A DNA stretch of 64,000 nt from Eledone cirrhosa. Taxonomy: Eukaryota. The position numbers and the translations under genes are program-made. Numbering within the stretch: the stretch's first letter is position 1; each line of letters begins with the position of its first letter. This document shows, in pieces, positions 1 through 64,000 of this stretch. The notes beneath the pieces are model-generated. The model had not been told where the DNA came from, made no database searches, and saw nothing but the letters and a program-made list of their open reading frames with translations. The stretch lies in the NCBI GenBank assembly GCA_964016885.1, contig OZ024742.1, positions 252,278,001 to 252,342,000 on the forward strand, in the 5' to 3' direction.

Positions 1-125
1 TAAACTTTTTTCGAACCTTTTCTCTTAAAATCGATGGATCAGTGTGTAGCTACTGTCCCTCAAATATGCAACATTTAAACAATGGAATGTTAAACATTTT
101 TACACACACACAAATACGCGCACGC

Positions 126-521
<396 letters not shown>

Positions 522-712
522 TTGTTATACTTGGGTCATATTGTTTTAATATTGCCAGAAATAATAACAGAACACACTCACTGATTGGTTTGAGTTGGTT
601 TTCGCTTCTGTATCTTTTATATCTCCATAGTTAATTTATCCGGCAATCAAGTTTTATCATTGATTGACCAACGGTTAAAAATACAGATATAATATATATA
701 TATATCTAGTCT

Positions 713-754
713 ATCAAAGTTCTTTCGTCACACATCTGTGACATCATCAGTGGT
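713..754 (-). ncRNA. Minimal type I hammerhead ribozyme motif (PLE type)
   Basis: Minus strand: acca CTGATGA t GTCACA gatg TGTGAC GAAA gaac TT tgat. Core intact, 6-bp stem II, stem I 3 of 4 pairs. Confidence 0.75.
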
Positions 755-896
755 ACTATTATGCCCCCCCCCCCCTTGTGTATTGTAATGACTACGCCAT
801 TTTTTAAAATTTATTTATTTATTTATTTATTCTTGTCTCTGTCTATGTTTGCGTATGCGTATGTATGTAAATATGTATATATATATATACATAGAG

Positions 897-1580
897 AGAC
901 AACGGATGAGGAACCCCCCACCCTGTTCTTGCTTTCTTCGTATTCCCACTGCATTTTAAGTTACCTTAACTAGCAACTACACAGCCATTTCTATTCTCCA
1001 TATATTTCATCATGTTTTTCGCTGTGACCATTCTTCTCTCCCCTTCTACCTACCTATTTCGCCACTTTCTACTCTCACCCCTCTTTCTTCCCCTCCCTTT
1101 CTCTCTATCTAATCTACCCCACTTTCTTCCTCTCCCTTTCTCCCTCTCACTTTCACCCGCTCGTCTGACCGTTTAGCAGTTCTCTTCTCCCTTACAACTG
1201 CGGCGATCGGACGTGTGTCTTTTCTCTCGATTACTCGGTCTCGAACTTAAGTTCTATCATCGAGTGGTCTTCGATTTCCTACCTATAGTTGCTCGCACAT
1301 TGTTCGGTTTGTGTTGTTTTTTTTGCTGTTTTGTTACTGTTTCTCTTTTCTTCCCCTTTGCTTCCCTTTCCCCCTTCCTTCGTTTTCCCAAAAACTTATC
1401 CAGTTATTGACGCCCTGGGGTGAAGTAGTATCTTGTCTTTAAAGCGTAGACATATCCTAGACCCCCAGTAGACAACTGATGAGGACCCCCGCCTGTTCTT
1501 GCTTTCTTCGTATTCCCACTGCATTTTAAGTTACCTTAAATAGCAACTACACAACCATTTCTATTCTCCATATATTTCAT
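897..1580 (+). mobile_element. Non-coding partial-tandem element (pseudo-LTR-like) between TA tracts
   Basis: Direct repeat 897-1010 / 1470-1580 (period 573) around a CT-rich interior; no credible ORF. Confidence 0.65.
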
Positions 1581-1600
1581 TATATATATATATATATATA

Positions 1601-2419
1601 TGGGATAACAAATTATGGTTATAGGTAATCCAGTTAGAGGTTGTGAATACTCCACATTGTGGATAGTTTTAACGTACGGTGTTGTTTGACTCAACAAGAG
1701 GTTTCCTTAGTTAGGTTGCGAGTTCTCGGGAATTCCTATGCAGGTTAATCTTGGAGTAATAATAGTGAAAGAGTGAAGAATAACATGGTCAACAGTACAA
1801 AAAGGGTTTTATTTACAGTAATAACAATTGTTTCATTGATTAGGTTGTCTAAAAATTGCTAATCACTTGAAGTTGTGTCACTCAATTTTAAATACAATGT
1901 ATGCTTAATCAGTTTTTCCGATGATTTGATTGGGCATACATTGTATTTAAAATTGAGTGACACAACTTCAAGTGATTAGCAATTTTTAGACATTAAAAAA
2001 GTTTTGGTTATTTGTGTGAATTTTCGTGATTAAGTAAGACAAGAGTTATCTTTCGTAATCAAGTTATATTTCGTAATTCGGCTCATTCGGATTTTAATTT
2101 ACTCTTTGTATTTGAAAGAGACGAACAATATCATTTTGTATATTTCACAACCAGCAATTTCTAACAGATTAGTAAGTTAAGTTATAGATTTGACATTGTA
2201 TAATTTATCGTTTCAAGCTTGATGTTCATACATTAAGTGATGTCACAACTTTTACAATATTATGCTTAAATTTATCTAAAATTATTTCGCTGGAATAGTG
2301 CCTAAGGTTTTCATGTTTACATAAAGTACGTTTTTCTTCTATGTATTCAAATTTACTTTGTTTAGTTTAATGAGCTACATCGAAAGGTACTTGAACCGAC
2401 CAAAGGACGGGTAGTTTAG

Positions 2420-2422
<3 letters not shown>
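1601..2422. mobile_element. PLE-like non-coding remnant with internal fold-back
   Basis: Bounded by (TA)n; inverted repeat 1847-1991; 1601-1845 has a rearranged homologue at 51477-51712. Confidence 0.55.
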
Positions 2423-2457
<35 letters not shown>

Positions 2458-2484
2458 AAATAGAGGTGTAACACACGAGTTGTG

Positions 2485-2880
2485 ATATATTAGTAAAAGG
2501 AAAGGAAAATGCTGACAAATTTTTCCCAGTGAAAAATAGTTTAATTAGGAATAAGTATAAATTAGTAATAAGTATTGGTTAGTATTCAGTTTTAGTTTTA
2601 AGTTTTTACCGGTTGCGCATTTCCAATGCTTTTCAAAAATAATTTTGAGATAGAGCGCTCGTGATGTTCGCTCTAATCTCCGCAAACATCTAGAGCAAAC
2701 ATCACGAGCGCTCTATCTCAAAATTATTTTTGAAAAGCATTAGAAATGCGCAACCGGTAAAAACTTAAAACTAAAACTGAATACTAACCAATACTTATTA
2801 CTAATTTATACTTATTCCTAATTAAACTATTTTTCACTAGGAAAAATTTGTCAGCATTTTCTTTTCCTTTTACTAATATA
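2485..2880. repeat. Long inverted repeat (~190-bp arms) with a degenerate HHR in each arm
   Basis: Near-perfect reverse-complement arms; TTGAAAA gcat..atgc GCAA ccgg TA at about 2727-2763 (+) and 2604-2640 (-). Confidence 0.9.
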
Positions 2881-2950
2881 TATATATATATATAAAATAA
2901 ATAAGTCAAATATGTAAAATTTGGCTTCGTTTATTATAAATTATAGATAT

Positions 2951-3005
2951 ACTGCTATATATATTTCGGTGACAGCCATCATTGGCTGTGACCTCTTCAG
3001 GCTGT
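2951..3005 (-). ncRNA. Type I hammerhead ribozyme motif
   Basis: Minus strand: acagc CTGAAGA GGTCACAGCCA atga TGGCTGTCACC GAAA tatata TA gcagt. Stem II 10 of 11 pairs, palindromic stem III, stem I 4 of 5. Confidence 0.8.
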
Positions 3006-3279
3006 CGCCATATTTTTCTTTCTGATTTTTTTCTGCCATGAAGTGATTTGACTTGTCGAGTTCGGATTGTTTTCTGCAAATTCACCTGATTATTTTCCCT
3101 GTCATGGACACTTGAGAACATCTATATTATTTTTTTTTCTCTTTCGTTCTTCCGTCTTTATGGATGTTGAGGGAAATTTGTGCTGTTTTCCCGTCGTTCT
3201 GAACATCTAAAGAAATTTCTGCATTCTTTTTACGCGAATATCACTTACTTTTATACGTCCAAGTGGATATAGATTGACG

Positions 3280-4062
3280 ATGAGTGGTCCTAATTTACCT
3301 GCGTTCTCAGGTGATACCAAACTCTGGTTTGCACAACTCGACGCATATTTCGCTGCGAACGGAGTGAAAACAGAGCAGAAGCTCAACGTTTTGATAAGCG
3401 GCATTCCTTCTTCACTCGCTACAACGGTGAAGGATTTGATAACGAACCCGTCGGCCGGTATTTCATATGATTCGTTACGGGAAGAAATACTTCGAAGAAA
3501 CAGTCGTTCTGCTGAAAGCAGATTTCGTTCATTGTTGGGGGACGAGTGTTTAGGCGACAGGTCACCGTCCGAGTTTTTACGCCACATTCGGGACCTCAGC
3601 GAGTCGCCCGAAAAGGATAATTCATTCATAAAAAAATTATTTTTCTCTCGCCTGCCAAACAACGTCCAAATTATTTTGGCAAACATAGTGGATACCAGCT
3701 CTTTGGAGCAGATTGCTGCCTCCGCGGATCGAATCGTGGAATTTTCTAAAAAGGCTACCGCCCCGGACTCGTGTATTGTTTCCTCACATTTGAACCAGCC
3801 CGTCTCGACACGCGAGGATGCCATTTTAACAGCTATTGACGCTTTGTCGCAGCAAGTCGCTCGGTTATGCAGGGAGAATAGGCCGTATTCCCGGCGGCCT
3901 AGGAGTTGTTCGCGTTCTTTCGCGACTCCACGTTGGCATACTACTTCGCCCGCCAGCAACCCATTATTTTGCTGGTATCATGCCACCTTCGCGGATAAGG
4001 CAAAACATTGCCGGCCTCCATGTAAATATTCAGCTTCGGGAAATGTAGATAAGAGTCACTAA
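3280..4062 (+). CDS. gag: Gypsy Gag
   Basis: Open ORF with [26 protein letters not shown] and a C-terminal CWYH..F...A..C..PC zinc motif. Confidence 0.9.
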
Positions 4063-6645
4063 AGGCGGCAAGTGAACTCTGCGAGACACAACGGAACCGC
4101 CATTTCTTCATAGAGGACCTCCTGTCTGGAAGAGCCTTCCTAGTAGACACAGTAGCTTCGTGCAGTATTTGGCCTGTTAATACTATGACAGTAACTCCTC
4201 CCGAGTCGTCGATTGAATTGCAAGCTGTCAACCAGTCACCAATCCGAACTTTCGGACAGATCTCGTTTCCTCTTCAGTTCCGAAATCTTCGTCGGGATTT
4301 CAAATGGGTTTTCACTGTTGCTGATCTGCCATACCCGATTTGGGGCGCGGACTTCCTGCACCATTTTTCTTTGACGGTGGACGTCCGTCACCAACGCCTA
4401 GTCGATGATATTACTGGTTTTTCTCTTTGTGGCAGGACGGCGGAATATTCTACAGTTAGCCCGACATTCTTCATCGCTAACCCCAGCAACCCATATCATG
4501 GATTGTTGAAATCGTTCCCGCAACTGACTCATGAAAATTTTAGAGTCACTGATTCAGGCCACGGTACGGAGCATTTTATTACTACTACTGGTGCTCCGGT
4601 TTTTTCGCATCCCCGTCGATTGCCAGCGGACAAACTGAAAGCAGCACGGTCCGTGTTCGACCATATGCTACAGATCGGAATTATTCGTCCTCATACGAGC
4701 CCGTGGGCATCTCCATTACATATGGTGCCAAAATCTTCTGGCGATTGGAGACCCACTGTGGATTATAGAAGATTGAACTCGATGACCGTACCGGATCGGT
4801 ATCCTATCCCTCATTTGCAGGATTTTGCAACATTTTTTCGATACTCGATTTGATACGAGCCTACAACCAGATTCCTGTCAACAGAGACGACATCCCGAAA
4901 ACGGCTATAATTACGCCATTTGGATCTTTTGAATTTCTCAACATGACTTTCGGGTTAAGGAATGCTGCTAGCACATTCCAGCGATTTATGGATGAGGTCA
5001 CTCGCGGCCTCGACTTTGTATACACATATATTGATGACCTTCTTGTTGCGAGCTCTTCTCCAGAGCAACATTTGCGCCATCTGGACCTTCTATTTTGTCG
5101 TTTGAAGGATTACAATGTTCGGGTTAATCCATCAAAATGTGTTTTTGGTTCCGAATATCTGAAGTTTTGGGGTCATGTCATTGACGCTGACGGTATTCGA
5201 CCTATTCCTGAGAGAGTTAAAGCTATAGAGGATCTGCCTCCACCAACCTCACTCCGTCAGTGGCGCCAATTCTTGGGGCTGATTAATTTTTATAGGCGGT
5301 TTGTGCCTAATTGTGCTAAGCTACTCTTCTCTTAGACGGAAATTTTGAAAAATTGCCGAAAGAAAAATAAAGACATTTCTTTGAATGAAACTCAGCTCGA
5401 GGATTTTGAGAATGCGAAAATTGTTCTAGCCAATGCATCTTTGCTGGCTCACCCAGTGTCCAATGCTAAGCTTTCGCTTTGTGTTGATGCGTCGGATACT
5501 GCCGTGGGCGCAGTTTTGCAACAAAGTAGGAATGATCAACAGCAACCGTTGGAATTTTTCTTCAGGAAGCTGAAACCTGCCGAAACCCGCTACAGCACCT
5601 TTGGACGGGAGTTGCTAGCTATATACTTATCGGTGAAGCATTTTTCGCACATGCTTGAAGGAAGAACGTTCACCATCTTCACGAACCACAAGCCGTTGAC
5701 ATTCGCCTTGCAAACAAAGGCCGACAAATACTCGCCCAGAGAAACTAGACATCTCGACCTCATCTCTCAATTTACTAATGATATCCGACATATTCCGGGT
5801 TCTATGAATACAGCGGCCGACGCCCTGTCTCGTTTGCCGATTGCTGCGATCTCGTCGTCCGATGACATAGATTTGAATCGCTTGGCAGCCGATCATCCTA
5901 CCCTCGAATCGTTGGATGTTACATCGTCTGAATTTGTGAATTGCAGGATGAAATACCTACCATTATAGACCGCAGACGGACGGATCCTCTGCAACGTCTC
6001 TTTGGATGCGCCACGCCCTTTTGTTCCGTTGAACCATCGTCGAACTGTGTTTCTTGTTTTACACGGCATTTCACATCCAGGATCTTCTGCCACAGTAAAA
6101 CTCATAACGGCTAGATTCTTCTGGCCAAATATGAGACGTGATATTGCTGTCTGGTGCCGTTCCTGTGTTGCTTGCCAAAAATCAAAAGTTCACAGGCATG
6201 TTAAGACTCCTCTAGGTACTTTTAGTAACCCGGACGCTCGGTTTCGCCACATTAATGTGGACATCGTGGGACCTTGGCCAATCAGTGGTGGTCATAATTA
6301 CATATTGACTGTTATCGATCTGCAGTCCCGAGGGATATTGCTTCGTGGACCCATGTGTTTGTGAGAAACGATGCTGTGAGACCACCTCTCACACAACCAT
6401 ACTCTGGACGCTACCGTGTATTAGCTCGTTCTGAGAAACATTTCACTGTAGACATTAAGGGTTCCAGAGAGACGGTTTCGATTGATAGACTCAAACGAGC
6501 ACATTTGGACACAAACGCCCCCGTCTTTTTCTTTCGCACACACACCTGCTTCCCCCCCCCCCTCATCACCAAGATATAAGACTACGACCCGTTCCGATCG
6601 GAGGGTTCATTGGCCTAAAAAACTGTGTAGCACGGTATATTTTTA
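4038..6645 (+). pseudogene. pol: Gypsy pol with stops, frameshifts and integrase-core deletion
   Basis: FLVDTVAS (protease), [47 protein letters not shown], then a jump to the PYSGRY (GPY/F) region. Confidence 0.93.
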
Positions 6646-6915
6646 AGCTGCTATTGTGCGGTGCTTTAATCCTGTATTGACTATTGGAACTTTTAGGAAA
6701 TTGTATTTATATTTTATTACATTTGTTTTTTTCCTTTCTCGTTCTTGCATGCTTGTTTCATATGTTCGTTTGAAATTTGTTGTGCCATTCATGCTCGGTT
6801 GGGCTGATTGCTCCTTGGTTTTGGATTTTTGCTAGTTGCTCATCGGTTTTTCTACATACATGATCCGATTAACCGATTTTTATTTCCTTTTCTAAAAATC
6901 TGGTGAAGATCACAA

Positions 6916-7057
6916 TGTAGAAGATCACGCCACCTAGCGTCGACTTTGGAGGCAGTCGATTAACGGCCCTTAGTTCTGAGGTTACGTAGCTGAATAAACG
7001 TTCTTAGACTTTTGTATCTCGAGGTGAACAGACGTGTTTTCACAGCGACATCACACA
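6916..7057 (+). repeat. Candidate 3' LTR of the Gypsy element
   Basis: Starts TGTAG after the PPT-like tract (same context as the LTR at 17362), contains AATAAA, ends CA; no partner copy. Confidence 0.5.
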
Positions 7058-7271
7058 ATGCGGTCACGGAATAATTGAAGACCGCTAATTAATGATAATT
7101 GGCAATTACCCAACCTCGGAGCACTGATGTGATAACCGTTTTATAATTTGCTCTAATTAAAATGTTCATGTAAACATAATCTCGAGGTATGTTCTTTTTT
7201 GTTTGATGATGTGCCCACACTACACATACATTCAATTAGACGGGATGTCCGACCAACCCGCCTAAATATAT

Positions 7272-7329
<58 letters not shown>

Positions 7330-7331
<2 letters not shown>

Positions 7332-7510
7332 CGAAGGAAGTGTGGTAAGGAACCAGAGTACTCAATACTTAGGGTAGTAGAGTGGGTAATAGGAAAATGT
7401 TCAAGACCCCGACGGCAGAGGTCGAGCCGTTTCGACAGCTATTTCTGTTTTTTTTCCAGAAATACCCGTCGAAACGGCTCGAGCTCTGCCGTCGGGGTCT
7501 TGAACATTTT

Positions 7511-7514
<4 letters not shown>
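7330..7514. mobile_element. PLE-like tail with fold-back (inverted repeat 7388-7514)
   Basis: ~48-bp arms between TA tracts; tail 7330-7395 has a reverse-complement homologue at about 38149-38232. Confidence 0.6.
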
Positions 7515-7554
<40 letters not shown>

Positions 7555-8090
7555 ATAGAAAAATAGAAAGATGAACTGATACAAATGTCATTAGTGGGGT
7601 TGGGGGTCAATATGTTTAATGGCATCTATTTATATAATATTGTGACGAATAACACGAATATATAAATACATTCTCATACGAATACAGAAACACAGTTAAC
7701 TTGAGTGGTTTTCTGTACCCTCCAATTTTCAAACATCTTACTAAAATCCCAAGCTTATAAAATTTGTAATTGAGTGCGTGACTAAAACGACAAATACCGT
7801 TGCCAAATCAATAAAATTTACTGTCCGATATCGAAAAACATCTTTATGTTTTCATTAGCATAAGCTCTCGTTGAAGCATGCTTTTATACTGTCATCTTTC
7901 AGGTGGTCCTCTGTTCGTGATATCTTTTAAACTATGAAAGATCAATCAATGCACAATCAAAACATTTGATAAGCGATTCTCTATTTCAATGAAATGGTAA
8001 GACAACTGAGTCTCCAATTTAAGGCTCAAAATTTACTTCTTTAAAACAATACAATATTCTATATATTTATTATTTTAGTGGTTTGAAAGA

Positions 8091-8242
8091 GTGGTGGATG
8101 GACAGTATCTGTAGAGCGTTGGACAACATGCTTTGCAGTATATAGTTACGTCCCTTTATGTTCTGTGTTCAAATCCTGCTGGGGTTAGCTTTGCCTTTCA
8201 TCCTTACGGTTCGATAAAATAAAGCACGAGTTATGACCTGGG
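8091..8242 (+). mobile_element. SINE family A copy
   Basis: B box gttcaaatcc and central ttgcctttcatccttacgg..tcgataaaataaag shared with about 12 copies in the window. Confidence 0.8.
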
Positions 8243-8504
8243 AGCACCCCCATGCTGAGGGGACTGCTATGCTAGAGGTGGGGGGTACCAACATGCTGGG
8301 GGCACCGCCATATTGGAAGAATCGCTAGGTTGGGAACACCTTCATGCTGGGGTCTCTGCTATGCTGGAGCAAGGACATGCTTGGAGCATCGCCATGTTTG
8401 GGATAATGCCTTCAAGTCTACACTCAATAATGGACGGATTTTGCAATCATGTGAATCTAGTTTCTCTATCACTATTTTAGCCGAATGTTTATTCAGTAGA
8501 AAAC

Positions 8505-8725
8505 TTCTTCTTTGCCCACTTATTCCTGAGAAGATCGTGGGGGAAGAGTCCTCAAACACTCCTTCGACCTTGAGGAGGCATATGACCGCGTTCCTCGGGA
8601 CATGCTGTGGAAGGCTGAGCAGGATTATGGGATTGATGGTCAGCTTCTTGCTGCTCTGATGTCTCTATACGAATGCCCTTGTATTTGTGTTCGAATAAGT
8701 GGTGCTAAGTCAAAACCATTTAGTA
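8505..8725. mobile_element. Rex3/Expander-like RTE fragment with inversion
   Basis: Plus 8562-8725 encodes FDLEEAYDRVPRDMLW..YGIDGQLL; 8505-8560 is the minus-strand 3' end and matches 25235-25285. Confidence 0.75.
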
Positions 8726-9161
8726 GAAAGATGAACCTCAAAAATTAAATACGTTCAACGCTACTGTCGTCATTATTGATGGCACGTGTCCATTAACATT
8801 TTAATATTTTATTAAAATTTTATGTTCTTATTAATATGTACCATGTTAAAATTGATGGGTACGTATGGTGTCTCCAACAGCATTCTATAACAGAGGAAAT
8901 GTTGGCGGGAGGTGGGCAGTTTTAAAACTGCATTGACCTTTTCTGTCAATGAGGCAAAAACTTCAGAAGAAAAGCTTTTACTTCAATAACTTTATGTAAT
9001 ATAGAATTGTTTCTTTTTCCGTTAAAAAGTTAAACTTTGTTTCGTCGTGACTTGTAGCAAGACGAAATGTAAAGAATGTTTTTTGGTTGTCATAATTCTA
9101 GTCTTTCTTCTACACTTCTCTCTTTCTCCCTATCTTTCTTTCTTTCTCTCATTCTCTCTGA

Positions 9162-9238
<77 letters not shown>

Positions 9239-9240
9239 TA

Positions 9241-12200
9241 CTAGCTGAATTACCCGGCGTTGCCCTGGTTACTGGTGTTCTTATTCAGATTAGTAAGCAA
9301 TAAATATGACGATATATATTTTTTCTCATAATTATTTCCAAATATCTATATTTTATATATATAAAAAAAAAGTATCAAAAGAATTTAGGAATGAAAATCT
9401 GTCATTCTATAATTTTTTGTTGGTGTCCAAATGAATAAATTGATGCTGCTTCCAGCTTGTGAGCAACCAACATAGAGTTGACTGTAAGAGAAACCTGTAG
9501 TAGAGAGATCAAGTCCAACTACCTTGAAGTATTGACCCTGAGATTTAATAATTGAAATAACAAAACTTAGTTTGATTGGAAACTGAAGCCTCTTAAATTC
9601 AAATGGAACAGCTGTAGGTATGAAAGGATTTTTTAGAATAAAGACATTTTTTTCAATATTGTAAACAAATAACTTTAGAAGCACGGTGTATAAATGTTAT
9701 TGAGACACGAGTAACATAATAGTGATGTCAACAGCAGAAATTAGAGATGAAATGTATGTTTATTTTTGTTGTAGCACAAATAATGTTTGTTAACTTGTAT
9801 GGTTGAAGTTACACATAAAATGAGGTTACAAAAGGGAATGTGCCATTGCGCCGGAAAGCCGGTGCAAAATCTCACCGTCACATGTTACTGGTTCGAAGTT
9901 CCTGGTGCGAGAGGAAAATTCTTCAAATCTTCGCGGGGAATTTCTCCCTCAGGTCGCGTAGGGATACATCCTCTTCTACTGGCGTTGATTGGCTGAGCTG
10001 AGCCAAATCACGCACAAAGAATGTATGTGAGCCCGCGGAATGTAGGTCACTACAATACTCCCCTTCTAGACGGGAGTCGATACAGATTATTGAATCAGCA
10101 AGAACAAATGCTGAAAGAGCACATCAGTGAAAAAATAATTGGGCAGAAGGATGCATGCAATAAAAAAAATGAGGCGCTAAGGGCCGTGTTGAGCCGCTGT
10201 GTCAAATGACTAGCTGTTTTGTAGTTTATACGTGACCACCAAAGGTCTAACAGAAAACGGATAAAGTCTGACATGGGCGAAGTTGCCGTTCTTGCATTAA
10301 ATGTTAATGGTAAGTGTTGTACCAGTAGCTGTGGATGAAGCTATTATGGTAGTTTACCAGTGCTGGCAAGAAGATGATGGGTAGGCGAGAAAATGTTGGC
10401 CTTCCAGATGTATTGCCGAATGTGCTAGGGAGCCAGGAAAAAATGGCTGGTTGCTTTGAAAAGAAAAAAAAACAAGTTGAATCTGTAGGTGGGTTGCAGT
10501 GTAAATTCCATAATTCGGGCGAATCTACAGAAGTGGTGGAAATGCTGAAAAGTCCAGTTCTATTTGTTGTTTTCCCAGTGAGTCGGGTAAGGTAACAAGA
10601 TGGAGGTTGTTATGGACGATGAGTGTGCAACGAGATGCGAAACTGTTTGAGTTCAGCTGCAATTAGCATTCTCGTGTTTCGGTGCCTGTTTGAATCCAGG
10701 TGAATTAAGCTCTATGAGTCGCTAGCATGTGACGGCACCTCAACCAGGTGAAAAGGGATCTAGCAGAATATTACGTTTGAAGAACATATATTAAGAACAA
10801 CATGTTGGTAGGTGACAAAGAAATGTGTGCATATGCAGGCATGTAAAATAGCAAATAAATGTGTGGGTGCAGTCATATATACAATGATAAAGAAAATGAT
10901 TCAGTCATATATACAATGATAGAAAAAAAATGAATTTCCATATAATACAGTTTTAAAAAAATAAATGTCCAAAATAAATGCCTGAAAAAAAAAAGGAAGA
11001 AAGAAAGAATTGTTTCTTTTCTTTTAACAAAAAGTTCGCTTTTATTTTCTTTGGGATCGCTCTTACTAGGGAGCTAGTAGAGTTGTTGTTGTTGTTAAAG
11101 CAAAGTCACAATGAATCTTCTGTAGAGTCGAAGTCGAGCGTTGAAGAAACCAGAGTCACCAGTATGGCAGCCACGTCTGACGCCATAATGATGAGAAGAC
11201 TAATGTCTTAATTTCTCGAGTCCTTGTGGTAACGAGACAGAAGGTATGGTGGTTGCGTCGGTAAAGTTACAAGCCATTCCCTCGTGTTGGTTAATAGTTA
11301 GCCATGTGTTGCTGCTGATGGCTGGTACTTGGTGGTAGCCGTTTTGAAATTTCCTCGTGGCGTAAATTTGTTTATACATACACTGCCAATTTTAATTTTA
11401 TTTCAAAAGGAATATTTTGAACTGAAAATATTCATCATGTCGGGTTCACCACTTTTAGCAGCATGGTGTATAAATGTTATTGAGACACGAGTAACATAAT
11501 AGTGATGTCAACAGCAGAAATTAGAGATGAAATGTATGTTTATTTTTGTTGTAGCACAAATAATGTTTGTTAACTTGTATGGTTGAAGTTACACATAAAA
11601 TGAGGTTACAAAAGGGAATGTGCCATTGCGCCGGAAAGCCGGCAGGCCAAGGTGCAAAATCTCACCGTCACATGTTGCTGGTTCGAAGTTCATGGTGCGA
11701 GAGGAAGATTCTTCAAATCTTCGCGGGGAATTTCTCCCTCAGGACGCGTAGGGATACATCCTCTTCTACTGGCGTTGATTGGCTGAGCTGAGCCAAATCA
11801 CGCACAGAGAATGTATGTGAGCCCGCGGAATGTAGGTCACTACATAACTATCAACATCCAAAAGAAATATATATTACTTATTATTTTTGTATGCAGTGTA
11901 AATTAACTAAATATAAGCAAATATATTAACTACCACATACACTCACACAAACATACACTTATAAAAAGCACACAGAGTTTCACCCACGAACAGACACAGC
12001 ATAAACTCACACAAACTTATAAAAAACACACTCAGACATACATTCATACGAACACACACAGTTTCACCCACGAAGGCACATACACTCACAGAAACATACG
12101 CTTATAAAAACACAAACACGGACATACATTCATACAAACACACGCAATTCCCCCCCCCCACCGTTTCATTATGTCAGTCGTCACAGAAATGTATGTATAC

Positions 12201-12475
12201 TCACACACACATACACTCTCACATACACTCACAAACATATACTTGCCAGTCATCACATGTGTAGATGTGTGTGTGTGTTTAATTCTCTGTGTATCTGATT
12301 AAATATTTACGTGAAGATGTATGTGTATGTAACTTACTAAGGCCTAATGTACGTAACGAAAGCATAAAAATACACACTCCACTCACAAACACATACACAC
12401 TCATATACAAAATGTGACGTCATTGTCGTCGTCGTTGTGTTATAAAATGTCCGTTTTATAGTTAACTATAGTAGA
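9241..12475 (-). mobile_element. Non-autonomous Helitron with Pif1 helicase remnant
   Basis: A|TCTACTATAG 5' end at 12475; GC hairpin and CTAG|T at 9241; 9385-9620 encodes FKRLQFPIKLSF..KSQGQ..QLYVGCS; internal direct repeat 9679-10053 / 11458-11843. Confidence 0.88.
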
Positions 12476-13318
12476 TTATTTTAGATAAAATGTTATATTG
12501 TTTTAATCCAAATGAAAATAAAAATTGCCTGTTGTTAATCCCGGGGTCTAATACTATTTACCTTGTAAAATTTGATTTGATTTAGTCGAGCCACTTGAAA
12601 AGGCATAACGAAAAGACAGACAGACATATATACATATATGAAAAAGCAATGTTGTCTGATCGAGATGAAGCAAGAATGTGTTTGAATACATGTGAAAATG
12701 AGAAAACTCATCGCTAGAACAGCCGTTAAAACAGCTAAATGCTATCAAAGAATATTTATATATATAATCTATACACACACACACACACACATGTATATAT
12801 ATAATTTAAATTAAAAGATATATGCATATATATAGAAAGAAAGAGCCATATATCGTTTGAGAAACCTAGCATTTTGCACATATGTATAAAGCACATATTT
12901 AGGGAAAAGTACATACTTTAAGTCGGAAAAGTTCTTATTTTCCTTACGATACCGTTTCATACTTCGTAAACCGAAGCAAAAATCGATTTATGTAGTTAAC
13001 TGTGGCGGCAGATACAAATAGGACTGGACATCGTATCCGCTAGAAATATGTGCAAAGTACTAGTCACAGTATAAGCAGCTCAACAAATTAAGAATTTGGA
13101 GCAGTTCTATACTTTCTCTCTCTCTATATATATATACATATTTTAATTTGAATTATTGATGCTCTGAGCAAAAATCCATTCAGCTTTTCTACTGAGAAAC
13201 ATAATCATCATACATATTATGTATGTTATGATACCCTAAATTAGTATACAACTGCTCCAAATTCTTAATTGATAGAAAATAGCCGAAAATGAAAAGTTTG
13301 CTAATAAATTATATCTCG

Positions 13319-13449
<131 letters not shown>

Positions 13450-13539
13450 AAGCAACATAAGATAATTATTTCATTTACCAGTGGTTTCTTGAAAGCAAAC
13501 AAATCTTTCTTTTTTCCTGGACCTTTCCGACGGAATTAC

Positions 13540-13591
<52 letters not shown>

Positions 13592-14416
13592 CATACACAC
13601 ACATTAAGTAAGAAGAACCAATAGTTTTACACTTCCGTTTATTGTCCTACATAAATCCTATTATGCACATTTTAAAGGCATTCAAATGTCATTATGTAAT
13701 AGTTAATTAAAGCAGTCATCAGCCAGGTGGTAAAACAATATTTTTGTTTTTAGTTTTTGATATGCTTGCTGTTGAAGAGATGTTGTTCATTCAGATCCCA
13801 ATCACAACTGGTATCACTTTCACATTACCCTCTTGCATTCCAAATAATCTTGCCAGCTCCACTCATTAGCATTATTATTATTATTCATTGGGGAAATATT
13901 GTTATTTATTTTATTGTTTATTGTTACCTGTTTTCCTTCTATTTACATGCATTTATGTAAATTCCTATTGTCCCTGTTTTTTGTATTGTCCTCTCTTTTT
14001 CAACCCTAGTGGCCAATAAAGAAATACTACTACTACTAATAATAATAATGGTTTCTTATATAGGCATAAGACCAGCAATTTGGGGGGGTGGGAAAAGAAA
14101 AAAGAAAATGCCATGCCCACACAACACACGTGAAAGCCATTTAGATCAAGTGATGCCTGTGCTTGAAGCTTTTTAAGTGAAGAAAGGCCTTGCACTGGAC
14201 CAATTCTTCACTCTGAACAATAGGTACAGGTATCAAAAAAGATGTGACAGTTCAACATTATTGGTAGCCATCAAGACGCAGGTTTTACACCAGAGTTTTC
14301 CTTCTTCTAGAATGATGTCCTAACAAGAACTAAGGGCATCTCTCTCCTGGTGGGATAATCATGTTCTTGGGCACCAAATCAAGTATTTCTATATGCCCAT
14401 ACATACATACATACAT

Positions 14417-15048
14417 GTTAGGAAATTACAAGTACAATCCTTTAATGGAACAGTAAAAATATGTAAAACATTCCAAATATTCTGCATCTAATAACTGCAT
14501 ATACACATGTACAGATACAAAGCATATGCACATGCACACATACAACTCAAAACATCCACATCCACACATATAATAACATTCATACCTGCACACACATGCA
14601 TATATATCTACCTAGTTGATGTTGTGTAAATTCCAATGTGAGAGTCTTGTATCTATGTTAGAAACCGACTCTCTATTGGCAAACATTTGTGAAATTATAA
14701 AACCAGAAGAACATACATACATACATACATACATACATAGTTAGGAAATTACAAGTACAATCCATTAATGGAACAGTAAAAATATGTAAAACATTAAAAA
14801 AAGGTTGCATCTAATAACTGCATATACACATATACAGATACAAAGCATATACACATGCACACATACAACTCAAAACATATACATCCACACATACAATACC
14901 ATCTATATCTACACATGCATGCATGCAGACATGCATACATAACTACCTAGTAGATGTTGTGTAAATTCCAATGAGAGAGTCTTGTGTCTATGTTAGAAAC
15001 CGACTCTTTCTATTGGCAAAAATTTGTGAAATTATAAAACCAGAAGAA
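14417..15048. repeat. Tandem duplication of a ~320-bp unit
   Basis: gttaggaaattacaagtacaatcc...aaccagaagaac occurs twice, joined by (ACAT)n. Confidence 0.9.
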
Positions 15049-15696
15049 CATACATACATAATGATGGCTGCCCCCTCGTTATCGAGTATGGCCATTGCAT
15101 GATATACCATTATTAATAATTATTAATTAATTCTATCATGCAATGCCTGTGCATGAAGATATTTCTTAAAGTGAGGAAAGACTGTGCACTGAACCAATCC
15201 CACTCTCTGAGCGACAGTAGCTATAACCTGAAAAGAAGAAAAGATCAACATCATCGGTAACTACTGAGCCGCAGGTTTTATATCGGAATTATCCCAGTTT
15301 CCTGAATTGTCTTCTCCTAGAAGAATGCCCTAACAAAGGCTAGGGGTCCTTCACTCCCAGTGGTTTAACCGTGCAGTACATGTGTATATACATATTTACA
15401 CACTTTCGGATGGCCGTTGATTCTTATGAGTTCTTCCGCCCTTTGTCACGTTTTGTTTTTTGTCCTGCAGGGTGTCCAAAATCACCTTCCTCGCCAAGTA
15501 AACTTGGTGGGGTTGTCAGTTTAGTCGCCGACGACCCGACCATGCGACAGGTTGTACTGGGTTAGATGTTACCAGTAGCACTCAAGAGTGACCCGACATA
15601 CATACATACATTGCCCACCTATCTATCTAACTTACTGTGATTTGCTCACTTGAGTTATTTCTCTCTGAGCTCACTTTATATACATATATATATATA

Positions 15697-17740
15697 TGTA
15701 GCAAGAGTTGCCTCCCTTATCACCAGTAGCGCTCTCTAGACAGGAAGTAGCTGGAGTTACTTCCCGTTGAGGTGGCAGAGCCTTCTTTGTCACTTCTGTC
15801 CAGGGACCCCTATAAAGGAGAGAGCTGAAAGCTGTCTCCTTCTCTTTTAACCTGACTGGCCCTTCGGCCAGGCGCGTTCGCCGAGGCTATACTCTCTGGC
15901 AACCTGAACATGGTAATGTAAAGACCACTTGGTCTCTTGCGAGCTGACTTCAAAACGGTAATACAACTAACTTTAATTCATACTTTCATCTATCTTGGCA
16001 TGTCAACTATTCTGCTCTACATAACTCAACCTTGTTAAATAAATATTGTACATACAACCGAGTGTCTTGTTATATTCATACAATTCAGTCTCCTGTTATA
16101 AGTGGTGACCCCGAGAAAAAAATAATAGGATCTGGTGTGGTGTGAATATAAAAAAAAAAAGAAAATTAATTAGCAGTATTTCAAAAACAAAAATTTCCTC
16201 TAACAACATTCCACATGGATTTTTTTTTTCTACAACGAAAAATAGAAGTAATCTTTTCCTCAGCAGCAAACAAACAAGAAAAAGTTTTGCTTTTCACCTC
16301 ACGTGTTTACATCGTTTAAATGTCGCTACTTTTTCATCACTTTCAAAAAAAAATTTGAACTCTCGCCATATACAAAGCCTTTCCTTCTTTTTCATCATAT
16401 TGTCACGTTCACACACAAATTTTTCAAAATGGCTGCCAACGACTTGTTGCACTATCATTTTCGCGCCATTTTCTCGCGCAATAGAAATATTTTTTTTTTC
16501 AACTTGACTTTAACCTTGTTTCGGCACGTGTGGGAGCACACATCTCGACTCACTGAGATAACACACGTCATAGATAATGTTTCTCGACAAGAATTCTCCA
16601 GCCTTAAGCTATATTTTCCTATTTGCCGGTTTAAAAATTTACCACTTAAATTTGCCGTTGAAAATTGCGCATTTATTCAGAATGATTATTTCTTTGGTCG
16701 CTGGCCTCTTGACCCTTCCAGGTCAACGCGTTCTCAACATCGACCATCAACTTTGGCTGTTATTTCTAGCACTTTGCGCAACTCATTTTTTCTGGAAAAC
16801 TTTTTACTGTGAACGGAAACAACATCGAATAGGCTCACTCCGCGGGACAACAACAACACAGCTTCATCTTTGCTTTATCAACAACCAAAACCAGCAGAAC
16901 AAAACACAGAGAATTTATTTTTGCAGCACTCTTCCTGTGAGAAAATCCCACCAGCCTTCGGAGGTTGGGAATTTCACGTACCACAGTCCAGAAACCACCT
17001 GCATATATTCTCTTTAGGACAAACTTTCTTTTCCGTGAACTGTATTTTGAACATTTGAACCTTTTTTTAATAACTATGTTCGAGCACGTTTCTTTGCTCC
17101 TTTGACCTCTTCTTTTAGGTTGATTACACTGTATTTTGTGTGATGGATAGATAGATGTCCAGTCGTTCTCTGGCCAAGAGCGGTTGGTTACCTTGATATC
17201 TATCATTGATTTTTGCATGCTTATATTTTGCTGTTTTCCTTTTATTGCAAACACTATTTTTTGGTAATTCTCATGCCTAGACTTTGGTGTTACATGCTCG
17301 CCATCTTACTCCATACATGGTTCATTCGATTTTTATGTTTTAAAAATCTGGCGGGATGTAATGTAGCAAGAGTTGCCTCCCTTATCACCAGTAGCGCTCT
17401 CTAGACAGGAAGTAGCTGGAGTTACTTCCCGTTGAGGTGGCAGAGCCTTCTTTGTCACTTCTGTCCAGGGACCCCTATAAAGGAGAGAGCTGAAAGCTGT
17501 CTCCCTCTCTTTTAACCTGACTGGCCCTTCGGCCAGGTGCGTTCGCCGAGGCTATACTCTCTGGCAACCTGAACATGGTAATGTAAAGATCACTTGGTCT
17601 CTTGCGAGCTGACTTCAAAACGGTAATACAACTAACTTTAATTCATACTTTCATCTATCTTGGCATGTCAACTATTCTGCTCTACATAACTCAACCTTGT
17701 TAAATAAATATTGTACATACAACTGAGTATCTTGTTATAT
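15697..17740 (+). mobile_element. Non-autonomous LTR retrotransposon
   Basis: LTRs 15697-16100 and 17362-17740 (about 5 differences seen); PBS tggtgaccccg 16103-16113; PPT aatctggcggga; ~1.26-kb interior with no recognisable gag or pol. Confidence 0.93.
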
Positions 17741-19049
17741 ATATATATATCAGCAGAGAAGAATACACAGACAGACAAATATATATTCTGATATACCAAG
17801 GTTTATTTTTAGGAAATTTTAGAACTACACAAATCTTTGGGGCAGGTGACATGAACCAGTGTTTGACATTCTCCGAGTCTGAGAAGCATTTGTATTGGCT
17901 ATTTGTAACATTTCATGAGTGTTTGAAGTCTTAACCATCATATACCATGTAATCTCATGTAGTATTTGACACAAAATGTTAACTTACTACTGCACAAAAT
18001 GAGATTTAAAACAGCACAAGCAGAGGTCAACTGCACAATAAAATTATCATAGTGATATGCATGGTAAAGCAGTGGTGGTGGTGTTGTTGTTCTTTGGCTG
18101 TTGATATTCATCCTGATATAGAAATATGGTTCATTAGATATATTTGCATTTTACAACTATTTTAAAACAGTAAAAAAAAATGGAATAAATGTTTATAATA
18201 TATGGTTAGTATTTAAATAGGTTTCTAAAATAGTCACACATCTAAGATAAGATTTTGAAAAAATGATTTCTTATCAGTAATAAATGAAAATAAGTTACTG
18301 CATCTTAAAAGATATTTTTGTCATTAGATTTTCTGCAGTTATTTAATGTTTGCCTTTCTAATTTTAATTGATGTCGTTGTACATTGGAATTCTTGAAATA
18401 TAGTTGTGAACCAAAGTTTCCTGCTGTGAATAGATATACTAATGCCATAAATGCTAGACTATTCAATTTTATTTGTCTTCTATTTCTCTCTTTTAATGGT
18501 GTCTGTAACATTTATGCTTTTACAAACAGATCTGAAAATAAATATCATTCAAAGAGATATAGATGTATATATGTAGCGAAAGAAAGAAATGTTTTTCCAC
18601 AATGTTGGTCACAACCACCAAAGGATTGACATACGACCTCTCAGAGATCACTATAGATAAATTTCCACTGGGGAAGGACTCGTGGCACCAATTGTACAAA
18701 AGGAGGACATTTTCTAAAGGCCATCTTTTTCCTGTAAAGCAACTAGCAGTCATTATAAATATTCTGTCACTTGGTCCTAGGAAAATATTCTCTTATATGT
18801 AATCTGTTTGACAACACAGTTTGTCACATAGGATTACTACTGCTATTATTTCTGTGGCAACATCATTGCTGCTTTACTACCAGCTTGTCACTTTTTAAGG
18901 AAATAGCCCAAGGTAAAAAATCTGATTGCTCGCACAACACCGAGGCCTTATTGAATACTATAAACATTATTGAATACTACAATCATCAATTGTATTTACG
19001 ATTTGAAGCAGTCGTATTTTTCATTTTGTGAGGTGAATTAAAGCTATAT

Positions 19050-19372
19050 ATAATTGTTTTTACTTTTGGCACAAGGCCAGCAATTATCCCAGTGCATTAC
19101 TGGTACTTTGTTTTATCAACCCCGTAAGGATGAAAGGCAAAGTTAACCTCAGTGGGATTTGAACTCAGACTGTAAAGCATGGCATCCGACCTTCTCCCAA
19201 TACTGCCAAGCCACCACTATATATAATGGTCTCTGATTTAGGCACAAGGCCAACAATTTTGTGTTGGGAAGGAAAAATCGATTAAATCAACCCCAGTGCA
19301 TGACTGGTACTTTATTTTACCGACCCCGCAAGGATGAAAGACAAAGCTAACCTCAGCGGGATTTGATCTCAT
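19050..19372 (-). mobile_element. Two adjacent SINE family A copies
   Basis: ggcacaaggcc..aggatgaaag..gggatttga occurs twice. Confidence 0.8.
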
Positions 19373-19809
19373 TAAAGATATATATAATAAACCAGAATTG
19401 TTGTACTTACCATGATTGTCTTTTCTTATACAACAAATAGACTTCTCTTCATATAGAGTAGTCTCCTGGTATTCTTTGGGGTTATGTTCATAGAGCACCC
19501 GCAAAGAATGAAAACCGTGAATATTCAACGTGGTCCATAAAAATGCCTATAAATGTCAAAATATAATGTCAAATATAATAAAAAGGGAGGGAGGGTCTTA
19601 TGCGAAGGGGTGTCCGGCAAATACGGTATATTGTTATTAATAATTTAATGTTAAAAGTATATATATATTGCCACGAAAAAAACATAAAAATATTGCGGAA
19701 GATATTTACACTTCCGTGAATATGCGGTGGTTCCCGCAAACAATTATTAGTTAGGTTCTAAGGAAAATTCCACAAATAACCGGGACCGCGAATGATGGGG
19801 GTACATTGT

Positions 19810-20076
19810 ATATGTGTTTATGTTGTGTAGAACAGCCTATTCGTAAAATTAACATGCTAGTGGCCGAGCATTCCAAAGGTACATGTACCCATAACGTAGT
19901 TTTCAGAGAGATTCAGAATGACACAAAGTATGACAAGGTTGGCACTTTGAATAGCATTTTTGCCAACTGAGTAGACTGGAACAATATGAAATAAAGTGTC
20001 TTGCTCAAGAACAGGTGTCACAAGGAATCAAACTAACGCCCTTACAATCGTGAGCCAAACCACTAAGCCACATGCT
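19810..20076 (-). mobile_element. tRNA-headed SINE (family B head, different tail)
   Basis: Reverse complement of gcatgtggcttagtgg..ttgagcaagacactttatttca. Confidence 0.7.
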
Positions 20077-20095
20077 TAAGGATTAAAGTATATGT

Positions 20096-20610
20096 ATCAT
20101 CATCATCATCATTTTACATCTGCTTTTCCCTGCTTGCATCGTGGGATGGGTCCTCTTCAGCACAGCATCTCTCCATTTGTTACGGTCCTTCATCATCTCC
20201 ATGAGCTTCAGTGATCTGAGGTCAGCTCTCACCACCTCTGCCCATGTTTTTTGTGGTCTTCCTCTACTGCCTCTTCCTTCCACTGGGATTTCTTGGCACT
20301 TCTTTACCTAGCGGTCATCTTCCATGCGCATCACATGGATATACCAATGCAGTCTTCTCTCCTGCACACTACAGTTTATTCCTCTTATACACAGTTTCAC
20401 TCTTAACTTATTCATACTTGGTCATTCACAAACATTGATATTGCACATCCATCAGAGCACGCTTGCTTCATTTTTCTCCAGCCATTGCATAACCACCGCA
20501 GTTGCTACCCAGGTCTCACTACCGTGTATCATCATGCATCTCACACAGGCATCATACAACCAACCTTTCATTTGTGGGGAGAAACCTTTCATTGTCAACA
20601 GAGGAGTGTG
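20096..20610 (-). mobile_element. 5'-truncated RTE LINE (family of 60100-63217)
   Basis: GRPQKTWAEVVRADL C-terminus and (ATG)n tail. Confidence 0.9.
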
Positions 20611-20813
20611 AGTGTGTTAGAATCCATAGAATAATGAGAACTCAACACAAGGAAGCTGTAAAAACAGCAAAATGCCATCATTGACAGTGTTGGGTAAAAT
20701 TTACCCCAAAGGACAGAAATCAGTGACTAGAAGTGTGTTGGCTAGCAGATATATATGTGGTACCAAGACTGGGGAGACCACAAATGAGTAGTACTCCTAT
20801 ATATATATATATA

Positions 20814-23800
20814 TCATCATCATCATCATCATCATCATCAACGTTTAACATCCGTGTTCCACGCTTGCATGGGTTTGGACGGGGGTAGTCCCACTTGAGG
20901 CAAGATTGATTTTCTTGCTCGCATAGGACTGTCTGGCAGGTTTTCTACAGTTGGATGCCCTTCCTAACACCAACCACATTTACAGTGTGGGTCTGGGAGG
21001 TTTTTACCGTGTTGCCTACACGGCCACATTACAGCGTGGACTGTGTGTTTTTTTGTCGTGACACCTACACGATCTCATTTGTTTCGGCCTGGATGGCGCG
21101 GCACCAACATAACTTTACATAGAACGGGGTGGTGTGGATGGGGTGGGGTGGTGGTGGTGGGACGGGGTGTATTTTGTTAGAGATGCCTACTGGCAAGGCG
21201 GGTCTTCTCTATTACTGAGTACCGCCAAAGGTCTCGGTCCAGTGACATTGTCTTGGTGAGGTGTAAGTGTGTGAGGTCGGAGTTTATCAGCTCGTCCCAG
21301 GTTTTTCTGGGTCTGCCTATTCCGTGGCTACCGTCTATCTTTATTGCCCTGCACTTTGTTATACAGCTATCATCCTTCATGCGCATCACGTGACCATACC
21401 AACGTAGCCTTCTCTCTAGTAAACAACATCTGATCCCTCTTATTTCTAATTTTTTCCTTAGTTCGTTTATGCTTTGTCGTTCACGTATATTACTATTACA
21501 CATCCAGCGGAGCATGCAAGCTTCGTTTCTCTCTAGTCTGCGTATATCCTCTGCACACAATGCCCAGGTCTCACTGCCATGCAACATTGCTGTTCGTATG
21601 CAGGCATCGTACAGCCTGCCTTTCATTTTTAGGGAGAACCCTTTAGCGGCTAATAGTGGTATAAGCTCTCTGAACTTTTTCCACCCAGTTCTGACTCTAG
21701 CTACTGTACTTTCAGAGCACCCTCCCCCACTGCTGATTTTGTCACCCAGGTAACGGAAGCTGTCCACTATTTCTATAGAACCCTCTGCGCAGTTGAAAGA
21801 GCTAGTATTTTGTGGGCACTTGCTGCTACTTATATCCCCAGAACACCGGCCACATGTAAAATCTATGTTCTTAGTTAGCTTACCTGTGATCCCACTACAT
21901 CTTTTATGCACCCAAACTTTGCATTTGGGACACAAAATGGAATTTCTACCTACGCCTTTCCTACACTCTGCGCATGGCCACTTCCCGGAGGGGACCGCCG
22001 CCTTATTTTCTTTCTTACAAACTAGAACTTTAGTCTTAGCTAGGTTAATTTTAAGGCCTTTTGATTCTAGGCCGTGCTTCCATGTTTGGAATTTCTTCTC
22101 TAGCTCGGCCATTGATTCAGCTATGAGCGTAAGATCATCTGCGTATAGGAGTTCCCATGGGCAGCCGGTCTTGAACTCCACTGTTATAGCCTGGAGGGCA
22201 ATAATAAATAGTAGGGGGCTAAGAACAGAGCCCTGATGAACACCAACTTTTACACTAAACTCTTCACTATATTCGTTGTTAATTCTAACCTTGCTAACTG
22301 TTTCTTTATACATGGCTTGTATAGCTCTCACAAGCCATTCATCAACACCTAGTTTTCTAAGAGCCCACCAGATAATGGAACGGGGGACTCTGTCGAAGGC
22401 CTTCTCCAAGTCGACGAAAGCTAAGTATAGGGGTTTACTTTTAGCTAGGTACTTCTCCTGTAGTTGTCGTACAATGAAAAGAGCGTCTGTGGTACTTTTT
22501 CCTGACACAAACCCGAACTGCATTTCATCTAGATCAATTCGCTCTCTGATTAGTTGCGCTATAACTTTTTCCGTGACCTTCATGACCTGGTCGATTAATT
22601 TAATGCCTCTATAGTTACTCCTATCTAGGGCATCTCCTTTACCCTTATAACAGTTAACGATAATGCTGCTGCGCCAGTCCTTCGGAACAACCCCATTCTG
22701 TATGACTTGGTTGACTATCCGGGTGACCATGGTGTGTCCCACCGTACCAGATGCCTTCAGCATCTCGGCAACTATTTCCGAAGGCCCAGCCGCCTTGCCT
22801 GTCTTCATATCTTTGATTGCCTTACTTATTATACTACCCTCGACTAACACTGCTGGTCCCTCTATTGGGTCGATGTGGGGGAGACTGTCTTTCTCCCATT
22901 TATTCTCCTCATTTAGTAGCCTTTCATAGTGACACTTCCAAGCTACCTTCTTATCGGCGTCGGTGATGGCAAGTATGCCGTCATCGTTAAGTACACACTT
23001 CTCCCCGACAATATCACTGTTTTCCTTGACACATTGCCTAGCAATCCTGAACACCTCACGTTTTTGGTCATCGCGTTGTAGAACATGCTTGAACTTTCTT
23101 TCCTCTGCTTCCCTTCTTGCGAAGTACACTTGTCTCCTAGCTTCCCTCCTGGCCACTTGATAGTCTTCTCTGCTTCCCCCATCCCGCCATACTTTCCAAG
23201 CCTGCTTTTTGGCCTTAATTGACCCCTCCACCTTACTGTTCCACCACCATGTTACTCTCCTCCTGCCCACAGGCCTGCTCCAGCCACAGACTTCGTCTGC
23301 CGCCGTCAGCAGGTTTGCTTTCAGGAATTCCCACTGTTCCTCTACCTTGTACGTCTCTAATTGCTCTTCCTCACTGTCGAAAGCATCAAGTAATATGCTT
23401 TGGAATTTATTTTTGGCTGTGGGGTCCTTTAGCTTCCATATTTTTCTCCTGAGGATAGTCCTCTTCTGTTGTCTAGTACGTCTCGTCCTGACTATTAGGT
23501 CGCTAATTATCAGTCTATGTTGGGAAGTGCATTCTTCATGGGGGAGGGATTTAGTGTTTACGACAGTCACTTTGTCACGTCTTCTGGTAAGGATATAATC
23601 TACCTGGCTAGTATGTTCCCCTGATCTGTAGGTGATCAAGTGATTGTCTCGTTTTTTGAAGTTAGTGTTACAGATAGTTAGGTTATTTGCGTCGCAGAAT
23701 TCCAGGATTCTGGAGCCTTCCTCATTTCTAGTACCAAACCCATAGCCTCCATGGATTTCGTCGTAGCCGTCACAATGTTGTCCAACGTGACCGTTTAGGT

Positions 23801-24400
23801 CGCCTGCAATAATTATATAGTCACTGTCGGTTATTTGGGAGGTAGTGAGCATCAGTGTCTCATAGAATCTGTCTTTTATAGTGCTGGGCAGTCCGGATTG
23901 GGGTGCGTACGCGGATATTACTGTCACCGTAGTTCTATTGAGGACAAGTCTTATTTTAATTATTCTGTCGTTCACTCTATTTACGTCTATTATCTTATCT
24001 GCCCACTTTTCTGCTACCATGATTCCTACTCCACCCAGCCCATTGTCGTTTCCCACCCAGAAAAGCTTATAGCATCGTTTTCTACCCACAATGTATCTAG
24101 CAGATCCACCCCTCCACCTGGTCTCTTGGATACAACAAACATCGACCTCCTTACGTTCAAGCATTTCTACAACCTCGTTAGAGCGACCCTTTAAGGTGCC
24201 TACATTCAAGGTACCAAATCTGAAGTTTTGGATTGCGTTTGGGGGGGTTGGAAAGGTGGGGAGCGGGGGGAGATGGGGTTATGTTAGCCATCCGCGGCCG
24301 AAACAAAGAGGCATGCTCGCATTTTCGTCCTCGAGGTGTGATTGTCTTTAACTTTGGCATTGTCGCTGAGCGTCCAGATTTTTCTCTCTTCAACTCTCCG

Positions 24401-24403
<3 letters not shown>
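20814..24403 (-). mobile_element. Near full-length RTE-clade LINE
   Basis: Uninterrupted endonuclease-RT ORF, 3' UTR, (ATG)n tail, 24-bp flanking duplication 20774-20797 / 24443-24466. Confidence 0.97.
21177..24209 (-). CDS. RTE ORF: AP endonuclease and reverse transcriptase with PHD-like finger
   Basis: NVGTL, IQETRW, AYAP, GDLNGH, QVDYIL; FVDLEKAFDRV, GVHQGSVLSPLLF, YADD, FRYLG; CAEC..CPKC....H..C..CGRC. Confidence 0.96.
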   Translation of the reverse strand: MNVGTLKGRSNEVVEMLERKEVDVCCIQETRWRGGSARYIVGRKRCYKLFWVGNDNGLGGVGIMVAEKWADKIIDVNRVNDRIIKIRLVLNRTTVTVISAYAPQSGLPSTIKDRFYETLMLTTSQITDSDYIIIAGDLNGHVGQHCDGYDEIHGGYGFGTRNEEGSRILEFCDANNLTICNTNFKKRDNHLITYRSGEHTSQVDYILTRRRDKVTVVNTKSLPHEECTSQHRLIISDLIVRTRRTRQQKRTILRRKIWKLKDPTAKNKFQSILLDAFDSEEEQLETYKVEEQWEFLKANLLTAADEVCGWSRPVGRRRVTWWWNSKVEGSIKAKKQAWKVWRDGGSREDYQVARREARRQVYFARREAEERKFKHVLQRDDQKREVFRIARQCVKENSDIVGEKCVLNDDGILAITDADKKVAWKCHYERLLNEENKWEKDSLPHIDPIEGPAVLVEGSIISKAIKDMKTGKAAGPSEIVAEMLKASGTVGHTMVTRIVNQVIQNGVVPKDWRSSIIVNCYKGKGDALDRSNYRGIKLIDQVMKVTEKVIAQLIRERIDLDEMQFGFVSGKSTTDALFIVRQLQEKYLAKSKPLYLAFVDLEKAFDRVPRSIIWWALRKLGVDEWLVRAIQAMYKETVSKVRINNEYSEEFSVKVGVHQGSVLSPLLFIIALQAITVEFKTGCPWELLYADDLTLIAESMAELEKKFQTWKHGLESKGLKINLAKTKVLVCKKENKAAVPSGKWPCAECRKGVGRNSILCPKCKVWVHKRCSGITGKLTKNIDFTCGRCSGDISSSKCPQNTSSFNCAEGSIEIVDSFRYLGDKISSGGGCSESTVARVRTGWKKFRELIPLLAAKGFSLKMKGRLYDACIRTAMLHGSETWALCAEDIRRLERNEACMLRWMCNSNIRERQSINELRKKLEIRGIRCCLLERRLRWYGHVMRMKDDSCITKCRAIKIDGSHGIGRPRKTWDELINSDLTHLHLTKTMSLDRDLWRYSVIEKTRLASRHL

Positions 24404-24439
<36 letters not shown>

Positions 24440-24464
24440 CACGAGACTACAAATGAGTAGTACT

Positions 24465-24518
<54 letters not shown>

Positions 24519-24799
24519 TTAAAATAACATTAAAGTTTAAGCAAAGAATCGCTGCTTTCACCCTTAACGGGATCTTCTGAAACTAACAAAGTTAATCCAT
24601 GAACGCAGAAGTGAATATTTCAAAAAACGTTGTAACCGGAGGAAGACAGGAAGATGATACTTTGGTTCGTGGAAACGTTCCCTATCAAATAAGTATTTGC
24701 TCTACAGTTCTTATATATTTGATATATATTTATCCCTATCGAGCCCTCTTTGGATTTTAGTCTTCAAATTTATTATTATTACTATATATAAATATATAA

Positions 24800-24850
<51 letters not shown>

Positions 24851-25065
24851 AACACACAAAGATATATACATATCTGCATACACACTGTCAGCAGTAGTGA
24901 TATTGCACCGAAGCAAACATTGTAAATTCATAGAAATGTTCTCCCTCACCTGTCTGCTGTCAACAGTTAGACTGTACATTAACATGGCTAAGGAATTCAA
25001 TGGCATCAGAAAATAGTGTCACTGATTTCTGACAGAATTCCATTACCAAACTCTCTGATTGACAA

Positions 25066-25138
<73 letters not shown>

Positions 25139-25234
25139 TTAAGTGCGTATGTACATATATCTATATATATATATACATATATACATATATATTATGCACA
25201 TATATACACACACACACACACATATATATATATA

Positions 25235-25480
25235 TCTTCTTTGCCCACAAATTCCTGAGAGGGTTGTTGGGGCTGAGTCCTCAATTACTACTTCCAGCAA
25301 TTCTTTCCTGAGGCATTCTAACCACACGCTTGTAATATCAGAGCTGTGATCTCTCAATTCAGAGAAGTAGTGGCTCTCCCTGGAGTGACACCCTGATCTC
25401 TGAGCTACAGACTCTGTTGAGTAACATTACTCCAAAGATCCTTCAAAAGAGCGCCATCTTGGCCACTTGTATTCACGATT
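25235..25480 (-). mobile_element. Rex3/Expander-like RTE 3' fragment
   Basis: Translates with stops to RVCSSEIRVSL..EPLLL*IERSQL*..RVVRMPQERIA. Confidence 0.75.
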
Positions 25481-25497
25481 GTATTCTTTCGGTCATT

Positions 25498-25562
<65 letters not shown>

Positions 25563-25593
25563 TTCTTCCTAATAATCGTCTTTTTCTCCCTGT

Positions 25594-25648
<55 letters not shown>

Positions 25649-26785
25649 TTTATATATATATATATATTTATATATCATCATCATCGTTTAATGTCTATCT
25701 TCCACGCTAGCATAGGTTAGACAGGAATTGTCCCATTTGAGGCAAGATTGGTCGGATGGCCGTGTCTCGCTTGTTAGGACTATCTGGCAGGTTTTCTATG
25801 GCTGTTGGCAGGTTTTCTATGGCTGGATGCCCTTCCTAACACCAACTACATTTACAGTGTGGACTGGGAGCTTTTTATCGTGTTACCTACACGACCACAT
25901 TACAGTACTTTTTCTTTTGTACGACCTCATTAGTTTGGACTGGACATTGTGGTACCAACATAACTTGTGCCTAGGTCTTGTGCCTAAAGTAGAAATCCTT
26001 ATTATTATTATTATTGTTTTTGTTGTAGTTGTAGTTGTATAAATAATTTCTGTTGGCATCTATAGATGGGTCTTTAGTTGTAGTGTAGTGGGAAGAGGGA
26101 GTGTGCTCAAGACATACATACATAATGGATACATATCGATTTTGAGAATTGCCATCACTTGATCTTTTTCTAACATATGGGTGGCATAAACATGGCTTTT
26201 TAGCCCTGCGAAAGGCTTATATTCGGCAGCAAAAGAAAAAAAAAAGGAGCATTTTTCGACTATGGTCAGCCAAGTTCATGCGACTCATGTGAAAAATGTT
26301 TAGATGAAATGATGCCTGTGCTTGAACCTTTTTAAAGTAGAGAAAAGCTTTGCACTGGACCAATCCTAAATATCTGAACATCAGGTTAACATCATTAGCT
26401 GCTACTGAATCGCAGATTTTACATCAGTGTTTTCCTTATCCTCGAGTGATGACAATTAGTCCCTCACTCTCGGTTGGCTAACTTTATAGAGAAAGGGTGG
26501 TGTTGGCGGGAGTGGAAGGATGGAGTAGGTGTAGTGGGTGGGGGTGTATGTTTGGTTTAGAGGGGCCTACTGACTGTAGCTTAACCTTGCACATAGGAAA
26601 GGGAGGTCTTCTGTGTGGTGCCAAAGATCTTGATCTAGTGACATTGTCTCAGAGAGGTGCAAGTGTGCAAGGTCGGAATTTATCAAGTCGTCCGAGGTTT
26701 TTCTGGGTCTACCTACTCTGTAACTTCCATATATATATATTCAATGATATTAAATAAATGGAAACTATATTTATAAAACCATATT

Positions 26786-26850
26786 TATTTTATTATATAT
26801 ATTTCAAGGGTAACCAAGACAACATTGGTACGCTTTCATCAGATAAAATA
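26786..26850 (-). ncRNA. Type I hammerhead ribozyme motif
   Basis: tattttat CTGATGA aagcgtaccaa tgttgtc ttggttaccctt GAAA tatata TA ataaaata; 8-bp stem I. Confidence 0.82.
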
Positions 26851-26993
26851 CAAAGTTTGTTTTATAAATAGAGACATACCCATGAAAATCATACCTTATC
26901 GGTTGGAAATTCAGTGGATAGTCTATCCAGTGAATTTCCAACCAATAAGGTATGATTTTCATGGGTATGTCTCTATTTATAAAACAAACTTTG

Positions 26994-27049
26994 TATTTTA
27001 TCTGATGAAAGCGTACCAATGTTACCCTTGAAATATATATAATAAAATA
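26994..27049 (+). ncRNA. Type I hammerhead ribozyme motif (shortened stem II)
   Basis: tattttat CTGATGA aagcgta ccaatgt taccctt GAAA tatata TA ataaaata; predicted cut after 27041. Confidence 0.78.
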
Positions 27050-27183
27050 AATATGGTTTTATAAATATAGTTTCCATTTATTTAATATCATTGAATATTT
27101 ACTCCAGTAACTTGTTGAGTGCTCTAAATCAGTTATAAACATTTATGTTTGTCGGTCTTCCAACAAATTAAATACCACTTCTA

Positions 27184-27231
<48 letters not shown>

Positions 27232-27390
27232 ATAAAAAGAGATGAACACAGATATACATATATATGCTTTCAAATCACAAGGGACACAAACTGCCAGGCT
27301 GAAGCAAATACTGATTGAAGATAATACGGTTCACAAGACTCAATTAAAAGGATAAATTAAGATTTACAAACCGATTATGATAACTATCAG

Positions 27391-27466
27391 CATCCAGACA
27401 GCTTTGGGTAGAACTGTTTCGTAATTCAGAGGAGAGAGTTAAAGATCCAATGCTCTTCAGTGGATG
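27391..27466 (-). ncRNA. Type I hammerhead ribozyme motif with GUC site
   Basis: catcca CTGAAGA gcattgga..tctgaattac GAAA cagtt ctacccaa agctg TC tggatg. 6-bp stem I, extended stem III, imperfect stem II. Confidence 0.8.
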
Positions 27467-27514
27467 TTCGGATCAGTAAACACTCCATGACTAATTTCCT
27501 TAGAAGACTAAATA

Positions 27515-27697
27515 ATTGTTTCTACTTTAGGCACAAGGCCAGCAATTACCCAGTGCATTACTGGTACTTTATTTTATCGACCCCGTAAGGATGAAAGGCA
27601 AAGTCAACCTCGGCAGGATTTGAACTCAGATCGTAAAGGGACGTAACTATGCTGGAAAGCATGGCGTCCGACCCTCTACTGATACTGCCAATCCACC
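27515..27697 (-). mobile_element. SINE family A, full length
   Basis: tRNA-like head with A and B boxes, conserved core, agtagaaacaattatt tail. Confidence 0.85.
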
Positions 27698-28009
27698 AAA
27701 CTAAATAATGTGCATTGTTAAGAGAGAGAAATCGCACATGGTATCGCGTGCCTAGTGGGTCAAATAGAGTGTTATATATTTATATGTATTATAGAGATGT
27801 GTAAAATCCCAACTGCGGTTCCAAGTGATTTTGGCTTGTGTGTTCAGCAAGCCTTTTCAATGCCTAAAGCACAAGACAAAACTGCATGGCACTGCAGTCG
27901 TGATTTTACATATCTCTATACCCACTCTACATCTCCCCATGTATCAAGTACTCACATGATTAGTGGATTACTCAGTCTCAGCACCGCAGACTCTATTTAA
28001 ATATATATC

Positions 28010-28863
28010 ATCTGTAGAAACAATAGACAGCTTCTGCTACCTAGGTGACCGAATTATCAGCGGAGGTGGGTGTTTGGAAAGTACAATAACTAGGGTAAGA
28101 ACGGGATGGAAGAAGTTCAGGGAGCTACTGCCACTGTTAGCTGCAAAAGGCTTTTCCCTCAAAATGAAAGGCAGACTGTATGATGCGTGTATACGAACAG
28201 CAATGTTACATGGTAGTGAAGCCCGGGCATTTCTGTAGAAGACTTGCGTAGATTAGAAAGAAATGAGCCTGCATGTCTCGATGGATGTGTAATAGTAATA
28301 TACAAAGTATAAACGAATTGAGAGAGAGATTGAGCATCAGAGGAATCAAATGCTGTGTGCAGGAGAGGAGATTACGTTGGTATGGACATGTGATATGTAT
28401 GAAGGACGACAGCTGCATAAAAAGGTGCAGAGGACTAAAAGTTGATGGAAGCCGCGGAGTGGGGAGACCCAAGAAGACCTGGGATGAGGTGATATTAGGC
28501 TGACCTTACCCAATTACACCTCTCAAGAGCAATGACACACGACCATGACCTCTGGTGTCACGCAGTAATATAGAAGACCCGACCCCCCACAGGAACAAGC
28601 CGAAACTGAAGCATATAGACAATATGCCCCCACACCCTCCCACTGCAAAGTGGTCGTGGAGGTGCCACGGCAAAAAAGCACCCAGCCCACACTGTAAATG
28701 AGGTTGGTGTTAGGAAGGGCATCCAGCTGTAGAAATCAAGCCAAAATCAGTTCCTGTATGAGCAAGACGAGGTCAGCCGACTGGACACTGCTCACAACAG
28801 GACAATCCGTCTAACCCATGCTAGCGTGGAAGAACGGATGTAAAACGATGATGATGATGATGA
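28010..28863 (+). mobile_element. 5'-truncated RTE LINE
   Basis: [30 protein letters not shown], 3' UTR, (ATG)n tail. Confidence 0.92.
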
Positions 28864-28939
<76 letters not shown>

Positions 28940-28941
28940 TA

Positions 28942-30850
28942 TACTGTAGTAAAAGTTAGGTGGAAATATCCAAGGGTAAGAGCACTCATTCTAGGACATC
29001 TTCCACCTAACTTTTACTACAGTAATCAGCTCCAGAAACTTATTGTGACCAGCAGATTCTTACACGAATGTATGATTGGCAAACCACTTTAAACTGTTGA
29101 GCACTATATATATCTGAGTACCCAATGCAACGTGAAGATGGACCTCCATGAGATTGATTATTCCCTGAAGAATATACCGAACCCTTCACGCAGGACTTAC
29201 TCTAAACTCCTTCTCCATAAGGTTGAAGATGTGGTCAAGTGATTGAGATGAAGAACATTGGCCTTTGATGGAATGCTGTCAAATTCTGCCAATATTTTCA
29301 ACCTCAAGTCTAGAAAGTACCCACCTAAGGTAAATGAACTTGCTAGCTTTGAGGCTGATCTTCTTCATCTTGTTGCTAACGTTTCTTTCCACAAACAATC
29401 CAATTCTTTTCAAAACAAAATAAGTAGAAACATTAAAAACTTCAGATCCTCTGATGGAGCGTTTGTCCTATTTGATAAAATCAACAACCTGTATAAATTA
29501 GATCAGTCCACCTATAACCAACTTCTTAACAACTTCTCAGGCAAAATACAAAAAAGCTGACACTGTTACCTATTATGCCATGAATACTGAGGCGAAGGAT
29601 ATAGCCTCCACCCTTAGAGTAGATAACAAGTTAGAGTGCTTGGTTAGGAGAGAGGCTTATATTACCCTTAAGGACCATAAGGATGACTTTGCCAACAAAC
29701 CAATTTGCAGACTCATAAACCCTGCTAAAACAAAGCTAGATCTTGTTAGTAAGGATATACTTTGGAAAATTAATATAGCCATTAGGAAACAGTCATACCT
29801 TAATCAGTCAACCGTTATAGATTGGTTTAATGTCCTCAAACACATTAAGAAAGCTAGGTTTACACAATTTGATATTATTGACTTTTACCCCTCAATATTC
29901 ACAACCTTACTTGATAAGGCCCTTGATTTCGCTACTAAATTTACTAACATAGATGATTTGGACTGATTAAACATAATCCACTGCAGGGAAACCCTCCTCT
30001 TTAGCAACAGTGACCTGCGGATAAAACATCAACTACCAATAACTTATTCAATGTACTGATGGGATCATTTGACAGCATTGGTATATGTGATCTGGTGGGC
30101 CTGTTTATTCAAGACACTATACAGAATAAATTCCCTAACTTCCATACAGGCCTATATTGTGATGACGGTCTGGCACTATCCAGCCATAAAAGTGGCCATG
30201 ACCTGGACACCTTTAGGAAAAACTTAATCGCTACCTTCAACAGCCTAGGTTTAAAAATTACGATAGCCATTAATCGCACCAATGTCAACTTCCTAGATAT
30301 TAACTTAGACCTACAGACATGCACATATAGACCATTTTACAAACTCAATGAGAAACTTTGGTACATCGATAAGGACTCTAGCCACACACCCCTATAGTTT
30401 TCAAAAACCTTATTAACAACATTAGTAAGAGGGTTTCCAACTCCTCCTCTAGCAAAGTCATCTTTGATAGGGCAGCACCCTACTATAATTCAGAACTGCG
30501 TAACAGTGGCTTCTCCAAAAAAATTGCGTACTCTCCAGATCACCGCCCTACATCTAATAAGAAAAAACCTTGACATAAAGATGTCATATGGTTTGCACCA
30601 CCTTTCTCACTTAATAAACGAATGAAGGCAAAACATTCCTAGGCCTCATAGATCTCCATTTCCCTGGTAGCCATAAATACCGAAAGATATTTAATCGCCA
30701 TGCAGTAAAAATAGGATACTCTTGCACCAACAATGTTAGATCCTACATCATTGGCAAACACAAAAGCCCTCCACCATACGGATGCTCATGTAGAAGACCT
30801 GAAACATGTCTACTAGACCAACAGTGCAACACTCTGGTGGTGATACACCA
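28942..30850 (+). mobile_element. Decayed Penelope-like element (Naiad-like RT), 3' part lost
   Basis: ATG 29138 MDLHEIDYSLKNIP; CRLINPAK, FDIIDFYPS, MGSFD, GLYCDDGL, FLDINLDL, KIFNRH, CSC..C..C; 5' inverted repeat 28942-29024. Clade assignment is from recalled motifs. Confidence 0.88.
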
Positions 30851-31111
30851 ATGCGTGGGTGGAATAGCGACATCACAACTAGCGGTTGAGGACAAAATGA
30901 AGACATGCGGACACCCACCGGAACCAAGCTGACAAAGCAGGTTGGATACGCAGATAGAGCAGACAACCAACTGGTGACAGGTAAATAAACACATAAGAGG
31001 ATAAATAAGGGCACACATGTGGTGCATGCACAGACTGGGCACATAGCATGTGGCGCACAGGGACAAGATGGTGTAGGACTGAAAAAAAGAGAGACATAGA
31101 ATAAAAACCTA

Positions 31112-31154
31112 GTCACTGAGGGGGTCACAGAATGTGTGACAAAAGAGCTTTGAC
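31112..31154 (+). ncRNA. Degenerate minimal hammerhead (family of 54096-54138)
   Basis: gtca CTGAGGG g GTCACA gaatg TGTGAC AAAA gagc TT tgac; two core substitutions. Confidence 0.6.
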
Positions 31155-32292
31155 AATATATAAAGAACCATCCAGTTATCGAACTAACCAACCGGAAATT
31201 TATAATAAATTGAAGTGAAAACCAACAGGTGCATGTGTTTTAAATGGCAGCATGACCCTCCCAAAGTATAACAATATATATATATATATATATATATAGG
31301 TTTGGAAGGATTCTTCAGATGTGCCAGAAGCATAACAACCTCTCTAGTGATGGTGAGTAAATGATGGTGAGCATGCAGTAAAGTGGTTGATGATAGGAAG
31401 GGCCTCCAGCCGTAGAAAACCTGTCAAACAAAAGCCAGAAGGACTCTTCTCCTGTATCATTGATAAGGCAACTCCCTTAGTGTTGGTGGCATGATAAAAT
31501 GCCCTCCGTAAAGTGTGGGATCTTATGAAAATAAGATGCAAATCTCTGGCCTATCTGAGCAATCAATTGAGTATGAGAATGTATGTAGCTCCTCTGTCTA
31601 CCTAAGAAACTAGTTGCTTTGCTTGTATAGTGACCAGTCTGTGATGACACCTCCCTTGCTGACAGGGATAACAGATGATGGTGATGATGATAAGACTCAT
31701 ATATGATAGACTTCAGATGTTTTAAAGTCAAAATTTACATATAGGATTTTATTGTTACAGTTACAGTTTGTTATAAAATTTGTGTGTAGATATTAAAGAA
31801 TAAAACTTATTTATATATGTAAATTTTTAAAACTGACAATACATATAAGTTTAACCACCCACAAAGTATACATACATATATCCTAAATAACAGACATTAA
31901 ATGATGATGATTATGACTGACAATTGTTTTAACAATATTGACTGTATGTAATACAATAATGACCTATAGCTACATCTAAGAAAAATTTGCAAAATGGCAT
32001 TTCAGTAACATAAAATTAGATGGCTAAAAATAAAACTAAAATGGAAAAAAAATCCCAGATATTTCTAATGATATTTATTTGTCTTCAAAAATATCTAGCC
32101 AAAACATAAAGGAAAATATATTTAAAAAAAGGGCATGAGTACCAATAAAATTAGCGATGTTATAATCAGATGCCACAATACAAAATTATAGTCTTTTATA
32201 ACATTCTTATGCAGGCAGTGCTGCAATTATTATGCTATTAAAGCCACTGGTTACTGCTAGTAGAAATTTGTGGGTCTCTATCTTGGCTATAA

Positions 32293-33450
32293 ATCATTGA
32301 AAATTTGGTTGATTTATTGTCTGAATTAATTCTACCAGTTGTTTATTTGTATGGATTGCATGATACTTTGATTTCATAAACTTCATTTCAGACTAATAAC
32401 AATGATTCATAGCAGTGTATATATTAAGCTGAAATCTAAGATTATACTCACTTTAGCTTTCTTCAGTTCAGAACTGAACTGAATTGTAGACTAAGATTTG
32501 CGGATCATTTTTAGATCCATGTCATTCTGAAATTCCATTAATTCAATTTTCTCAGCAGATAATTCTGTAACTGAGAATTTGACAACCATCTTTGACCACA
32601 TTGACCATAAATAGAATAGTAAGAAAAGCAAAGCAAAGCTTCTGCAAATCATCAAACCAAGCTAAGAAAATATAAAGCAGTCCTTGTAATATTTAAAAAA
32701 TTAAACTGTAAAACAGTATTATAGTTTACCTTTACAGGTAATTTTATTTATGGAATTATATCATGTCAATACAGTTTAATAGAAAAAGAAAAAAGAAAAT
32801 TTATATTGAGAAGAATGGAATGTAAAATAGAAAAATATAAAGAAAAAAGAGAGGAAGAAAAAAATGTAAAAGGGAGGGAATGACAAGGACTCTAGTGTCA
32901 CAGAAGGATGGGGAAGGGAGAGGGGAAGGATGATTGGGCTCTGAGATTAGGGCACAGCAGTAAAGGGGCTGCACCTTGCATTCCCACGGACAATGGCCGG
33001 CAACACCCGCTGCATAAATCAGCTCACTTCGCAGAGCTCCTTCCTCAGATGGGCCACTGATGTTCCGATCTTGCGAAGGAGCTCAATTGTGCGGAGTCCA
33101 AGTACATTCTATTTTGTGCTTCTTTTATTTCAATATTCTGGAATGTATTTATTCTTCTACTAAGATTAAGAAAATGATTGAAGTTTCTTAAAAAAAATTC
33201 TATTTTATTCTGAAAGCTGCAGATTGTCTGAGTAATATGAGAAACAATCCAATTCTTACACTGGAGTGCCAAGTTGTAGATAATTCATTATATCAGTGAG
33301 AAACATCAGATCAATGACTGTTCAGTTTTGGTTATAAATTCAGTTTTCCTGTCTATTCCAGTACATTCATATTTGTTTGCTCAAAGAAAAATTGGATTGA
33401 TAAGGTCCGTATAAAGTTGTTCGCTTGACTTTCTACATAATGTTACAAGT
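32293..33450 (-). pseudogene. hAT (Charlie/GTF2IRD2-like) transposase fossil
   Basis: DLMFLTDIMNYL, LALQCK..QTICSFQNKI, IELMEFQNDMDLK, MKFMKSKY; many stops; split by an insertion. Confidence 0.75.
32960..33106 (-). mobile_element. CRE-clade non-LTR C-terminal fragment
   Basis: VLGLRTIELLRKIG..EVS*FMQRVLPAIVRGNARC resembles the QR.S.A..RGNA end of CRE-type restriction-like endonuclease domains. Confidence 0.7.
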
Positions 33451-34012
33451 GTGTATATGTTTCTATTGTTAATAACCTATCTCGAGTTGAGCTTGCATGT
33501 CTTCTACATAAACTAAAACATTATGTAGAGAAATATGTATCAATTAGGATTTTTTCAACACACTGATGCATATGTGCATATGTGTGTATGAGTATATATG
33601 TATATCATACATTTATATGTATAAATGTAAACACGCAAACACAGATACACTTACAAAAATACACGCACACAGAAATACATTCACACAAATGCATATATAT
33701 TCACACAAACACACACATACATTCACACAAACACACACATACATTTACACAAACACACACATACATTTACACAAATATACATATATTCACATACAGTGTA
33801 GCAAATGGAATGCCAGCCACTGTTTTGCTATAGATTTTTCACCACTCCCTTCTTTCCTTTTACACACACGTACATTCACACATTGTGTGACAGACAGACG
33901 GATGGAAGTTGCTCAAATTTATATATAGATTGCATAGAATTATAAAAATGTCCTTCATTATCCATCAATTAATCATGAAATCTATTAATGATTTCAACTT
34001 TAAGACTATTAA

Positions 34013-34299
34013 CCCTTTTGCTACCATATTTTTAATGGAATACATAGTATTTCAATAAACTAATGAATGATTTGGAAGAATTAAAAAAATTCTAAAATTA
34101 TTGAAGCACATGTGAATTAGAATACGGTGGCAATTGAAAATTTTGAAAATAGAATTAAAAGCTTTCACCATATATTGACTACAGAAAATAGAATGATATC
34201 AATTATGTCGAAAGATTTTAATTTAAATAGAAGCCCCTTAAAATGGATGGTTGTTTAACAGAAATAGAGCCAGTTTTGGGTGGGTTGGTAGCAAACAGG
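34013..34299. mobile_element. piggyBac-type MITE
   Basis: TTAA|cccttttgctacca ... tggtagcaaacagg|TTAA. Confidence 0.75.
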
Positions 34300-34324
34300 T
34301 TAAAAACACAGATCATTATCTCTA

Positions 34325-34446
34325 CTAACTGAGTTCGAATCCCGCCGAGGTTGACTTTGCCTTTCATCCTTACGGGGTTGATAAAATAAAGTACCAGTAA
34401 TGCACTGGGTATTTGCTGGCCTTGTGCCTAAAGTAGAAACAATTAT
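34325..34446 (+). mobile_element. SINE family A, 5'-truncated
   Basis: gagttcgaatccc, core and tail. Confidence 0.85.
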
Positions 34447-36232
34447 CTGTACTAACTGTCCGATGTTAAGGTTATGGTTGTTTCTTGAATTTTTAAAAAT
34501 TAAAAAATTCAAGAAACAATATAGGGCACATATAAATAAAGATGTTACATCTTGAACTTATCTGGAAATCAAATATCAGACAACATTTAAATTGTGAACA
34601 TAGTGTGACTGTTCTTCACCGATGATATCTTCCATAAACAGATTTCTCAGATGATTATCTGACATACATTACACTGCTTGCAGTACAAGTATTGTTATAT
34701 ACATTACAAAACAAGAGAAACAGCTATATTAGTGTTACTTCTTTTGTTTTTTAAACCATATAGCATGCTACTTACACATCCCCAACCCCTACCAATGCCC
34801 CCCCCCCCCTCTGCCTGACCAAGTATACTGAGCACCCTAGTGTTATAATGAGGTAGTGCTGGTGTCATGATTAAACCCATCCAACCCACCCTGTAAAATG
34901 ATAGTACTGGTGCCACAACAAAAGCACCCAGTCCACCCTGTAAAGTGGTAATGCTGGTGCCACTACAAAAAAAAACAAAAACAAAAAAAAACAGTCCACT
35001 CAGAGTCATGATAAAATGTTCCTAGTACATGCTGTAAAGTGGTTGGTGTTAGGAACGGCATCCAGTCATAGAAACCATACTCCCACTACATGCTTTAAAG
35101 TGGTTGGTGTACACAAGGGCACAGCAGCGTGCAGAGCTCTGGTGATGCCCGGGGAAAATCTTTATTATATGCCCCAAAGACTCGAGCATAAGGCATAATT
35201 TACTGAGAAATATTATGAAAAAGGAAAACATTTTGAATATATAAACACAGATAAAACATGAAATAATACATTTGATTGATTTATAATAAAATTGAATAAA
35301 GCATTTAAGTTCTTTTCCCCAAATGATGCCCGGGGCCAACGCACCGTATTAAACCATAGAAATTAAGTTAAAATTTGAGTGTACAAACAAGTCACGGTCA
35401 CCTGACTGGCTTGACTTCAGCATGCAACAACCTGTCTAACTCATGCTAGCATGGAAAATAAACATTAAACAGTGGTGGTGATGATGATAACGATGATGAT
35501 GATGATGGACCATGATCAAAACTTTTCCCGTCATTACCATGCTGTCTTTCTCCTAGATATAGAACAACAGGAACCACATTATCCACAGTATCTTTCTTTT
35601 CTTAAGTTTTGTAAAATTATTTTTTGGTTGGTTGTGGGGTGGGGATTTGGCTGCTGTTTCTAGTAAGTCAACAAACTGTGTAGAGACTCCCAGTTATCTT
35701 AGCTATATTGTTGTTGTATGTTGGATATGAGCAGTTAATGTAAGTTGATAATGAAATCCAGAACATTTGGATTGTTTATACAGAAGACGACCTTTTCTTT
35801 ATTTTTTATCCAAATACAGAAGAAATGACACATAACAAAATCAATGTAACCAAGAGCAATGTATATTTGAATGAATGCTGGCTGTTTCTAAATATCTATA
35901 GATTGAATATCTACATTTAACACTTTTGTTGTTGAAATATCTGAGAATTTTAAAACAGTCTGCTAGGTCACAAAGTTTTAGTGATTTCATCATAACATTG
36001 TGTAAACTCTTTCATAATAGAATCAACTTATTGATTTATTTATTGCAAGTCATTGTTTCTAGAAATAAAATAATGTTCTTTCTCAATAGCTATCTTATAT
36101 TGTTTTGGTTGCCTTTCCTTTCTTTCTTTCCTTTTTCCTTCTTTTTGTTTTTGTTTTTTGTTTTTCTCAAACAATTTTAAAAGTAAAATTTATCATAAGC
36201 AATCAGATTTTTCTTCCTTCTACAGAAAAGGG

Positions 36233-37787
<1,555 letters not shown>

Positions 37788-38265
37788 AATGTAGAGTTTT
37801 ATATTATTCCAAGTAAAAAACATTGGTTGATCAATCAACCAAATGTAGTGTAAACAGATATAAGCACTCCGTGATGTGAATACCTTAAGGTTATTACCTA
37901 TAAGGTATCAGACAGAGTATATATATATATGGTGTTAGGAAGGGCATCCAGCCATAGCAAACCTGTCAGACAGCCCTATACGAGCGAGACATGGTCACCC
38001 GACCAATCTTGCCTCAAGTAGGACAATTCCCGTCTCAACCCATGCTAGCGTGGAAGATAGACGTTAAACGATGATGATGATGATGATGATGATGATGATC
38101 AGAAAAGAGTCAAGACCCTGATGGCTGAGGGTCGGCGTCCTGATTCTGTTCCTATTACCCACTCTACTACCCTAAGTATCAAGTACTTTGGTGCACTATC
38201 GTCCACCTGGTTTCTTACCACACTTTCTTTGTTATTTTTTTTTTTTCATTTTATGTCCGCTTTTC

Positions 38266-38335
<70 letters not shown>

Positions 38336-38469
38336 GTGTGTGAATCCTAGGTTCAATGCGGGGTAATCACAGTAAGGTACTCAATATATTAGTAGAGTGT
38401 AAACATCAGGAAAGCTTTCCTGATGTTTACTGATCATCTTGCTTTGTATAGGCATTTGCCACTATAATC

Positions 38470-41098
38470 CTTAATGCACACTACTGCCCTAATAAACGAC
38501 AATGACTTCCTAATCATTGCAGGAGACTTTAATTGACATGTTGGGAAACACTGTGATGACTTCTATAGAGTCCATGGAGGCTACTGATTTGGCACAAGAA
38601 ACGAAGAAGGCTTCAGGCTTCTAGAATTCTGCAACGCCAATGACATGTCGATATGTAACAAAAACTTCAAAAAACCTGACAACCACCTGATCAGCTATAG
38701 ATCAGGGAGGCATTCCAGTCAGACAGATTTTATCCTTATCAGAGGACGAGATAGATGGACGGTTGTAAACACAAAAGCCTTCCCTGGTGAGGATTGTACC
38801 TCTCAACATAACTTAGTTGTCAGCGACCTCATTGTCAGAACTAGAGGAACTTGGAAACAGAAGGCAACCCGGAGTAGAAAGATTTGGAAGCTGAAAGACC
38901 CCTCAGCCAGTAACAGATTTAAAGATATCTTACTTGATGCCTATGACAGTAAAGAAGAACAGATAGAGACATTCGATATAGAAGAGCATTGGGAATTCCT
39001 AAAAAATAACTTACTAAAGGCGACAGATGAGATCTGTGGCTGGAGCAAAGCCACAGAGAGAAGGAGAGTGACTTGGTGGTGGAACAATAAGGTAGATGAG
39101 GCAATTAAGGCTAAGAGACAGGCATGGAAACAATGGAAGAATGGGGGGAGCAGTGTACATTACATAGAGACCAGGAGGGAAGCTAGGCAACAACTATACT
39201 TAGCTAGAAGGGAAGTGGAGGATAACAAATTCAAGCATGTTTTGCAGTATGAGGACCAGAAACAGGAGATGTTTAGGATTGTGAGGCAGTGTATTAGAGA
39301 AAATTGTGATGTCATTGTTGAGAAGTGAGTCCAGGATGATAAAGGGGAGCTTGCCCTCACAAGTGCTGAGAAGAAAGATGCATGGAAGAGCCATTATGAA
39401 AGATTACTGAATGAGGAGAATGCATGGGAGAAAGAGACCCTATCCCAAGTGGACCCCATAGAGGGCCCAGCAATACAAGCCAGCAGCAGTGTAGTAAGTA
39501 AGGCAATTAAGGATATGAAGACTGGGAAAGCAACCAGTCCATCGGGTATAGCTGCCGAGATGCTGAAAGCATCTGGGTCGGTAGGTCACACCATAACCAC
39601 ACGAATTGTTAACCAAGTAATACTAGAGGGTGTCATACCAAATGATTGGCACAACAGCATCATTGTCAACAGCTACAAGGGTAAAGGAGATGCACTAGAT
39701 AGAGGAAACTATAGTGGTATAAAGCTGATGGACCAAGTCATGAAAGTAACAGAAAGATTTATAGAACAGCTGATTAGGGACCGGGTAAATCTAGATGAGA
39801 TGCAGTTCGGATATGTACCAGGGAAATCACCACAGATGCCCTCTTCCTGGCGAATCAGTTACAGGAAAAGTACCTAGCTAAAATTAAGCCACTCTACTTG
39901 GCATTTGTTGTTCTGGAGAATGCTTTTGACAGAGTGCCTCATGGCATAATCTGGTGGGGTTTTAGAAATCTAAGAGTAGATGAATGGCTTGTGAAGGCAG
40001 TACAAGCCATGTAAAAGGGATCAGTCAGCAAAGTTAGGGTTAACAATTACTATAGCGAAAAATTTAGCATACAGGTCGGTGTCCACCAGGGCTCTGTTCT
40101 TAGCCCTCTCCTGTTTATTATAGTATTGCAGGCTATAACAGAAGAGTTTAAGACCGGATACTCATGGGAACTTCTGTATGCGGATGATCTTACACTTATA
40201 GCAGGGCCTAGAAAGAAGGGGTCTCAAAGTCAACCTGACAAAGATTAAGGTTCTCATAAGTAGAAGAGAAAACAGAAACCATATCCCCTCAGAGAAATGG
40301 CCTTGCTCACTATGTAGGAAAGATGTAGGTAGAAATTCCATCCTCTGCCCCAAATGCAAACTATGGGTACACAAGAGATGTAGAGGGATCTCAGGAAGTT
40401 TAGCAAAGAGTGTAGGCTTTACATGTAGCAGTTGCACCGGGACAGTAAGCAGCAAATGACCACAGGAAACAAGGACTACCAAATTCTGGGAGGGCTTGGT
40501 AGAAACAGTAGACAGCTTCTACTACTTGGGTGACCAAATTAGCATGATTTGAAAGTACAATATCCAGGGTAAGAACGGGATGGAAGAAGTTCAGGGAGCT
40601 ACTACCACTGCTAGCGGCAAAAGGCTTTTCCCTCAAAATGAAAGGCAGACTGTATGATACGTGCATACGAACAGCAATGTTCCATGGTAGTGAAACCTGG
40701 GTGTTATGTGCAGAAGACTTGCGTAGCTTAGAAAGAAATGAAGCCTGCATGCTGTGATGGATGTGTAATAGTAATATACACAAACACCAAAAGATAAATG
40801 AATTGAGAGAGAGACTAGGCATAAGAGGAACAAATGCTGTGTGCAGGAGAGGAGATTACGTTGGTATGGACATTTGATGCACATTGTAAAGTGGTCGTGT
40901 AGGCGCCACAGTAAAAAAAGCCCCCAGTTCTCACTGTAAATGAGGTTGGTGTTAGGAAGAGCATCCAGCTGTAGAAATCAAGGCAAAATCAGTTCTGTAT
41001 GAGCAAGACATGGTCACCTGGATGGATATTTCTCACAACAGGACAACTCGTCTAACTCATGCTAGCGTGGAAGAATGGACATAAAATGGTGATGATGA
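38470..41098 (+). mobile_element. Decayed RTE LINE
   Basis: Fragmented endonuclease-RT-PHD ORF, YADD near 40176, 3' UTR and ATG tail. Confidence 0.95.
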
Positions 41099-41780
41099 TA
41101 AATCCATGATGTACAGATGTCTCTTTTGCAATCTTCTCATTTATCATTCTTTCTCCTTATATATATATATATATATATGTATAAAGGGATAAAGGGTAAA
41201 TACCTGCTTCTTTCATGAATGACCATGGGATTTGCACATAAAACATTCTCCAAGGTACAACTCCAGTCAAGGTTGTTTGTGGAAGACCAGCAGTCAGTCA
41301 TGCATATATGTGTATATCTATCTACCTATCTATTTATCTATATTATTTTACACGTTTTTATTGTATGTAAACTTCCCCCTTTGTATTTGTCCCCTTCTTT
41401 AGTGCCCCTGTGCCTAATAAAGAAACATATCTATTTATCTATATATATCATATATATATATATACCTCATATATAGCACAAAGCAACACAAAATAAAATT
41501 AAAATACTAAAATACCAGAGGCTCACCATACATCTCACAAAACAATACTAAGTTACACAAAACACATAGCACTCGCATAGAAAACAAGCCCCCAAGTCTT
41601 CTATTAAACCATCTCACATTTTAAAACTATAAAAATTTAAAAAAATGAAATAATTAAAAATCTAAAAATTATAAAAATCAGAGATACTGATGTACAGAGT
41701 CCAACAGGCTTCCTCAGGACACAACTGTCACCATCACTTTCTATCTTTTGTAACTATGGCAACTAAGTTATCTGTATTAT

Positions 41781-42260
41781 GCGGTGGATTGGCAGTACTG
41801 GTAGAGGGTCAGACGCCATGCTTTCCAGCATAGAGTTATGACCCTTTACGTACTGAGTTCAAATCCTGCCGAATTTAACTTTGCCTTTTATCCTTACGGG
41901 GCCGATAAAATAAAGTACCAGTAATGCACTGGGTAATTGCTGGCCTTGTGCCAAAAGTAGAAACAATTATTACTTCTGTGGTCTAATTATAGAGATATCT
42001 CCCCACCTCCCCAAATATCCATCAAACAACCTAGCTTACAACCCTGAATTTAATGGTTTCTGATTTCCGCACAAGGCCAACAATTTGGAGGGAAAGAGAA
42101 AGTTGATTAAATCAAACCCAGTATATTACTGGTATTCTATTTTATCAACCCCATAAGAATGAAGGCAAAGCTAACCTTGGCAGGACTTGAACTCAGAATG
42201 TAAAGGGACGTAACTCTATATCGCTAAGCAAGTTGTCCTATGCTCTACCAATTCTGCCAA
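41781..42260. mobile_element. Two SINE family A copies in opposite orientation (41781-41972 +, 42050-42260 -)
   Basis: Family A consensus motifs. Confidence 0.85.
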
Positions 42261-42400
42261 AATATATTGTTGTTTCATTTACTCCCCAACTCACAACCCA
42301 ATTGCACACTTGAAATAACACCAAACACCAAATTTCCTCAAAATAACTTTATGCATTACTAGGCATAATTAAAATGCTTAGTTAACTATTCTTTTTATTA

Positions 42401-43802
42401 ATGTATATACTCAAATACAGTGATACCTCACAGTACGAGTTTAATTCATTCACTGACCAAGCTCATTTTACAATTTACTCATTTTACAAATCAATTTTCC
42501 TCATTGAAATTAATTAAAATATACTTAATCCGTTCCAGCACCCCCAAACCATGCAAAAATATTTTTTTTATGGGTTTTAAAACAGAAAAGGTGCAGTTAC
42601 TAGGAAAATGACAATTATAAAACATAATAAAAGAGAATGCAAAAGAAATATGCAAACTGGTTTTATTAATTTTGAGGACAGATGTGCATTACTTGGAGTG
42701 CCTGGAGACACCCTTTACTGCTGTAACGGCCTTGAACTCATCCTTTTTCTTCAGGATAGTACAGATTGTTGACATGTTTTGGTTGTATTGATGTGCTATC
42801 TCCACTACACACACTCCACTTTCATGTTTATCAATGATTTCCTTCTTCAATTCTATTATAAAATAATTAGTTGTGTTAACCATGGATCCTAAGAAGGTTA
42901 GTGGAAAGGACAGTGCTGAGAAGAAAAAAAGGCTAATTACAATAGAATTGAAGAAGGAAATCATAATAATAGCATAAAATGCTCAAACTAAAACAAAAAA
43001 ATACTGGGAAAAACACAATAGGGATGCTGCTACAAGTCAAACACATGAACTGAGCGAGCAGAGGCTGCGCTTGTTGGGAGAATGTGTGCGAGCTCAGCAC
43101 CGACTAGCAATCACTTGTATGAAACTTGCTCGTGCTGTGGATTTTCACTCGCACTACAAGACAAAAATTTGCACGAGCCTCGGCTCATACAGCAAATTAC
43201 TCATACAATAGGGCACTACTACTGCAAGGCTCTACTGTATAAGCCAATCCGAATATAAGCCAACCCCATTTTGTGTCAGAGATGTGGGAAAAAATCCACT
43301 CCCCATGTATAAACCAAGGCATGTAATCAACACATTATGTTTAGATGGTGTGGTTTTGAAATTTTCATGAGTGGAGAATTTATTTATGAAGTTTTAGTAT
43401 TTTGATATTTTAAATGTTTTAAAATGTTTTAAGTTGTTTAGAGTATAGTTTTTGTTTCGCAACTCCATTATATAATTAGTTTTTACCAATTTCCAACCAT
43501 TTTGAAGGCCATGTTCATACAAAACAAATTTCACCTCCAAAATAAAAGCAGTGAAATTTCACTTCCAAAATAAAACTGGTGTAATATTCACCTCCAAAGT
43601 AAAACTGGTGTAATATTCACTTCCAAAGTAAAACAAATGTAATATTCACCTCCAAAGAGAAAATATTTTAGCACCTCATTTACATAGAATTTGAAGTTGT
43701 TGAAAATTAGCAAAATATTGACATCGATTATATGCTGACCCCTCATTTTACCATTGATTTTCTTTGTCACATATTTCTTGGCTTATACATGAGTATATAC
43801 AG
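42401..43802. mobile_element. pogo-type non-autonomous element whose left TIR is split by a Tigger
   Basis: atgtatatactcaaa(ta)...taagccaa versus ttggcttatacatgagtatatacag|ta; ~29-bp tandem repeats at 43530-43640. Confidence 0.65.
42418..43237 (-). mobile_element. Tigger/pogo deletion derivative
   Basis: TA|cagtgatacctcacagta..tactgcaaggctctactg|TA; HTH IELKKEIIDKHESG..STICTILKKK. Confidence 0.8.
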
Positions 43803-44914
43803 TATATCCTTGCTTCATCATTTATTCTATCAGATTATTCACTTTTTCTATTAAAATATTGACTTATTATTCTACCATACTTTATCATTTGACTAGAAAA
43901 ATATATTGTATCCTAATTTTTCTGGAGTACAACATGATGCATGAAACATTAGTGTCACTGAAAATTAAAATCATGTGTTTTATAATAAACATTAGTGCTA
44001 TTTTCTACTGTAACATCTAAATAATTCACTGTTTTTAATATCAAAGCCACTTTTGTTCACTTCTAAATCACTAGGATAAATTTTATTATGTAAATATTAA
44101 AAAAACAACATAATTAAGAACAAATATGTCATCCATATATCTACAACATGCTCTTAGCTGTTAGATTAAATCTATCTTTTTTTGTTTTGTTTGCAAAAAC
44201 CATTAAAGAAACTAAACTCATGAAAAGATAAATACTAGTTAGCAATAAAGTTTTAGTGATCTCCCATCATCATCATCGTCATCATCATCAACAACATTTT
44301 ATTACTTTGCTTTCCACACTGGCATGGGTTGGACAGGTTGTCATGGTCTGAAACCAGAGCAGATTGACCCATCTTACTCATATATCTCATATTTGGCATG
44401 GTTTCTATTTTATTCTATAATCTGGCCTTGTGCCTAAAGTGGAAACAATTATTATAAATAAAAAAAAAATAATAATCAAATTCAGAAACTGTTATTGTTC
44501 TTACTAGAACTCAAGAGTGGAATTTCCACTGACTGCATTGCCTGCCAGGTGGAGGGCAGTGAGTGCCTGGCAACATTTCAGAGTGTCCCTGGCATCTGGA
44601 ATGTTACCAGGTGCTCACTGCCCTCCACCAGGCAGGCAATGCGGTCTGTGAAAATTCCACTATAGAGAATTAGTGGTGGGCAAATGCGACAATACTCTTG
44701 GAGAGGCTCTGGGCATTGAGGAAATCAAACTGACCAGTCTGTTCAGGAGGACTTTTGGGTGAAGGACTATGGATAACTTCCAGAAACCCTTCACTTCGCA
44801 GTGTTACCAAGGGGCACTGCTGGGTTGATTTAATCAATTTTCCCCTACCCACCTATGTGTGTGTGTTTGTATATGTTTATATATAATGTTTATAGTATAT
44901 TATGTACATGGTTA

Positions 44915-45100
44915 TAATAATTGTTTCTACTTTTGGTACAAAGCCAGCAATTACCCAGTACATTACTGGTACTTTATTTTATTGACCCCGTAAGGATGAA
45001 AGGCAAATTCAACCTCGGCGGGATTTGAACTCAGACCATAAAGGGCCGTAACTCTTTGCTGCAAAGCATGGCTTCCGACGCTCTACCAATACTGCCAATT
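44915..45100 (-). mobile_element. SINE family A
   Basis: Family A consensus motifs. Confidence 0.85.
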
Positions 45101-45604
45101 GTATATATATATAGATGCATAAACACACACAGACACACATATATATATACATATACATAATTATCGGTGTGAGTAATTTAAATGCATAATACCAAATTTT
45201 CTCCATTTAAATGCTTGTTTTTCCGTCTTTTTAATTTTTCATTAATTATGAAATAATGAAAGTGTTAAATTCAATTTCATTTTTTAATGTGTGTTCAAGA
45301 GTTTTAAATTTTAATTAGCTGAAAGGATCATCAAAATTTATGTCACTGAGTTTGCTGATCTGGTATTTGATATTTGCATATAATGGTACAATAACAGAGC
45401 CCAAATCAAAAGATTGGTTGTCAACAAAATAAATATTCACTAAATATTGTTGATTACAGAAATTATTTAATGATGTTCAAATAATAACAAAATTGTCAGG
45501 GAAATTGGTTTTCATTAGGGGTAAAAAAAAAAGAAAAATTTATAAAAGAAAATTCTGAATTTAGTGTTAAACTGCACTGCTGCGACGATTTGTTCCTCCT
45601 CCTC

Positions 45605-45636
<32 letters not shown>

Positions 45637-45640
45637 GCTC

Positions 45641-45674
<34 letters not shown>

Positions 45675-45813
45675 GCTGCTGTCACTATTAATATTAATAC
45701 TAATACTACTAGCACAACCACCAACAACACTACTTCCACTCCTACTACTATTGATTGGGTTGGTGGTCGTGGTCATGGTTGACCACGACCACCAACCCAA
45801 TCAATACCACCAA

Positions 45814-45864
<51 letters not shown>

Positions 45865-45870
45865 AACCAC

Positions 45871-47447
45871 CAGTGGTGGACTGGGTCTAAATATATTGGT
45901 TGCCAGGAGATAAAGGGCGCCCACCCACATATAGAATGCTATCATTTAATTTTTATAATGAATCAATAACATTTTTTTAAAATACACAAGTGAAAACAAA
46001 ACAGTGTAATCAAATTTTTGCGGAAACAAATGTGTATTTTTTACTATAGTGTATATATAGTGTACATATTACTGGCAATATACAGTAATACTAAATGTTA
46101 ACACAGAATGTTATAATTGAATTTTAAAATAATTGTGAAAGTATAGTGTACTGTTATTTAGAGTAGAGTATGCAAGTGACCGTTCTTACCTTCTCCAATA
46201 AAAAACATAAAGTACCTTGCGAAATATACACATCCAGAGACTTTTAATAATTGTTTCTACTTTTAGCACAAGGCCAGCAATTATCCCAGTGCATTACTGG
46301 TACTTTATTTTATCGACCCCGTAAGGATGAAAGGTAAAGTTAACCTCGGTGGGATTTGAACTCCGGCCATAAAGGACCGTAACTCTATGCTGCAAAGCAT
46401 GGTCTCCGACTCTCTACCGATACTGCCAATCCACCGCCCTTAATAATGGTTTCTACTTTTGGCACAAGGCCAGCAATTATACCAGTGTATTACTGGTATT
46501 TTATTTTATCGACCCCATAAGGAGGCACATGGCTTAGTGGTTAGAGCATTGGGCTTGCAATCGAAAGGTTGTGAGTTCAATTCTCAGACCGGGTGATGTG
46601 TTGTTTCCTTGAGCAAGACACTTTATTTCACATTGCTCCAGTTTACTCAGCTGTAGAAATAAGATGATAGGGACTGGGGTCCCTATCATTCCACTGCAAA
46701 GTGGTCGTGTAGGTGCCACGGCAAAAAAAGCACCCAGCACTCACTGTAAATGAGGTTGGTGTTAGGAAGGGCATCCAGCTGTAGAAATCAAGCCAGAATC
46801 AGTTCCCGTCCCACCCTTGCAAGCAGGGAAAAGCGGACGTAAAATGAAATGATGATGATGATGATGAAAGGCAAAGTTAACCTCGGCGGGATTTGAACTC
46901 AGATCATAAAGGGTCGTACATCTGGGAGTGTGTGTATGTGTGTACATTTATAAGTGTATATACAGATTTATATAAATGTTTACATACATTTTTCAGCTCA
47001 TACAAACATTCTCCCTAGGGACTTTAAACTGAAGAACTGACCACTAATTGATTTTAGATATTATGTCTTTAACCCATTGATATAAAAATTATTTGAACAG
47101 CATATATAAATACATATATGTGTGTGTGTGTGTCCATGTATGTACGTATGCATGCATGAATGAATACAGTAAGCTATAAATTCAGACAACCAGTGATTCT
47201 AACTTACCACTATCATATATTTTGGTTTCCATTAATTCCCCAGGGAATTGTTTGACCAAATGCTTTGCTTATTTGATTATTTTTTTTTTTTTTTAAATTC
47301 ATTCTTTCTCTAACATTTTTTTTTTGAAGATATCTTTTGAAAGCAAAGCATTAATTAACCTCTAAAATACTACAGTGGGCCCCTTCAGTTTTACTGTAGG
47401 CCCCCTGGGGCCACTTGCCATTGCGCAACCTGGCCAGTCCGCCACTG
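45871..47447. mobile_element. hAT-type non-autonomous element containing nested SINEs
   Basis: TIR cagtgg(t/c)ggactgg; 8-bp flanks acaaccac / acaacaac; splits a (CTA)n tract; SINE A copies at 46245-46918. Confidence 0.7.
46521..46863 (+). mobile_element. SINE family B (tRNA head, RTE-derived 3' end)
   Basis: tggcttagtgg A box, gttcaattc B box; tail ggtgttaggaagggcatccag..(ATG)n shared with the RTE 3' UTR; splits a SINE A copy. Confidence 0.9.
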
Positions 47448-47474
47448 ACAACAACAACGACAACAATTACTACA

Positions 47475-47508
<34 letters not shown>

Positions 47509-48029
47509 ACAACACAACCACCAATGTGAGGGCTTCTACACAGTGGCTCAACTGGCTAAAAATTATCTTTATTCTTATACCTCAAATGCACACATTGATG
47601 TAGCACTCCACTCCACCAGACAATTTCTTTGATATGAAGTAGACCAAAATAGCATTTTACTATACTCATATGTACCTCCAGATCAGGGTTTATTATAAGA
47701 ATGTTTTCGAACTGCACTAATCTTTGATGTAGGTGCCATGACTCAGTATTTGATATTCTCTGAATCCGAGAAGGACATGTGATGTAATGGCTATATTTAA
47801 CATATATGAATGTTTCAAGTCTTTAAACCATCATTTACTATGTAAGCACATATAGTATTTTACACAAAATGTAAACTTATTTCACAAATTAGATTTAGAA
47901 CTATATAAGCATTGAGTTAACTGCATATTAAAATAAACATTGATCCAGATCACACCTAATACTCATCATATCCGTAACCATCTGTTAGCCATATTTGCCT
48001 TAATTGTAAATGTGGAATTTCAATTTTAA

Positions 48030-48937
48030 CACTTTAGCATTTACATTACTCTAAATTAACCATCTTGCCAACAACAACCCTGAGCACCTTTTTAATTTCC
48101 ATGTGTCTAACACACATGGCTACCAAGTTAGAAAATAGTACAGCTCCCATGACTTTTGGAAACATTTTTTCATGCTCAGAGTTGTCGAAGCATGGAACAA
48201 ACTACCTGCATCAGTTGTTAGCTGTTGAGATACTGCATCATTTAAAAGCTCCATGCTTCCTGAGATTTGCCAACACTACACCTGATGTCCCCCCTCCATA
48301 CACATACACACATGTATTTCATGACTCATACACTGTTCATTTTCCTGACATTTGTACATTATTCTATGTACTATACATGCACCTTTGATGAGTTGTAGTG
48401 CACCTAAGCACTGTACACAATCATTTCATTATTATGTGTGAATGGGCCTACTCTGTCCATGCACCTATAGGCTAGCTAATTTGAGGAGGAGAGAGTCTGC
48501 TCTCCCCCAGGTGCCCTAGAAGTGCAGGGTGGTTCAGGATTTGTGGGGTACCTGAGTCACCCCTGAGTCGCCCCCCCCCCCCTAAAGGGGAATTTATTTT
48601 GTTATATTTATACATAGTTTATTTTATATTTTTATATCTTCATTGTTAAATTAGTCTTGCCATTGTGCACTTTTACTTGACCTTATTGTAAACCCCCACT
48701 GTCTGTGTCTTTGTATTGTACACTACACGTTGGCCCTTGTGGTCAATAAAGAAACCTTTATTATTATTATATACTATTACATTATTGTGGTAAAGACTTT
48801 TGAATCTATGAGATTTTGATATTATTTATTTTGAGAACAATAACTTAATATCAGTATGAGGGGCCAATTACGACCAGTTTGAACAGAAAGAGGTGAGAAT
48901 ATTCTAGCCAGATACAGCCAGTTTAAATGCTAAAGGG
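48030..48937. mobile_element. piggyBac-type MITE with nested CR1/L2-like 3' fragment (48055-48435)
   Basis: TTAA|cactttagcattta..taaatgctaaaggg|TTAA; inner KHFFMLRVVEAWNKLPASVV. Confidence 0.7.
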
Positions 48938-49788
48938 TTAAGTTTACAACCAGTCTAACTTAAATAACTAGTTTCATACTTGAAAAATTTTAAATCTTAA
49001 GGATATAGACTTTTAAATATTTCATGACAAATTAGTAGTTGCTATCATCACTGTACCACCCATGCTATTAGAGGTCACCTCTTTTCCCCTCTTACTCATC
49101 ACTTTCTAAATATCACCACTCTACAACATTTGTTGTGTACCCATGACATGTTTATCATCCTTCTAACATTTGATGATGATAACTTTATGTCAAGTTACAT
49201 TTGGAGATAAAGTTTTATCTCTGGGTTGTTCAATAAATGACCAGACTGGCACATACATTAATACTACATTCATGTATAATATAAGTATAATATGTGATAA
49301 TAAAATAAGATATTTGTATGTTTATATGTATGTCACCTTATCACAGTAACAGGCTGAACACAAAAGGTCAATATTTAATCTCTGCATATACATGAAGAAG
49401 AATACAAGTTAGATTTAAAGCTGCAATACCTTAAACATGAGACTGTGAAGACAATTCGTTTTAAAATGTAAAATGTCAAAATTATAATTATATTAATATC
49501 AGAAAACCTAACTCTAGAAAAATAAACAATTTACATATACAACTTACAGAACCAAAAGATCTGAAGTAGATCCAAGTTTCTGGTGGGACTAGTCAGAAAT
49601 CCAAAGATTTAGACTTGATTCTCAATTTCACTTCCCTAAATACATTTAATAATGGTTTCTACTTTAGGCACAAGACTAACAATTTGTGTGGAAGGGAAAG
49701 TTGATAACATTGGCTCCACTACATTACTGGTACTTTATTTTATTGATCCTGGAAGGATGAAACGTAGAGTAGACCTCAGTGGGATTTC

Positions 49789-49855
<67 letters not shown>

Positions 49856-49858
<3 letters not shown>

Positions 49859-51465
49859 TCATCATCATCATCATCATCATCGTTTAACGTCCCTGTTCCA
49901 CGCTTGCATGGGTTTGGATGGGGGTTTTCCCACTTGAGGCAAGAGTGGTTGTCTTGCTCGCATAGGACTGTCTGGCGGGTTTTCTACAGCTGGATGCCCT
50001 TCCTAACACCAAACACATTTACAGTGTGGGGCTGGGAGGTTTTTACCGTGTTGCCTACATGGCCACATTACAGCGTGGACTGTCTGGCGTGTTTTCTACA
50101 GCTGGATGCCCTTCCTAACACCAACCACATTTACAGTGTGGGACTGGGAGGTTTTTACTGTGTTGCCTACACGGCCACATTACAGCGTGGACTGTGTGTT
50201 TTTTTGTCGTGACACCTACACGATCTCGTTTGTTTCGGCCTGGATGTTGTGGCACCAACATAACTTTGCATTGAAGGGAGCAATGTGGATGGGGTGGGAC
50301 GGGGGTGTATTTTGTTAGAGATGCCTACTGACTAGTAGGTTTTACTTTGTATTTAGGTAAGGCGGGTCTTCTCTGTTACTGAGTACCGCCAGAGGTCTCG
50401 GTCCAGTGACATTGTCTTGGAGAGGTGTAAGTGTGTGAGGTTGGAATTTATCAGCTCGTCCCAGGTTTTCCTGGGTCTGCCTACTCCGTGGCTACCATCT
50501 ATCTTTATTGCCCTGCACTTTGTTATACAGCTGTCGTCTTTCATGCGCATCACGTGACCATACCAACGTAGCCTTCTCTCGAGTAAACAACATCTGATCC
50601 CTCTTATTTCTAATTTTTTCCTTAGTTCGTTTATGCTTTGCCGTTCACGTATATTACTATTACACATCCAGCGGAGCATGCAAGCTTCGTTCCTCTCTAG
50701 TCTGCGTATATCCTCTGCACACAATGCCCAGGTCTCACTGCCATGCAACATTGCTGTTCGTATGCAGGCATCATACAACCTGCCTTTCATTTTTAGGGAG
50801 AACCCTTTAGCGGCTAATAGTGGTATAAGCTCTCTGAACTTTTTCCATCCAGTTCTGACTCTAGCTACTGTACTTTCAGAGCACCCTCCCCCACTGCTGA
50901 TTTTGTCACCCAGGTAACGGAAGCTGTCCACTATTTCTATAGAACCCTCTGCACAATTGAAAGAGTTAGTATTTTGTGGGCACTTGCTGCTACTTATTGC
51001 ACCAGAGCACCGGCCACATGTAAAATCTGTGTTCTTAGTTAGCTTACCTGTGATCCCACTACATCTTTTATGCACCCATACTTTGCATTTGGGACATAAA
51101 ATGGAGTTTCTACCTACGCCTTTCCTACACACTGAGCATGGCCATTTCCCGGAGGGGACTGGCGCCTTATTTTCTTTCCTACAAACTAGAACTTTAGTCT
51201 TAGCCAGGTTAATTTTAAGACCTTTTGATTCTAGGCCATGCTTCCATGTTTGGAATTTCTTCTCTAGCTCGGCCATTGATTCAGCTATGAGCGTTAGATC
51301 ATCTGCGTATAGGAGTTCCCATGGGCAGCCGGTCTTGAACTCCTCTGTTATAGCCTGAAGGGCAATAATAAATAGTAGGGGGCTAAGAACAGAGCCCTGA
51401 TGGACACCAACTTTTACGCTAAACTCTTCACTATATTCGTTATTAATTCTAACCTTGCTGACTGT
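49856..51465 (-). mobile_element. 5'-truncated RTE LINE, close relative of 20814-24403
   Basis: ORF 50353-51276 nearly identical to the C-terminus of the long copy; ~112-bp tandem duplication in the 3' UTR (49965-50195). Confidence 0.96.
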
Positions 51466-51930
51466 TTATATATATATAGTGAAAGATTGAAGAGTAACAT
51501 GGTTGGCTGTACAACAAGGGGCTTTATTTCAGGTATTAACAATTGTTTCATTGATCAGGTGTGTCTAACCTGCATAGGAATTACCGCAAACTCGCTGCCT
51601 AACTATGGAAACATCTTGTTGAGTCAAACAAAGCCGTACGTTAAAACTATCCATGACACAGAGTACTCACAACCTCTAACTGGATTACCTATAACGATAA
51701 CTTGTTATCCCATATATATATATAGTAAAGCAATGGAGTAAAGGACTCGCGTTATAACCCTGTAATTTAATTATCCTTTTAATTATAATGTATTTCCAAA
51801 ATCTCTTGTAGCATATATGTTCTTCACACTAGTGGTCTAATAGCTCCTGTAAATGAAAACACACTCTCCTGTGTTTTCCTCTCTATATTATATATATTAT
51901 ATTATATATATTATATATATATATTATATA

Positions 51931-52006
<76 letters not shown>

Positions 52007-52137
52007 GTGAGGTTTTTTTTACAAATTGAAAAATGTCCGAGGTGTCCTACACGAATGAAAGTATAAAGAAAAAGAGATGAAATCGAAAATGCAACTGGAG
52101 TCTTATTTTTAAAAAAAATATATATATTTATTTGGTT

Positions 52138-52175
52138 CCTTTACCGGTTTCGCAGTTCTTCTGCTTTTCAAAAGG
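52138..52175 (-). ncRNA. Minimal hammerhead with U3-A8 core variant
   Basis: cctt TTGAAAA GCAG aagaa CTGC GAAA ccgg TA aagg; palindromic ACCGGT stem III, GUA site. Confidence 0.78.
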
Positions 52176-52679
52176 TAAGTTGAGATGGAGGGTCTGTGGT
52201 TTTTCTCACATCTGGTTGGTCTCTGAATGTTACTTGTTTTATATGGAAAAAGTGGCTCAAAATGCCAGGTTTTTCGAGAAGTAATTTGATTGGTTTGTCA
52301 ATAATTATAATAAATTTCGCGCCAGTTCGCGTTACAATAGTTCTTCGTTCTTCAAATAAGAGGGGGGGGGGGGGGTTGTCACAGGTTGTTTTTTCATATA
52401 TGAGTGTTTGAATTTCTTTTTACTTGAAAAAAGGGGCTCACGAAGGCTTTTTTTTGGTTGGTTATAAATGAAATTATGGCTGTCACGTGAACAAGTTTTC
52501 ATTAAATTTTCATGCCCTTATTTGGAAATCCGTTCTGTAGCGTTTTTAGAGAATTTTATGATAATTGAAAGATAATGGTCAAGAGAAAGGGATGGGAGAA
52601 TTGTTCTGGTTCAGTGAATATGGTTAGTTCGCTGGGGTGTCAGAATTTAGATTTTCTATTGAATAAAGAAAGTAAAGAT

Positions 52680-52799
52680 ATGTATGTTTATTTGTGTGCT
52701 TGTGTGTGTTGTGTGTGTGTGTGTTTGAATTTCTTTACTTTTTTTAAGTAAAGAAATTCAAACACACACACACACACAAGCACACAAATAAACATACAT
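52680..52799. repeat. Inverted repeat at the end of a PLE-like insert
   Basis: atgtatgtttatttgtgtgcttg..gaatttctttactt / aagtaaagaaattc..caagcacacaaataaacatacat. Confidence 0.9.
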
Positions 52800-52904
52800 G
52801 GTACCATGTGACGACAAGTGCAGAGAGATCTCCAGATATAATGCAATGCCTGTGCCGTGAAGCATACATACATACATACATACATACATACATACATACA
52901 TACA

Positions 52905-52957
<53 letters not shown>

Positions 52958-53284
52958 TATGGAATACTGTTGGCTTCTTGCTACAATAATTTCTATACTT
53001 TTCATTTATATATATATATATATATATATATATCTATATATATTTCGTTGACAAATATATCAATATGCCCAGACATGATCCCTGCCATGGTGTATGGATG
53101 AAACACTGTTAGCTAATAAAACAATGTATTTCTAAGCACTCTTTGGTTGTTCCTATAACTAATATATATATATATATATATACATATACATACAGTGATT
53201 TACTGGAGCTAATCCTCTGTGAAATATGCATAGCAGGTTGATACACAATAACTATTTTTTATATGTAAACAAAACGTTTTTTTC

Positions 53285-53324
<40 letters not shown>

Positions 53325-53327
<3 letters not shown>

Positions 53328-53910
53328 AAAATGGGGAGAAAAATACGGCTGGTAGCACATGGATAACATGTAATAAAATAAGTCCCTCATCAGTGATTTG
53401 CCGACGATCATAGATATTTCATTGCATTAAAAATCATATACCTCACGTCGGTGCAATAATAACTAAATTAAGTTATTAGGACAATTAAAACGCGTAAAGC
53501 GAGTGAGACAGGAAAACAACAAAGAGTAGAGCTAACCGTAGAGGAAGGAAACAAGCTTCATAGTTATTCTGTTAGCATAAGCTAGGTGAATATATGAGCG
53601 CTTAGAAAAAAGACCTTTCGCGAACGAATGCAATGTAAGAAAGAGAGAAATTGCTTTCGTTGCGAACGGGGTGAAGTGAGGAGAGGAGAAACAGTGAGTG
53701 AGTGAGTGGAAGTGTGAGGAAGAGTTAACTGACATGACAGAGGGGGCGAAAGAAAGTAGGAGAAACAGAGAGAATGAGGGAGCAGTAAGAGAGAGAGAGA
53801 AAAAAACAGAATCGCAGTTTAGGTAAATATATGTGAGAAAATGGGGAGAAAAATACTGCTGGTAGCACATGGATAACATGTAATAAAATAAGTCCCTCAT
53901 CAGTGATTTG
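53325..53910 (-). mobile_element. Non-coding partial-tandem element, same architecture as 897-1580
   Basis: Direct repeat 53328-53400 / 53838-53910 (period 510), CT-rich interior on the minus strand, TA tracts on both sides. Confidence 0.7.
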
Positions 53911-54095
53911 ATATATATATATATACTTCGTTTTTGAATTTGTTTTGCAAGATTTCTTATCTGAAAACGTGTGTTGAAATAGATATTGTTATAATTTGGG
54001 AGGGTCATGCTGCCAATAAAAACACACGCACCTGTTGGTTTCAACTTCAATTTATTATAAATTTCCGGTTGGTTGGTTGGTTGGTTTGATATATT

Positions 54096-54138
54096 GTTAA
54101 AGCACTTTCATCACATATTCTGTGACCTCCTCAGTGAC
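54096..54138 (-). ncRNA. Minimal hammerhead motif
   Basis: gtca CTGAGGA g GTCACA gaata TGTGAT GAAA gtgc TT taac; its flank 53983-54155 matches 31095-31275. Confidence 0.72.
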
Positions 54139-54157
54139 TGGGTTTTTATCTATGATA

Positions 54158-54189
<32 letters not shown>

Positions 54190-54190
54190 A

Positions 54191-54222
<32 letters not shown>

Positions 54223-55006
54223 AAGGGTGAGGATGATGCTGATGATGATGGCAACCATGCTGGTTACTTCTTTATTGTATCTATTATATGTGGGTACTCT
54301 GTAGTTTGTAGGCCATTCCTTGAGTAAGGCATTATGGGAATGAGTGAGTTAGAAAAGAGTCCTCAATATAAATGTAAAAACAACAGAGATGGAATCTAGA
54401 TGGCTATGGTTGAAAAGAAGAGATCAGTTGGATAAATAAGATACAAGTTAGGTACTAGATCAAGCTTGATCAACGTTGGTTGTATCTTGTAAGACCTGAT
54501 ACAACCAATGTCTTCAGGATACAACACTGAAGTTGTGTCCCAGTATTTGTATCTTTAGATGAATATGAAGAACTATAAATGATATCCTTTGTAAAAGTTG
54601 CATGACATTATAAACAGACTGTACATTACTCTATAATACTGATCAGACAGAAATACTGACTGGTTAAGAAAATAATAGTCAACGGATTTTCTTTTTTTCT
54701 TTCTTTCCTTCTTTCTTTCATTCTTTGTTTCTTGTTTTCATTTCTTTTTCTTTTTTTTTGTGTGGTAAAAGAGAGACATCTAAAATAGAAACTAGCAATT
54801 GATGCAATTCTGATAGTTTAGTCTTTAACTTTCAAAAATAAAACAGAGCATAACAGAGAAACAAACAGTTTAATTGCTTACAGTGAAAGGAAAAGTTCTT
54901 CCAATTTCACCATGGAAAGAAAATTGGTGGAGTAGACTAAAATTTCTTGAGCTAATTACTTTTTCTTATTTTAATTTATTTCCTTTTAAAATTTTTCTTT
55001 CTTTAT

Positions 55007-55075
<69 letters not shown>

Positions 55076-55437
55076 CTCTCACTCTATTACTCTTCCTTTA
55101 TCACTCTATTACTCTCCCTTTATCACTCTTCTATTGCTCTCCCTTTCTTTATCACTTCACCACCACCGCCGCCACCTCCACTGCCACCAGATAAAAACTG
55201 GTTGTTCTCATTCTCTAACTTATTCTTTTTTCTTTTTTTTTCTTTGTGTCTGTGTGTCCATGTTTCTTGTGAGTATTTGTTTATATATGTATACCCATAC
55301 CAGCATGGAAAGTAGACAGACAGATGATGATGATGATGATGATGATGATAATGATGATGATGATGTCTGTGTGTGTGGATCATGCACATATATATATGTG
55401 TGTGTCTGTGTGTGTATGTGTATATACATACCTATGC

Positions 55438-55471
<34 letters not shown>

Positions 55472-55511
55472 GTGTGTGTCTGTGTGTGTATGTGTATATA
55501 CATACCTATGC

Positions 55512-55638
<127 letters not shown>

Positions 55639-55662
55639 CGTATATATATATGTGTGTGTATA

Positions 55663-55694
<32 letters not shown>

Positions 55695-55726
55695 CACACA
55701 CATATACACACACATATATATATACG

Positions 55727-55756
<30 letters not shown>

Positions 55757-55761
<5 letters not shown>

Positions 55762-56595
55762 GAAAGGCAGGTTGTACGATGCCTGCATACGAACAGCAAT
55801 GTTGCATGGCAGTGAGACCTGGGCATTGTGTGCAGAGGATATACGCAGACTAGAGAGGAACGAAGCTTGCATGCTCCGCTGGATGTGTAACAGTAATATA
55901 CGTGAACGGCAAAGCATAAACGAACTAAGGAAAAAATTAGAAATAAGAGGGATCAGATGTTGTTTACTCGAGAGAAGGCTACGTTGGTATGGACACGTGA
56001 TGCGCATGAAAGTCGATAGCTGTATAACAAAGTGCAGGGCAATAAAGATAGACGGTAGCCACGGAATAGGCAGACCTAGAAAAACCTGGGACGAGCTGAT
56101 AAACTCCGACCTCACACACTTACACCTCTCCAAGACAATGTCACTGGACCGAGACCTTTGGCGGTACTCAGTAACAGAGAAGACCCGCCTTACCTAAATA
56201 CATAGTAAAACCTACTACAGCCAGTAGGCATCTCTAACAAAATACACCCCCCCCCCGTCCCACCACCCCCACCCCATCCACACCACCCCATTCTATGTAA
56301 AGTTATGTTGGTGCCACACCATCCAGGCCGAAACAAATGAGATCGTGTAGGTGTCACGACAAAAAAACACACAGTCCACGCTGTATTGTGGCCGTGTAGG
56401 CAACACGGTAAAAACCTCCCAGACCCACACTGTAAATGTGGTTGGTGTTAGGAAGGGCATCCAACTGTAGAAAACCTGCCAGACAGTCCTATGCGAGCAA
56501 GACAATCACTCTTGCCTCAAGTGGGACTACCCCCGTCCAAACCCATGCAAGCGTGGAACACGGACGTTAAACGTTGATGATGATGATGATGATGA
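55757..56595 (+). mobile_element. 5'-truncated RTE LINE (young family)
   Basis: [21 protein letters not shown].., 3' UTR, (ATG)n tail. Confidence 0.96.
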
Positions 56596-56717
56596 TATAT
56601 ATATATATACATATACATATATATATATATACATATATACATATATATACATATATATATGCATATATACATATATACATATATATATATGTATATATTT
56701 ATATATGTATATATGTG

Positions 56718-57030
56718 TCATCATCACCGTTTTACGTCCATTCTTCCACGCTAGCATGGGTTAGACGGGTTGTCCAGCTGTGGGCAGTGTCCGGTCGGCT
56801 GACCTTGTCTTGCTCATACGGCAACTGATACTGGCTTGATTTCTACAGCTGGATGCCCTTCCTAACACCAACCTCATTTACAGTGACTGCTGGGTGCCTT
56901 TTTCCCGTAGCGCCTACACGTCCACTTTACAGTGTGGGCTGGGTGCTTTTATGCTGTGGCACCTCCATGACCACTTTGCAGTGGGAGGGGGTGGGGCATA
57001 TTGTCTATATGTTTCAGCTTCGGCTTGTAT
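56718..57030 (-). mobile_element. RTE 3' UTR fragment
   Basis: Reverse complement of the UTR at 28600-28863. Confidence 0.85.
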
Positions 57031-57071
57031 ATATGTATCTCTCTCTCTCTCTATATATATATATATGGAGG

Positions 57072-57102
<31 letters not shown>

Positions 57103-57121
57103 GGAGGCACATGGCTCCTAT

Positions 57122-57470
57122 GGAGGCACATGGCTTAGTGGTTAAAGCATTGGCCTTGCAATCGAAAGGTTGTGAGTTCAATTCTCAGACTGGGTGATGT
57201 GTGTTGTTTCCTTGAGCAAGACACTTTATTTCACATTGCTCCAGTTTACTCAGCTGTAGAAATGAGATGATAGGGACTGGGGTCCATATCATTCCATTGC
57301 AAAGTGGTCGTGGAGGTGCCACGGCAAAAAAGCACCCAGCACTCACTGTAAATGAGGTCGGTGTTAGGAAGGGCATCCAGCTGTAGAAATCAAGCCAGAA
57401 TCAATTCCCGTCCCACCCTTGCAAGCAGGGAAAAAGCGGACGTAAAATGAAATGATGATGATGATGATGA
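57122..57470 (+). mobile_element. SINE family B
   Basis: Near-identical to 46521-46863. Confidence 0.9.
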
Positions 57471-57570
57471 TATATATATATATATGTATATATGTATATA
57501 TGTATATATATGTATATATATATAATATAAAACGAAAAATCAGTGATGCATCTGAACTCATATATATATA

Positions 57571-59005
57571 CTAGCTGGCCCGTCCGGCTGGCGCCCGGCT
57601 AGGTATACTGGCATTTTATCTTTTCAAGAATCCCCCTTACACTCCAGTGCAAAGATACCGCATGCCCTCTCAAGTCAGTGAGGGGGCGGAGGGGGGGGGG
57701 GGGTTAACGTGCTCTGATGTTGGGTTTGAATAGTTTTTAGGATTCCCCAGTTCAGCAGCCAGTACGTTAAAGAAAATTGATAGTTACAACAATAAAGGCT
57801 GAACAGAGAACACATTTTTTAACAAACAATAATTTGTACAACCATAATGGAAATTCCAAGTAACAGAAAATATTTAAATTACATTGTTAGAGCCTCAGAG
57901 TATACAATATTTTTTGTTCGGCCCTCCGGAGCAAAGATGAAGAGATTGTTTGGCGAGCTCACCCTAGAGCATCCTACATACAATTGACCATGGGAGAATC
58001 ACTGATTTTGTAGCTCGTCTCACGGAGAAGCTCTGTAGACGTTGACCTCTGGACACTCCTGTCAAGAGCTGGTAAGCTGTAGTGACTTAGAAGCCTACCA
58101 CCAATCTCCAGGACACTGTTTTCAAGACAAATGAGTGCCTCATTGAAAACGACATCGTATGTTATGTTTGGATTGTGTCTGCGTGTGTGGTGGAGGATGT
58201 ACTCAGCTAGACTTTCATGGTGGTTGTTCCACAGTGCGAGATGGTCGGCGAGATCACAATTGTGCAGCATAATAGCAAAAGGTTTTCGCAGCTGAGAAGG
58301 GACTTTAGCAGTTGCTGCTTCTTGCAGGGTGAGGTACCAATGGCTGTCACCGTGTAACATACCACACATCTGGCAAGCCAAATGGTAAGTGGAACATTGA
58401 TGGCCATTGTTGGTTCTCAGATCTTGGAAAGATTGTGCTCCTCTAACCTCGGACAGTAACAATGACGATAAGCTGTCGTGCTTTCGTGAAATAAATAGAT
58501 TTTTGTTTTTGTGTATGCAAAAATATCTGTAGACAAATATATATATTAAAATAACAGATTAAAGTTTAAGCAAAGAATCGCTGCTTTCACCCTTAACGGG
58601 ATCTTTTGAAACTAAAAAAATCCGTCTGTGAACGCAGAAGTAAATATTTCGAAAAACGTTATCTAATGCAGACAGTCAGACGTACAGAGACATATTATAA
58701 GGGTGCTACGTTATAGCTATGTATCTATCTAAAAAGACAGACTAAGAAAGAGAGGGGAATGTTGTGCGACGTCATAAGAAAAAGTCAGGAATGACGTATA
58801 ACCGGAAGTGTTGACATTTGAAATTTTAAAGATGTGAATATTTAAATAATGTCTTTAATCTTTTAACAAAATTCAGTAGACAAAAATACCCCCATTTTTT
58901 TACTTGGAAAAAGTTACATCAATGGTGCAAATTTGGTGCTGTTTGGTCCAGCCGTTTGGTGGAAAGTTTGTTACATACATACGGCCGTCAGCTTTATAGT
59001 ATAGA
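57571..59005 (-). mobile_element. Helitron deletion derivative
   Basis: A|TCTATACTATAAAG at 59005; hairpin and CTAG|T at 57571; VRGAQSFQDLRT..LQEAA..QLR; FSHGQLYVGCSRV..TKNIVY. Confidence 0.92.
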
Positions 59006-59071
59006 TACATAAATATATATATATATATACATATATATACATATATATATATACTCACAGACATATATATA

Positions 59072-59963
59072 CAGGGTGTTGACGATATTTGTTCGCAATT
59101 TTCAACTGCTAATTTTGTGCAAATCTTTTTTACTTCTGTTGTCACACTTGTCTTCATAAAAACAGTGACTATATTTCCATTATTTATTTTCAGAATAATT
59201 GATTATGAATAATTTTGAACCTCCAAATTTGTGGAAGAGTCACAGAGTCCTTCTTGGAATCCGTGCCAGGAGCACAAATAAGGCCAGAAGATCAACTCCC
59301 AGAACAACAGGTGGCTCGCTGTCTCATCCAAAGATGTGCCCAGAGTCATGCAGACAAAGATTCCAGCGGCAACATTGGTCTTAGGTGTCGTCAGCAGTCA
59401 AGGTGACGTCATGCCACCTCACTTCTTCCCTGAGGGCCTCAAGCTGAACACCGATGGCTACATCCACGTTCTGAGCGAGGTGGTAAAGCCCTGGATCGAC
59501 CAAGTAGCTGCAGGTAGGCCGTATGTGTGGCAGCAAGACTCAGCGCCCTGCTATACCAGCTGAAAGACCCAAGCCTGGCTGTCAGAGAATTTCGTCGACC
59601 ACACTTCACCTGACATCTGGCCTCCCAGCTCGCCTGACTGCAACCCCCTCGACTTCTTTGTGTGGGGTGCAGTGGAATGAGACACCAACAGATCTAGCTG
59701 AAATATGAAAGCCGATCTGAAGGCCAGGATCACAAGTGCCTTTAGGGGCCTAAGTCGGGGGACAGTGACGAAGGCCTGTAGCCGGTCCCGAGGCCACCTT
59801 GCGGCTGTCATCAAAGCTAATGGAGGGTTTATCAAGTGAGATCGAAAGAACAATTCATGAAGACAAACTGACCCAAGTTTGATAAGTAAATCTTAAAAAA
59901 TAAAACTACTGTGTTATTTTTTCCTAGACAGTAATCTTGCGAACAAATATCATCCACACCCTA
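59072..59963 (+). mobile_element. Tc1/mariner DD37D (maT-type) deletion derivative
   Basis: ~27-bp TIRs with TA flanks; QQDSAP..WPPSSPDCNPLDFFVW with 37 residues between the second and third D. Confidence 0.9.
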
Positions 59964-60099
59964 TATATATATACGTATATATATGTGTATATATATATAT
60001 ACGTATATATACGTATACATATATATACATATACCTATATATATACATATAGATATATACGTATATATATATACGTATATATATATATACATAAACAGC

Positions 60100-63000
60100 A
60101 ATAACACTAACCATGTTAGGGCTGCACACGGTAGTTGTGTGGCTAGTGAGGCCATGTGTGAGAACCCCACGACCGTCATCAAGCAATCACACAACAGGAA
60201 AAAGAACGAGACGTCGCATCTCAGAGTTGCCACACTAACAGGTAGATCTGGTGAGATAGCGGAGATGCTGGAGAGAAGGCATGTGGATGTGTGCTGTGTG
60301 CAAGAGGTGCGATGGAGAGGTGCCTCTGCAAGACTAATCGCAGGCAAACATCGTAGTTATAAGCTTTTCTGGGTGGGTAATGATAATGTGTTAGGTGGGG
60401 TGGGCATATTACTGGCTGAGAGGTGGATCAATAAGACAATAGAGGTAATTAGAGTTAGTGATAGAATAATTAAGCTTAGATTAGTTGTAGGCAAGAGACT
60501 ACTGACAATCATCTCTGCCTATGCTCCCCAGACACGCCTAGGCAAAGAAGAGAAGGACTGCTTTTACGAGCAACTTTTAGAAACAGCCTCAATAACAGAG
60601 GATGGAGACATTGTTATGCTAGCAGGGGACTTCAATGGACATGTTGGACAGCTCCAGGATGGATACACTGGGGTACATGGTGGGCACGGTTACGGCTCAA
60701 GAAATGAAGAAGTGACACTTCTTGAATTTTGTGATGCAAATGCACTAACCATTTGCAACACTAACTTCCAGAACCCTACCAACCACCTAATAACCTACAA
60801 ATCAGGTGAGCACATAAGCCAGATTGACTTCCTCCTAGTTAGACAGCGAGACAGACAGATGGTGTCAAATACTAAGGCATATCCTAGGGAAGAATGTACC
60901 CCCACAGCATAGGTTAGTCGTTAGTGACATCTCAGTAAGCATGAGAAAGAATGAGACATACAGGAAGGTGTGAAAAAGAAAGGTCTAGAAGCTAAAAGAC
61001 CTTTCATTAAAATATAAATTTACCAAAGCCCTTCAAGATGTGTATGACGAAAAAGAAGATGATTTAGAGTCGTATGACATAGATGATAACTGGAATTTCT
61101 TACTTGACAACTTACTGCAGGCTACTGAAGAAACTTGTGGTTGGGGTAGAGCTTCAACAGACAGAGAGTGATCTGGTGGTGGAACAGCATGGTAGATAGG
61201 GCCATTAGAGACAAAAGACTGGTATGGAAGGCTTGGAAAAATGGTGAGAGTAGGGAAGCTAGATGTCAGGTGTACTTAGCACACAGGGAGGCTGAGAGTA
61301 GGAGGTTTGCTAATTTTCTGTGACGGGAAGATCAGAGACGTGCGGTATTCCGCATTTCAAGGCAGTGTGTCAGTGCAAATCAGGATGTTGCTGGAGATAA
61401 ATGTGCCTGGAATGATGCCGGTGTACTTAGTGTCACAAATGATCAAAAAAAGGAGGCCTGGAAATGTCACTATGAGAGACTGATGAATGTGGAGAATGAA
61501 TGGGACAGAGAGAAATTACCCCAGTAGACCCAACAGAGGGACCAGCTATTGAGATTGACGAATATAGGGTACAAAAGGCAATTAAAGAAATGAAGAATGG
61601 AGATAGTTGCTGAGATGCTGAAGGCATCAGCTGAAGTAGGTATTAAACTAGTTGCACGCATCCTCAATCAAGTTATATATGGTGGTGCCATACCCAAAGA
61701 CTGGTGCAGCAGTATTCTCATAAATTGCTACAAAGGTAAAGGGGATGCTCTAGAGAGGAGCAATTATAGGGGCATAAAGCTGATGGATCAGGTTATGAAA
61801 GTGGCAGAGAGAATATTAGCGCAACTGATTAGAGAAAGGGTCAAATTAGATGAGATGCAGTTTGGTTTTGTGCCTCGGAAAAGTACAACAGATGCTCTCT
61901 TTTTAGTGAGGCAACTACAAGAGAAGTTCTTAGAGAAGAATAAGCCACTATACTTAGCTTTTGTTGACCTAGAGAAGGCCTTTGATAGGGTCCCCCAATC
62001 TGTCATCTGGTGGTCCCTAAGGAAACTAAGTGTAGAGGAATGGCTTGTGAGAGCAGTGCAAGCTATGTACAGGGGTGCTGTCAGTAAAGTGAGAGTAGGT
62101 ATGGAGTTTAGTGGGGAATTCCAGATACAAGTAGGTGTACATCAGGGTTCGGTCCTCAGCCCGCTCTTGTTCATTATAGTCCTCCAAGCCATGGGAACTT
62201 CTCTATGCTGATGATCTGGCTCTTATAGCAAAATCAGTAGAGGAGCTAGAGAATAAATTCTGGCTATGGAAACAGCAGTTGGAAGCAAGAGGACTGAGAG
62301 TGAACATAGCTAAGACAAAAGTGTTGATAAGTAGAAGAGAGGACAATACTCCGATTCCATCAGGGAAATGGCCATGTTCGATATGTAGGAAAGGAATGGC
62401 ATAAATTCCATAAAATGTACGCAATGCAGATCTTGGGTACACAAGAGATGTAGTGGGATAGCAGGCAAACTAATAGGTAGGGAAAACTATGTATGTAGTA
62501 GATGTACAGGGAAAGTTAACAGTATTAATCGCAGTGATAGACACATTTTTCCAATACAGGTGGGTTCTATAGAAGTGGTTGATAGCTTCTGGTACCTAGG
62601 TGATCAGATTAGCATGGGAGGCGGGGGGGGGGGGGGGGGGGGTCCGAGGCCATAGTTTAGAATAAGGACGGGTTGGAGGAACTTTAGGGAGCTGCTTCCT
62701 TTGTTGACAAAGAAGGGTTTCTCCCTGCGTACAAAAGGACGGTTATATGATGCCTGTGTGAGATGCGCGATGCTGCATGGTAGTGAGACATGGGCGGCAA
62801 CTGCAGAGGATATGCGACGGCTGGAGAGAAATGAAGCAAGTATGCTCCGTTGGATGTGCAATGTCAATGTGCCTGAACGACCAAGCATAGACGAGTTGAG
62901 AAAGAAACTGGGTATAAGAGGGATAAGTTGCGGTGTGCAGGGGAGAAGGCTGAGATGGTATGGACATGTGATGTGCATGGAGGATGACCACTGGGTGAAG

Positions 63001-63217
63001 AAGTGCCAAGAAATCCCTGTAGAAGGAAGTCACAGTAGAGGTAGACCACATAAAACATGGGCAGAGCTGGTGAGAGCAGACCTCAGATCGCTGAAACTCA
63101 CCGAGGAGATGACGAAGGACCGTGACAAGTGGAGAGATGCTGTGTTGAATAGGACCTGTCCAACCCTTGCAAGAGGAAAAAGCAGACGTAAAATGATGAT
63201 GATGATGATGATGATGA
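60100..63217 (+). mobile_element. Decayed near full-length RTE LINE (second family)
   Basis: Endonuclease ORF to 60912, RT 61597-62211, PHD remnant, C-terminus 62701-63190, (ATG)n tail. Confidence 0.95.
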
Positions 63218-63611
63218 TATATATATATATAATATAACATGTATATGGATGTATGCATACAGTATATTAAATAAGATGGAATGCAAGCAAAGAGGGGCAC
63301 CTCCGCTCCATCTAGGAGGATGACACTGCTGGTTATGCCTAGCGGAAGCAGTGGAAATAATAAAACTGAAAAAAAAACGGTATAAACGTGAGGCCTCAAA
63401 TCTTGATGAACTGTGTGCACCAGCACACCCACCTGTTCAACAGTTACATGGATGAGCAGAACCTAAGAAAACCAAGTAATTCACAGCCATATATCGACCA
63501 AACACACAGGCAAGCGAAAGAAATCTATTTGTACACTCTTCTTCTACTTATAACTCTTTATATACATCTGTACACAATCTCTTAATTATTACAGTCATTA
63601 TTATTACCAAG

Positions 63612-63806
63612 CGGCCATTGGATTGACAGTATCAGTAGAGGGTCGGACGCCATGCTTTCCAGCATAGTTACGTCCCTTTACGATCTGAGTTCAAATCCCG
63701 CCAAGGTTGACTTTGCCTTTCATCCTTACGGGGTCGATAAAATAAAGTACCAGCAATGTACTGGATAATTGCCGGCCTTGTGCCAAAAGTAGAAACAATT
63801 ATTATT
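63612..63806 (+). mobile_element. SINE family A
   Basis: Family A consensus motifs. Confidence 0.85.
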
Positions 63807-64000
63807 ACCTCTGCTATATGTATGTACATGGGTGTATGTGGGGGCATGTACCAATGAGTGTGTCCCCGCGACTCCACACATATATAGGCAGATGTATGTC
63901 TGTTTATACATGTATATGGGCATGCACACAGGCATGTGCATGTATGTTTATATATATATGTATATATGTGTGCCTGTATGTATATGTATATGTACGTATA

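Follow-up and report, generated by a model that had tools for sequence, protein, structure and literature searches.

A probable rearranged hammerhead ribozyme with a split stem II near the 3′ ends of non-coding Penelope-like repeats of Eledone cirrhosa and of Naiad retroelements

Repeats carrying the motif

The window, i.e., the whole analysed stretch of 64,000 nucleotides from Eledone cirrhosa (contig OZ024742.1, positions 252,278,001 to 252,342,000), was found to contain two non-coding repeats, each consisting of one partial-tandem unit (~573 nt and ~510 nt, respectively) that is set in (TA)n and closed by one copy of the motif described here (copies 1 and 2).

897..1583, + strand: non-coding repeat of family F1, a unit of ~573 nt plus terminal repeat (897-1013 found again at 1470-1583, 92%)
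53323..53910, - strand: non-coding repeat of family F2, a unit of ~510 nt plus terminal repeat, with (TA)n tracts on either side
53910-53892, - strand: partial putative ribozyme opening the F2 repeat

The F1 repeat starts at its 5′ end inside a truncated and decayed putative ribozyme and ends at (TA)n at its 3′ end. No ORF was found in the repeat units. An earlier note on this DNA had described the motif from two copies only. Searches of the 3.0-Gb assembly yielded 1808, 948, 1831, 2142, and 439 candidates for families F1, F2, F3, F4, and F5, respectively, which are first-look candidates, 40 of them scored per search, and not copy numbers. Families F3, F4, and F5 were first met in the flanks of other copies, and the genome was thus shown to contain five fold-bearing repeat families. 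The top F2 matches were 99-100% identical and included long tandem arrays, and we consider F2 to be very young. The repeats showed the organization of Penelope-like non-autonomous (retrozyme-like) elements, with partial tandems, variable 5′ truncation, fixed and tailed 3′ ends, a microsatellite target and no ORF. At two loci (L003 and L021), a satellite of ~63 nt consisting of an internal F1 piece and (TA)n was present 5′ of the F1 motif.

Besides these repeats, the window contains a Gypsy-like LTR retrotransposon remnant (3211-6364, +) with stops in its gag, protease, RT, RNase H, and integrase frames and an RVT_1 match in the scanned RT piece, a LINE (21177-24278, -) with an open frame of 1033 aa encoding an endonuclease, an RT and a PHD finger, and LINE fragments at 38588-39877, 50353-51465, 55760-56197, and 59935-63237. 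Long near-perfect inverted repeats at 1866-1972 and 2560-2850, which represent head-to-head insertions of the Penelope-like element (PLE) type, gave rise to spurious microRNA matches in Rfam, and microsatellite noise was present among the matches listed for the whole-window Rfam scan (150 of 251). At 26780-27070, two minimal type I hammerheads of canonical form lie in inverted orientation (CUGAUGA at 27002 on the + strand and 26842 on the - strand); their stem III is palindromic, and the arrangement is typical of the end of another PLE. A broken RT-first Penelope-like fragment is located at 29502-30397 (+), and its genomic relatives contain open frames of 714-719 aa; one PLE family of that kind (L157-L159) is flanked by canonical type I hammerheads. 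The motif was rejected as the end of this RT-first PLE, as it was present in three of 20 extended loci and gave no sign of ending the element. At L225, the motif was shown to be a separate insertion past the 3′ UTR and another repeat, and not part of the element with a C-terminal endonuclease. Tandem units of ~490 nt that follow a PLE ORF (L215:7196-9700 and L216:4260), with CUGAUGA and GAAA words on both sides, represent a different hammerhead-like repeat.

Organization of the predicted fold

Comparison of the copies showed a predicted fold of six helices, i.e., stems I and III and helices A, D, E, and F. Positions such as U16.1, C17, and A14 follow the established hammerhead numbering.

Copy 1
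1382..1388, + strand: E′ strand, partner of the bases 3′ of CUGAUGA (~3 bp left in copy 1, compared with 7 bp in the F1 copy L029)
1389..1409, + strand: hairpin F, with one mismatch in copy 1
1410..1413, + strand: D strand, the 5′ segment pairing with 1444-1447 in place of stem II
1415..1420, + strand: helix A 5′ strand, pairing with 1463-1468
1421-1432, + strand: bend strand (1421-1426), stem III 3′ strand (1427-1431; U16.1 = 1431) and C17 (1432); predicted cut after 1432
1433..1443, + strand: stem I 3′ strand (1433-1438) and UUAAA linker
1444-1456, + strand: D′ (1444-1447), G block GACA (1449-1452) and stem III 5′ strand (1452-1456)
1463..1485, + strand: helix A 3′ strand (1463-1468), stem I 5′ strand (1470-1475), CUGAUGA (1476-1482) and start of the E strand

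Copy 2
53482-53453, - strand: E′ (53482-53479), hairpin F (53478-53457) and D (53456-53453), the 5′ strand of a predicted intact ribozyme
53451-53443, - strand: helix A 5′ strand (53451-53446) and non-bulged strand UGA of the putative kink-turn (53445-53443)
53442-53437, - strand: stem III 3′ strand (53442-53438) and A17 (53437); predicted cut after 53437
53436-53421, - strand: stem I 3′ strand (53436-53431), UUAAU linker (53430-53426), D′ (53425-53422) and U (53421)
53420-53413, - strand: GAAA (53420-53417) and stem III 5′ strand (53417-53413)
53412-53401, - strand: putative kink-turn bulge and GAU (53412-53407) and helix A 3′ strand (53406-53401)
53399-53382, - strand: stem I 5′ strand (53399-53394), CUGAUGA (53393-53387), G (53386) and E strand (53385-53382)

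Both strings reported in the earlier note were found where it had placed them, with CTGATGA at 1476-1482 (+) and 53393-53387 (-), and its two 6-bp stems do cross (1415-1420/1463-1468 with 1433-1438/1470-1475 in copy 1, and 53451-53446/53406-53401 with 53436-53431/53399-53394 in copy 2). The first of these stems, A, corresponds to helix A, an extension of stem III, and the second, B, to stem I. The boundaries given in that note left out the 5′ third of the fold (1382-1413 and 53482-53453). The segment 1400-1500, which had been proposed for in vitro transcription, lacks helix strand E′ and half of hairpin F, and copy 1 has a core substitution, so that a cleavage assay of this segment could give a false negative.

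As in a hammerhead, stem I flanks CUGANGA and the predicted cut, and stem III contains the A15.1-U16.1 pair. The direct stem II of a hammerhead, formed by the strand after CUGANGA and the strand before GAAA, is reduced to 0-1 bp. Instead, the bases preceding GAAA and a segment further 5′ form helix D, which takes the place of stem II, differs in sequence from family to family and comprises only 4-5 bp in F1-F4, and the strand after A9 pairs with the 5′ end to form helix E. On sequence comparison, helices E, F, and D were shown to meet with the core in a predicted four-way junction under the core, and a second junction, with three arms and a UUAAW-type linker, to form where stems I, D, and A come together at their distal ends. 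In a circular reading, the motif has the order C-S-G (CUGAUGA, cleavage site, GAAA), with the RNA ends located in helix E, which is inserted between A9 and position 10.1. Nematode Naiads, as parsed by eye, have this cycle opened at another place (type CSG).

Stem III probably folds back onto the core through a kink-turn or a bulge of 2-10 nt, and the cage formed by the bent stem III may replace the usual contact between loops I and II. In a kink-turn, tandem G-A and A-G pairs follow a bulge of 3 nt. By sequence, F2 and F3 agree with these rules, F4 has A-U at 2b-2n, and a 6x6 loop is present in F1. At the bend of F5 and most Naiad copies, there is a plain bulge (7 nt in F5) without the GA/GA motif. 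The stems of F5 differ from those of the other families, with compensatory stem I variants among 30 aligned copies.

If this long-range cage were too strained for a monomer, the hammerhead might depend on dimerization, on neighboring tandem units or on a host protein. The elements are indeed present as tandems, canonical PLE hammerheads often need dimers (PMC6765202), and a similar geometric problem was pointed out for some SGC ribozymes by Eckert et al. (PMC10085705). However, stem III is a normal helix of 4-6 bp rather than the short palindrome that is behind dimer dependence, and the bend, in the form of a kink-turn or bulge, has been conserved at the place at which a monomer would require it. 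We therefore consider dependence on dimers improbable.

The kink-turn-like sequence is also relevant to the suggestion in the earlier note that the motif might be a SECIS element or a kink-turn hairpin. A SECIS element has a GA quartet, a helix of 11-13 bp and apical AA, and is located 3′ of a UGA-recoded ORF. Tandem G-A pairs beside helix A are present in F2 and F3, and narrow Rfam scans at the motif gave nothing beyond two low-scoring C/D snoRNA matches for copy 2 (17-19 bits vs. cut-offs of 65-85), which could be taken to indicate a box C/D hairpin. Only 5 bp follow the GA pairs, and a SECIS, stand-alone kink-turn or box C/D hairpin would leave helices D, E, F, and I and the core bases unexplained. 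Naiads are relevant in this respect, since they can carry SECIS elements (PMC8557442): a SECIS_1 match above the Rfam cut-off was found at L403:1987-2048, 250 nt past a Naiad ORF on a metagenome contig, in a UTR without a hammerhead core. The Rfam library that detects this SECIS gave no SECIS or hammerhead match for the motif. Since the units have no ORF, Rfam gave no SECIS match, and F5 as well as most Naiad copies lack the GA/GA motif, we regard this explanation as very improbable for the motif as a whole; what stood of the suggestion was the kink-turn-like motif in some families and the relevance of Naiads. The further option of alternative folds proved unneeded, as both the ribozyme-like and the kink-turn-like features are parts of one fold, the hammerhead fold described here.

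Core bases and order of the blocks

In copy 2, GAAA was found intact at 53420-53417, upstream of CUGAUGA and within the loop of stem B, i.e., stem I. Copy 1 has GACA at 1449-1452 in place of GAAA (A14 = C), a variant seen in three of 30 F1 copies. The hammerhead core of CUGANGA, GAAA, and UH bases is thus complete, being exact in copy 2 and having one substitution (A14) in copy 1. The statement that no GAAA half follows CTGATGA was literally correct, as a downstream GAA closing a stem of at least 3 bp within 120 nt was found for only 8 of 206 motif matches, but it was misleading, as the GAAA is located upstream.

GAAA was kept in 27/30, 44/46, 43/52, and 41/42 copies of F1, F2, F3, and F4, respectively, and CUGANGA in 27/30, 46/46, 50/52, and 37/42. 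Position 17 was C, A, or U, with G in only one of 170 copies of F1-F4. GAAA runs on into UAYC, and its partner GGUAU directly precedes C, A, or U, which gives stem III and position 17. In 17 diverse representatives, U16.1-A15.1 was invariant and position 17 was A in eight, C in seven and U in two, while the other stem positions showed two to four pair types each.

A descriptor in which the core bases were fixed and every stem sequence was free gave one exact match in the window (copy 2) and two matches with one mismatch (copy 1 and a chance-like match at 29349-29478), and 25 dinucleotide shuffles of the window gave no exact-core and three one-mismatch matches. This shows that the motif in the window is not due to chance. 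No Rfam hammerhead match was obtained at the motif copies in narrow scans at E 10.

The order of the blocks is cleavage site, GAAA, CUGAUGA (S-G-C), a non-circular permutation; the circular order C-G-S of type I, II, or III hammerheads was not found in the motif. The earlier note had considered a permuted type II (G-S-C) hammerhead with a variant core, which would correspond to a type II ribozyme with a loop I pseudoknot. Of this proposal, the hammerhead-like nature and the cut site (after C1432 and after A53437) agree with our predictions, and stems A and I do cross. But a type II ribozyme needs GAAA 5′ of the cleavage site, whereas the conserved GAAA is located 3′ of it and pairs through stem III, and the TGAAG/TGAGG sequence that was taken as the G block varies (GGA and TTA in F3 and F4). 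With the core complete, and since the conserved GAAA is 3′ of the cleavage site, a type II assignment has next to no probability. For the S-G-C hammerhead, copy 2 is predicted to be active and copy 1 to be slow or dead, because its A14 is C and helix E is weakened.

Covariation and folding

Pairing of the stems was kept in a larger alignment of 15 sequences from this genome, with 91.8% of 510 cells paired, 25-45% in slid controls, and changes on both sides at 13 of 34 pairs. The covariation score was 0.304, compared with 0.164 ± 0.013 in shuffles. As the members of this set are related, the structure was drawn from them and two F1 rows are one column off register around D, covariation within the genome is regarded as supporting evidence only. 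No covariation of helix E was seen within F2-F4 in this set, and helix E comprised only 2-3 bp or was ambiguous at five Naiad loci.

In a permutation test on 16 representatives with fixed windows and 20,000 permutations (floor p 5e-5), helices A, I, D, E, and III all favored their own partner (p 5e-5 each), while direct stem II showed no such preference (p 0.36). Helices A and E had played no part in the selection of the metagenome Naiad matches. Contigs of two other organisms showed paired changes in helix A (53449/53403) and helix D (53455/53423), based on a comparison that covered four of the 24 listed runs. Nested folding of copy 2 yielded E, F, A, and III unaided, with modest MFE z-scores (-0.6 to -2.2). 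The pair counts leave out a MAFFT alignment of diverse Naiad copies, which was in poor register.

Presence of the fold in Naiads

Craig et al. (2021; PMC8557442) reported Naiads to be without canonical hammerheads, used the flags ‘HHR_core’ and ‘HHR_half_core’ without giving a structure, and asked whether hammerheads merely parasitise PLEs. In the supplement of that paper, the matches listed cover 55 of 62 CTGATGA places and 19 of 43, 19 of 23, and 19 of 25 places for three other spellings. Among these records, the ends of Naiad_Bfor, Amil, Aacu, Anas, Obim, and Ovul (octopus, coral, and ctenophore) could be parsed by eye as the motif fold, and the 3′ ends of the nematode Naiad-1, -2, and -3_Nbra as type CSG. 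The octopus Naiad records and F2-F4 have the loop of hairpin F, the kink-turn-like sequence and the flanks of the core in common.

From 80 Naiad loci on metagenome contigs, 51 were kept after removal of 21 in which the match fell short of the ORF end and eight with less than 200 nt after the ORF. A descriptor that was agnostic to block order found matches in 14 of the 51 3′ UTRs (~11 families), all in sense orientation and all S-G-C, compared with 0/51 in antisense and 0/153 and 0/102 in single-base shuffles. In these 14 matches, direct stem II was 0-1 bp and D 5-6 bp. In all 12 parsed Naiad copies, helix D started with a G whose partner is the C preceding GAAA, which resembles the canonical pair 10.1-11.1, and in several of them the E, F, D junction had no unpaired linker. 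The metagenome loci carrying the fold have the domains that define Naiads (N-terminal GIY-YIG, CxC, DKA, and C-terminal RT in one element), which are absent from the non-coding F1-F5, including the elements in the window. Among the 37 UTRs without a match, 33 had no CUGANGA and four had one only at the ORF end. Twister ribozymes were rejected as an explanation of these negatives, as a crude word search (one sense, three antisense) gave no support. Rfam gave no ribozyme match in 20 Naiad loci, four of them motif-positive. The exact F1-F4 pattern had no match in metagenome, viral, and prokaryote contigs, and no Naiad relatives were found in the viral contigs.

A protein search of this genome (stricter first look) yielded no intact Naiad ORF, all 53 matches being broken. 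Protein searches gave only stop-laden fragments, and remnants were found with a motif-pattern search; another motif pattern matched an unrelated element. No clear ribozyme was present in the 3′ UTRs of the Naiad remnants except for two decayed motifs in L295, which are weak evidence. Old decayed families with the same fold were seen at L171, L172, L175, L234, and L295:1222-1651, with a D helix of 6 bp as in published octopus Naiads; the two motifs in L295 are located directly 3′ of a truncated Naiad RT. The regions 3′ of Naiad RT remnants at L281-L300 have a long common 3′ UTR with a conserved, structured-looking block and no recognisable hammerhead core. A 14-base motif search gave seven matches vs. 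11 in the control, and three of the seven were decayed members of the motif fold. No Naiad remnant was found clearly joined to F1-F5. As there is neither an intact ORF nor such a junction, the link of F1-F5 to Naiads rests on shared architecture and shared short features. Judged from these sequence comparisons, the fold very likely serves as the ribozyme in much of the Naiad clade and in the retrozyme-like repeats that descend from this clade.

Ends of the insertions and mobilisation

In 108 top-scoring loci, the 3′ ends were fixed and the 5′ ends variable, with two 3′ sites ~45 nt apart in F3 and F4. The fixed 3′ ends and (TA)n targets resemble the tail and internal priming of PLEs (PMC11167929). 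In a zone of -15 to +50 around the previous predicted cut, there were 21 5′ ends in 993 nt at risk, compared with 65 in 22,017 nt elsewhere; this corresponds to 2.1 per 100 nt vs. 0.30 in the unit body (~7-fold; nominal p 8e-11), counting ends >110 nt upstream at loci that were top BLAST hits and with a zone picked after seeing the data. Six of the 21 ends in the pile-up fall upstream of the predicted cut, and stalling of the RT at the structure would give a similar pile-up.

A cut after position 17 would free unit-length RNA from tandem or read-through transcripts and fix its 5′ end, and a Penelope-like RT/endonuclease acting in trans could then use internal sites located 70-180 nt beyond the cut for priming at (TA)n. 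Other PLEs in the genome keep long open frames, and one family carries canonical type I hammerheads; from their domain order, they may be Nematis-like and Neptune-like. Since all Naiad matches of the genome are broken although F2 is very young, and since other PLEs have long open frames, we infer mobilisation in trans.

Many insertions retain an uncut 3′ ribozyme, and five scored 5′ ends reach past the previous cut zone. Together with the pair under the core, which is G-A or A-A and not the canonical G-C at 10.1-11.1 in F1 and most F3 copies, this would fit a fold that is real but non-catalytic, either a relic or a protein-binding signal (serving RT loading, priming, or the stability of the RNA) in which hammerhead-like words are retained. 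Such a fold does not account for the conservation of the core bases, of U16.1-A15.1 and of a base other than G at position 17 across unrelated stems and lineages, nor for the G-C pair beside GAAA in 12/12 metagenome Naiad copies, and we consider it unlikely.

Thus, the motif is most probably a rearranged (S-G-C) hammerhead with a split stem II, which is located near the 3′ end of Penelope-like repeats and Naiads and is predicted from sequence to cut itself after position 17 (1432 and 53437). A wider reading is put forward tentatively, and we consider it more doubtful than sound: Naiads may be the main natural home of non-circularly permuted hammerheads, in a caged two-junction form with the RNA ends inserted at the link of A9 to G10.1, which has been taken to be unbreakable; the bend in this lineage may be a true kink-turn, making cleavage switchable by a host protein of the L7Ae family; and, once the Naiad partners of the young ribozyme-bearing repeats had died out, a different Penelope-like clade may have copied these repeats in trans.

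Comparison with known systems

No published account of permuted hammerheads from Naiads or from the genomes of animals was found in the literature covered, subscription literature and preprint supplements being largely outside this coverage. The motif offers a concrete and testable answer to the stated gap that Naiads lack canonical hammerheads (PMC8557442), and it moves non-circular RNA permutations from metatranscriptome RNAs of uncultured organisms to high-copy repeats of animal genomes. As a compact natural sequence with a predicted cut and six mutable helices, it allows the claim to be tested quickly.

Non-circularly permuted SGC, CSG, and GCS hammerheads were described by Eckert, Friedrich, Weinberg, and Weinberg (2023; PMC10085705), who assumed the blocks to be uninterruptible; type-SGC ribozymes were reported there only from metatranscriptomes, with none in genomes of known organisms, and cleave at the analogous site. 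Like type SGC (HRIMA-1 and variants), the motif has the S-G-C order, mutually crossing helices, the core bases, the predicted cut, a short linker joining stem I to the bases that precede GAAA and an extra helix that ties the far ends of the stems. It differs in that helices E and F and the bent stem III extension are added, in its location in animal DNA at high copy, and in its split stem II, whereas stem II is direct in the published SGC ribozymes (CGAAA with CUGAUGA(U)G). The published SGC descriptor (direct stem II of at least 2 bp, CGAAA, CUGAUGA(U)G) was passed by 0/178 F1-F4 and truncated copies, so that activity of the split form is extrapolated. We regard the motif as a real and conserved hammerhead-type fold with a layout for which no match was found in print; it is best classed as probably working like type SGC rather than as a member of that type. 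Hammerhead variants with a reduced stem II, reportedly of type I with a one-pair stem II and long-range pairing, are said to have been described in a 2015 paper. Type CSG, based on two metagenome sequences (PMC10085705), shares the cyclic order C-S-G and keeps A9 joined to stem II, whereas the RNA ends of the present motif are located in the helix inserted at that link.

As split stem II and the second junction break the block assumption of published searches, type I screens and SGC descriptors would miss this retrozyme-like class; the 2026 retrozyme preprint (bioRxiv 10.64898/2026.07.22.740005), for one, screens for type I only. Like the Naiads of PMC8557442, the repeats have a 3′ location of the motif, (TA)n targets, partial tandems, inverted 5′ copies and a tail, but those in the window are non-coding and the Naiad ORFs of this genome are broken. 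Non-LTR retrozymes and canonical PLEs carry a type I (C-G-S) hammerhead, which is often minimal, whereas F1-F5 would escape a type I screen. Similar to F1-F5, non-LTR retrozymes consist of non-coding tandem units of a few hundred bases with one ribozyme each and are PLE-derived (bioRxiv 10.64898/2026.07.22.740005; PMC6765202).
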